This document shows positions 1 to 64,000 of a DNA stretch of 64,000 bases, piece after piece (the first letter of the stretch is position 1; the number at the start of each line of letters is the position of its first letter). Made by a program: the position numbers and the translations under genes. Under the pieces are notes generated by a model. That model saw only the letters and a program-made list of their open reading frames with translations. It had not been told where the DNA came from and did no database searches. The stretch comes from Hydrolagus affinis. Its lineage: Eukaryota. Location of the stretch: positions 1-64,000 of the forward strand of contig JAAILG010001041.1 of assembly GCA_012026655.1 (NCBI GenBank), written 5' to 3'.

Positions 1-271
1 ATGAACCCCATATAATGCCCATATGGAATGGCCCATATTCTGCCCATATACTGCTGGCGCACATGGGCCCCAGGTGAACCCCATATAATGCCCATATGGG
101 ATAGCCCATATTTCGCCCATATTTTACCCAGATTTGCCCAGATGGGCCCCAGATCTAACCCATATGGGTTATCTGGGCTGGCCCATATGGGTCCCATATG
201 AATCTTGGGTGCAGAATCCTGTGGGGCCCATATGGGACCCATATGGCCCCCACATGGGCTTGCTACCTGGG
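1..271. mobile_element. Terminal/subterminal region of a probable non-autonomous CACTA/EnSpm-type DNA transposon, truncated by the window edge
   Basis: Dense CCCATAT/ATATGGG motifs in both orientations. A 73-bp period is visible: TGAACCCCATATAATGCCCATATGG at 2-26 and 75-99. The array ends sharply at ...TGCTACCTGGG (271), whose reverse complement CCCAGGTAGCA resembles the CCCAG termini of fish EnSpm elements. Confidence 0.55.
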
Positions 272-1699
272 ATCTTGTGAAGGAGTCTGATTTAAATAGA
301 GCAGTGTATATATGTATGTATATCTGCTCTTCAATTACACGGGATCATCAGAGTCTCTGTTTTACTGGGATGCACAAGGGATTTCAATGTGACAGGCCTC
401 TGAGTCATTCATTCTACCCCCTGGCTTGAATGTCCTTCAAAGTGCTCCTTTTTATACAATAAACAATCATGCTGTTTAATGTTTTCACACCATTTTATAC
501 ACTTCTCAGTATGTGAAAATGAGCAAGGAATGGTCGTACCAAAAGGAAATCGCAGGCAGTAAAATTCCTTGAAAGGGGCCTGTCAAAGCCAAAGCCATGT
601 GCTTGTCCCAAATCTAAATAGCCGTGCTAACAAATTGCTTTTCTAATTTAGCCAATAAAGTTACCTTCCTTTGCAAGCTAATATTATTAATATTTATCAG
701 CCAACAAAATATTAAATAACATTGAAGGAATAAGCATTATTTCCCATCCTACCCCCTCAAAATATGCAAACTATGCTCTCTTGCATAGAACCATTTAATG
801 GCTATTTTACAGCTCTTAATAGGTAGTTTGGAAAGTGTGTGCTGATGCCTGCTGTTACCTGTTTGTGATTTCTCATTTGCCATGTTCGTAATTTTTTTTA
901 TATACGGAGCAGTTTAATTGCTGTAGTTTTGCTTCTTTTTCTTTCGTTATAAATTTCCAATAGTCCAGGGTTTTTTTTTCTCTCTGAAGCCTGAGGATAT
1001 TGTTAGATTGTGTGATAATGGAGTGAGGAGGTCTCTGAGAACAACAGCGAGAGACTGTATCTAATTCGCACCTCGCCACAAACACATCGGAACTGACACG
1101 TCTGATTTACTGCTGGACTGTTTGACAGGTGTCAGGCCTCAACATTTACAAAACACACAGAGAATGCTGCAAACGAGAATGCACTAGTAAAATGTGAAAT
1201 AATAAGATCTAATTCCAAAACAATTAACACCTCTCTTCTGTGTCCACACAGCAACTTTGTTGGAAATTAATATATATACAGAATATATTTTAAATGTTTG
1301 ATATGCTCCGCTCATTAGCTTCTTTCCACTATTATTAATCGCCCGAGGCCCATGTAATAGGAATTCACCTTCTACAGAAATATGATGTTGTCTTTTTAAA
1401 CAAAAAGAAACACACGTGGCATTATTCCAATGTGTGAACCAAATCCTATTTGCAGAAAATTAAATATCACACTCAAAACCTTTCCCCTTTCCGACATATC
1501 AACAAAGAATTCCCAGCAATCGGAATCGTTTCCCAGACAACATATAGGAAGTTCGGGGTTAGTGGACAATGTGGCAATAGGGAGACATTTGGCACATAAT
1601 TCTGAATCGAGAGAATAGTTTCTTTAAGAATATATTACACCGTAGATTCATAGAGTTTAATCTGAGAAAAACAACCTCACCAGCATGTTATGTCAGTGT

Positions 1700-1870
1700 G
1701 TGGCATTGTTCAGATTCACACTTTCAATGCAGAGCAGAAGGCCGCAGGTTCAAATCCACACCTGTGCCAAGCCCAAACTGAACATTGGTAGTGGAGCAGC
1801 AACTGACCTTGGCCTTCCACCAATTCGATCCACTGACCCTCTGTAGGAAGGTTTGTGGACAACAGGTTAA
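1700..1870 (+). mobile_element. Possible old tRNA-derived SINE remnant
   Basis: B-box-like GGTTCAAATCC near 1747-1757, followed by CAACTGACCTTGGCCTTCCACC, which weakly resembles a Meta-domain core. Highly diverged. Confidence 0.25.
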
Positions 1871-1964
1871 GAGAGGATTAGGCTTCATTGTGAAACTCCA
1901 CCCCACCGATTTGTTAAACAGCCCATCAGCACAGCTAGATTGTTACGCTAAACAAAACACATAA

Positions 1965-2198
1965 CACTGCAGATGCTGGAAGTCTGAATCAAAAACAGAA
2001 ATCGCTGGGAACACTCAACAGATCAGGCAGCATCTATGGAGTAAGGGAAGTGAGTCAATGTTTCGGGTCCACGACCCTTCGTCAGAAGATTCAGTCAGAA
2101 GATGAGTTCTGATGAAGGGTCGTGGACCCAAAACGTTGACTCATTTCCTTTCTCCATAGATGCTGCCTGATCTGCTGAGTGTTCCCAGCGATTTCTGT
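1965..2198. mobile_element. Penelope-like fold-back (inverted pseudo-LTR) element
   Basis: Inverted arms of about 92 bp at 1995-2087 and 2107-2198 with few mismatches and a 19-nt spacer. Each arm contains a hammerhead core motif. Confidence 0.8.
2102..2144 (+). ncRNA. Minimal type I hammerhead ribozyme motif (G12 mutated to A); a mirror copy lies on the minus strand at about 2050-2090
   Basis: Stem I ATGAGTT(2102-2108)/GACTCAT(2138-2144); core CTGATGA(2109-2115) plus one extra A; stem II GGGTC-GTG-GACCC; AAAA in place of GAAA; palindromic ACGT stem III; GUU cleavage triplet. Confidence 0.7.
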
Positions 2199-3429
2199 AG
2201 ATTGTGACGCTCATTGTCTGGGTTCTCATGTTGATACTGGTTATTACTTGGGGAGTAAACTGGAAGCATTTAGAATCTGTGGAACAAAACTTCCACCAAG
2301 AGGACCTACATATAGAAGAAAATCTGAGAAAAATGTGGAGAATAATACTAAACCTCAATCATTTGAACATAAAATGCTGGAAATTGTGATTCAGGCGTTT
2401 AAACTGCTTAAGATTGCAGAATTGACCTGGGAACCAGTTGAAAATATCATTAAGAAAATAGCTGCCCACTGAAGGCCATCGAGAAGGCAATTGGTGCTTT
2501 TTTAACGAGTTGTGTTCCTGAAAACATAAAGAGCAATAAACGAGGCCGTATTCATGAGTTGTTAGACAGGGGTTGATTGTGCCTTGGACAGAGGCCACAG
2601 TATTTTGAAGCCTTGCAGAAGTAAGATGAGCATTCAAGGATAGTCCACTATCGATGACTTGATATTCCAGTCATCTGGAAATGAAATGATCTCTGAGGAT
2701 TCTCTCGGTTTTCTTGTTAACCAGCTTTGAAAGAATCATTTGGAACCAAGAAGAGTAGGAATTTCTGAGGTGCACATGTATCCCTCGGAGACCAGAGGAG
2801 AATTGATTGAATTAGAGAAGATGATAGAACGCATTTAAGATGCATTTTATTGGCTGGTCCATTCTCATTGTGTCCCTTTTATTTTCAAAGGCTTCAGTCC
2901 AAACTCTTTTTCTTCACTTTTTCCTTTAGCGCTGCATTTTGTGCTGATCGAGATGAGAGATGAGAATGCTGGAGAACAGAACATTGTTCTTTTTAAAACA
3001 TGAGATAGTGATAGTTGCAGGGAATAATCTCACCCCCCCCACACCCCCAACCATTGTACTAGTGTAGTGTTTTCATTTCCCACTCCACCCGTCTCTGACC
3101 GAGATTGCCAATTCCGTGCGGAATTTGGTTTTTATGCGGTGGACTCCGCTCCACTGGGAACTGCAGAAACTCATTTAATTTAGCAAGGCAAACAGGATTC
3201 TCAGCTGCATTGCCAAATCAGATGAGTTTAGACGCCCAGACTTCATGCTGAAACACTGCTGTGCACTGGTTAGACAATGACTGGAGTGTTGCATATATAT
3301 TTCTGTCCCTCACCACACGAAGGGAGCCTCAAGTTGCATTATGTTTGTTTCTTCTTGGATGCAGAAAGTGAGCCGTGCTAAAGTTAAAGCGCACCTTTTG
3401 TAGTCAAATACTGTTCCCTTCGTTTCATG

Positions 3430-3844
3430 TACCATCTTTCATCCCGGTGAGGATGTCTCACTGTAAAGTGCAGTGACTGAGTGTATTTCACAGGTGAATG
3501 AGGCAACTCATTTCACACAGGAATTATCCCTCACAAACTGACATGAAATGAAAGGCCACTTTTACCGTGACGATTGTTGGCCAGGACATTCGCTTTTTAT
3601 TGTGGAGTAGTACACAAATAATAATAGTACACAGAGATCTTTGACATCCATTTGCATAGGCAGGCGGGATGGACCCTAGTTTCATATCTGATGGCAGTTT
3701 CAAATGATGGCACCTGCAACAATGCAGCACTCCCCCAGCACTGCGTTGGTGTGTCATCCTTAATTGTATGAGTTGAAAGTGCTAGCGTGGGGCTTGAGCC
3801 TACAGCCTCCAGACTCGGAGGTGACAAGGCTACCAGCTCAGCCA
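3430..3844 (-). mobile_element. Deu-domain SINE, long form, old copy
   Basis: On the minus strand: tRNA-like head, Deu core (TGTCCTGGCCAACAAT) and a 3' part shared with the other copies in the window. Confidence 0.7.
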
Positions 3845-4674
3845 GACCAACAAATATTTTAAGGGCAGGGAGCAGGTGCATGATAAAGTGTACATTTACT
3901 TCAGGAAATGCTCGGTCTTTGTGCTTGGCTTGTAACTCATCTGCTTGTATTATATTCAAAATAATACGAGTGTGTGGTTTAGGTCAATGGAAAAAAAAGC
4001 TCAGACATTGAGGTGTAATTTGAACCACGGTTCCTCAAATGTTGATGTATAAGAGTTAATTAGGGATTTTTAAACATATAAATAGAGAGAATGTATAACA
4101 GGAAAATAACTGCTCTTTATATCTTGAACATTTGGAAGGGTTCAATCCAAGTCTTGTTAAATCCAGCACAATAAGTTCCCCCACAAAACCATTGTTTTGG
4201 CAAGAATAAATTCTCACACAGTAAAAAGGATCTTTGGAAAAAGCAACCAAATTTCTCTGACTTTTTATTCACAGGTTGGATATTTGCTATTGATTTTTTA
4301 CTTTTTTTTTGAAAAAAAGCAATAAATCCTGCAGTGTCTGCAAATTATGCAGTTGTGATTTGTTTCATAAACTGCAAATAGCGTTGTGAATCACGTGTTT
4401 CCAATGCTTGCATTGCATTTAAAAATGGAGCCAGCAGGATAATGACTTATTAACTCACCTGAAGTGATTTGGAGTTGATGCCAATTCTGACCAGTGGTGT
4501 GCTGCCCTGAAATGAGATGACCCTTTGAAGCTGAATAAAGCACACGAATCTGAAGCCACTGATCAGAATTGAATCTCTGAACTTCAAGGCACTGTGGTAC
4601 TAAGTAGTATTAAGTAGTACTCAGTAATGAAGCATATTGTGCAACACACAGTGGATTTCCATTTTAATGCTCTT

Positions 4675-4760
4675 CATAGATCCATAGAATTGGACAAAAC
4701 AGGAAGAAGGCCATTCTGCCCTTGGTTTCCCATTGACTCTCTCAAAGAACAATCCTTTCA
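4675..4760 (-). mobile_element. CR1-type LINE 3' tail remnant
   Basis: CATAGA...ACAGGAAGAAGGCCATTC...GCCC, similar to copies at 7010, 21878 and 47271. Confidence 0.45.
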
Positions 4761-6539
4761 GTCACTGAGCACAAATTAGCTCGCTATAACACAGGGTGGG
4801 ATTTTATGTACCACAAACGTAAGGGGAGTAAGGGGAGTTCCACTTTATGATACAATACTGATTCTGGAAATCAGAAAAATCTACAATGCAGCAGAAGATA
4901 ATTCTACCTACTATTACCATTGAAGCTATCTATCCGAATCACAATTCCTTGCTCATTCACTGTATTCTCTTAACATCCTTCTTCTGTATATGCCTGTCGA
5001 ATGCCTTTTTAATTGCCTCCCAACTTTCTTACCCCTTCAAAGTTACAGCTGTGAAATGTGCACTTAAAAAACAGTTTTTTGCCTCAAGAGAACGGACAGT
5101 ATGAAACAAGCATTTTGTTCAAATATCAACATGTAAATGGAGGTGAGAGGAGAAAGAAGCCAGCGTAAAAGTCACAAGTTCACATTCAGCGTCCACATTG
5201 CACCGGTTACACTTGCGAAACAGCCATTAAATACCAAAGAGTGAATGCTGGAGGAGGAGGAGGAGGATCGTGAATTGTTTAGGAAATGATTATTCATGAT
5301 GGCTGCAAGGCCATGCTGTGATTAAAAATCACATTGCATATTTCCAGTTGTTACGCAGGGAAAGAAAACCAAATTGAAAACCCAACAGGTTTTTTTTTCT
5401 TGTGTGTGGAATTTATTTGCCAGTACCCAAATTTGGCCCAAATCCAACCACTTTACATTTAAATATGCCCGTTCCACTAAAGACGTTAATCATCATTACT
5501 GTCAACTAGCTGTTCATTTGGCAAGAATCCCCATCCACTCCCCTCCCTTCACAGAACAGTTAATGAGTTGGGTGGCACAAGAGCCCTGCTTCTTGGCGGT
5601 CTCTCTGTGTACCCGAATGTGAAGGTATTATTAAAGGCGTTGAATAAAGTGGAGGAGGGTTTTAATCACCCTGAGTGTGAGGTACTGAACGCCTCCCTGT
5701 GGGGTTTATTTGCTTCACTTTGAGGCAAACTGGCAGACGACCAGATGCATGTGAAACGGTAACAAGTATTTAGAAACTGCTGTGCACTAATTTTTTTTTG
5801 CTTATTCCACAGAAAGCTTTTTATTCAATTTAAAAAGCATTCTGCCGAGGTTAAGTCTGGGGCTGGGACAAATGAAATTTACTAACCGCTGGTGGTTCCC
5901 CGGTGAAGCTTTTGGACAGTGCATTAAACAGGCACTGGATCAGTCAGGCTCATTGGGAGCAAGTAAACCAGTTTCATTTATTGGACTACAATTGTCTAAA
6001 CGACTTGGTAAATTACAGAAAACAGACATTAAACTTCATGTTAAAGCCAAGACTGAAGCAATAACTGATTCAGACAGTGCAAAAAAACAGTGTAATCCTG
6101 AAATCAAATGTCAGAATAATTGCTTATAATATATGTAGATTAGCGTACTTTGTGTTTTCAGAAAGAATATATCCCAGTAATTTGTGTATAGTCTTCTATC
6201 ATAACACGTCAATTATTGTATTATAGTTTTATACCACTGGTGCCATAAATCCATTGTGATGTTAGATCCCTGGTGACATCCATCTATCATGTCTTCATTA
6301 TCTCCTCACTTTTTTTCTGTCTGCTTATCCTGGTGCAGGGTTGAAGTAACGGAGGCAAAAGTGCCTGGCACAAAGCAAACTCGATACTTATCCATTAATC
6401 ATTATGGATTCATCTTTATTCATCCATTAATCTCCAAGAGCCGTAAACAGTGAAATTCACCAGTGACGTTTCAGTGAAACAGACTTTCAGTAGCAATGTG
6501 CGCGGTCTTTCCTGTTCACCTCATTCGATTTGGTCATGC

Positions 6540-6922
6540 CAGCCTGGCTCAGTCAGAAGCACTCTGACCTCTGAGTCGGGAGGTTGTTGGTTAAAGCCGC
6601 ATTTTGGGAAATTGAACTCACATAATCTAGGATGACACTCCAGTGCAGGATTGGGGGAGCAGTGTATTGGCAGAGGTGCTGTGCTTCATGTCAATTTTTA
6701 AAGATCACTATTCGGGAAGAGGAGAGACATACTCCCGATGTTCTGGCCAACAATTCCCCAGCACAAAGATTGGTAATTTACTTCATGGCTGTCTGTAGGA
6801 CATTTCTATGCGCAAAATTGGCTGCCAGGGTCATCCACAAAATTGCAATCACTGCACTTTACAGTGCAACTAAAACGTGCAAAGCATTTTGACGTTGTGA
6901 CATGGCACTTTATAAAATGTAC
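6540..6922 (+). mobile_element. Deu-domain SINE, long form, near full length
   Basis: tRNA-like head TGGCTCAGT...CTCTGAGTCGGGAGGTTG, Deu core AAAGATCACTATTCG...TTCTGGCCAACAATT, then the L2-like 3' end. Confidence 0.8.
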
Positions 6923-7009
6923 GAATTATTGATATGTTAGCCCTGACACGCTGACGATCAGAAAGCAAAAACAGAGAGTCATTAGCAGAATTTTACAAAG
7001 ATTTGCAAA

Positions 7010-7080
7010 GAATATACAGCATGGAAACAGGCCACTCAGCGCAACCAGTCTGTGCCAATGTTTATACGCCACACGAGTCC
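7010..7080 (-). mobile_element. CR1-type 3' tail remnant
   Basis: ATACAGCATGGAAACAGGCCACTCAGC...GTCTGTGCC, a typical shark CR1/HE1-type tail in reverse orientation. Confidence 0.5.
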
Positions 7081-8304
7081 AGCGTGTTCATTTTATACAG
7101 CAACACAATCTGAAACATACAGCGGGCCAATATCAAAGAGTACATGTCACCCAATATCATAATTTATTTATCCGCTTTCGGCTCCCAAAGTGAAACCTAT
7201 CATTACCTGCATCTTGTATGTGCTATACCTGACACATAGCATTGTGTCATGCGCCCATTTGAATGCTGCATTATTGCGTCTTTCGCATGCAAATGACAGC
7301 CTTTCACAGGAGAGGAAAGGTAGAATGCAAAGTTTTCCTAATGTTTGAAGGAACAGCTCAGGATCCATCGCTTGCAATACAACTAGGTGGCTGTGAGTTC
7401 AAGGCTGTAATTCAATCCTGGGGTTCTGCTGACATTCATAAACTGCTCAAGCTTTACTCTTGTGGCTTATGACATCTCACAGGCCCTCGATTCAATTACG
7501 GCCTTGTGACTCACTGCCAGCTATCTATTATCCTAAAAGTAATGCTATTTGGTAGGAATTATGATGCAATATGAAAAGTTTTATCAATATAATTTTTCTT
7601 TTTTTTCCCCATTGGAGGCCAAAGACGCTGTGTACTTTGGACAAATGAATGGCTGCCAAGTGCACCTATCACTCTGTTGTTGAAGCTGCATTTCTGTGGG
7701 ACTTGAGTTTGTTTCGTGAATATTTATTACATTTTTTTTCACCACGTAGTTTCCACCTGGCTCAGAAGCATTGAAATGAATACAGTTTCAGGCCTTTTAA
7801 ATGAACTTAGTTGGTTGGCTATTCAATAAGATACCACCGAAATGGCCCTACAGACTCCAATCTGATTAATTGAATGTATTTCCAAATAAATAAACTTTAT
7901 TCTACACATTCGATTCTTCACTTATTGACGGTTCTGAAGGCATTGACAATTTTAAGGATAAGAAAATACAACAAAAAAACCTACAAATAAATTGATTTCA
8001 ACCCTGTGTTCATCACTCATGGTCCTTGTATCCGTTTGCAATGAACTTATATAGAGGCTTCTCAATATAAGTCAGCCATGCAGGCACAAAGTACTGAAAG
8101 CGATAGGTGTGCCAAGTAATTTTCCCCTGTGAATTGTCTGACCTATCCATGTTATGTAGAAGATAACTTCATTTGAAGGACTTTTGCCAGCATTGTTTCA
8201 CTCCACTGCCTTGCCTCACAGCTCTTCAGTTCCGTTTTTTTCTACTTATATTGAAATGCATTGTTTCTCAGGATCCAGGTCATCAGATATATAATAATAG
8301 GAAT

Positions 8305-8457
8305 ATAATCCTTGTTATAGCACCTTATCCAGTGACTTGAGACGTCCCCCCAACCTGAGAGGTGCCCTATAAATGTAATGTTGTTGTTGTTATCAAGTTT
8401 CCAAAGCGTTTTCCCAGGATTTATTGAAGAGTGTAGCAACTGTGTATTCTGTATGGG
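8305..8457 (-). mobile_element. SINE 3' end (minus strand) interrupted by a plus-strand L2 tail at about 8337-8391
   Basis: AATAATCCTTG...TATAGCACCTT, then the insert TTGAGACGTCC...CCTATAAATGTAATG(TTG)n, then CAAAGCGTTTTCCCAGGATTT...ACTGTGTATT. Confidence 0.65.
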
Positions 8458-10814
8458 ATCAATGTCATCAGGAATGTTACCTACTTTGCGGCTCCAACCA
8501 CTCAATCTGAGGTCCCATCCAATTCAGTCCCAGCCTCCATCCCCACCCACCCCTTCCCCAAACAACACAACACACTCTCAGCTCTTTGTACATTGGCTCA
8601 GAGCATTCAGCAAAACGTAACACATTTTTTTTTCATGAATATCAAGACACGTGACTCCATTCTTTGACTATGGCTATCCTTAGCAACTACTTGTATTCAT
8701 AAAGCTTGCTTTATTTATCTATTTAGTTAACGTACATCTGCCCGGTGCTGAGCATAAATATGCTTCAACTATTCCTTGACTCAAGGTATGACAGCCACTC
8801 TCATCTCCATTAAATATGCATCAGTAGATGGTGGCCTTTCTAGTTACATCAGCATACTGTCTTGCTTAGATTATAGAGTGGCACGAAATGTTTGCTTTTT
8901 GTGACAGATTATATAAGAAGTGTGACAGAAAAGTACTGAGATCGACAGATATTGAGTTTCAATGAGTATAGACTGGAGTTTAAGTTGCCATTAAGCAAAT
9001 TGTCAGATGATATCTCATATCTTTGATCTGTCAAATTCTTCCTTCCATTTTTATTAACCTGCTAACCCAGCAATGTCCCAGAAATAGAATCTCGATATCT
9101 GAATTTCTGGAAACATTAGGCCGTAGTGAATTCTTTTCAGGTGAGTTAATGAACACTCATTTATTTGCTGTACCATCCTCAAGCTTTAACATTTAATACA
9201 CTCCCCTCTACTTTGGAAACCTTCCCAGTGTCTACATTTAGCCATACACCACTTAAAAGCACCTACAGTTGTGAGAGTCTGTATATCACTGGAAGAATTT
9301 GCATTAAAGACAGAAAACGCTGACTTTTGTTTTGTTTCCATGTACAGTAATCACAGATGAGAAAGACTAATGATACGACACAGCTTACAGTGATCAAAGG
9401 TGGATCAATCCGCTTTGAGGAGTAATTAACTATTTGCTAAACTTGCACAATTGATTTTCAGTTAAACTAAAGAGAGTGGTTTTAAATGAAGACCGATTTT
9501 CACGGGTCTTATTAGGGGAATGCAGAGCTGGGCAGTAGATACAGCGCATGATAAATTGGTAGCTTTTAATTGGGAGCCAAAAACGCAACAAGAAATAGAT
9601 ATGTAAAATCCAGTTCTGCTTACCACATCCGACAACTGATTGTTTGCTAATGCAATTATACACATAATACAGGCAAATTGATTCCTACTTTGGGGGGAAA
9701 TAGATTCCCTGCAACACAATGACTGAAAGCCACTAACCAAAAAAGCATTCTGAATTAAAGTCAGAGCCAATGTGCCAAGCAATTGGCATAAACTCTGATC
9801 TCCCCTGAACACCAGTGTGTAAATGTATCAGTTGAAGTAAATGACTCATTGGTGGTGTAATTACGTTAGGGACCAATAAGACTGGTTGAAAATCAATTCT
9901 AAGAGGCCAATGTATTTGGTAGAAATCCATGCAGCCAATTCAGTACTACATTAGTCTAGAGGGGCTCCAGCTGACCTCTGTGGGATTAGGGTTGACACTC
10001 CAGTGAGGGGTCTGTCCAGGAAAAGACAGAAGTATCAGAAGACAGTTATCTCTTCTAAATTGGATTACTACGATCCACTATTTCAGTTTGAAATTTCTTG
10101 TGGTCAAGAATTTCTTGTCCCTGCCTCTCACTCACTCAATCTTTTGCCCAGCATTATTTCCTACTGCTTTGCTGTATTTTGCAGCGAAAATTTCCTCCGT
10201 GTGGCCTAACATGTTTGCTACCAAGAGACATTGGACAAGAGACCAAAGTTTGCAGTGGAAAGTTTAAATAGGATTTAATCCCAAATCTTTCTGAATAAAC
10301 ATGCCCAGTGTAAGAGGCTTTAGTTGCTTTGATTTGAATTTAGTCTGGTTAACCCCGTGGGGGCCATTATTATCATATTTTCACATGGAAGTAAAATAAA
10401 TATGATGGAGGTTACTTTTTTAATTACAACTGTGACTAAATATATGCTCTGAGGTTTTAAAAGTAAATAGAATACATCAAAAAAAGCTTTTAAAATCAGG
10501 GAGAAACAGAGGCAGGAAAACATCATACTTTCCAGGTTTGAAAGACCCACCATTTGTTTATTGTGGCCGAGAACACAGAGTTAAATGGGCTTCGATGCAG
10601 CTGATTGGCATAATGGACAAAACGTTCAGTTATTTTAAATTGCACCTCTTAAGTTTGGGGGTTGACAGCTTGATATTTTGCAATCCCAAAATGAAACAGG
10701 ATGCCTTATGAAAAACGCTTGGAATCAGCGTTTCTGGGGAACGTCCTCAAATTGTGGGAAAACCTCTGCATCGCTGCTTTCTCCCTGCTGGACATAACTC
10801 TGGGAACCCCATCA

Positions 10815-10915
10815 GTACAGGGACTGCAACGGTTTAAACACAAGTGGGGGCACATGTGGAGTAACAAACACCTGCGTGGGCCAAATAGGCTGCTTCCGTG
10901 CTGTTAAGTTCTAGG
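10815..10915 (+). mobile_element. CR1-type 3' tail remnant
   Basis: GGACTGCAACGGTTTAA...GGGCCAAATAGGCTGCTTCCGTGCTGT, matching the reverse complement of the other CR1-type tails. Confidence 0.45.
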
Positions 10916-11069
10916 TCAATCTATTAAAAATTCAAAAGAAAAATGCCTTTTCAGGTAATATTTACCTAACGGGATTTATCATTGCCAAAGACTGATAACA
11001 TCAATCTGAATTTCAGCCTAACTCCTTCTTATCATGCTCTGTATCCTAACTATACAAGCAGTTTCTACA

Positions 11070-11288
11070 TTGCAGGATTTTCACTCTGTGTTTTGTGGAG
11101 GCAAATGCAGCAGTCAATTTGCGCACAGCAGTGTCCCGCAAACAGCCGCAAAGTAAATGACCAATTTTACTTAGGCGATGATTGGCCAGGACGTAGGGAG
11201 AAACTCCCCTCTTCTTTTCAAATAGTGCCTTGGGATCTTTAACATCCACCTGAATAGGCAGGCCGGACCTCGGTTTAATAACATCTCG
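11070..11288 (-). mobile_element. Deu-domain SINE fragment
   Basis: Well-preserved Deu core in reverse: TTGGCCAGGAC...GAAACTCCCCTCTTCTTTTCAAATAGTGCCTTGGGATCTTTAACATCCACCTGA...CCTCGGTTTAA. Confidence 0.8.
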
Positions 11289-12264
11289 GAGTGATTTACA
11301 GCGAAAAGCAACTGTACACCCACTGTAAGTGATAGAGGAGACACAAATTCATCCATAGCAGTGTTCCATTTTGGGCCCAAATCTCAGTTAAATTGGATAT
11401 ATCGTTACCAGCACAGTTGAGACTTTCGTGACATGTGGTCCCTTTAAGTATTCATGCAGCGCCACTTTGATATTTAAATTAAGTGTTGAGAATATAGGGC
11501 TCCTGAGGAGCTGCTGCCCACTCGCCCGCCAAGATCAGTACATTTTAATTAACTATACACTAATGCGACATAAGACCGAATAAAATGCCAAAAATGAAAA
11601 GGCAACTGGTTTGGCGTTTTGGATAAGAAGTGGAATGTGACAAAGTGCCACAATGGTAAGCGGGTTTTATTGCACCAGTTAAATTAAATAAAGCCATATC
11701 TTTAGAAATGGCAGCAATAGATCTGTTTGAAATGTGTCTTTGTTATGCTGGTGACATCATTACTCTACCAGCAGAACAAAACTGATGGGGTTTCACTTCC
11801 AATTACTTTCCATAGGAGGCAAACCTCATTCACAATTACTCTCAACAGCAACTTGCAGCAACCCGTTCTTGTGCTGTACCAGATAAACTAATGAAATTAC
11901 CGGCTGCAGCTGCCTTTAATAGCATGTGTAACTGCTTGGGTACATAGTTGGCAGTGGACTTGGAGTTTGTCTTGAAAGCTCAGGTCGTGGACGAAGTTTG
12001 GAATTGGAAGTTAACTCACCGGTCAAAGAGCCTGAATGCATTTCAAAGATTTTGCCTACCAAATGACCAGGATAAATTTTAAAGGTGATTTAAAAAAAAC
12101 TATGATGGAAACTTGCAATTAAAAACAGTCAACAGCCTCGCCCTTTCTTGCCCTCAGTAGTGAGGTGTTCTCATTAGTGAGGTTGCTCACTGTCAGTTTT
12201 GAATGAAAGAAAGAGCAGACTGTGGAAAAAGTGATTTAAATTGTATGTTGGCCTCATTACTGAG

Positions 12265-12339
12265 GAGGACGTCCCAGCGCCTTGGGACGTCCTCCCGACG
12301 TGAAAGGCGCTCTATAAATGTAATTTGTTGTTGTTGTTG
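12265..12339 (+). mobile_element. Young, severely 5'-truncated L2 LINE 3' end with target-site duplication
   Basis: CAGCGCCTTGGGACGTCCTCCCGACGTGAAAGGCGCTCTATAAATGTAAT(TTG)n, flanked by TTACTGAG at 12257-12264 and 12340-12347. CpGs are intact. Confidence 0.85.
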
Positions 12340-13876
12340 TTACTGAGATGCCCACAAGGTGAGGTTCTGCCACAATTAGATCTATGAGTATTATTGAATA
12401 TGAGGATGATTTGCTTGCAGCGTATCAGATTAATCTTAAGGTGTTGCCAAACTGGGCTGCAGAAATGCCAGGACTAAGGTAAAGGAGATAACCGTAGCTT
12501 TAATTATTTATCCAGCACATTATAATAGATGTGTCTTGTTTTCAGATGTCTCTAACATAGCTTTCATTCAGAGAGTTGTTTATTAAGGGCTCACTTTCAC
12601 ATCTACATTATCTCTCCTTCAAAGCTAGCTTGGTTTTGTATTTTTTTTTGCTAGCCCACCAAGTGTTAAATTGATTGCATCGATATCATTGCTTTATCAA
12701 ACCAACTGGCCTTGTGTCTTTTCAAAAGATTACATGATTGTTTGCCTGACCTGTGCAAGTTGAGTTGAAAGTTATCAATACCTAAGCACCACAGCAGGTG
12801 TTCTCGATCAATACAGTTATGACAATGTCCCAAGAAAGGAAAAAAAATCACTCTAGTGTCAGTACTACGTCATGGAACGTTTGTGCGAATTCACAATTTT
12901 CTCACAAATGTACATTATTTGTGCGTAAAACAATCTGACAAATGTGTGTGTTGTGTATGCATGCCACCAGTGAAAATAAGCACATTTTCTAATTTTTTAA
13001 AAACGAATCTGTGAGATTGTCCATTATAAGGGAATATTCTAATGCAAACCGTCCGCCTCAAAAACTGGTAGTTTCTGCTTTTAAATTCATTCAGCTTTGA
13101 CCTAGACCTTTCCTTATTTGCTGTTCCTCATGCTCAGTGTATTGTACAGCCTTGTTTTGATGAGAATTTATCCCTAATCTAAGATTATTAATGCCCTGTG
13201 TTTTACTAGGGGAGAAAAAATGTGTAAACAAGGCCACTTTTTCCATTGTCCTTTTGTACCTATTCTGACAGCTTTGCAGTCCAACCTTGTAGGATTGCAA
13301 GAAGCCAAAGAGTCATTAATTTTTATCTGTGACTGTCTGTAGGTTTTAATTCATCCTCACTGCTTATGGCGCTACCAATTATATGTCATAAGTGGTTGTA
13401 TATGCTGGAATAGCAATAGGCTGATGAATCACTGCTGCACCCATGATTAGTATGCACAAGGCTGCACACTACTAAAACATCTGGCATTCCAATGACCCTG
13501 AGCCAGCCTGGTCAAGAGGACTGGACAAGAATTCAATATGGATTGCTTTAATTAAGCTCCTAAGCACACAAATGCCAAGAAACAACTCCATCATTTAGAC
13601 AAACTCTGGGAAAAAAAAATGAAGTCTGCAATGGAAGAAGCATTGGAAAAAATAGAAGGTTTTTATCCCTGATATTTCTCCTCCGACCCTTACGTTCTAA
13701 TTTAGTGGAGGTTCTGTGATTTCTTGCCTATCTATTTAGCTCCTTTATTGAAGGACGGTAAATTATTTAAATACCGAATGAATTTTCTGTAATGCCTCTT
13801 TGCATTTCTAAAATCTATCAAAATAATAACTTTAGTTGCATTCCTTTTGAATTGCGTGAAACGTTATGATATTCAG

Positions 13877-13907
<31 letters not shown>

Positions 13908-13910
13908 AGA
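13877..13910. repeat. (GA)n microsatellite
   Basis: Read directly from the sequence. Confidence 0.95.
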
Positions 13911-15724
13911 GTAAGGCAGACAGCTTCTGCCTGGACTTGTGTGAGTTCGATTTTCTCCTGTACATCTGAATTTAGCGTCTGTCAGTTACAAAGGCACTGA
14001 ACTTGTCTTTAAACATGGGTAGAATCCAGTTAGTGGGTAATACACTATAATAGGCTGATCAATACTCATTATGACCTAAATGTCTGACCAAAGATACAAC
14101 TATATATATTGGAAATACAGCCGCCAAGGCTAGGTGCCTTATTCCACCTGCTATTCTTTATTTTCTGGTGCAGGTCACTATCAGTGAATGGTCATTCTTC
14201 ATTAACGTGATACTAAAGCGCAACATTTGGATTGTCTGTACCATTCCACCACTGCATTCCCCAGAATAGTCAGCTGCGTGGTCTATACGGTCTGGAGGCT
14301 GCTGTGTAAGTGCGTACAGTATTTAGATTTTTTTTCCCCCCGAAAATAAAGTCAAAACAACCCCACTGCTCTTTGGGGTGGAAGACTGTTCTGTTAAGAG
14401 CGCCACAAAAGGATCAACTTGATTTAAGTGCGCAGTTTTGCAGTAAATATACTCCACCCGCATTCAAGCAGCAGATTAATGGTCCACATTCCCACCTTTT
14501 CCTAATGCTAATGCACTCATTATTTGTCAAAATGTGTCACTTTCCCAGCTCTTGCGTCACTTAACCCTACAGGCGATGCTGTGCTAAACTCTTTAGTACC
14601 CTATTTATACTTGTGCTAGAAATTCAGATTTGTTTTGAATATCTAGGAGGCTCCCAACAACCGAGCACGTGTGGCTGCTAGGTAGGTGTAATGACACCGT
14701 TTAGATTTTTTCCAATTTTGTGCGAGATGTTTAAAAAGAAGGAAGTTTGCAGAGTAAAGCAAATCACACAGACCTTGTGGACTTAAATATATTTGTCCAC
14801 GGGTAATTTAATTTAAATCGAATAATTCCCACTTCATGCCCCCCCACACCGCGCGCACACAAGCATACATGCACACACACATATATACAAAATAAGTCCT
14901 AGCCCAAATAAGCTGGGAGGCTTCAGCCTGAAGATAGCTGTCTTGGATGGGGTGTTCTCGAGGTTTTGTAAGATGAGATAGGGAAAGGGAACCTGCAAGA
15001 GGATACTTTGAGATGCAGCACTGCCACTTGAGAAGAGGTCATGAGTCAGGGTTTTGGAGAGCAATTTCAGGACAGCTCCAGGATGTAGTTCTTTACACAG
15101 TGGGCAATTCCCAGTTGGAATTACTTACCAGGAAAGCAAGGACAGTGGACTCTTCCAAAATAGCTTGTTCAAATGGTAACATTGTAGGTTTGGAAAGGGG
15201 AAATCAAATGAGAAGTTTATTAGGTGGGAAGATAAATATCTCAACAACAAATTTCACCACATTACGTAAATAAGGGGTCTGTCTCCTTGCTAATTGCGGT
15301 ATTGGTGGTGTGACAACCTTGGGGTAAAACATTTCCTATACGAGATGAAACGCAGACTGGCACAGTACCTTCAGCAAACTTGTCAGCGGTGATGCCATAA
15401 TGTCCTAATTCTGCACAGGAAGCTGTTAGCAGAGTGCATTTTACCCCCAAACCGCTCTTGATTTATCTTACTTCACATTTGCTATTAAAGTATTAGTTTT
15501 CCTTATTAAGGATTTTTGTTGTTGTTGCAGCGAGGACTTAACAATGGCCCAATGCTCCACAGTGGCTACTTTAGAATGATTGAAATAGCTATTTCATTAG
15601 TCTTAAAAACATAGAGATTTAGTGGTTGGAACCCTTTTATCTATGTTCCAGACTGGTAAACATGGGATAATCTGTGCAGGGGTGAGCTGAAACTGACTAA
15701 AAGGGGAGCGAGAGTTAGCAGCCA

Positions 15725-15852
15725 TAATAATGATAATAATAATCCTCACATTTGATTTAGCACCTTATCACACTGTTGAGACGTCTTCGAATATATACAG
15801 TAGTAAAGTGAATTGACTGTGTATTTTGTGGGCAAAACACGGCAGTCAATCT
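15725..15852 (-). mobile_element. SINE 3' end
   Basis: (AAT)n-CCTCACATTTGATTTAGCACC...GAGACGTCT...GTGAATTGACTGTGTATTTTGTGGGC. Confidence 0.75.
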
Positions 15853-16964
15853 CAGTGTCCTCATGTGTAAATTGATTGACTGGACCCTAATTGAAGAGAT
15901 GTCACGTGATTTACATTGGGATATTCTGTGTTACTTTAATGTGAATGTAAGGGTCTTTTTTCCATGAATTTGCAGTTGAATTTATGTGACTCACTGAGCC
16001 TATACTCAACGTTCCAAATTGTCCTACAGAATTAGTTGTTCTCTGAGCCATTATTTTTTTGTGTGTTAGTTTTTTTGATCGGTGAAGCGATTTGAAATTA
16101 ATTAACACCTATTTCCCTAGAGTCGCTGAAATACTCTTGTTACAACAATTGAAGAGGATCAAACTCACCGTTCTCCCCCACCCACCCCACCCCCCCACAA
16201 CCACTCAACCTTCTCTTCGACCCTCCCCCAAACCTCTAGATTTCAACAGAAACACACTCTCGCGCTTTCCTAGAGTATAGGAAAACTTAAAAACAAGAAC
16301 ATGTTCCACAAAGCAGACTGACTGGATGTACAGAGGCCATGTTGGATATAAGGCAGATGGAAAAAGTTGACAGAGGCATGTCATTAGTGGAAGCCTATGC
16401 AAGAAATATGAAGGATTAAGTGTTGAAGGGTGGTGTGCTAGTGAAGGTCAACCTCAGAAATACTACCAATATTATTCAACCAGAGTTTTTATCATGTGGA
16501 TGTATTCGTACGCCATTGCTTGCTCAGGCTGTTTAACCTCTCTGGTCTATTCAAAATAATGTGTGTGTTTTTTTAAAAAAACTATCTTTTGCTTCAAAGT
16601 ATGTAGAATACACAAAGTACTACATTTTCTGCAGAGAAATTTGAAATTTATTTCACCCGTGAATGCTCACAGTCATGCTGGCTTGTGAAATACAGTACAT
16701 CCAAATTCTACTGCCTGATGTACAATTTTCTATATTATAGTGTTACACTTTTAGATTGTGATGTGCACCATTTGGGGGGATAACCAACCTACTCAATGAG
16801 CTTTCCAAGCTACTGCTGTATCCACACCAGTAATCAGTCTTCTCTCTGATAGACTGGGCAGCCCACGAGCTGGACAATACTGCTAAACATTGGTTAAATG
16901 ACAGGGATGTTACTCTTTGCTCCAATTAAACTAAACTGAAAGGGGTGGGGCAATTTGTGCATCA

Positions 16965-17173
16965 TTACTATTTGAAAAGAGAAGGGAGTTTCTCCCAGTG
17001 TCCTGGCCAAGAATCTACCCACTAAAATCGATCATAGCTGTGTGTGCTCAAATTAGCTGTTGCAATAGCCTACAATTACACAGTCACTACACTTTACAGT
17101 AAAATCCTGTGTAGCACATTGACATGTTTCAGCAACGTGTTAAGGTGCTGTTTTAATGCAAGGATTATATTAT
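16965..17173 (+). mobile_element. Deu-domain SINE 3' half
   Basis: ACTATTTGAAAAGAGAAGGGAGTTTCTCCCAGTGTCCTGGCCAA through AATGCAAGGATTAT. Confidence 0.75.
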
Positions 17174-17899
17174 AGATACAAATAAACTTTTTTTTACTAT
17201 GTTCAATTTATTTATCTTTTAACAATAGAACATCACCCTACAGAACGCTATTTAACTGATTTTTGAATAAACCTCATACAGTACCCAGATTCCCAATTAA
17301 CACCTTTGAGCTAAAGCCATTTTTACAGTTTCTTCCATCATTTCCTCACCCCTGTCAGATCTGAAACAATGGAAGCTGTTTTTACTCCTGGCATTGCATC
17401 TTTCTACAGTCATAAAGACTTTTTAACACATACCCAGCTCTTAAAGGCAATGGTCTGATTAAAGTATCTGTTAACCATGTCATATGTTGCCACGTTTAGT
17501 ATAATTGTCATCTTGAGTGTCTGACCATCTCCCTCAGAGGACGGTAGGAGGAAATTTGGGAGGAAACCATTCACACAGTGAGCAAAGAGTTCTTACAGGC
17601 TCATCAAAAGGTTCCTGGTTCAAGCACAAGATTTTTTACGAAGCAAATCTGATTTTTCTACTTTCTTTGCTGGTAAATGAAAGTCCATATTTTTAGCGCT
17701 ACTTTTTTTTTAATTTAAATTTGGTTCAATCTCTCGTCATCATACATATGTTAGCCGAGCATTTTTAAATTGCTGTCTCGCTCGAGCTCACGCTGTCTTA
17801 TGTTCTTAAACATTTCTAAGGTTGGGTCAAAGGAGGCGCAGTGCTAGCCATTGGCTCACTGTGTGACATTCACAGAGCATTCCAGTTCACAGTCATCAT

Positions 17900-18370
17900 T
17901 TTAATAGTGGACCTGAGATATGTTTCCATGTGAACCGACCGTCACGTTTCCGTAGCAACAAGAGGAGTACCACTACATGGATGAATTTTATATAGCAAAG
18001 CCTTGCACCTAAGCACTAATGATAAGATTCAGCAGTTTTATTGCATAAAATTAATGTAAACAAGCATCAAATAACCCAAGACACTTTCATAATTGATTAA
18101 TGCAGCCTGCAGAAAGTTCCATTACCTTTTGTTTAGCTCAAGGGATCTGACTCACTGGAATCCATCGCTGAAACTAATTACAACATATAATTAAACTGTG
18201 ACATGAAGATATTATACCGTTAGTTTACTAATGGCACGGGTAAACCATACAGTGGCTCAAGACAGTAATTATGCCTCATATATTATTTATCCTTTTGCTA
18301 AATGAGCCCCTGACATTTTCAAAAAATTACTTGGGGCTTGTTAATTGTTCGAAGCAGCCCTTAATGCTAA
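17900..18370. promoter_or_regulatory. Candidate enhancer/conserved non-coding element with tandem RFX X-box-like sites
   Basis: GTTTCCATGTGAAC (17922-17935) and GTTTCCGTAGCAAC (17946-17959), followed by many TAAT/TAATTA homeodomain cores and a forkhead-like TGTAAACA. Repeat-free. Conservation not tested. Confidence 0.35.
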
Positions 18371-18577
18371 GAGAAGTCCACTTCTATACTTTTTTTAAAT
18401 TATAAAAACAACAAAAATCTCCTCTAAGATTTCAGTGACACACACAGCTCACATATTTCTGATTGAATCCTACAGGAAATGCTAACATTTAGAAACCCTT
18501 TGCACCAATTGTTTTTGTTGGACTGCCTTGTTGTTTAAATTTGTTAAGACATGGTATACAACAGGTGCTTTTTTTTT

Positions 18578-18581
<4 letters not shown>

Positions 18582-18640
<59 letters not shown>
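18582..18640. repeat. (CA)n microsatellite, about 29 units
   Basis: Read directly from the sequence. Confidence 0.95.
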
Positions 18641-18642
<2 letters not shown>

Positions 18643-19998
18643 ACTGGTCCGTAACCTTTCAATAACCCCGTGAGTAATGCTATCTGCCGACAGTCATCAG
18701 ATGCACTGGCAGTCCACTTGAGATGCATTTTAATTTCTTATGAGTGTAATGGCATCCAGGTTTCATAATTATGTTTTTCTTCTGCACTGATCAAATACAG
18801 CTTTAACGGCTTACTGATGCCAAGCACTCAGCCAAGCTCCACAACAGTAGGAAGGACAGAAGCCAATGTCACCAAGTGAGATTCAAAACTGCAGTACTCA
18901 TTGCCTTTGATTTTTGCGCCCATTGCTTACAGCAGCAAGCTGGGACACTTGGAATTAGGTGCGATTTTCATGCTTAAAATTGTAATAAAGCAGACGGCAG
19001 AGATTAGCAATGACTAGCCTTCTGTGCACTGATAAAAGTGATGGGAAGCTTTCATCCTGTGTGTGATCCCTGCAGGCAGCAGCGAGGAGGGGAAGGGGGA
19101 AGAGGGAGTGTGATTGCAGTAAGCATTTGGCGATTTCAGAGTGGCACTTTGTTTACGAAAGCAAATTTCTCACGACGTGTGATGTTTCAATATGGTATCG
19201 TTTTAATTTTAAAGAGAGAGCAAATTCGTCAGGAAATTATGTTTATTACGATTCAAGGCGTGTTTAAAGAAGTGCATTTCACGGGTTGTATGTCGTCTGG
19301 ACGCTGAGTGAAGCTTGTGTCTGGATAGTCCCGACGCCTCCCTTCGTGCCTGTCAACTTGGGTGCTTACTGCACATGCTTCAATTGGAGAAATCACCGTT
19401 GCGTGAACTCTTGCTGGGACCAAACAGGAAAAGGATGATTTTTTTTCACATGTAGAACGCATGCATTGTTCACCTCACACGCGCTGCTTCTCAGTGAATG
19501 GAATGGCAAGTGGAAGCTCATCAGTTTTCAAGTGGAGGTGGCCTGACAGACACACAGGACTCTCATTCCACACTGCCAGCCACCGGTGCCTATGTACAGC
19601 CATTTGCAACCACTGATTTGTCATGCACAGACTCTGGCACATCTACTCTGCGATAACCCATCATACTTGTCACCAGGTAGCTCAAAATAAATTTTTTTTA
19701 AATACAGGCAGCCCTCCTTCGCAGTCCAAAGCAGACATTTGGCAAGCTGCTGTCCCCAGAATACTAAAGAAGAGGCACCTTTCTGCCAATGAAAATCTCA
19801 TTAGCTTCAGGACTTGACCAGTCCACTTCAGCGGGCTTGACAAAGACAACCCACTTTATGTGACGTGTTTAGTTGGAAACCAAGCGCTTTGAAACCCATG
19901 GAATCTGAAGTTGGAGCCAAGCATTGCAGCTCGCAATGCTAATGACAGTCCTTGTGTTTGATGCATCGCGCCTGAAAGCGCTTCCCGGGATTTTCCCG

Positions 19999-20293
19999 GG
20001 AGCACTCGACTTACTAGCGAGACACCTGTGTTCAGTTCCAGGCAGGGCAAAACCTTGGGCAAGTTTCCTTGCTCCAGCCTGATAATAATCCCTCAAAAAA
20101 CAAACAATAATAAATTGGTCATTTCAATCCACGACTGTTTGTGGGACACTGCTGTGCGCAATTGGCTACTGTGTTTCACCCACAAAAATACAATCAATTC
20201 ACTTGACAGTATATTCTGTGAAGTGCTTTGAGACATCTAGAAGTTGTGAAAAGCGCTATATCAAACGTGAGGATTATTATTACTATTATTATT
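19999..20293 (+). mobile_element. Short-form tRNA-derived SINE, 5' end clipped
   Basis: Colinear with the reverse complements of 36617-36932 and 31901-32154: ...GGGCAAAACCTTGGGCAAGTTTCCTT...GTGAAAAGCGCTATATCAAA...(TTA)n. Confidence 0.9.
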
Positions 20294-21275
20294 GTGAAGT
20301 GTAGTGCCTGTGTATTTGTGAGAAAGCTCAACAAAGACAGTGAGAGGCAGACATAAGAGGGGAGGTAGCAGCATTGGTACATGGCTTTGCTTTGGGACTT
20401 TACTGCTATTAGCCTCAGGATCATCATTGGTGGAAGTCATTTTTGATGTGCCATTTTGCAGTTGTATTTTTGATTGAAAAAAGATTTATGAGGAGTTGGC
20501 TTGGCAGATATACTATTTTTCCCCATGCAGCTGGAGGGGCTGGGTGGGAGTAGAAGTAGTGCTGGGATCTTTTGATGTTTATGGGTGAGGTTAAGAGATT
20601 TTGCCTTCACTACGTGAGCTGTGTCTCTTTCGCAGCTCTATAGATTGGAGCTTCATCAATACAGCATGTATTTTTTGGTGGGGGGGTGGGGAGAGGAGGG
20701 GGAGAAATGGGGGGAGGAGTGTGCAAGTGGTAGAAGGAGGGGAAGGAAGTTTCCATGTCTGCTAATGTTTGTTAAAATAAATTGCAAAGTTAACACTTCA
20801 TACGGTTTCAGCTGGTTGTACGTTAAGAGAGATAGTTTACTAAATTCCTCGCAATTTCCAGCCAGATTAATTAAAGCAAATGAAATATTAAAACAAACTA
20901 AACAACTTCCAGGCACCATCTGGGGTTTGAATACAAAAATTCAGTCAAGTTGAATCGCGTCACCATTTATGAAGTCAAAGGTTCATAGGCTGTGCCCAGC
21001 AATGAGTCCTGAAAAATGCACATTCTTTTCAAAAAATAAAACGGAACCCTCTGAAAAGTGGTTTACTCTTATCTCAGCCACAAAAAGTTGCCATTTTTAT
21101 GGTTCGTCCACGTGAAACCCAATAGCAATGTTTGGTTTTTGGACGATCAAAGGGAAATTTTCACTATTCTGATAAGCAGTTGAACCGATTCCCGATTAAA
21201 GATTGCTTACAAGGTCGGATTGATCAAATAGTCTAAATTAAGATCGCTCAACCAGATTTACATTTATCTGGGTGT

Positions 21276-21404
21276 AATTGGCTGCCTCGTTTGGCCCACA
21301 AAATACACAGTCAATCCAATTTACAATAGATCCTGTGACGTGCTTTGAGACTTCTCAGTGGCTTGATGAGGCACTATATCAAATGCAAGGATTTTTATTA
21401 TTAT
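21276..21404 (+). mobile_element. SINE 3' end
   Basis: AATTGGCTGCC...CCCACAAAATACACAGTC...CTATATCAAATGCAAGGATT(TTA)n. Confidence 0.8.
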
Positions 21405-21877
21405 CCTTACAATGTGTTTCTCCAATCTTTCTCATTTTAACTGTCGCAGCTGTGGCCTGGTCCTGTAGTAGATTTACTTGTGTTCCTGTATTTTTAAATT
21501 GTAAGAACGCCACACGATCCACGTGGAATAAATCTTTTACAGAGCCTGAAAAGGCAGCGTCTCCTCAGTGTACTTTAATTTAGTTTTGCTTTCTGGACAG
21601 CTTTTGTTACCCCCTCACTCAATTCTTCTTCCTCAGTCTTTCGTCAGTCTTCTCTCTGAAACCATTTTGCGTCAGATTTATTCTCTGAAATCTAGGAGGA
21701 ACTTTTTGATGGGGCTAATAATTGGGACAGCTGGGTCGTAACAATTGCCCTTTGGAAATCCTAGACTGGGGACTGAGAAAAAATTATCTGCCCTTCCCAC
21801 TCCTGAGAAATCTTAAAATCTATCTATGTTTGGAAGCGTTTTTTTCTCTGTAGTTCCAGTGTTCTGGCAAAATAAAT

Positions 21878-21955
21878 TTACAGCACAGAAGACCATTTGG
21901 CCGATCGTGTCTGTGCTGACTCTTTGAAGAACAATCCTTTCCATCCCATTTACCT
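21878..21955 (-). mobile_element. CR1-type 3' tail remnant
   Basis: ACAGCACAGAAGACCATTTGGCCGATCGTGTCTGTGC, matching 47293-47340. Confidence 0.6.
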
Positions 21956-22959
21956 GCCTTTTGCTTTCTGTACCCCAAAGAGGTACTTCCTCAAGAGGTT
22001 TGACTGACTTAACTCAAGCATCTCATCACCTAGAATACTGGCATTTTGATGTTGACGTTGCTTATTACAATGAAAGGAGCCGTAATGGACCACTTGTGGC
22101 TCACAACACAGCCAGTCTAACCTGGTTTACAGTGCTTGTAACTTTCAGGTTTCATGGTATGTTTGCTCTAATGGTCTTGCTGCTTAATGTTTCCCCCTTT
22201 ACTGCAAGGGTTTCTTGAGGAGACACAGATAGCAATGGCTGTAATGCTCGTAAGGATTGCACACTGCAGTTTGCAGCAAACCTCCATAAGTTTAAGAGCT
22301 GAAATTGGGGAAGTGCAAATGTTCAGAATTGTTTGTGTGTTTGTACATGTCTGTGTGTGGGTGTGTGCGTGGGTGTGGTTGATTCTCATTGTCTTGAAGT
22401 AAAAGGAAATGCGGTTTCCGAATTTAAGAATTTAGCACAGTGTTACAATGGCCATGAGGCTAAACATGTGAAACATTTCAGGATTTTCTTTGATGATTTG
22501 GGGGTATCATTTTTGAGTTGGTGCAGTAGAAAGACACAAAAGTTTATATCCCTGATATAGCCACCACATTTTGCAGATGTTATCAGTTGAAGTGATATAC
22601 AAGGAGCAGCAATGTCAGTGCTGCTAATTTGGTGTGTTTGCTGTTTTAGATATTCAGCAGGCAGATTGCCCAGCTTCCAGATTAGTTTTCATGTGATATG
22701 ACATGTCGTATCACTTAGTAAGATTGACGTGGTGTCTGTGTTCTAAGATGCATTATTTAAAGTGTAAAGCTATCAGAGATCTGTAGCACTAATTACTTCT
22801 AAAGGTATATTAATCACACGACACTTTAATATGCAATCAATACATTAATCTGTCATTGACCTTGAAGAGAATCTTGACTTTAACTGTAGGTGTCCCGGCG
22901 GATCAACAACACTACTTCTGCTAAATAAAAGCTGGAAAGAACTATGCCAACTCTGTACT

Positions 22960-23200
22960 AACTGCAGTCAGCGCTGCACTCCCAGAGTCATGGGTTCGAG
23001 GCTAGGTGAGGGGAGAAGACATTTGGATTTTTGCACGGCTAACTGAAATGTGTGTAGTGAGTATACAGCTTGATTGCTTGACATGTGTTTGCTGGGTCTA
23101 TCTCAACTTGAGATCACAAATGGTAGCCCATTAGCCTACTTGCTCTGGGATGCTACCGGCATGAAGGGCACGATATAAATGCAAGTTGTTGCTGTTGTTG
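22960..23200 (+). mobile_element. Possible old SINE (tRNA-like head, L2-type TTG tail)
   Basis: B-box-like GGGTTCGAGGC near 22992; the tail GCTCTGGGATG...TGAAGGGCACGATATAAATGCAAG(TTG)n lies at about 23140-23200. Confidence 0.4.
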
Positions 23201-23569
23201 GAGCCCACTCGAACTTGCAGGCGGGTCTTAATGCAGTTTTACCGTTTTAATAATTTTTTCCCTGCAACGTACGTAGGCCTCGGATACTTGTGCGAGCACG
23301 TGTGCTGGAGACGGGTGAGATTATGGTGACAGTAAAGACTCTGCTGGCAGCAATGGACCTGTACATTGTGCTGTCGAAACGCTATTCACTAAACTTTAAT
23401 GATCGGCAAAGGGACACTTTGCAGGGAATCGAATTAAAGGAACTTCAACCTCCTTTTATTGACCCACAAACAGTACAAGTGCCACACTGCATTGCTATTG
23501 ATTTCCTTTCGTACGGCATGGCTGTTCTTTCCTTAATGCCCGCATGACAGCGAGAAGGGAGATGTCATT

Positions 23570-23716
23570 CCCTCCCCCCACCCCGCCTCAACTCCCCCCT
23601 CCCCCCACCCCGCCTCAACTCCCCCCTCCCCCACCCCACCTCAACTTGCCCCCTCCCCCTCCCCGCCTCAACTCCCCCCTCCCCCCCACCCGCCCGCCTC
23701 AACTCCCCCCTCCCCC
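23570..23716. repeat. C-rich minisatellite, about 27-bp unit x 5 (G-quadruplex-prone minus strand)
   Basis: The unit CCCCTCCCCCCACCCCGCCTCAACTCC recurs five times, anchored on CCTCAACT. Confidence 0.9.
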
Positions 23717-25112
23717 ATTTGAGATGGAGTTCCACCTTGGGTCATTTTCCAGACCCAGATAGAAGCAAGAATGCAATCGATGGACCTTGGTCAGCATGCT
23801 CAAGGATGCTCCTCAGTTCAACCCAAAGAAGGGGCCCGTCAAACCTCTGCTCCTGTCCAGGCAAGTCCACAGAGAGAAAACATAATCTGGGAATGACAAC
23901 AACTTGCATTTATGTAGCACCCCTCACACAGGATAGAGTATGACAGGGTGCTCATGTATCAAGGAATTGTGTGTCTCTAGCACGACTCTATGTAAGAGAA
24001 CAGAGGAGGTTTGAACTGATAGGTTTGTATTGTGTGTCTGCCAACAAAGAAACCCTTTGCTGTGTTGCTATGGAGTTGGAAGGTCCACTCATCTACACAC
24101 CTATCCTCTTGCCCGAACACGCGGACATCTTCGGCTACAAAGAGCGCAGAAATAGAGACAAGAGGTGGCAATCAATCTGCGTACTGAAGAGCTGTTTTAA
24201 GGGCTATCACGTAGGAGTATTCATAAAGGAGGAGTCTGATTGGCATTCAGGTGTGGGAAACCCCGCAATAAGCAGCTGTCCTTCACACTCCCAAGTGCTT
24301 TTGAACAAATCTCAACCTACAACAAAATCTGCAATTCAATGGCGATGATGGATGAGGAGTTTGTGTTCGCTGTGGGAGTTTGCACACCACTGTCATTTGA
24401 AGCACTTGGCTTTGCCTCATAACATCGGCATATTAATGCTCACAATATATGCACGCCTCCTCATTCATTACTGCCTTAATGCCCAAGATAATGCCAAATG
24501 CTCTGCTATTTATTTTTTGTTTAGTAAACTTGTCTCTGTTACAAAATTACCAGCCGTGTAGCCCTCGCCTAGGGTTGAAGTGGCATGGACCAAACTCCAT
24601 GAGGACTTTTCCTTGAACTTGTGTGATTGCGATCTTTCTCAGTGAGAACCGGTAAGCTTAATCATTTTATCGTGGTTGTTACTAAATAACGCTTGTATTT
24701 CTAATTCCCTCAATATGTGACTGGGAACCTGCGTATACTTGGCTGTTCAATGTCTCATTAAAATTTTCAGTTTGATGACCATATATTTGCTTGATGATTG
24801 TTATCGTGGCAATAAAGGAAGTGCAGTGTTCGAACTAGTTGGTCCAGTTTTGCATGAGCTGGTACTGTGAAGCAGTGGGTTGCTTATTCACACAAGGAGG
24901 TGTTGAACAGACACTGGTTCAAGGTTGAGGCAGTTGCACGCAGGGCGGGAAGGTGTCTCTTTATAAACTTTCAAAAGATGGAGCTGCATTATTCAGGGCC
25001 GGAATTAGAAATCTGTTTTTCCACCCTGTTGAATTACCTTTTACTGTCGCGCTGGTTTAGCGAGGCTAGAAATGATCCAGGTTAAAACTTCGGAGAGACG
25101 GGGAGATTGTCA

Positions 25113-25212
25113 NNNNNNNNNNNNNNNNNNNNNNNNNNNNNNNNNNNNNNNNNNNNNNNNNNNNNNNNNNNNNNNNNNNNNNNNNNNNNNNNNNNNNNNN
25201 NNNNNNNNNNNN
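25113..25212. other. Assembly gap (100 N) with identical 13-bp flanks
   Basis: GGGGAGATTGTCA at 25100-25112 and at 25213-25225. Confidence 0.95.
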
Positions 25213-25489
25213 GGGGAGATTGTCAAGGAAGTACTTTTCAACCGCTTCTGTATTCACTGATGATGGCAACTGGTATGTTGAACTCAGGGCATTCGTCGAC
25301 GGGTGCAAAATGTGGCTACAATTTCATAATGAAACCCAGTTCACTCCCTGCCCCTGACACACCCCCCCCCACCTTTTTTTCCCCACTTGGGCAAAGCCTT
25401 CAGAGATGTTATACTGGGTGAATGGTGCTTCGAAAATGCAAGCTGTTCTGTTTGTTGTCAGGCAATGAGCACCATCGTGCCATCTACTT

Positions 25490-26197
25490 TATTTTCTTTT
25501 TAATGATTTAGAAGCGCGATGAGCATCCGGACGAAGAGTTATCCCAAGTTTCCGGAGCCTGGAATAGATACTCTCTCTCTCTTGCTCCTGCCGTCCCTCT
25601 GCTCTAAGCTGCACACTGTGCTCCTGCTCCCAGTCATATTGGTGGCGAGCGACGTAATCATCTTTTAAAAGCAGTTGCTGACAGCTGCAAATTACTGTGC
25701 GAGCTCCTTTTATTTCCCTTTTCTTTCTGGGATTTGCTTGAATCCATGTGACCAAGCTAATGTGACCACTCTCCGTGCGTGCGAGAGCGTTTCCTACCCC
25801 CTTCCTCACCCACCCCACTCCCCCATAATAACCTGAATTGTACCATTTTTGGGGGGGTGAGGTGGGGAGGGAGGGAGAGATTGTTACTTGTCTGTCATGT
25901 GGGCTCTGGATTCTGTTGCAGTGTTGTTCATTGTACGGGCAACTGGAATCCTTTTTAATTTTGTCTTGTTAAGCGTTTGCGACGAGAGAGAGAGAGAGAG
26001 AAAATGGGCAAAGGCTGCAGCCTTTTCATATGCTGCTGGCTCTGCAGAATTTAAATTGTCGACAAAATGGCCGTGTCTCATTAACCCCTCCATGCCTAGT
26101 TGGTGGCTTCCATGACAAATGAAGCCGCACAGCAAATCTCTTTCTTCTTCCTTCCTTCCTTCCTCTCCCTCTCTTCCTCCCACATCCCCACAAGCAG

Positions 26198-26230
<33 letters not shown>

Positions 26231-27180
26231 TACATTCCTTTTCAGTCAGAAAAGCAATCAAATGATTTTGTGGCTCGGTCGACTTAATTCATAAGGTGCT
26301 CGCAACAATTCATCTCTCCATGTTAATGGGATCTGGGAAACCCGCCACGCTTTGAACATTGCTGAGGAGAGATCTGAGGCTCAGAGAGTTAAACGGTGAT
26401 TTATTAATGGGTGATTTTTTTTGGGTGTGATATTTTTTTTAAATTGGACTCTGTCGGCAACCGGAGAAATGCTACAGTTTGTGATAAAATGCGCTGAACG
26501 CTTTGTCCGGGGGGGGGTGGGGGGGGTGGGGGGGTGGGGGGGGTGGGGGGGTGGTGGGGAGGGAGTCAGGAGGGGGTTGCAGTCGTTGCGGGAAAGGCCT
26601 TCATAAGCCACAATATTCACAAGCAGCTGAAAAATGCACGCACACTCAAGCCTCCTCTCTAAAGTGCCCAGTGTTTCATTTGCGGAAGATGATGCTCAAT
26701 ATTATCTCCGCTGAATGCATTTTGAAATGGTTGGCGTGTGAGATTCCTCTAATTACATCCTAATATTCCCCTCCTATTATTTTTTTTCTCTCTCTCTCTC
26801 TCTTCCACCTCCACCCCACCGCCCCCACACCCAGCCCCTCTCCACTCCACACCATCACCACCATTCCTCCCCACATATCTCCCCTGAAAATATCAAGGGA
26901 TTGTACTTTGACATGGGATGAGCCCAGTGAATATTAATGGTTGGCTGATTCTGAATTCATGAAGTGGACAAACAGATCATCGGGGAGCTTTAGGAAGAGG
27001 GAGAATAATACATTTGTCATTTCAGGGCTTGGACTTTTATCGCCAGCTACCGTTATAAGATTTGCATTTTTAATTACATAACCGAGGAGCTCTAACGAGA
27101 TAAACTTCAGCTTGCTCTGCTGTAAATGTGATTTTAACAGGTAATTAATTTTATCAGGAGACATTAACAAGTTGATTTAA
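25490..27180. promoter_or_regulatory. Transposon-free cluster of candidate regulatory/conserved non-coding blocks separated by simple repeats
   Basis: No SINE or LINE over about 1.7 kb. CpGs are retained at 25490-25800, with ATTGG (25638), GACGTAA (25651) and TTTTAAAA (25663). Octamer ATTTGCAT (27060) and TAATTA motifs lie in 26900-27180. Function is inferred. Confidence 0.35.
26508..26578 (+). repeat. G-run tract with G-quadruplex potential
   Basis: More than six runs of 4-10 G separated by single T. Confidence 0.9.
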
Positions 27181-28734
27181 ATTTTTTTAAATGTATAAAA
27201 TAAATAAGTATATACATATTTTGCTGTCATAAATACGGAGAGATTCCACGCGGGTCTAGATTTACTCTCCTTATCGCAAGCATTCCAGAGCAGAATTTTG
27301 TTAATTATCAAACACAGTCTGTGAGTCTGGTTGTCTTGTAACTAACTTTGTTGTAAGAAGGGCAGGAAAGCAGTTTCAGAGCTGAGGCTCAACATAACAA
27401 TTTACAAATTCTGGAGTTCTAATACGCAGCCGCACCATAAATTAGGTAAATCTATACCGAGGTAGGAATATCCTGATGGGAAAGATGGGACACTGATGGG
27501 AATTGGTATCAGGAACACACTTCTCCACCATGTCCTGTGTAAAGGTATAGCAAGTACATTGGTTTATCATATTGCTGGTGCACTTCTACTTTGATGTAGA
27601 CCTTTAACATCGATGTAGTAAAATGTAATATAATGCAATCTAAATAGGTAAGTTAATGAGGTTATGTGTAACACAATATTATATAGGTTTGGTGTTCAGG
27701 AAGGAAGGATGAGGCCTCTTATAGGCCGAAGAGCTTTCCTAATCTGAACCTTTCTTGTGATTGCATGAAACTAAGGTGAATTGGAAGAAGGTTTGTTGAT
27801 GTTTAGAGGTACCGCTGTACTACATCGCAGAAGTGAGTCAGAAAAGTCACGAGGAACACGATTTGAGACTGTAAATGATTGTAATGAAACAAGATGCTCA
27901 GAACAATCGGAGAAAGATTAGATGGAAGAAGACTATCGAGTTATGGAGCGATAGAAGGAAGATCGACTTAAAACAAATGAAACCTGAATAGAGAGCGGGC
28001 AGGAGTCTTGAGGAGAGGCAGAAAGAAATTCCAATTAAGAGGGAACGTTTTAAAAAAAATTAAAATATCTGCATCCAGTTGGTATATTGCAATACCCAAT
28101 GTTTTGTACAATATGGGAATAAATGTAGATTTGTTTTAAGTTTTTTTTTAGTGTGTGGATAGGTTTGAACAGAAGGAAATTTGTAATTACTTTTTATAAA
28201 GCTCCATGTGAGCAGATTATTTAATAAGCAATAAACAGTGCATTAGATGATAATTAATAGATACCATTGATTGCTTTAACACATGGCGTTGCATGTGCTA
28301 CTTAAGCAACAGTGGGTAACTGTTAACTATCTCTGGTAGGGATGGAGCCCCAGACTGATTGCACTGAGCTGAGTGAAAGTGAATGCAGTGAAAGCTGTTC
28401 TCTATATACGTTCCTAGTATCAGATCGCACTGCTGATCATTGGATCCATCACCCGCAACTATTGACATGACCTGATTTCATTATTAAATGCACGAATAAG
28501 TTGTTGTTTTTTCATATTGATTGGGTTCAACCACAGTATATTCACATCGGGTCCATCAGCTAACACAATTTTTAGTATTGATCCCGAAATTCAAATTGTT
28601 TTTTGAAAATTAGAGAAAGAATTAGCATTTTTATAGCCCTTTCCCACATTGAAACATCTCTAAGTGTGTCACCAATAATTACTGTCAAGTGTAGCAACGT
28701 TTTTATATGTAGGCACAGGGTATTATGCGTATGC

Positions 28735-28813
28735 TTTACACATACCGTGTGAAGCGCTTTGTGATGTCCTCCCAACATGAAAGGCGCTACATCAAATGCA
28801 AGGATTATTATTA
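28735..28813 (+). mobile_element. SINE 3' tail
   Basis: GTGAAGCGCTTTGTGATGTCC...TGAAAGGCGCTACATCAAATGCAAGGATTATTATTA. Confidence 0.8.
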
Positions 28814-28957
28814 CAGTATTATGATCCAATAAGAGGGCAATATTTCAAATGACATGCTTTGATGTATTAGTGACAATCTGGTACATTACATTTTTAAAAA
28901 GCAAATAGCTTATCAACAATATTTCACTGGGGTAAATTAGACTTGTGTGTCTGTGTG

Positions 28958-29216
28958 CGCTCTTTCTCTCCTTTTTTCTCTCTCTCTGCTTCCAACCTCT
29001 GGAACTCCATCCCGCAGTCCCTTTGCCTTGCCGCCCTCCCTAGCCTCGCCAGGACCCTCCTCTTCGACTGTCCCGTCTGTCACCCCAAATCCCCCCTTTC
29101 CCTCCACCCTTCCCGTCCGCAACCCCAGCTCGGGTCTGAAACGATGACTGTCCAGGAGGGCCTTGGGAGGCCTTCCTGACATGTAAGATGCTATTTTGTT
29201 GTTGTTGTTGTTGTTG
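28958..29216 (+). mobile_element. L2 LINE 3' end (ORF2 C-terminus, pyrimidine-rich 3' UTR and TTG tail)
   Basis: ORF 28943..29179 reads RSFS...SASNLWNSIPQSL...TLLFD, matching the RAFSxxAPxLWNSLP...KTxLF C-terminus of L2-clade ORF2. Ends in (TTG)n. Confidence 0.85.
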
Positions 29217-30017
29217 CTATGAGCGTCTTTCTAAGGGGACAAGCAAACGCAGGAAAATAACAGTGATTATTGCACACTGTGACGTAAACCTTTTCAATGC
29301 ATTGTAAGATTAAAGAAAAAATAGTGCAAATATCAAAATGTTTTTAAAAAAAATGCAAACCAGCTGCAGGAAACTATACCAAACCTCCTTTCTGTCTAGG
29401 ACATTTCTGTCTTGACGGGCTGGCCAGCTGTGAGGTGGTGAGATGCACCAATGTGAATGGACTATTTTTGTTCCGAGTCACTAACTTGCATTGCACAAAG
29501 TCTCTGAATCATTATCTAGACACAGTGTGTGCATTGCACGTTCCACTCGTACTTTTTCTATATCCCCTTGTCTGAGAGCCAGCCAGCCACCAGCCAGCCA
29601 GCCAGCCAGCGCCCCTGAATACATCTACTGTACTTAGCAGTTAAAAATAAAAATTCATTGTAGGACAGCACGACTTGACACCGTTCCAAAGACATATTAC
29701 AGGTAGTGTTATTTATTGTGCCAGAGTTCATAGAAGTGTTTCCTTAAAGAACAGTCGGAGCTTCTAAAAAGCCCATCTGCTATCAGATGGAGCAGATTTA
29801 TGTCGCTGGAGGCAGGAAGGGCAGGCAGAGCAGCAAAACAAGACAGATTCTCAAAGGAAAAACCTCCATTCTCACCCATCCCCCTCTACCGCCTTCTCTC
29901 TCTCACACACACAACAATTTCTCTATCATAGTCAACGTCCACTTGCCCACAGATCAGGCAATGAGCTGCTTGCTATAATGAACATTAATTGTACTTATTT
30001 ATACCACCAATCAAAGA

Positions 30018-30100
30018 CAATAATAATAATCCTTGCATTTGATAAAGCGCCCTATCACGTCTTTGAGATGTCTCAAAGTGCTTTGCGGAGTATACTGTGC
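30018..30100 (-). mobile_element. SINE 3' tail
   Basis: (AAT)n-CCTTGCATTTGATAAAGCGCC...GAGATGTCTCAAAGTGCTTT. Confidence 0.8.
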
Positions 30101-30859
30101 ACTGTAATAATAAAGTCCTGTTGGAACGGAGTGATTAACTCTCACTTCACGCTCACCTAACCCCAGAGGTGATTAATTATTAGGCGCAGGACACAACAGT
30201 GACCCTACAGTGTGCTCGTGGCCACACTAAAATACACCAATATTAAAGAAGCGACAACATTTTGTCATTTTGTAGATGCTCTGATGAAATGATTTTGTCA
30301 CACATTTGTCTCGATGGCAAAATTGTTGGAAGTGACTTCCGACTGTGTTTGATGTTGGGGGATATCGTTGCGTGCTGGTGAAAGGTGAGCGTCGACATGG
30401 CAGGGTTGCGAAAGCGATATCCTATTGTCGTCCGGAAATTCTGGGGCAGAGGCTGAATCTTAAACAAAGTTTTCCAATCAATATCATTCAATGCTTATTG
30501 ATTTAAAAATTAGCCCAATATGTGGCTGTAAAACATGGTCTACACTAAACAGTGCTTTGGCATTTTACAGAATAGCTAGTGTGGTTTATTCATTTTTTTT
30601 AACAGACGTCCCTTTACCAGTAGTTGAGGACATTTCCTGTAGCTATCTAATTATTAGGGAGTAAGTAAAATAACACCAGTTTGAGATATACCCTTATAGT
30701 GCTCATCCCATCCGATTCGGCACATTACATCTAAAAATCATCAGTCAGTCTGCGAGGATATTGTAAGCCATTTCCTGATGAGTGATGTGTTTACAGAAAT
30801 GTAATGCTGGACAGCGTTTGGTGCTGGAGGAAAATGCTATTTAACTCTTCATCAGCCAG

Positions 30860-31061
30860 GCCCAGTGTCCTGGCCAACAATTCTTACCAGATAAAACCAG
30901 TCATTCACTCCACAACTGTTTGTAGCACCTTGTTCTGTGCAAATTGGCTGTAGCGTTCGCCCGCAAAATACACAGCCACCACACTTCACAGTAAATCCTG
31001 TCAAGAGCTTTGAGACAATGTGAAAGTTGCTATATCGAGTGAGTGCAAGGAATATTATGAT
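30860..31061 (+). mobile_element. Deu-domain SINE 3' half
   Basis: CCCAGTGTCCTGGCCAACAATT...AAATTGGCTG...GTGAAAGTTGCTATATC. Confidence 0.75.
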
Positions 31062-31449
31062 TGCTTCGTTTCTTTACAGTATCTACACCGGCAGCAGCAA
31101 CTTGAATTTATCTAGCACCCTTCGCACAGGATAGCACTTCAGAGCGCTGCACAGTGGTCGGCAGCAAGGGGAAGGGACAATGTGTTTTCCAAGCGACTTT
31201 GTGTCTGGGTGAGAATCTTCAAAATGCGCCTGCATTAATGCAGAATTTGTTTATCAACGAAAGGAGATACAGTGACAAACTATTTGGAAGAGCTGAGCTG
31301 GTGTGTTCCTTTGCGCAGACAGACTCTTCGGTATCTGCACAATGAGTGTTTTATTATTTTTGCTGAAAATAAATCTTAAAAATCCTCTAACGGTGCAAGC
31401 TGGGATCGTGCTGAAAGAGCATTCGTGGTACATAAGAAACATTACGGGA

Positions 31450-31652
31450 ACAAACATTGAATCTGCTGGAAACTGGGTCAATCGGCATCTGATAGAGAGC
31501 AAGAGGTTAATGTTTTGGGTGTGACCTCCCATCAGTGCAGTGAAACATTAACCCCCCCCACCACCCCCATCCCCACTGCCTATCTTTCTCTATCACTTCC
31601 CGGCTGAGCTGATGAGCATTTGTGGTTTTATATTTCTGATTTACAGCATCAA
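31450..31652. mobile_element. Degenerate second copy of the Penelope-like fold-back element
   Basis: GCTGGAAAC...GCATCTGATAGAGAG...GTTAATGTTTTGGGTGTGACCTCCCATCAG matches the left arm at 2004-2085. GAAACATTAACC...TTTCTGATTTACAGCATC matches the right arm. Confidence 0.6.
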
Positions 31653-31900
31653 AGCTGAATACTACGAGTGGCTTGTCCAACCCCAACAATCAACACTGCC
31701 CAAAAACCTGACACTCTGACATTTGAACTCTTATTGGTTGCGTAAGCTGTGGTGTGTGATGTGTACTGTTATCACCTGCGATGATTATTACATCAAACAC
31801 CACATTTCTTTCCCCGTTCATCTCCCAGTTTCCAATGAGTGACCACCTGCATGGAGCTTGCCACAACTGCTTCGGGTTAGTTTGGTTGTTGGCTCTTTTT

Positions 31901-32154
31901 AATAATAATAATAATAATAATCCTCGCATTTGATATAGCGCTTTTCACATCTTATTGACATCTCAAAGCGCTTCACAGAATATACTGTAAAGTGAATCAA
32001 CTGTATATCTGTGGGCGAAATACAGCAGCCAATTGCGCACAGCAGCGTCCCACAAACATTCGTGGATTGAAATGACCAATTTCATTATTGTGTTTTTTTT
32101 TGGATACATTATTATTAGGCGTGTGGAGTAAGGAAACTTGACCAAGGTTTTGCC
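31901..32154 (-). mobile_element. Short-form SINE lacking the tRNA head
   Basis: High identity to 20045-20293 and 36617-36860; (AAT)7 tail. Confidence 0.9.
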
Positions 32155-33394
32155 AAGCAACAGGAGGCAATAGGACAGTGCAAAGTGGTCGTGGTGATTC
32201 ACTGCTCGTGAACTTCTGTGATGGTCCTTGCACAGGCAAACATCTCCACTGTGTGAGTCAGTCTGCTTAGGGTCTCAGGGTCTCACCGCAAGGTGCACAA
32301 AGCTGAGTTGGGTGTGTGACTCACCTGCTTGTTGAGAGCCCAGCTGAAATCCCTTCATGGGGGGGATCTTAAACCAATAATCATCCAATTTCTTCTGTGT
32401 TGGCCATGGAATTCGTTTTGTGGTGCATTGGAGACAGTCACGTAGCGGTTTGGTAAATACTTTGTTTCAAAACACACGCTGTTCTCATTTGGCCGTCTTG
32501 CCTGCAGTTACACGGTGGTTAACGCTGGCAGACTCCTGTGCGGGATGAGAGATTCGGGGAAAAACAAGAATAAAGAGAAGTTGCAAGAGTTGCCGTTTCT
32601 GAAAATGCAAAAAATGCTTTTCAGACAAATTTATGGAGCGATTTTGCAAACAGCCCATTTGTCGAGACCTCTCATTTCCTAATGGGAAAAGGCTGCCTCA
32701 AAGTGACGACCGCTCCCTTTGTTTTAACTCTTCAGAATTGTAGGGCTCGGAAAATGATACCACAAGCCTTGACTGAACTTTGTACAGTGTATGTTTCTCT
32801 ACACTTTGGCCTATTCTGATATTGGTGGGAAAAGAAGAGTTTATTTTAACTAATCGTAGGTGATAAAGTAAATACCCAGCTCTGCACTGGCTGGTGTGTG
32901 GTGCAAAATCACCCAGGGCTTTCACTGTTGCGTTGCGGGTTAATAGATTTTTGTCTGATGCCTCGACTTTCCAACAAGTTGTGATTTATATCACAGAATT
33001 TAATATTCTAATATTGACGAGAGTCTGGATTAAATTAGTAGCTGATTTCCTAATATAGAACAGACGGTGGCTAAAAGGATAGACGAAAAGACTTCTAGAT
33101 TCAGCAGCAGGCTAAGGGTGGATGCGTTGGAAATCTAATAGTCTCCGGGTTAAAATGTCACACTGTTGCCAAAAGCCTTTTCACTTCTCGTCATGCGGCT
33201 GCTGTAACACAAAAGTCCCCAATGATTTAGATGTAGCCAAATTTGATCCCCCTTTAGGCCACAAGCGCAGCTGAATAAAAGTACAAATTTGACGTTTTCA
33301 CAGTATCTGGTTCATTGGGCAAGTGGAGGTTATCTGGGCTGGATCACTGCCAGACCTGCAGACCTGTTAGGGTATTCTCAGTCATGGCTTTTCT

Positions 33395-33500
33395 TATCCA
33401 TCTGCCTTTGCTTGCCTGGATGTCTAATCTCTCTATATGCCTCGTGGAAGCCATCCTATTGATTTCTGTGTCTCTATAAACCTTGGTCGTGTTCAATGCT
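33395..33500 (+). pseudogene. Possible highly decayed L2 ORF2 fragment
   Basis: Translates to AWMSNL...EAILL, followed by NLG, resembling the WMSxNxLxLNxxKTE...NLGV motif downstream of the RT domain. Confidence 0.25.
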
Positions 33501-34967
33501 TGTTAGACATCTGAAGGAATATACACTCAGCTCCCAGGGCAATTTGACTGAGGAGCTTGATAGCTACTTGTAGGAAGTTTCCAAAGGGTAGTGGACAATC
33601 TAATCAAAATGATACACCTCTGAAGAACTCGTTTAGCATTTCTACCCAACACTCTACCTCCTCCAAAGCACTTTTCAGCAAGTGCTATAAAGGCATCCAC
33701 TCAAACATATGGAACCTATGTTAAATTTCAGGGGCTGGAATTTGAAATGTTTGCTCTGATCGAAAGAGACCGAGAGACTTTTATCTTCTGGTAACCTGTC
33801 GGTCTCGGAGAAAGACACGGGAGCCTTTCACAAGGAAGTGGCCACAGTGAAGAACTGAGACGCTTCTATTGGTGATACGGTGTCTGCAAAACCAGCTGGG
33901 AAATGGATCCACCTCTGAAAATGCCAGCACAGATTCCAGCACTGCCGAGATATGGATCCCTTATTTTAATAACCAATTAAGCTCTTGTCACATTTGGACC
34001 TGTTTTCTATCGTGCTGCGCTTGCGTAGTAAATGATAACAACTAAAATGTGATTTAAAACTATTTTTAAGAGCGAAGTGTTGAATCCTTTACGTGCCCTG
34101 GATACATCTGATTGTCTTAACGTAACGCTGGCCAAATGTGTCGGAAAAGCTGGAAACACATAGCAGAAAAGCAAAATTACACAACGGTGCACAAATTGCT
34201 CCCATATTTTGATGTGTTTTCCAACATTTGACTCTGTTTAAAGAATACACTTCAGTGCCATGGATTTTTGTTTTTTTTTAAGGCCCGTAAAACAAATGAC
34301 TAACATTACTATTTGTGGGTTGTCTAAAATTACCAATCGAGAGGTTTTGAAATGTGTTTTCTTTGCGCTGTGAGTTCCAGCCGGCGTTCACTGGCAAGGC
34401 AGGAATCTATAGGTGGACATCATGCATAAAATATCACTCACACGCACGCTTTATTATTTTTCTTACTAATGTTGTATTGTGATTTCATGTTTTAGCTAAT
34501 TATGTTTAATCTGTTGTGTTTCAGCTTGACTGGGGCAATTGTTTCACATTAAAGGGTAATTTCCTTTAAATAAAATTGCCTCTGGGCAGTTAAGCATTAG
34601 GGAATAAAAATACTGGCAGAAGGAAAAGTGGAAATTATTTTGACAAAGGAATTAGGTCTGTGGATGAACCCTTTGGCATAAAGCTGCACCATCTGTTTTT
34701 TTTCCTTTAAATTTAGACAAAAGATCTATGTGCTTGGCTCCGTAGAAAGAAGGAATAGATGCACAGCAAAACATTAGGTTTGTGCTACAACAACAACAAC
34801 TTGCGGTTATATAGCACCCTCCACGCCCGGCAGCGTCTCCGAATGCTTAACAGTGCCGGAGCCTGTCTCTGAGCTGGTGGGGCCTGGGGGGGGGGGGTGG
34901 GGGGGGGTGCGAGGACTCCTGTATGGCAAACAGCAACACAAATTGATTTATAACTACTGTATGTTTG

Positions 34968-35372
34968 TAATGATTCTTGCGCCTTTCACAGCAGGAGGAT
35001 GTCTCAAAGCGCTTCACAATACTTACAGTGAAGTGCAGTCACTGCGTATTTGTGGGTGAACACAGCAGTCAATTTGCACACAGCAATGTCACACAAACCA
35101 AGCCAAGAAGCGAGTGACCAATTTTATCTGGGGAATTGTCGGCCGGACGCTGAGCGAAACTCTTTTCTCTTTTGGAGTTAGTGTTATGGGATCTTAACAG
35201 CCGTCTAAATAGGCATAGGACCCTGGGGTTTGATGCTTCATCCAGAGGACGGTATTGCTGACAATGCAGTTCTCCCCTAAAAGGTTTGTCAGCCTAGACC
35301 ATGAGCTCAAAGTCCTGTTGTGGAGCTTCAACCCACAGCATTCTGACTCCAAGATGAGAATGCTACTGATTG
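34968..35372 (-). mobile_element. Deu-domain SINE, long form, near full length
   Basis: Tail, Deu core (TATGGGATCTTAAC) and tRNA head (CAACCCACAGCATTCTGACTC...TGCTAC) are all colinear on the minus strand. Confidence 0.8.
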
Positions 35373-35857
35373 GGTGGGGTGGGGGGCAGTTTCAGGGAGG
35401 GGTAAGTTGACCACAGCTACCTGAATGATATCCTCACATGCGGTCTGTTTGCTGTAATATGGCCTCTGTCCACTTGCTGATTGAAACAAGTATCCTTCCC
35501 CTTGCCCTTACATTTTGGATGCATTGGGGGAGATAAGCAACATTATGTGGCGCTTTTCAGTAGTTAAGCACACATTGCTCAAGTGCCCACTTACACCTAT
35601 TGTTCTCTTCCACTCGTGTTCGCACCTTGCAGGCATCAGTTTGTATTCACCTGAGGATGAGTGAAAGGGAAATGCAACACAGGCCGCCTCTGCCACGTCC
35701 ATCTCTCAGTACCTATTCAAACTTGAAACGCTGCTCACCTTAAACACGTACTGAAGGGTTTGTTTCCAGCTGCTCGCGAGCACTTCCACAGTGCGCTGTG
35801 GAAGAGGTTACTATCGGACACACTCGCCTGTGAAGCACAATTATAATTTGTATGTTT

Positions 35858-35914
35858 TGGGACGTTCTCCCAACATGAAAGGCACTCTAGAAGTGTAATG
35901 TTGTTGTTGTTGTT
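35858..35914 (+). mobile_element. L2 3' tail
   Basis: TGGGACGTTCTCCCAACATGAAAGGCACTCTAGAAGTGTAATG(TTG)n. Similar stubs at about 34788(-), 41065, 45395, 49960(-) and 53065. Confidence 0.75.
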
Positions 35915-36616
35915 TAGCTTCAACTAGTAATTTAGTGGAAGGTGTTCTGGAAGTGCCAAAGCGACTGTTACAGTAAATGTACTGATGTATTTAAGAGACA
36001 ACAGGATAGGTGCTTGTAAGAGAAGGGAATGGAGGGGGTGTGGGAGAGGGGAATCGGGTGGGCTTTGTTATATTTTATGTTTGTCGAAATGCAGAATTTC
36101 AAGACTGACGCACACCATCTTATTTTGGCCTTCAGCATCGTCATCAGTTCATCAGGGCTCTGCATTATATAAAAGCACAATTTGATGCCTGTATTTATCT
36201 CCACAGAGCCACACACTGCAGGGACTGAAAAGTATAGAGAAGTCTGCTGTTTGTTTGCTCTCCTGGCTCGTGCCTTGGTGGGCTGCTAATGGAAGAGTGA
36301 AATTTGTCAGGCTCCTCTGTTGCTGCTTTCAAATGAGGCCAGTAACATGATTTGTTGTCATCGCCGGCTCCTCTCCATTGCTGCCCTGATCCTGTCGATA
36401 TGTGCTGAACCTGCAGTGTTTTATTTCTGAAGTAGTAGTGGTCTGGACACCAATTTATACTGGAAATTACACACGAGCAAGTTTGCATGTCTGAATTACT
36501 CAGGATCAGAAGCATTTCATAGGTTTGAACTTACCGGATAAACATCAAGTTCAGCGGGTTGCACACCGACTGTATTATGCCAACGAAGACTGTGTATTTT
36601 GTGGGCATTATAAGTG

Positions 36617-36932
36617 AATAATAATAGTTGTTGCATTTGATATAGCGCTTTTCACGTCTTCTAGACGTCTCAAAGCGCTTCACTGAGTATACTGTAAAGT
36701 GAATTGACTGTATATTTGTGGGCGAAACGCGGCAGCCAATTACGCACAGCAGTATCCCACAAACAATTGTAGATTGAAATGACCAATTTTATTGTTGTGG
36801 TTTTTTGAGGGATTATTATTAGACGTGTGGAGTAAGAAAACTTGCCCAACGTTTTGCCCTGACCTACCTGGATTCGAACACAGGTTTTGCGCTTGTAAGG
36901 CAAGTGCTCTAACCATTGAGCTACAAGACTCC
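36617..36932 (-). mobile_element. Full-length short-form tRNA-derived SINE with intact Pol III A and B boxes (elephant-shark SINE2-like, from memory)
   Basis: The minus strand begins GGAGTCTTGTAGCTCAATGGTTAGAGCACTTGCCTTACAAGCG...GTTCGAATCC, with the A box at 36913-36923 and the B box at 36870-36879. The body and (TTA)n tail are shared with other copies. Confidence 0.92.
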
Positions 36933-37014
36933 ACAATTTATCAACTGCAAGGACTACCATTTTTACCATTATTATTCTTTTGCTTTGAATTTAGTTTGAG
37001 ACTGATCCTGTTTG

Positions 37015-37440
37015 GAAAGGACGTTTCAGCCTTGGACTACAAGAGGTCACAGACTGGGCTAAGAACCAGCAGGGGTTGGCCTGGGGACAAGTCCAGGGGA
37101 ATGTGCCAAGCACTCGGGGTGACAGCCCTGGGTGCAGTAATGACAAAAGGTAGTGTTTGCTGCCTGAGTAAAGTAGTGGAGTAAAGTGGGAAGTAAAGTA
37201 AGGCGGTGAAAGCGAGTGAAGTGACAAAGCGGAAGTGGTAGATACCAGTACACTTCGTGTGTGGTCTTGGCTCGGAGAAAGAAACAGTGAGAAACTGATG
37301 ATGTTGGTAAATTGATTGTAGCCTGGACAATGTCCCCGGAGATACCAATGTAGATAGCACAGCAAAGACTTACAGTTGGAGACATATACACAATGGGAAG
37401 CATTATTAGTTTGGTGCACATCCCAAACTCTGACCACGAC
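37015..37440 (-). pseudogene. Penelope-like element remnant: frameshifted GIY-YIG endonuclease plus decayed hammerhead
   Basis: Joining three overlapping minus-strand ORFs gives NASHCVYVSNCKSL/CCAIYIGISG/TLSRLQSIYQHHQ...P...HF...LLRQQ...AVTP. This matches the PLE pattern VYxIxCxxCxxxYIGETGxxLxxRxxxH...HF...P. Downstream lies CTGTGA-hairpin-GAAACGTC (37052-37020). Confidence 0.65.
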
Positions 37441-38269
37441 AAGTCAATGAATGAACAGATTAGTTGGTGATTCCAAAAGTAGCAGAACGCGAATTATGTT
37501 GTTTTTTGTTTTCGGTTCCTTTGGGTTTCTTTTATTTTTTTGAAAGAAAAGATTTTTTTAAATAAAAAAGCCTTTGATTTTTAGAACATATTCATCACTT
37601 GCAATCCAGGGGAATACCCAATAATATTTTTTTTTAAATATGGGGAGCGGTGGGGGTTTGGGAGGGGGGTGGGGGGGTGCGGCGGGCAGATTGTTTGTGT
37701 AGCACTCGCTGGCCGAGGTGCTTTCGTACAAACATATCTTTTTATAAATCTCACAGGATCCCACATGATCCATACTGGGGGGTGGGGTTGGGCAATTAAT
37801 CTTCTGAGATCCTGTGCAGGACAAAATGTCAGTTCCTGCAGGATTTGTACTATTTTAGACAATCTAATAGGATCCTGTTGTACAATTTCAAAGCCCTAAG
37901 TGATTTTTGGCCAACACTCGGCTCACAAATAGCCTTTTACAGTATAAGCACTTGGCCTTTAACCCACTATTTATTCAGATTAGGTCAAGAGCGATTTGAA
38001 GGCAAGCCTGCCTCAACCTAACCTAGAGGGTATGTGGGGAGGAGAGAGAGAGCTTCAATACTGAAGCTCCCTAGTTAGCCTCCTTGCCAAACAATTCCTT
38101 CACCTAAGATCAGGCAGCTTTGCGCAAATAAAACTGAGCAGCCAATTTATAGGAAAAATGTGTATTTTTCTTTTATCTTTTATCAGAAGGATGAGCAATT
38201 GTGTCCGTGAGGGATTTTTTTCTATGTGTTATGTTATTTATATGTGTGTATGTATAGATAATATATGTA

Positions 38270-38323
38270 GAGAAATATATATATGATATATATGATATAT
38301 ATATATATATATATATGATATAT

Positions 38324-38364
<41 letters not shown>
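38270..38364. repeat. Interrupted (TA)n microsatellite
   Basis: Read directly from the sequence. Confidence 0.95.
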
Positions 38365-38367
<3 letters not shown>

Positions 38368-38954
38368 CATGCTTTATCAACTGCTGAGCTTTCTTCATTA
38401 CAGCCCTATCCAGACAGCATCAAAATAAAGCCGGCATCTCCAGACTTATTTAACATTAGTCGGGATTATTATTAATTTTAAAAACAATCCGCGAGCCTTT
38501 GAACAAATAAAGTGTGACATTTACCATTTGTGTTTTACATGACTGCTATATTACAGCTCTGGAAAAAAATCAATACGGACCCCGGGTGTGGAGACAGTGA
38601 TGAGGTGGAGAAGCAGGCAGGTTTTCTCTGTGTGTTTTTTTTTGTTTGCCTCCTAACGCTCCACACTTCATTTCTTCGCTTTTGTCATCTGGCCTCCCTT
38701 AGAGTCCTTGTCATCTCTGCGCACAGGAAAGTCATTAAAAAACCCTTACAAAGTCATTTCCTTTTTTTGTTGTCCACAGGCACCAGGGGAGGGCTGCCGT
38801 CTGGTGGCTTTGGAATCACTTTGACCTTGGTGTCCTTATTTTATTTATCCTCCCGCTCCCTCTCCCTCTCTCTCTCTCTCCCTCGCTTTCACCCCTTAAT
38901 TTTTTCGTTCCTCTGCTATCCACCTCCCGCTGCTCCTCCTTCAACCTCTACGAA

Positions 38955-39300
38955 CCAAACCCCTTTGGTCAATACCATTGTTCAATCGCCCCCCTTTATA
39001 ATGTGCTCAAATTAGGTAAATAAGTGCAGTGCGCTGATGTGATGACCCAATGCATTATTCTCATTAATATTGCATTTGCACCCAGCTTCCGAGCTTCCTC
39101 CATGTCCAGCTGTCTCCACTGGTCCCTGTGACACTGGTGGCAGATTCGTCCTCTCTTGTTAATCCAGAGAGAAGTGATGCTATGGATATCGTGTGAATGC
39201 AGCCAGTGCATTTCTGCTTTGACTAAATAGTCGGAATTGAACATAATGCAATGGCCGCTTACTAATTAAGTGAATCGGCCTCGTGTGACGGGATGTTATC
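38955..39300. promoter_or_regulatory. Candidate conserved non-coding element
   Basis: High-complexity, repeat-free block after a CT-rich tract, with Sox CCATTGTTC, forkhead GTAAATA, POU-like ATTTGCA and TAATTA motifs. Conservation not tested. Confidence 0.35.
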
Positions 39301-41797
39301 TGTTTTGCTGTTTTTAAATTTTAAAGAAAATGAAACTCTGATATCAAAGGTCATTCGAGAATTAAATAAAACAAAAAGCAATTTTAGTTTTGAATAATTT
39401 AGGATAAGTTGAATGAAATCCTTCGGTGCTTGTTTTTTTTTAACGTGGTCAGCAGAAACAAAAAAAACGTATGTTCGCGTATCTATATGTTCTCAGCAAA
39501 GTCAATCCACATGATGGCTGACTCAAACAGAAGCGTCCTGCTCACATGGTTCAGCCCCGCTTGTTTTTTTTAATGAGAGAAAAAAAATAGCGAAAAAAGC
39601 AGCTTCATCCTTTTTTTTAACCATTAACCTTCTTACGCATTTGTCTTATCACCAGAGGAAGCTGGTCTTATTCTGCTCAAGGTCTAGATAACCTGAAATA
39701 AAGTCCACATCCAATGTCTTGGCTCCTGCTTGAGAGAAAAGCAATAAATACAAAGAAATACAAAAGAACTGTCTGTGAGAACGCTCTCGTTTTTAAGCTT
39801 TGTAGGATGTTGTTGTGACTATGACCTCTGCTAAGATTTACCAGCCCACAATTCATCAGTTTTTTAGGGAAATTCCCTCTTCTCGTCGGCTTTGTTTACT
39901 GTAAAACTTGAGTGAAGTATTCGGGATAAGTAACTCTTGCTTTGGCATTCTCCTATCAGAGAAACAGTTTATGAGTGAGTCCTGAAGCAAACACCCTCTC
40001 TATCTCCCCACCCACCGAAAGATAGAAACTTTTGTTCACCAACGAAGTACACAGTCGCTGCTCCTTGTAGTACTGTATATCCTGTGAATTGAAAGGCACT
40101 GTATCACAATCTGAGCGTTATTTTTAGTAGTATGATAAAACATAGAAAATCATTAACTTGTATTTTTTTTATATAAATAACAAAAAAGCACATTTTTGTA
40201 TAAAATGGCTGCAAACTGTTGTAAGTCATGGAAAGGGCTTTGTATGTTAAATACTGAACCGTCCAAATCGCTTCTTACCTATCATTTTATCTCTTTATTG
40301 TATAAGTGTCATTCATTTTTGTATGTTATCTTCCAATTCCTTAAATGTCTGATAAAATAAGCGTCTAGTGACTTTTTCTTGCGGATGATAACAGTCGTGG
40401 TGAGGTAGCAAAGGCTAAAGGTCCCCTCAGCTGTGTGCTGATTGGTTATCTGCATTCTGCACTGACATTTGTGCAAACTCATCAGAAATTCTAAATACTG
40501 CATGTGTAACCCATAGGTTTATTTACACTTGATGGAGGCACAGCTTTCATTGTTAGCACAAATATAATATATGCGCCCCTCTACCCTTTCTTCTCGGGGC
40601 TAGAAATGATAGCGTTAGGTTGCACCCATCCCCTACTATATTAGATGTCCCTATTGCTAGACTTTTGAATTTCTCGAATTCATCGCATTCTATTTAGCGC
40701 TGATTATGTTTTGTTTTCCGTCGTGCATTCCGATGAACGGAAGAAAACCTCCCTTTGTGTAAAGCATCTTATGCGACCTCGTCGCTTGTGTCGTTTCCAT
40801 TTGATTGTCTGTGAATTGGCACCCCGTTTACAGGCAGAAGCAGCAGTTACAATGCGATTGTGTGCGTAACAAAGAATGAAATTCTCACTCGCAACACAGA
40901 TATGTGTATCATAGGGTGTTTGAGGGTTTCAAACGGATACATGAGAAGGAGTGACATTTCAATAGACTCTTGCCTATGGTCACCTCCTCTTTCTGCTCCC
41001 TCGCTCGCTCTGTGTCGAAACCCAGCCTCGTGCAGTGATCCATGATGCTGTCCTGCCTGAAGGGTGCGAGAAATGCAAGTTGTTGTTGCTACCTTGGTTG
41101 TGTTGAATGGAGGCCGCTGGATGAGGCAGATCAGACAGCTGGCCTCCCTTGGTATATTGCTACATGCTCATCCGAGAATGCTTTCTTCATGTGGGGAGGG
41201 AGTGCACTTAATCTTCTCGTCCGGAGGTGAATGCTGTTCGAGGGTATGAGAAGTAGTGAGATTATGGGGTCTGAAAGGAGGGATTGGGGTGGGGTCATAA
41301 ACTGATTTGAGAACTGTAAGCAGGGAGAATTGCTTCCACGGTACAACTGAATTGAACAGTTTTCCAAATTTCTGCCTGATCATCTGTTTTAAAGCCAGGG
41401 TCTGAATTTCAAGCCTGGGGTTCACGCTGAAATGAAAGGCAGCTCAGCTCATCTCAGATCAGCTTAGTTCCGACCACGGGAAGAAATTCAAATGAGATGC
41501 AAAGCAGATCAATGTGGTCCGAATTACAAAGGTCCAGAGATGAAATTCACTGAATTTTATTTGGCAACATCGACTGGGCCAGTCTCCTTCTATTATCCCA
41601 TTTCATCCTATTTCTGCAAAAAAAAGGAAACTATAAATAACACAAACTGAAAATTGTTTTATTTTGCTGCAGGACTGCTGAGTTAAGTATTTTCTTAAAG
41701 TGGATATGAAAAGACACAATAAATGAATAAATATATATAGATATATAACATACTTATAACCCGACGCTGAACAAAAATTAACATTAGGATTTCTGTG

Positions 41798-42090
41798 GGT
41801 TTTGCCCACAAAATATTCAATCAATTCACTTTACCGTATATTCTGTGAAGCACTTTGGATGTCCTGTTCGATTGTGCCACCCTCCCACTTCTCTCCCTCC
41901 TCCCTGCCCTGCCCCTGCCCCTCCCCTGCCCCCTCCCACCTCCCCCGTGCTTGGGTCCCGATCCCTGACTGTTCAGCGCCTTGGGACCCACTCCCGATGT
42001 GAAAGGCGCTCTATAAATGTAATTTTGTTGTTGTTGGTTTTTGTTGTCTCGAAGATGAGGCGACATACCAAATACAAGGATTTATTATTA
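41798..42090 (+). mobile_element. SINE 3' end split by a nested L2 3' end (41864-42044)
   Basis: The SINE reads ...TTCTGTGAAGCACTTTGGATGTC, then the L2 (CTGTTCGATTG, C-rich UTR, CAGCGCCTTGGGAC...TTG tail), then TGTCTCGAAG...CAAATACAAGGATTTATTATTA. TGTC is duplicated at 41860-41863 and 42045-42048. Confidence 0.8.
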
Positions 42091-42719
42091 CACGTACTGT
42101 ACTTTAAAAATGAGCCGGTGAGTTGGGGATATTTTCCGCGATTTGTTGAATAAAAGGTCCCCACAGTCAATAGAGTTTAACTTTGCTCCTTCTCTCGAAA
42201 CTGTGGCATGGAACTGAACACAGCTTCAATGAACATGCAAATTCAGAGGACCTGCTGCAGATGTATTCACATAAAAGGCCAACAGCTGCTCACAGATTAC
42301 GTAAAACTGTGCTTAAAACTGAAAGAGCCTAAGAGTGAAAGAGTCTGCATCGCTGCAACTCAAGTGAAAGGAAACGACCCACAGGATACAGGGCTGCAGC
42401 TACACATGCCACGTACAAAACGGAGACAGTGGCTCCCTCCAACATTGTAATTATATTCTATTAGACTGGAGAAAATACATTTTCCATGGTACTAATTGTA
42501 CTGGAATGAAAACAATAGGGCACAGCGTGCAGGCACAGAGGAAATGAAAGCCCAACTGGGCACATTGTTGTGGCAAATCAGAAACTTGCCAAGACGTAAG
42601 GGACTGTACTTTGTACTGTACATCTGGGACACATTTTTCTTTTCATGTTTGTCATTCTCTCATTATCATCGCTTTAAAAGCCAAATTCTCTCGGAATTGT
42701 TCTCGTTCTCTCTTCCACC

Positions 42720-42966
42720 TCAACCCACCCCACCCTAACCCCCCACCACCCTGTCTTCATCTCCCTACCCACCCCCACCCCCCCCCCCACCACCCAACAA
42801 CCCTCCCCACCCCCACACACACACTTTCCTGTTTATTGTTCCATCATTGCCCTCCTTCTGCAGCTGGTGAGAAGTAACAGCGGACTGGGTTTATTTTGCA
42901 ATGGAGTTTCTTTCATTCTTCCTCTTTCTCTCTCTCTCCCTCTCCCTCTCTCTCTCTCTCTCTCTT
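42720..42966. repeat. C-run tract and (CT)n microsatellite
   Basis: C runs at 42720-42815 and (CT)n at 42925-42966. Confidence 0.9.
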
Positions 42967-43861
42967 TACTTTGATCTTCCAACTCGCTCTGGATTTTGTT
43001 CCCGTAACATAACTCAGGCAACGTTCACAACCCCACGGTCGCTTGTTAGGCGTCACCTGTTTTCAGTAACCCCAAACCCTCGCTGGGAAAAGGTGCGTCT
43101 TGACAGCAGAAAGCCAACCGCAGCGGACAACAGCAAGGACCTGCTGGATGAAAGAGAACCTTTAATAAATAACAGCACAAAGGCCGTTAGGGTTTTTTTT
43201 TATTTTGTTTTCATCTTCGGGGAGCCATTGTGAATACAAAGGGCAGTTAACCAATCTCAGTGCATAAAATGTATCCCCTCCCCCGCTGCTCCCGAGCACT
43301 ATATTGTTATTTTTGTATTTGATTTACTGCATCTTCAAGGGAATAAAATACAGGCACAGTGTACTTTGCATTTATGTGGCCTGGCAGGAAGGTATTAGTG
43401 GGAATATATCAATTGCACGTATTCGAAGAGGATTTCTTTTGGCTCTTACATTCCTCCAATTGCATTTCCTCGCCGAGGCATTTTGTGCTGTCTTTGTGAG
43501 TACCTCCCTCCCATGCCCTCTGTTGATTCCATTTTTCTTGATCACCCCTGGATATGTACGCTATTTAAAGATGTTTTGTATCATCAAGCGTATTAGATCA
43601 AAGCCACAGTAACCCTCTTTCAAATGGACCTGCTTGTGAATTTCAAGGACTTGGTATCAATCACCCAGTATCCTCTTAGCGCAGTACTTGGTCTGATCTT
43701 TTAGCTGCTTCGGGAGTAAGTGAGTTAAATCACAATTAAATCGTGTTCAGATGTAAAAGCAAGAGGCCGATAATGACAGGGAAGGGGGTTTGATGCAATT
43801 TGTTATTAAACCTAAGGGATGGTAGTGGTCAGCGAGATGGGTAAACGCAGCTTCTCTGAAT

Positions 43862-43985
43862 TGTTTCACCCACAAAATACAGTCAATATACTTTACAGTA
43901 TATTTTATGAATCACTTCACAAAGACCTCTCAACAATCTGTTAAGGCGCTACATCAAATGCAAGGTTATTCTTCTTATTATTATT
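43862..43985 (+). mobile_element. SINE 3' end
   Basis: TGTTTCACCCACAAAATACAGTCAAT...AAGGCGCTACATCAAATGCAAGG(TTA)n. Confidence 0.8.
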
Positions 43986-44874
43986 GTTTGTATCTAAAGA
44001 AAGTGACCAGAGCACAAGTCCACCAAAGCCTTTTGTGTGATTTCTGAGTTTGTTAAGGAGAAGGTTTCATTGTGAATGATACCCTCTCTTGCAATTTTGC
44101 TTCTGTTCCAAAACGTTGGCTATCGTGTGGACTGTGAAGTTTTGTTAAAATGAGTCATACTGCCTCCCACGCAGAGAGAGAGAGAGAGGGTGGGGAGAGA
44201 GAGAGAAAGAGAGATACTTGGGCTCATTTGGGAAAAGCAGGTTACTTGTCTGGGTGTTTTCAGGGAGAGTTTATACAAGCAAACTCAAAGGAATCTGTGA
44301 TCATGAATATTTCTAAAATAGAACCCTATTTAATATTGTTCTTTGAGAAAGAGTTTTACTTCATAGGCTGGATTTAATCAGTTTTCAGTTTACGGGCTGC
44401 GGTCTGAATGACGAGCCTGTTCCATTCCTACAATTAAGGAATGACTGTAACCGCTTGCTTGCTACAAGTGCTACAAAGGTTATCTATATTACATGAGTGA
44501 TCAGAATATCTATGCACATTGGTACCTGGATGAGTTACAGTAAGCATTAGCTGGTGCAGATTTTATAACCCAACTTTACGCATCCTGCCACTGTCGAACA
44601 GTGAGGGCACGAGAGGGCAGTAAAAGCACATTGCGCCCCAGGCAGGGTGACATGTTCACATGTACACTTGCATTTTCATTGTTTTCAATCTGGGGGAGAA
44701 AAAAAAGACGCACATTTGATACAGAGTCTCGTCAAGTCAGCGTGTCTCAGTGCACATCACGCAATGAGTTATTTTGAAGCACGGCTGTCATTTTAGGGAA
44801 AACAGACAGCATTCATCCCACTAGCAGCATTGAAATGAAGGACCGAATTTAATTTATTCTGGTGTACTAGGATG

Positions 44875-45118
44875 AGGCAGGAATATTGACACCGACACTA
44901 CTGCAGCTTTCCTGCCCTTCTTTGAAACAATGCCAAGGAAACCCATCATAGCAGCCTGACTTCATCAGGATGTTTCAGTCAAAGGACAGCACCTCTAACC
45001 CAACGATGGAGCGCTCCCTCAGTGCCACACTGGAGTATCTAAATTGATGATGGGTTTGGTTCCTGATGTCAAGGCTTGAAACCCAAATCCTTTGACTCAG
45101 AGATCTCAGTGCCAGCAA
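44875..45118 (-). mobile_element. Deu-domain SINE 5' part
   Basis: CTTCTTTGAAACAATGCCAAGG...GGACAGCACCTC...CTCCCTCAGTGC...GGCTTGAAACCCA...TGACTCAGAG. Confidence 0.65.
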
Positions 45119-46227
45119 ATTGTGTCTCATCGAGACTGGTGTAAGGTGCCAATCCAATTCTGGCCTAACCTCAGCTGCTACCCATCTCTTTTTGTAATAG
45201 GCAGCAGATCCTTCAATATCAATATCATATGTCTATCCATATCTATATCAAATGCAAGGATTATTATTATTATCCTTCAAATGAAGAAGCCACCTCACCT
45301 TAATAATGTAAACCTGATAGTGCTTTTTGGGGAATGAAAGCACAGAATAAAAATATCTCAGATATAACTATGATATTTTCTGAGTCCCAGTCTTTTGGGA
45401 AGTCCACCCGATGTGAAAGACGTTATACAAATGTAATTTTGCTGTTGTTGCTGTTGTTTTTGCACCATCCAATTCAGTAATCGGTCCATTTTTCCCACTG
45501 TTCATTTATTTACATATTCAGTGCAATCTTGTGCGTTGAAAGTATCAGCAGTTAATTTACAATGACTACTTCTAAGAATTAAGGATCCTTTCATTGGAAA
45601 CGTCCTTCAGTTTGTCGACAAACACACAGTCGCTACACTTTACAGTGAATCCACTGAAGTGTTTTAAGATCTTTTGATGACCACGGGGAGGGGGGATTAT
45701 GATATGAATAAAATAAGTACAGAGTCAGGTATATAAATCAAGGTGACGCTGTGTGAGCGATAAGAAGCACTTTCACTACAAAGAAATTCCAGTTGATAAA
45801 GAAAGCCTCTCTGTTCACAGGCATAGTTGTGGTGTCTGATTTCACCATAGCGTGGAGCGAGGACTCCTGTTACAGTCCAGACCCTCTGCCATCCTGCGAT
45901 TCATTCAGCTTCGAGTTTACTTCCCTGCTCCAGCTTGCCGGTAGGTTCACTTTTACTATATCCTAAGAACACAACTTTCTTTCTGCCCCCTGGATGCTTT
46001 CAGTCACTGTATGTAGATGAACTCCGACATTAACTTTTCTTATCTTGGTGAAGTGTAACTTAACAAGGGAATTTCAACATGTTGTGCAATGGAGCTTTGT
46101 TGATTTTTTCAAATGAAAATATGACTTGTATTCATTTTTTTAGAAAATGAAATGGTCTATTCAAGACAATTTAATGTCCCAGATGGTTGTACTGAAAAGG
46201 TTGTTTCCCTGTAATTCATCTAGTCAG

Positions 46228-46715
46228 CCCGCTAAGTTGATGGTTCTTTTGAGTCAGAAAGTCGTGGGTTCAAGCGCGCTGGGTTTTCAGCTCCCACTTT
46301 AGGTTGAAACTCCTATGTAGTGTTTGGTGAGTGCTGCATTGTTGGGGGTACCTTCTCACGGATGAGATGTTATGTCGAGTTCCCGTCCGCTCAGGTGGAC
46401 ATTAAAGATCCCCACGGCTCTACTCAAAAAGAGACGGGGGATTTTCACCATGTCCTGGCTTATGAACGCCCAGCTAAAAAAAATTGGTTATTCACTTAGA
46501 ACATAAGAATTTGCTAGGTAAAAGAAGACCAAGGTCCACTGAGTTCATGTTACATCATCCTGGCAGTCACTTGACATGTCATGTCCCAAACTATAAACAG
46601 TATCCCGAGATATTATTTTCATAGCTACTACTTGTTGTGTTCGCCAACACACCACCCATTCACAGAAAAACTCGTGAAGTGATAAAGTGCTGTTTCAAAT
46701 GCAAGGATTATTATT
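46228..46715 (+). mobile_element. Deu-domain SINE, long form, with a nested minus-strand CR1 tail (about 46497-46560)
   Basis: Head TGAGTCAGAAAGTCGTGGGTTCAAG; Deu core GGATGAGATGTTA...CTCAGGTGGACATTAAAGATCCCACGGC; insert AGAACATAAGAA...AGAAGACCAAGGTCC; tail CAAATGCAAGGATTATTATT. Confidence 0.8.
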
Positions 46716-47270
46716 TCACTGAGTGATTGATGAACATTTGTTGTTTGTTTTTGATGAAATAATCAAAATGCAATTTCAGCAAAGCAAAACCTCTTCTGGC
46801 CCAGTGTGTTCAAGGTCATTTCCCCCTTCCCAGGTGGCATGTTTTATGTGCCACTTAAAAGGCTCCATCTCCACTTTTTAATAGGGCCGATGCATTCACG
46901 CAAAAAAGTTTCTCCTAAAAATTTTTCCTTCCAACACCCTCCACAGTTAATGTTCTTGGTGGGTAAGGTGTTGGGTGCCAGATGTTTTAAGCCCCAAGAA
47001 TTGCATTTTGGTGTCCTTTCTTCCCGATGACGTCCTGTACAATTGATGTGATGCGTTTAATTGTGTTGTGGATGCATACAAACGATACAATGGTTGCAAT
47101 GACAGCCTTGAAATGGACTTGGTGAAAGACCGCAGGCGTTTAAACCGATAATCATTCAAAATATCATTCAAGAAGAAAACGATTCAAATTGTGATCATTT
47201 CTTGGAAAAACATTAAACCATTTAAAACACCTGTGTGCTATGTATAACCGCAGGTAATTAAGCTTAAGCC

Positions 47271-47347
47271 AATCATAAAATCATAAAATTATACAGCACA
47301 GAAGGAGGCCATTCGGCCCATCGTGTCTGTCCTGGTTCTTTGAAAAG
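47271..47347 (-). mobile_element. CR1-type 3' tail with an 8-bp terminal repeat
   Basis: AATCATAA x2, then TTATACAGCACAGAAGGAGGCCATTCGGCCCATCGTGTCTGT. Confidence 0.75.
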
Positions 47348-48374
47348 AAAATATATGGACTGATTCTCAAATCCAGGGCAGAAGTAATATGGTAATATAA
47401 TAAAGATTTATTTGGGTGTTCACCTAATCAAAGTGTGGGATCCAGGACTCTTGATTTAAGTCGCAGAATCCTTTAGCAACAAATTCCACACTGATTAAAC
47501 ATTGTGCAGTGTTTCGAGCTGCTGTTATGTGCGTGAACACAAAGTGAATTGAAGTGTTTCCATAGTACAGTTCAGCTCCCCAAATCTCTCACTGGGGTCC
47601 AATATGTGATGATATTCCAACAGGAATCTTCAGTGAGGAAAGCAGATATCTGCCTTGCTGACCTATGGGAATTTAGCTTTGAGACGTCATGGAGTGAAGT
47701 TCCTACCAGTCAGGTCATACATCCCTGGTTTACAGAAGGAGGAATCCCATTAAAAAACCGCCTCCCTCATAGTGAAGCTTCCATCAAGCGATCATTTATA
47801 AAGTTTTGTGTGTGTGTGTGTGTGCGTGTGTGCATGATGGGGAGGAGTTAGCTCGCACGCCACAACCCAAGCTTCCTCTATGAAATGTGGCCATGCACTT
47901 CAATAAATAAAATCTGCTGAATGCACACTTCGCTGCAGCTTCTGATTCTCGGTGCTTGCAAAACCAAACCCACATATATTTTTTGTGTGTGACAGCGCAT
48001 CGCGGGACAAGCTCCTTAATGGGACTGCCGAGAGGAAAAATGCATGTGTCACACAGGAAATGGATGAGAATTGGAAGGTCTGAGTTCTGTTGACTTACAG
48101 CAGGAGCTGTGATGTAGAACATTAGGAGTCGAAAACCCGGGAAAATTAGAGGATAGAATTATTCTCTTTCTTTTCCTTACCCAAGAGTTATATAGCATAT
48201 AATTGTGGTATGGTGCTATATCAAATGCAAAGATTATTATTATTATATATTTATAACTTTCCTGAATAAGGATAAAGAGGATATCGTGTATATGATCTTT
48301 CATATATTCTTTGTGTCTCTGATGAACAGGGTATTTTTGCCCAATTATTTTTCAGCCCAATTCACTTAGAATAG

Positions 48375-48720
48375 GAATAATCCTTGCATTTGATATAGCA
48401 CCTTGCCACAATTGGAGGATATCTCAAAATGTATCACAGGATTTTCAGTAAAGTGGCTGGGTGTTTTGTAAGAGAGCGAAGCATTCAATTTGTGCACAGC
48501 AATGCCCCTGAAACAGCCATGAAGTGAATGACGGGTTTTATACGGGGGAATTGTTGGCCAGGGCATTTGGAGAAACTCTCTTTCACTTTGAGTGGTGCCA
48601 TGGGATCTTCAATGTCTCCCTGAACAGGCAGTTGGGACCTCAGTTTGGCATCTCATTCAAAGGACATCATCTCTGACAACACAGTTCTCGCCCAGATTTG
48701 CATTGTAGTGTAATTTTAGA
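48375..48720 (-). mobile_element. Deu-domain SINE, long form; tail-to-tail with a plus-strand tail stub at 48209-48245
   Basis: AATAATCCTTGCATTTGATATAGCACC...GAATTGTTGGCCAGG...GTGCCATGGGATCTTCAATGTC. Confidence 0.8.
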
Positions 48721-51700
48721 CTGCGTCACGTATGTTCATGCAAGAATAATTTGAAGCAGATTGTATACAATTAGCCCACCCCCGTCCCGCCCATGAAAAA
48801 TGACAGTAGTTTTGTCTCGCTGAATATCATCAGTAATATTTATTTAATGCAGAGGCACCCCCCCACCCCCACCACCCCCCATACCTTCACCCCCACTGCA
48901 CACACATTCCCGTAGCAAATGATTAGACATGGGCTACTCACTAACTTTCCTGCTCTGCAAATTCCGTCCGTGCGGGAAATTGATTTGCAAGAGCCTGCAG
49001 CTCTTGTAAATTACTCTGAACACTATAAAAACATGTAGCATTGATATTGATTACATTTCTGACAAGACCCCAACATACCTGATGCAGTGAAGACGACAAG
49101 ATGGGAAGCGCTTGTACAAACCCCAAGGAACAATATCCCACATGCTAATTTCTCACTAGGAGCCGACAACCTCACAGGTGACCTAAAGCTACCAGCTCAA
49201 TAACCTGTCTCTTTCGTTCCTTTGGGATGGGTTAAAAGGGGACCCTTGGGCTCGGTGCTGCCAGAAGCCCTGCTCTCCGTACACTGTTAAAGGGCACACC
49301 GCAGCTCACCACCTTTGCCTGAGCTCCTTTTCCCGACGGGTGTGAGAGAGAGGGACTGGAAATCGTGAACTGTGTTTGGAAAATAGAAATTATGGCAGGA
49401 GTAAACCTCCATGTATTCTCCTTCAACCACATATGCACGCACACAGGCACGTGCACCACCCCCCCCACACACACACACACAAACACACACACACATATGC
49501 CAACAGCTGGGAAAAGCCCAATGTGTTGACTTTCTCACAACAGATTCCCAGCCAAGACGATTCACTGCTGTGTCACCAGACGTCAGATCCATCCTCCCCT
49601 TATTTCCTGAGGGCTCAGATTGTTTCTGCTCTTCCTGGATAGTCTCCTGCTGAAGAGATGCTTTTGTTGGTATAGCGACCGCAATGCCCTCAGTGTGCTG
49701 CAAAACACTATGGCAGCAAGAATTGAAAGCAATTTTTAATTGGATTAGACATAACACACTGGGTTGGGCAGGGCGCCTGTCCTTCACTATCTTCACAGTC
49801 CTGTTGTTTTAAATAATAACATTATAAGAAGTGAGGAACATTACAGCTTTTTATAGTGTACATAAACTCAAAATTTAGTGCAATTGGCAAGGACAGTACA
49901 CAGGAAAAAACCTGAAGCCAATATTAGTTTGAACCAGGTTCAGTCCTCTTCCATAGACCAATAACAACTTGCATTTATATTGTGCACCTCGTGTAGAATA
50001 ACGTCTTGGAGAGTTTCATCAAGGCTGGACTGAATGACAAACAAGATGGAGAGGTGATCATAAGTGCTGTCAAAGGGTTAGGTTTTTAGGTAAGGCAGAG
50101 GTTTGGGGCACATACGCTGAACAATAGCTCACATGGTGCCTTTGCTGGTCGAGACTGACTTTTGAATGATTATTAATTAAAACTGCAGTAGCTGAGGTGT
50201 TGTAGCCACTGGCGGTTGGTAAAATTAAAGTACTGTATTATCCAGAGCCTCACCTCATCTCATTTCAACTGCACATCTAGTTTTCACGGAGTGGAGACGA
50301 TTTTAATGTTTTGCCGCCAGAGAACTTCACAACAGAGAGGACAGTGGAAGCTGCCAAATACTGTATTACACTTGCACTGTTAGATAAACGTTTATCTTTT
50401 CCATTTTCGTCAAGGTGCTGATTCAGTGCTCCTGCAAATTGAGGCTGAAATTGACTATAATTAATGAATTAATTAATTATTGTAGCGCCCGCACGGCCAA
50501 TGCTGTAAGGGGTCCTTTTATGCCTGTCTTGCGTTTCGCCATGGTCAGTAACAGTGTGATCTCCCTTTAGAGTTCCCCAGCGTAGGAGGAAACAGCTCAA
50601 TTTCACCGAACAATATTTGGTTTTCCAACATTCATAAAGATCTCCATGTTGACTCAGTGTCTACCAGTAGCGCCCATTCCTGTGGCGAAGGGAATTCCTT
50701 CCCCTTGAGCTACCACAAACTCGTTTTACATGAGATTCCACCTTTGTTCTTAATGACCCTCCGTAAGTCCTTTAAATGACTAAAATTATTGAATCATAGC
50801 ACCTTGGGGGCACGAGACAGCAGGCAATCCTACCAGGTCATCAGTCCACCAACACTGTGTTAGTTTTGGCTCCAAACTATCCAGAGACTACTCGTCTAAA
50901 TCTATCTTCTCTGGACAGAAGCCAAGCTAAATAATAATCCCAAATCAATCCCTTTCACTGGTGGTGAGGAGACTGCGTAAAAGTGTTTGTACAGGGATAA
51001 AATCCATTCACATGAAGGTTAGCAAAGACCTTTCCTTAAAGCCGTTTACCTTTAGAATAAAACTACACTCTGATAACATGCAGAATTTGAGTACATTAAT
51101 CAGTAGGCGCTATCCAATTATCTAGGCTGCCAAATTGAACAAAGTTGAGACTGTTGCAAAGTTTGGATGGACTTTCCTATCTAGGGATAAAGCACACCTC
51201 GAAGTTAAGACCTATTCTCCTGCTAGATGGCGCAATCCAGTCCAACTTTGTTGGGTTCCAGCTCTCATGTTCTCTGAAGGAATAACTAGCTCCTTTGTCA
51301 ACATCCATCCCGACTTGGTGAGGAAACAGTGAGGAGTTTCCCATGCAGCACCGAGCAGCCGGCTGACTGGCGGTCGCGTTGGAAGCTCCCTTTTGCCGGT
51401 GTACTCCCGGAGTTTATAGAAATGCTTGCGTTTCAAGTCTCCGCCCAGCAGCATTTTGCTCTGTGTTTTCTTTCCTCACAGAATGTCACACAGCTGTAAT
51501 GTTTTATTGATTGCAATAAAATGAAAATCGTACGGTGCAAAACCTAAATAGAGGTTAATGCCATCCTGGAGGCATTCTGTCCAAGCCTAAACATGTGTCT
51601 GTACCAGTAGAAAGTTAACCCCATGCATACTGAATAAGCAACTGCCTCTGCACAAGCCCTCCGGTGTTCAAAATGGAATAAAAGCCTGTGAAGTTACTGT

Positions 51701-53407
51701 CGTGGGTGTGGCACAGTGCAGAAATAATGTACCTCTGAATAAAACAGAGCAGAAATCAATGGACGAACATAATTAGGTTGCGTTACAAAATGGTTTGTCA
51801 GATCCAAGCAGCTGGTGACAGCTTTCGGAGGCTAGAGCAGCTCTGTACGAAGATACGAAAGCTAGATAGAGACAATTATCGAATAGGACAACTGTCTTAT
51901 TCTGCACGCAGAAGGTTTGATTTGTTTAAGGATTTCAGACTGAAGGCTGGATTCTCTCCCCTCCTCTGTCTGTTGACACACAGGGTTGTAAATCCACTTG
52001 TGCATTATATTCGTACCTCCCCTTCTCTTGTCGCAAAATGAAGATGAAAAGTTTGAAGTGTGAACCAATTAATCTTCACACATGTCGCAGGCCTGCACTG
52101 GTGTTTTCAGTGCTCCGAAATACTAGCCCATTTCAAGGGTATTATGTGAATGCAAGTTGCTGTTGTTTCGGCCCCTGGTGAGCTTTTACTTTTACTGGCA
52201 AAGTGTAAGGAACGCTACAGACCTGTTGTTGACCCGTAAGGGATTTCCAATCTCTCCCCACCTTTAAAGCCCCCCCTTAAAACCTGTTCAGCTGCTCTTT
52301 CAGTGACCTTCGTCCGTCCCCTTCCACCACCCAAAACCCACTCCACTACCATTCGGACGTCCAGTCGGTTGTGTGAAATGCTGTAACATGTCCTGATGCG
52401 AAAGACACTGAGTAAATCTAGATTGTTTTTTTTGTAAGGCCATGATTAAACTTAAAATCGAAGATCGAGCAACATGTTTTAAAGTCAGTCTTAATTTGGA
52501 ATCGTTTAGTTTTTCAGCAGTTCTTTAAAGAGTGTAAACAAGAATGGTGAGAAAACAAGAATAAATTCCGCAATGCTGACAAGCCAAATCCTGGTTGTGA
52601 CCACCTTATCAGATAGACATTGAGTGTATCCCCCCGCCTCAGTGTTCATCACTCCTAGCATTCGTGGTTCTGTTTGTTTGTTATTTAAGCCCGGTAAATA
52701 CATGTTCACTTGTGGCTGACGATTTCAAGCCCACCTCGTCCTGAAAGAGGAGAAGCCTGTCTTAGCCAAAGGTCATTAATCAAGGTGAAAATTTACTGTA
52801 GAGTTCCTTTCAAACATCAGTACTTTTTACGCAGAGTTTTTTTTCCTCTCCGAGCTAAATCAACTCCAGACTCGCTTCCAAGTGCAATGCACCATTTTAA
52901 CAAGACCTCCAGATGAGTGGCATCAGGTGGCAACAAACAGTACAGTTTGACAGTGCTTAGGACATTGCCTGTTTGATGTGAATTAGCAGGTGAAGTCATT
53001 TTATGCCTGTCGATGTGGTGATATTTTAACCATCACATTACAGTTGTGATGGTTAAAATCACAGCCCGACGTGAAAGGTGCTCTACAAGTGTAATTTTGT
53101 TGTTGTTGTTCTTGTTCTTGCCCAAGGGTGTAACAAATTGTATTACAGCTTTAGACCATGGAATAATTAGTACAGGCCTAGTGAGAATGTCTTTGGTGTT
53201 GTAAACTGGGCCAGAAGCTTCTGAACGTAAACAGAACCGCAAGTGGTCACATTTACGAATTTGTTTGGAATTAAATGTGTTACCGTGCGAGGTGCATGGA
53301 GCTGATTTAATGGGGAACTGTGTCATTTTGCTGGCGCTTTACAATGAGTGAAAGTGAAATTTAAGTGCATTTGAAGGCTGAATCTTGCTTTCACACCTTA
53401 TAACCTA

Positions 53408-53792
53408 TAATGATCCTTACATTTGATATAGCTCCATGTCACATCATCAACACATCTCAAAGCGCTTCCCAGGATTTTGCTGTAGAGTGAAGTGAGTTTG
53501 TATTTTGTGGGTGAACATAGCAGCCACTTTGTTGTGCAGCAATGTCCCACAACCAGCCATGATGGGAACAATCCATTTTATCTACAGAATTGGTTGGCCA
53601 GGACAATGGAAGAAATTCCCTTCTCTTTTCAAACAGGATTTTTCTCATCTCACCTGGAGGGTGATACATCTATTAATATCGCTCACCCCAACACTACATT
53701 GGACTGTCAACCTGGGCTATTTCAAAGTCTTGATTTGGGGCTTGAACCCACAACCTTCTGCTAAGGGGCAAGAATGCGTCCAACTGAATTAG
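53408..53792 (-). mobile_element. Deu-domain SINE, long form
   Basis: Tail, TTGGCCAGGACA core and head GGGCTTGAACCCACAACCTTCTG are all colinear. Confidence 0.8.
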
Positions 53793-56289
53793 GTCAGCAT
53801 GATTAACATTATTGATAACATTATCAACGTACTGTAGTTAAAATCTGTTTTGCAGCCTTGTTCTCTGAAACAAGTTTCAAATCATTGTGAAGGTGGAAAG
53901 TATTTGAAGTTAATACTTATTTAAATCCTTCCTTGAGCTGCAACGCAGAGTTCTGCAATTCGCTGAAATGCATTTGTGTGATTTGGGAGGTATAAATTGG
54001 TTGTGTATTTTTGTGGTGCTGTTTAAAAATACATGCACTGTGTATATTAATGTACCGACAGTTCAATCAATTTGCATCGGTAAAAAGGGCTTCATACCTT
54101 CAATGTTTTGGCTTGCATGGACCAGCAAAATTAATGACGAATAATCCCTCTTGATATTCTGACAGGTGTCAACTGTGGTAAAATTGCGCTTGGATTAATA
54201 ATCCAGGCTGGTATTAAGGGACAATATATGTAGAATGTTTATAAAGCATTTTCCAGACCACATTGTCAGACTGGCTCACTAGATTGTCCATCAACGGTGA
54301 CAAATATTTTGAAAGCACACACGCTAAATGTTGCCACTTAGATCCAGTAAGGTTTTTTGGAGTATCCCAGAATTTTTGACGAATACAGTATTTTGGGTGA
54401 TACAGTAATCTCTGGAAGTAAAACCACTTTTGAAGTCAATCAGGATTCCCACTAATCCACGTGTTTTAATAAAACAGATTAGATCCAGGATTTTTTTTAA
54501 AAAAAATTTGGAGTGGGTGTGGTGGTGGGGGGGAGTGAACCAGGAACAGCTGTTTAAAATGAAGGATATTAAAAACCGTGCTGTGTTATTGTGGACTGTT
54601 TTGCGAATCGCTTTGTAGACAGACCGTTAGTTTACACATTTGCTCCATGATATAAAAGTAGACCAAAGTCTTTTAAGGTCTTTTAAAGCCTCTTTGACAC
54701 TACCCTGCGTGAAGGACACTATAGGAGGTCTGACCATAGCCTTTGAATGAAGATTTAATCCACGTGAAGCCTTCTGTTTGCACAACACAGTAATAAGGCC
54801 CCCCCCCCACCACCCCATCCGACCGAGAGCGGGTTTGTTTAGATCCACCATGGACTCTTGCCAACCAAGAGCATGCTGCACATGGTTTGACAAGCTGGCC
54901 TCCAGCACCAAAAGGCCTGACTTTTACCAAAGAAGAGTGGTCCCTGATGTGTGATGTTCTACTGCCAAAAGAAGCCCATAACTTGTGCGTCTGTCAATCT
55001 CCTGCTACACCAAAGCAACTTTTCTCCAGATATCCAGAGTAACCATTTCCATTGGTAAATTCCAATTAACAATCTGTTGAAGTCAAACTTTTGTCGTTGG
55101 TTTTTTAAATTCCTCTTTCTGGTGCACTCCACCATCCAAGTCGAAGTTTGTGAGTCGGATCTCTGGGATCTATGTAAGGACTTCTGATCCCAAACTGCTG
55201 AAGATTTTGTAGCTGTGAAATAGAGCACGGTCCGTGAAGCGCTGGCTGTCAATATCAGTGCAGTTTCCTTTATCTTCCAATTGCACTTTTCTCGACTGGT
55301 CCACAGTCGACTGGTCTGAAATTAAAAAAATGTTATGTATAAGCCCAGCAAATCTATCAGCAACGAATAAAAGCTGGAGCCCTCGGAATCACTCCCATTG
55401 CCTCTTCTCTGATGTACATCAGCAGTTCCAGTAAGCAAGGGAAAGGACATGTGGTGATGTGGTCTCTGGCACCTAGCCCAGGGCCAGCCACGGGTTGCCC
55501 AGTACTTCTCTGTTGCTCTGTGAATGTGTAAAAACGTGGCCATTATATTAAGAGAAACCAAAGTTTAATTGCGTTAGGCTGAATACACTTTGCCTATAAT
55601 GAATAGAGCTTTTATTCCCATCTCAGTAATTCTACTCTGCATTTTCCGCTTGCCACTTCCTTGTTGGTGTGAATTGGCTTCACCCCATTTGGTTGTCAAG
55701 CTCCAATTTTAAGGCTGTCTAAACAGTTGCATTAAAGTAGCGGGAATTAAATAAGTCCCTTCAAACTTAAAGAGCGAGCGAGCAGACAAAAAAGGGAGAA
55801 AGGTGTAATGCTTTTTTTTTAAAAAAACTCCAGTGTTTAGTAAGAAAATTAGCGCTTGACATTAGAGTGTTATTAATGGAGGGGCTAAGCAGCAGGGGTA
55901 CATGGGCATGGGGGGTGGGGGAGTGGAAAAGGAGATCAGCCAAATGAAAATAGAAAAGCATTAGTAATTAGATAAAGAATTAGTTTGAACAAAGACCTTT
56001 TTTTTGCCTTTGTCTTTATGCTTTGCCATTATCCCCATAGAAACTGTAAAATGATTCAGCCATTTAAGCTCCATCTCACTTCCTGACCTAATTTAAAATG
56101 CAGTCGAGTTTGAAAACATGACCATTTTAAAATACCAAACGAGCGGAGAATTTTCAGATCACCTTTAACGAGTCTCTTATTGCCAGCAATCATATTGTGT
56201 CTATGTCTCCTTGTTCTACTGTCTCGATACGTTCTAAAATTTCTATACTTTTTCAGTCCCATTTAAAATGTTGTATACTTCTCAGAGAG

Positions 56290-56605
56290 GATTTTATGCA
56301 GGTGTTCAAAAATGTATATGGGATTGAAACGTAAATCCAGGTTGTATCAAGACAGTAGGATAAGAAGGCACTGATTTAAAGTTGAAAAAGGATATTTTTA
56401 GGATGGGTATTGGTAGTTATTTTTTATGTAGAGGGTACTTATGGAACAGGTTGCTAGGAAAGGTAGTAGAAGCTAGGATACTGTGATGCATTTAAAAAGC
56501 ACCTTGATGCTGTGGTAGTGGAGCTATAGAGTGAGTGTTCTAGAGGGATGAGATTAGAACTGCAGAAGGGCCTTCTACACCCAGACAAATCTTGAACTCT
56601 TGTGA
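56290..56605 (+). mobile_element. CR1 LINE ORF2 C-terminus and 3' UTR, decayed; an oppositely oriented CR1-like fragment may lie at about 56080-56260
   Basis: Piecewise translation VFKM..G / SR.R.H.FK / FR / WNRL.GKVVEA / FKKHLD fits the CR1 ORF2 end. Confidence 0.7.
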
Positions 56606-57014
56606 AAATACGCTGAACATTTTGTTTGCAGTATCTTCACTGAGATCTACTGATAAATATTATGAACAGAATCCTAAGACTCGTACTGTACTTTGGAGAC
56701 TCAACTGATCAAAACTGTTCTCCCCTGAGATCCATTGTCATCGATAATTATTCTTTACTTACTATTCTGGAACAATTCTTAACCTACACTTAACAGATTG
56801 GGTGTTGAGTTCCGACAGAGAATTGAAGGACAAGGTAATGTTTTTCCCGGGAAAGCCAGAAATATAGAAACTGTCAGCAATGAACGAAATCATTCATCCA
56901 GTGTGTCTGTCACTCTGCTACCTCTGTGGTTTTTAAGGTCGTCCTTTTCATTAATCCCACTTTGCAGGTCTGTTTCCCCATATCCCTTTACTGAAATCAG
57001 GCACATGTGAGATA

Positions 57015-57290
57015 ACCACTGCAATCATCCACAAATACAGGGGTGAGGTAAAATCCTGTAAAGTGCTTTGAGATGTTTTGATGATGCGATAAGGCTTTGA
57101 GACATTTCAGGGATCAAATGCAAGGATTATTAGATATAATTAATCCCTGGTTCTTCAGATAGGCAGTCTGCCTCATTGTTGTTGTTTCTATTTATTCCTA
57201 AAATAATTCCTGGAACTGAAATGTTTCTTCTTCCTTAGGCCAATGTGATAAGGCGCTAAATCAAATGCAAGGATTATTATTATTATTATC
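57015..57290 (+). mobile_element. Two SINE 3' tail stubs (57015-57131 and 57245-57290)
   Basis: AAGTGCTTTGAGATG...ATCAAATGCAAGGATTATT, and AAGGCGCTAAATCAAATGCAAGGA(TTA)5. Confidence 0.75.
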
Positions 57291-59639
57291 AGTCTTCTTC
57301 CTCTACTATGAATAATATCCCTCTACCCACAAACAGAAGAGTAAATGCTTTGCTGCAGCAAGGATGAGGGTGGTGGGGGTTGGCTGGGTGTGTGGGGAGG
57401 TGGGTGGGGGGGAGTGGGTGATGGGGGGGAAACAAGGGACAAAGCCAAAGCAGGTTACATTACTGCAAATATTGATTGCTCCATTGTTAAGTATTTTTTG
57501 AAGGAGGCAGTGGTCAGGAATTATCTCCAGGGTGTCTACCTATCTCTATATATTCCAGGGGTTAGTGTCTCAGTTACAGGTTCTTCAGAGGTGAAGAGCG
57601 AGCTACTGATTTCTCTCTTTGTGGCCAGGAGGCTTATCATTATGGGATGTAAATTCAGTAACCTTCCCTATAAACAGCAGTGGATCAGTTGATTCCAGCA
57701 CAATGCGGGGTGGAAAGGGCTAACTATTTGAGAGAATCTGATGCTCATGGGAGCAATTTATGGGCCTGTAATGTCAGGGGTGCGAGGAGGGGGAGAGTGG
57801 GGCTGGGGGAACAAGAAACAATGTGACCTGAACCAAGAGAGGAGATGATAGTGAATGCTGCCTTCCTTCAATATCTATTACCCAACTGGGATGAACAGGC
57901 ATAGACTGAAGCTCCTCATTTAGTAAACATGAATTCAGGAGGCATTGCAATTGATGCCGATCCACGGTTGGGAGGAATTCTCTATTAACACCAATAAGAG
58001 AAGGTAATTTACTCCATGACCCAGAAAGTAGTGGCTTAAATAGTTAAAGAGCCTCAGATGAAAATCTAGTTTTTTGTTATCATAAAACCCAGCGCTTATG
58101 AGAGGTTTATCTTCTCCTGTCCTGACAGATGTACGTTGCCGTGCAAAGCAATCCCTCCCAAGTTCATGTTGAAAATCTCAATAAAGCCAACGTAATGTAT
58201 TGCTTTTAGTGATTGGCAAGCGTTTCTGTTGATGAAACTATTTACCTAACTCGGTGTTAGCTTTTATGATCAGAAAGGACTCTGAGATAGTTGCCAGCAA
58301 AGGCACAGAGCAAGGCTTTGCTCAACCCCTAGTTTCTAGGGAATCCATTGCATCAAATAACCCATGCGTCTCTCGGTAATCAGGTCAGGTCACTCAATGC
58401 AATAAATTCCATATGCCTTTGAGGTCCATTTTGCATTTAATACAAAATTCCAATCAGACATGATGTGATATTTGGGTGTATTTCAGGCACTGTGTTGAGC
58501 AGATCGTGTCTGGATTTTGTTTTGTGTGTGAACATTGGCAGGATTTTTAATGTACTGTTTATAGGTCCTTGTTTGGCCATTTTCTCAAATAAAAAAAATG
58601 TTTTGCAATTAAACCCTTTTTTTTTGAAGAGGCAAAAAAAAGGAATCAATTTCCCTGTACGATTCAGTCTGTTAGTAACATTCTGTATCCTTTTCAAACA
58701 CCAAATGAGCTGCGTTGTGCAATTTAAGTTCAAAGACGTGTGTTTGCGTCGTCTCGAGCAGTTGTAAAAGATTATTATCGCTAAAAATGTTTCTTAAATA
58801 TTTTAATTATAGTTCTAGAAGGAGATCATTTCACTCCTATTATATTTCAAAGGTTATGTTTGAAGTATGTTATTCTAATGCCAGTAGAAGTATAATGAAT
58901 CCTCATTTGTATACAAAGGCTTAACAGACGCCACTGTGCAGCCAGGCGTCTCTCTCTTGCACAGCACCCAGTAAAACAAAGGCTGGTGGCAGGCAAGTGT
59001 CTGTTGAATGCTTTTGGTGACACAACCCAGTTAGTATGCTAATTCAGCTCCCGCATTATAAATTCAGATCAGCTTCTCTTTCCTAGAGCCTTGTATTATA
59101 GCAGCGGCTGCGATATTTAATTGCTAATTTCTTGCATGCATTACAGACTTACAGACACACACATACACACACACACACTCGCACACAGTCTCTGCCTTCC
59201 CTCGGCAAGACAGAACATTTCTCCGTGCTTGACCCAGACTTTGTAAAGGTGAGTAGCACTGCTGTTACAGCGATTGGCGGATGCCTTTTCCTGGTGCCAG
59301 CCTTTATTATGTAATTTCCTGTTCGCAAAATGATGATTCTCGTACTTCAATGTGTACGGGCAGATTGCCTCTGTCTGCAGTCCTGAAAACTTACTTTGCG
59401 GTTGCTAAAAACACGAGGGATTGTAAGCCCTTTCTCAATGTGAACTTTGATGTCATGGGGAATGCAGTACGGACCTTTTTTTGTTAATGAAACAAGAGCC
59501 AGTGCTTGAGAGGTTCCCATTGACGGGACAATGTTTGTATTGATACAGTAGAATACCAATTCACTATGGGCACACTCGCTTGGTAACCTGCCAACCTCCC
59601 CTCCCCCATTCCTCCCCCCGCACTCCCCAACAATGTCGT

Positions 59640-60290
59640 CAGCACTGGTGACTTATTGGTTCTCTCCTGCAGCCCCCAGAGCAAAGCACACACAGAAATT
59701 CCTGTTGAGACCCGGGCACAATCACAGCTCAGAAACAAGTGGCTGGATCAATGGTGTGCCATTATTCAGCGCTATAATTCATTTCACTGGCATTGGCAAT
59801 GGGCCAAAGCCGTGCTTTCTCTTCTCTCGCTCTCGCTTCCTTTTCACTTCAAAACATTTGGCACGGCTGCAGCTTCCTCAATGCTTTATGCCTCTCGCTC
59901 CAGCTCCCTTTCGGAAATCTCTCGACACGTTTTAAAACATTATTTTTTTTTTTGCTCGCATGCAGTTAGCTTTACTTACGAGAAAATGCGACGTGATCCT
60001 CTCCCCTCGTTCCCTTCACGTTCCAGTCGCTGCATGACTGCAAAATGACTGGATGCATCGCAGGCGTTTGCATAGTCACAGCATTAGAACAGCAATCATG
60101 TATTACCTTGCCGCTCTCTTGTCACAGAGCCAAGGAAAATCTCTGTTACGTAGCAGCCACCTCCTGTTCCCTGTGTCGTGAGTCATTTTTTTTAACGTTG
60201 CCATACCCCTACGTAGCAAGAATGCGTACTTCCTGTGCCTGTGGAGATGTCCTACCACCTCGCTCACTCATTTAGCTAGGTTGCTCCCCC

Positions 60291-60324
<34 letters not shown>

Positions 60325-61310
60325 TTCTTTCTCTCTCTCTCTCTCACGCACGCCTTTTCTCTGCTTTTTTTTTCCCCTCTCCATTCTCTGTGCCCACCGC
60401 TCACCAGATGGAACGCGTCTGGGCTGCAGAAGCTGTGTCTGCTTCTCCGTGCCAGCCTGACCGCCAACGACGCTCCACACAATGAATAATCAATACCCTT
60501 ATTGATCTGTTGTGAATGTTTGTAAATTCCTGAAAGGAAGAATGGAAAGGGAGGGGGGGGTGATTGGTGGGGGAGGTGGCCGGGGGGGTGGGGGGTGGGG
60601 GGGGGGGGGGCAGTGCAGGGGCTGTTGTGGGGAAAGCCACTGATATTCGCAGGATCTCCGGAGGGGAAGCTTATTGGTCCGTCTAAATCCCATTCATTCC
60701 TGGAAACCTGCGCACATGCACAATGTTCGACTGTACCGCAGCTGTAATTGTGTGATGCAAACAACAAATTCATTGACAATCCTGTGTGTTAAACGGGCTG
60801 CGATAAACTTTCTTTACAATTCTGCTAATGGTCACGGCCTACAGTGAAAGCAGCTGACTAGACTCCAGGGCTGCCTGCGTGCCATCAACCCCCTAGTCTG
60901 GGAGCTCTCGAAAGCAGCCTATCACCCTTTCTCAGTTGAGCAATCATGCTTGAATACAAGATCAACTCAACACATAGCACCTAGATTGGGTTTGTGACAG
61001 GAGCATTAGTAACCTTTATGATATTAATCGGGAGCTGGATTTTATTCCTGGGTTCAATCCTCTAATTCGGCAGGGACAGAGAACCATCTATTTTATCAGT
61101 CAGAGCCAGCAAAATGATTTTTTTTTTGCAGGGCACTGATTAGCTGCCGTGATCCAATTAGCAGCACCTTTCTATCAGATACCCTGCTCCGGCGTGTTGT
61201 TGCAATGTCCGGAGCCAGTCATAAATCCTGAAGACAGTGAATCTTTCCACTAGGGAAGATTAATTGCTGCAGCCGCCGCTATATAAAAATGTTCAAGATT
61301 AAGCTTAATA
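59640..61310. promoter_or_regulatory. Transposon-free, CpG-retaining cluster of candidate regulatory blocks
   Basis: No SINE or LINE. Sox-type ACAATG motifs and TAAT cores. GCCGCCGC-TATATAAA at 61272-61287. Punctuated by (CT)n at 60291-60345 and G runs at 60548-60610. Confidence 0.3.
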
Positions 61311-62699
61311 CAGAAAGGTGAAAATTCCAATATGTGCAAAATGCTGGCAACTTGCAGCAAAAAATAGGCAAAAAAAAAGGAAGGGAAGCTTTGTTGGTCT
61401 GTCAAAGTCAGGAATTTGCCTTTTAAAGAAAACGTCAACTCCTGATAATGCATAAGTGGCGTGAAATCTTATTTGCTCATAGCATTTGGATAGCTGGTTA
61501 AATTTTAATATCTGCATTTTAGCAGTTTTATTTGGGAAAAATTCTCACTTCGTAAAAGGGAAGGAAGGTGTTTAACAGGCGGTTGGCTTTTTATACAGAA
61601 AACGGTTTGTCATTGGCAGATCTATTCTCGTTGTTAAATTTAAAATGAGGTGTTTGTATCAAGACTTAAAGTGGCAATGCCTCAAAAGCAGCACTTTTTC
61701 AACGACAACAAAAAAATCGGGTTGGAAAGTGCTTGTGCTTTTCATCTTAGATTTTGAACTCTTGTGTGTTTGTGCCGTGTTATATGTTGAGTTGTTTTGA
61801 AAGTTGCCCTGGTTTGGAATTGTGTCCAGATGTACGTTGTCAGTCCTGGTCCTTTCAGAGAGATGTTAGCGCTGAAGTCTTTCGGTTTGATCGTCTTTGT
61901 AAGTAACAAAATGACAACGAGACGCTCGAGGGGGGATGTTGGCATGAGCAAATGGCCAGAAAAGCTCAGAAGTATTGTTTTTTTTGCTCATGCGTGTGCG
62001 TTCTTTTCCTTGTCAACTCAATGGTATCATTTTCTTCGTCCATTTGAAGTCCTGTTTTTGCCTCATCCACTTTGAGGTTTTGCCATTCTCCCCACTGAGG
62101 ACGAAAGCAAAGCAGGGAAATCTTATTTCATCACCATCTACCAACTCGCTCGTCAAATGTGGAGAGATCCATGCGGCGAAGCACCTTAGCGGCATAACCG
62201 GAGTTGGAATTTGCTGTCAATGAATTAACCGGGGAAGAATTTGGTTTGGTTGTTTCGGAAAGGTGCATTCTCCCAGGTGGTGATGTGTGGGTGGTGGTGG
62301 GGGGGAGGATGGAGTGGGGGTGGGGGGGGGGGTTGGAGGGAGCTGTAGGAAGTGAAATAAATTTACTGTTTATCTATACTTAGAGAATACAGTCGCTCAC
62401 TAGTTGGCAGAAGTCACAAATTCCACACCAGGGGGAAACTGCTGGAATTTAATCAGCTAAAACTGAAGCAATTTACCAGCATGAGGCACTGGTAAGCTTC
62501 CTGCTACCTGTCTGTGATTTATGGCTTGAAGTTACCAGAAGCCAAGTAGGCAGGTTACAGTTCACCCCAGTTGCATGTCTCCACCCTTGCATCCTATTGA
62601 TGAGGCAGACAGGTAGGCCGGTCAAAACCCACAGCACCTCATAATACATGTGGATTTGCCCATTTCCCTTAGAGAGCTGAGAGTCTACCTTTGAGAGTT

Positions 62700-62796
62700 T
62701 TGCCCATAACATACAGTCAATCTACTTTACAGTATATCCTGTGAAGCGCTTTGAGGCATCTGGACAATGTGATAATCAAATGCAAGGATTGTTATT
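62700..62796 (+). mobile_element. SINE 3' end
   Basis: TGCCCATAACATACAGTCAAT...GTGAAGCGCTTTGAG...ATCAAATGCAAGGATT. Confidence 0.8.
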
Positions 62797-63009
62797 TTCA
62801 TTGAATCTGCTCAGCTCTCATCCTCTGGTATTTTACCTTTCCTCCAGAAGTGTTGGACTTTCCTTCAGCCCATGCCTAGGATGGAGGATATTCATAGTTT
62901 GGTTGCATAATTACATCAAAGCATTTGTCAGGCTAGTAAACGGGACCAGATTCATTTCCAAATAACTGCAGCAATCAGTCCTTGAATAATACGGTTTGCT
63001 CTGTATCTG

Positions 63010-63262
63010 CTGATGAGCTTTGCGTATAGGTTCATCTTCATATAATTTGTTAAACTGCATTATTAAATTATACGTTCTGAGACAAATAGACTCCAGGGAA
63101 AGATTCCAGTGAAAATATCTGGCATTACAGAAAGATATTCTGCCATCAAATGTTGGTAATGGTGGGTTGAATGCCATTTGTGTGTACTGACAATTCCCTT
63201 TTGAATGACACCAGACATTTAGTTTAGCCACTTTGATTTCCTTAATGGTTACTTGCAACCAC
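63010..63262 (-). pseudogene. Decayed CR1 ORF2 fragment
   Basis: Minus-strand pieces GVIQKGIVS and SLESICLRTYNLIMQFNKLYEDE resemble the CR1 motifs LGxIxRGI and LExVQRRATxLIxxLxxLxYEE. Confidence 0.45.
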
Positions 63263-63914
63263 TTATGGTAGATTCCTTGAGGACTTCTGCAACAACAGTC
63301 CTGTAAGTTTCGAAGCAGTAAAAAGAAATGTCACGGTACGTCAGACAGGAATGACATTTGTCTCTGTCCACCATCTCCGTTCAATCTATACATAAAACAT
63401 CCGTAGGTTAAAGAGGGATCAACCCTCTTCTCCATTCTGCTTTCCTCCATTTGTTGCATGTTTCCCCTTGTAACCCCACAGCCTTTCCAAAGTGTTCTTT
63501 TGCTGTTCCTTGTGTTACGCGATGCAATTCGTTAAAAAAAAGATTTCAAACGAATTTGATATTACCGATAGTTCCAGTAGAATTACAACACAATATTCAT
63601 TTATGTAGCACCTTTGATGTCAGGAGGATGTCTTGCATGTCACTGGATGGGTGCCTGTACACAAGAAACTCAACTTGGCAAGTTAAAATCGATGACAGGT
63701 CAAGCTCTCTGACTGGACAAATGCCATGTATTCAGCCAATCAGCGCAGTTTAGTTTCAAATGCTGTGATTGAATAATAAGTAAAATAATATTCTGGTTTA
63801 TCAGATATTTTTCATCAGGGAAAGGAGCAGCTGAACGACTGAATCGAGTAGTTGGGTTGGCTATGGCTGGATTACTTTAATGACTTTCAATGAGTGATCA
63901 ACTGAGTTTAAGAT

Positions 63915-64000
63915 CATCACCAAATAGGACAAAGGTTTCAGGTTAGATTTGTTTCAAACAGGGTGTGGAATGCCCTATGATAAAGGTGGTCGAAGGTCCA
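63915..64000 (+). mobile_element. Probable CR1 ORF2 C-terminal fragment running off the window
   Basis: AATAGGACAA...TTCAAACAGGGTGTGGAATGCCCTA...AAGGTGGTCGAAG (RV..WNAL..KVVE-like). Confidence 0.4.

Follow-up and report, generated by a model that had tools for sequence, protein, structure and literature searches.

Penelope-like elements (PLEs) are known to leave inverted truncated copies, one-sided tails, and target-site duplications (TSDs) at their insertion sites (PMC8557442, PMC3846280; these and the other published sources are cited from the available portions of their texts). Within the group, a CxxC linker between the reverse transcriptase (RT) and the endonuclease (EN) defines Neptune and is shared with Nematis (PMC8557442). 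Minimal type I hammerheads accompany metazoan PLEs, and for these, opposite-strand pairs 100-700 bp apart have already been noted in Schistosoma, while the intron of Drosophila virilis Penelope ends at helix I (Cervera and de la Pena 2014, PMC4209133). The lizard PLE PAc (Poseidon of Anolis carolinensis), studied in vitro, cleaves both DNA strands and extends them on an uncleaved RNA substrate from two internal start sites that bound the tail, with no difference in start site seen between the strands, and is predicted to be a dimer (PMC11167929). Animal non-LTR retrozymes are ORF-less, PLE-derived, and bear type I hammerheads (bioRxiv 10.64898/2026.07.22.740005). The origin of the inverted copies and one-sided tails, and the role of the hammerhead, are questions left by this work (PMC8557442, PMC11167929, PMC3846280).

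Here, we followed up a hairpin in the window, i.e., the whole 64,000-nt stretch of DNA analysed, which an initial annotation had placed at 1965..2198 and read as a fold-back element with two mirror-image ribozymes. Its fold-back arms of ~92 bp are real (1995-2087 and 2107-2198; 93 aligned columns with 6 mismatches and 1 gap), while the whole insertion is asymmetric and larger than that hairpin (1950-2197); only the left arm has a tail, of ~33 nt, and the insertion is flanked by a 14-bp TSD that had escaped notice (Table 1). The insertion holds no ORF, and no further copies of the family were found elsewhere in the 64,000-nt window. Its seam contains a 10-nt duplication (2094-2103) of 2081-2090 and ends in a TG that is recurrent in the family and non-parental. 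Signed positions take the first T of TTCTGA as zero, which sets the predicted cut between +30 and +31.

Table 1. Parts of the head-to-head PLE insertion, with window coordinates.
Feature	Position	Strand	Basis or remarks
Left target-site duplication (14 bp)	1936..1949	+	13/14 identical to 2198-2211
PLE tail, about +103 to +135, left arm only	1950..1984	-	Bimodal 3' ends of 94 sampled arms
Left arm, short PLE hammerhead-plus-tail copy, start at position 0	1950..2087	-	Aligned to 26 further fold-back loci
Minimal hammerhead remnant, GAAA intact, G16.2>A (2059), 2 bp of stem I	2053..2087	-	
Locus-specific 17-nt seam	2088..2104	.	Found once in the genome at <=3 mismatches
Right arm, tail-less short copy, starts at the A (-2) of the initiator-like motif, ends at ~+90	2105..2197	+	
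Minimal type I hammerhead remnant	2105..2141	+	Native stem I of 4 bp and stem II of 5 bp; stem III a loopless ACGT; G12>A at 2130; cut predicted at 2137/2138
Right target-site duplication (14 bp)	2198..2211	+	

An inverted 5'-truncated copy, an optional tail of 30-40 bp, and a TSD are the marks of a PLE insertion, and the locus carries them. It thereby resembles the inverted-pLTR insertions of D. virilis Penelope and Adineta vaga Pen2/Pen2a (PMC8557442), with a head-to-head 5'-truncated copy, a 30-40 bp tail at one end, a TSD, and a pLTR hammerhead. Unlike those insertions as the available text describes them, however, the window copy has no ORF, its seams and those of its relatives are non-palindromic, and both arms commonly start at the 5' edge of the ribozyme; moreover, the 14-bp TSD (family median 13 bp) contrasts with 8-10 bp in the rotifer examples. 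Animal retrozymes share with it the lack of an ORF, the PLE derivation, and the type I hammerhead, but are described in the portions available as head-to-tail tandems, whereas copies here are head to head (0/89 tail-to-tail) or single dispersed stubs (bioRxiv 10.64898/2026.07.22.740005). The head-to-tail tandem units and two active hammerheads of a retrozyme are absent from the window, where the units stand head to head and both cores are broken.

Other repeats also occur in the window. At 1-270, imperfect CCCATATGGG palindromes stand in tandem with a period of ~25 and fold as hairpins; this is probably one end of a different repeat, truncated where the contig begins. Other high-copy interspersed repeats occupy 20000-20302, 31897-32156, 36604-36952, and 21268-21414, with 160-245 matching places in the sampled loci.

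Both hammerhead motifs were correctly recognized in the initial annotation. The plus copy reads CTGATGA-A-GGGTC-GTG-GACCC with a palindromic ACGT, a GTT triplet, and A in place of G12, and the minus copy keeps GAAA but has ACGT changed to ACAT by C>T; both core lesions are CpG transitions, and a third at 2113 (position N7) is silent. Neither copy therefore retains the intact core of a minimal type I hammerhead. The perfect 7-bp stem I that had been assigned to the plus copy stood only in part: seven positions pair, as six Watson-Crick pairs and one G-U, and four of them (AGTT/GACT) are parental, while the rest do not come from the parent, the ATG at 2102-2104 being seam DNA where the upstream parent is C-rich. 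The T at 2144 of this copy is C at the same place in 69/111 arms. Because the minus copy begins at the TT before CTGA, it can form at most 2 bp of stem I and is defective whatever its CpG change.

Across the family, the majority of arms do specify an intact minimal type I core (CUGANGA / GAAA / NUH; column counts in 126 arms), as had been proposed from the consensus of the two arms; its stem I has 4 bp and its stem II 5 bp, A9 is followed by an additional A, and the ACGU is loopless. In common with metazoan PLE hammerheads (PMC4209133), the motif has a 4-bp helix I, an extra base between 9 and 10.1, G10.1-C11.1, a palindromic 15.2-16.2, and no loop 3, whereas its predicted helix II is 5 bp against 7-8 in that source as available, and both window copies are mutated. 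Stem I is near invariant among family arms, and stem II shows one subfamily change from C-G to U-G and no two-sided changes; divergent sister families sought for covariation yielded only mutated members of the same family among the 100 of 173 matches listed. G12 is retained in 79/103 arms, and the whole core is intact in 19 and broken in 46 of the 65 arms that cover it. The two different CpG hits, singled out earlier as a feature of this copy, are the norm across the family. At the three core CpGs, C>T and G>A are symmetric (13/10, 11/12, and 9/10), which marks the lesions as neutral decay; selection for or against active ribozymes was rejected on the same symmetry.

The long stem of a full transcript was predicted to outcompete the ribozyme fold (-177 kcal/mol, with pair probabilities of stems I and II of ~0), in agreement with the initial annotation. 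The predicted minimum-free-energy fold of the monomer pairs the hammerhead core otherwise, and the dimer fold is pseudoknotted. An Rfam scan of window positions 1-10000 (E<=10) returned no hammerhead match and only sub-threshold miRNA hairpin look-alikes.

Genome searches covered a 1.11-Gb assembly. The exact intact 34-nt core occurs in 265 copies and an exact 22-mer downstream of it in 8,530, against none for either reversed-pattern control, a frequency far above chance expectation. From the first 100 of the 8,530 22-mer matches listed, all on large contigs, we took 90 loci, which gave 89 distinct insertions comprising 44 head-to-head pairs, 45 single arms, and no tail-to-tail pair. The duplicate L083 was dropped from the pair statistics and the arm column counts, and the duplicates L011, L023, and L024 from the separate 27-locus alignment set. 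Several insertions (L007, L021, L028, L031, L039, and L255) lie within, or next to, a different common repeat whose ends are TAA/ATT-rich.

The Penelope-like origin claimed for the hairpin held up. In 21/30 loci (21/24 with enough downstream sequence), the arm lies ~400-450 bp behind a same-strand GIY-YIG match, and in long copies the region upstream of the ribozyme is pyrimidine-rich and then gives way to the end of an ORF. In this ORF, RT motifs, YIDD among them (RVT_1, E 1.5e-6), are accompanied by a CxxC linker and GIY-YIG (E 1e-3), the motifs being visible and both scores under the Pfam curated cut-offs; a PDB sequence search with the RT-EN frame found no match. Judged from sequence, the parent is an endonuclease-bearing PLE, in which RT and, at the C-terminal end, GIY-YIG are read in one direction and linked to the repeat. 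Before the endonuclease stands a Zn-finger-like C-x-x-x-x-C-x-x-C motif, and this linker, by itself, points to a parent of Neptune/Nematis type. At one locus (L186), part of an arm precedes the ORF and a full arm follows it, which is the partial-tandem arrangement of a pLTR; moreover, L186 and L197 have common sequence past the tail that in L186 continues into the ORF, and the arm is therefore also the front of the transcription unit.

Three further observations concern the parent. A long head-to-head insertion of the same PLE (L153:1-3500), with inverted ORF fragments of 422 bp at 93%, is a long counterpart of the window stub. Upstream of the endonuclease match in L186, at a distance of ~2,050 bases, a branch-point-like CTAAC, a pyrimidine tract, and CAG stand just before a long N-terminal frame and may represent a 5' intron that the parent element has retained. 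On contigs C4288, C626, and C7797 of G000, endonuclease matches with identical scores lie on opposite strands 25-32 kb apart and may be recent large inverted duplications or assembly artefacts.

The paired arms carry a regular signature. Among 94 sampled arms, 3' ends are bimodal at ~+102 and ~+135, and in 36 of the 37 classifiable pairs (44 minus 7 with an unclassifiable 3' end) one arm bears the tail (~+135) and the other does not (~+102; p = 3e-10 against free choice). In the set of 27 aligned fold-backs, the centre differs in each, a TSD is visible by eye in most, and the tail is on one arm in all but two, these two tail/tail pairs being a point against the one-tail rule. A TSD of at least 10 bp flanks 33/44 head-to-head pairs, as against 3% of mismatched flank pairs. 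Diagnostic subfamily letters agree between paired arms (34/34, 30/32, and 27/28), and arm divergence is 8.5% within pairs versus 13.4% between them. At the 5' side, in 36 pairs, the tail-less arm reaches further by >5 nt in 20, the tail arm in 9, and 7 are level, a trend toward a shorter tail arm that is not significant (20 vs 9, p = 0.06). In 20/36 pairs, each arm carries sequence absent from the other, so that neither arm was copied from the other in those 20 unless later deletions intervened, and such deletions could be the source of some asymmetric pairs. In five loci (L035, L036, L039, L073, and L125), the inverted arm comprises hardly anything beyond the tail, as expected of strict twin priming without strand displacement.

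Arm 5' ends pile up at the 5' edge of the ribozyme, with 44/94 at -5..+4 (p = 2e-22 against an even spread), while only 7/94 lie at the cut site (+28..+32), on which count hammerhead-cleaved RNA was rejected as the main template. In a second contig set, of unrecorded kind and perhaps not independent of the assembly, 122 contigs break at -1, and 7 of 11 hand-mapped strand-switch joints fall at 0..-5 among the joints listed (31 more being unlisted). The edge reads as an initiator-like motif whose A is at -2; at -31/-30 from that A, 31/45 long copies have a TATA-like CTTAA(A/G)A. A non-parental G precedes the initiator-like A in 47/91 junctions and, in a second subfamily, in 39/100, compared with ~26% expected; these tallies were made by hand on two junction sets that overlap in part, and nine parent-like CCCT rows were dropped from the first 100 junctions and none from the second. 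By the known consensus motifs, we read these features as a putative TATA box, Inr, and cap-derived G. A copied cap and untemplated purines on cDNA would yield such an extra G, and in three single-arm copies (T/GT)TG lies, by eye, between the target duplication and the A. Against a cap-derived G, however, the extra base mostly comes as TG (33/47 and 26/39), and G after bases other than T is not above chance (14/58, p = 0.23); some seams, including that of the window, are plain templated duplications. A short upstream exon that would supply the TG and a longer spliced stem I was rejected, since the shared sequence is only YTG.

Raw RNA reads of a coded organism showed no pile-up of molecule starts or cleavage ends, with arm depth about equal on both strands; editing and differences between copies look alike in these reads. 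A search of sequencing runs for the element listed no RNA run. Upstream of the ribozyme at L197:2056-2250, reads from runs X21 and X22 are 2-9 times orientation-biased and become even over the arm, at low depth and in the coded organism.

From these data, the window holds a single decayed insertion of an endonuclease-bearing PLE, made of two short hammerhead-plus-tail copies set head to head within a 14-bp TSD, and we consider it probable that they derive from the two 3' ends of a staggered cut, both priming on uncleaved RNA. In this proposal, the target would be cut with a stagger, one strand would be primed at ~+135 and the other at ~+102 of the same element RNA, both cDNAs would run off its capped 5' end, where Pol II would begin transcription with the first base of stem I, and host end-joining would fuse the two cDNAs and leave the seam. 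Two-strand priming from a staggered cut would give exactly the pair geometry, and the pattern of arm starts and stops suggests that one RNA was likely copied onto both cut strands as far as a capped start. In L1 twin priming, both 3' ends of the target are extended on a single RNA, which creates an inversion within the TSD; the proposal has this two-end priming and this inversion inside the TSD in common with it, but here the proposed priming sites are fixed, at a spacing of ~33 nt, and the overlap of the arms is almost complete. Single arms (45/89), of which only 9/45 have a TSD of at least 10 bp, count against this explanation. As with PAc (PMC11167929), two 3' boundaries delimit a tail ~100-135 nt past the ribozyme, the RNA template would be uncleaved, and both strands would be extended; unlike PAc in the available account, the parent here has a CxxC linker, and a strict one tail per pair and a putative 5' run-off site are seen. 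The strict rule of one site per strand is, however, weakened because the strands were alike in start site in that study, as far as its available text goes.

We acknowledge that the same insertion might have been made in other ways. The initial annotation had favored a non-autonomous family of hairpins with ribozymes, a view in which each hairpin would be transcribed and retrotransposed whole, and the best 40 of 6,056 first-look candidates, the ones scored, are indeed all fold-backs of similar length; however, they were preselected by the fold-back query, and the unbiased sample contains single arms and very uneven pairs. The window seam occurs once in the 1.11-Gb genome at up to 3 mismatches, seams differ at 32/32 distinct loci, and the 5' ends of paired arms vary independently, so that the common internal seam and fixed ends of a MITE- or SINE-like element are absent. 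The stubs also lack the upstream promoter-like box: since the putative promoter lies upstream of the start, they would be promoter-less dead ends, and therefore no hairpin would be copied again. This reading is largely refuted and now very improbable, and the window hairpin is one of thousands of PLE leftover ends, ordinary as a locus and not a self-copying family. Snap-back self-priming of one cDNA or of an antisense template, with endonuclease resolution leaving the one-sided tail, would keep the PLE insertion and remake only its inverted arm; it was proposed from palindromic junctions in rotifer PLEs (PMC3846280), with the tail ascribed to endonuclease resolution (PMC8557442), and would account for the subfamily letters common to paired arms, and 2/33 TG junctions match a longer snap-back onto stem I. 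We nevertheless regard it as improbable, given that neither arm contains the other in 20/36 pairs and seams are non-palindromic and of varied length. As a source of the TG, snap-back onto stem I was rejected: the second subfamily mostly has T at +36, for which snap-back predicts A at -4, whereas T persists there (T in 26/39, A in 7).

Dual priming might also be right with a different cause for the 5' hot spot, namely a splice acceptor or a block to RT, set either by the folded ribozyme or by protein bound to the pyrimidine tract. The upstream sequence also reads as a branch point, a pyrimidine tract, and CAG, which counts against the start-site model: tract and CAG adjoin the ribozyme, YTNAY-like motifs lie 30-45 nt upstream, and a minor cluster of 5' ends occurs at -26..-32 (5/94), with the D. 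virilis intron as a precedent (PMC4209133). Yet most hot-spot stubs retain a G or AG that splicing would drop, no constant upstream exon appears in the two partly overlapping sets of 100 listed junctions, target duplications adjoin the 5' end in single arms, and a fold should halt RT at its 3' side and not after it, which makes this cause, to our judgment, rather unlikely. Taking dual priming together with a capped start, we offer tentatively, with a little under even confidence, a joint reading in which a dimeric RT-endonuclease makes a cut staggered by ~13-14 nt, twin-primes a single uncleaved RNA at two fixed sites, each used by one strand, and reads across the intact hammerhead up to a cap at the first base of stem I. 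On this reading, the hammerhead would serve as a switch near the cap: its cleavage would take off the first ~33 nt and thereby decap the mRNA of the element, and it would not be a tool that cuts monomers from tandem transcripts. A literature search, for which most subscription journals and supplements were outside scope, found no statement of twin priming or of 5' run-off at the hammerhead for PLEs.

The value of the locus lies in its being part of a large natural sample that records how PLEs insert. Statistics on the pairs speak against simple self-priming, and they lead to the prediction of a capped start placed precisely at stem I. If this is true, thousands of such stubs would constitute a natural record of an unsolved step of PLE insertion.
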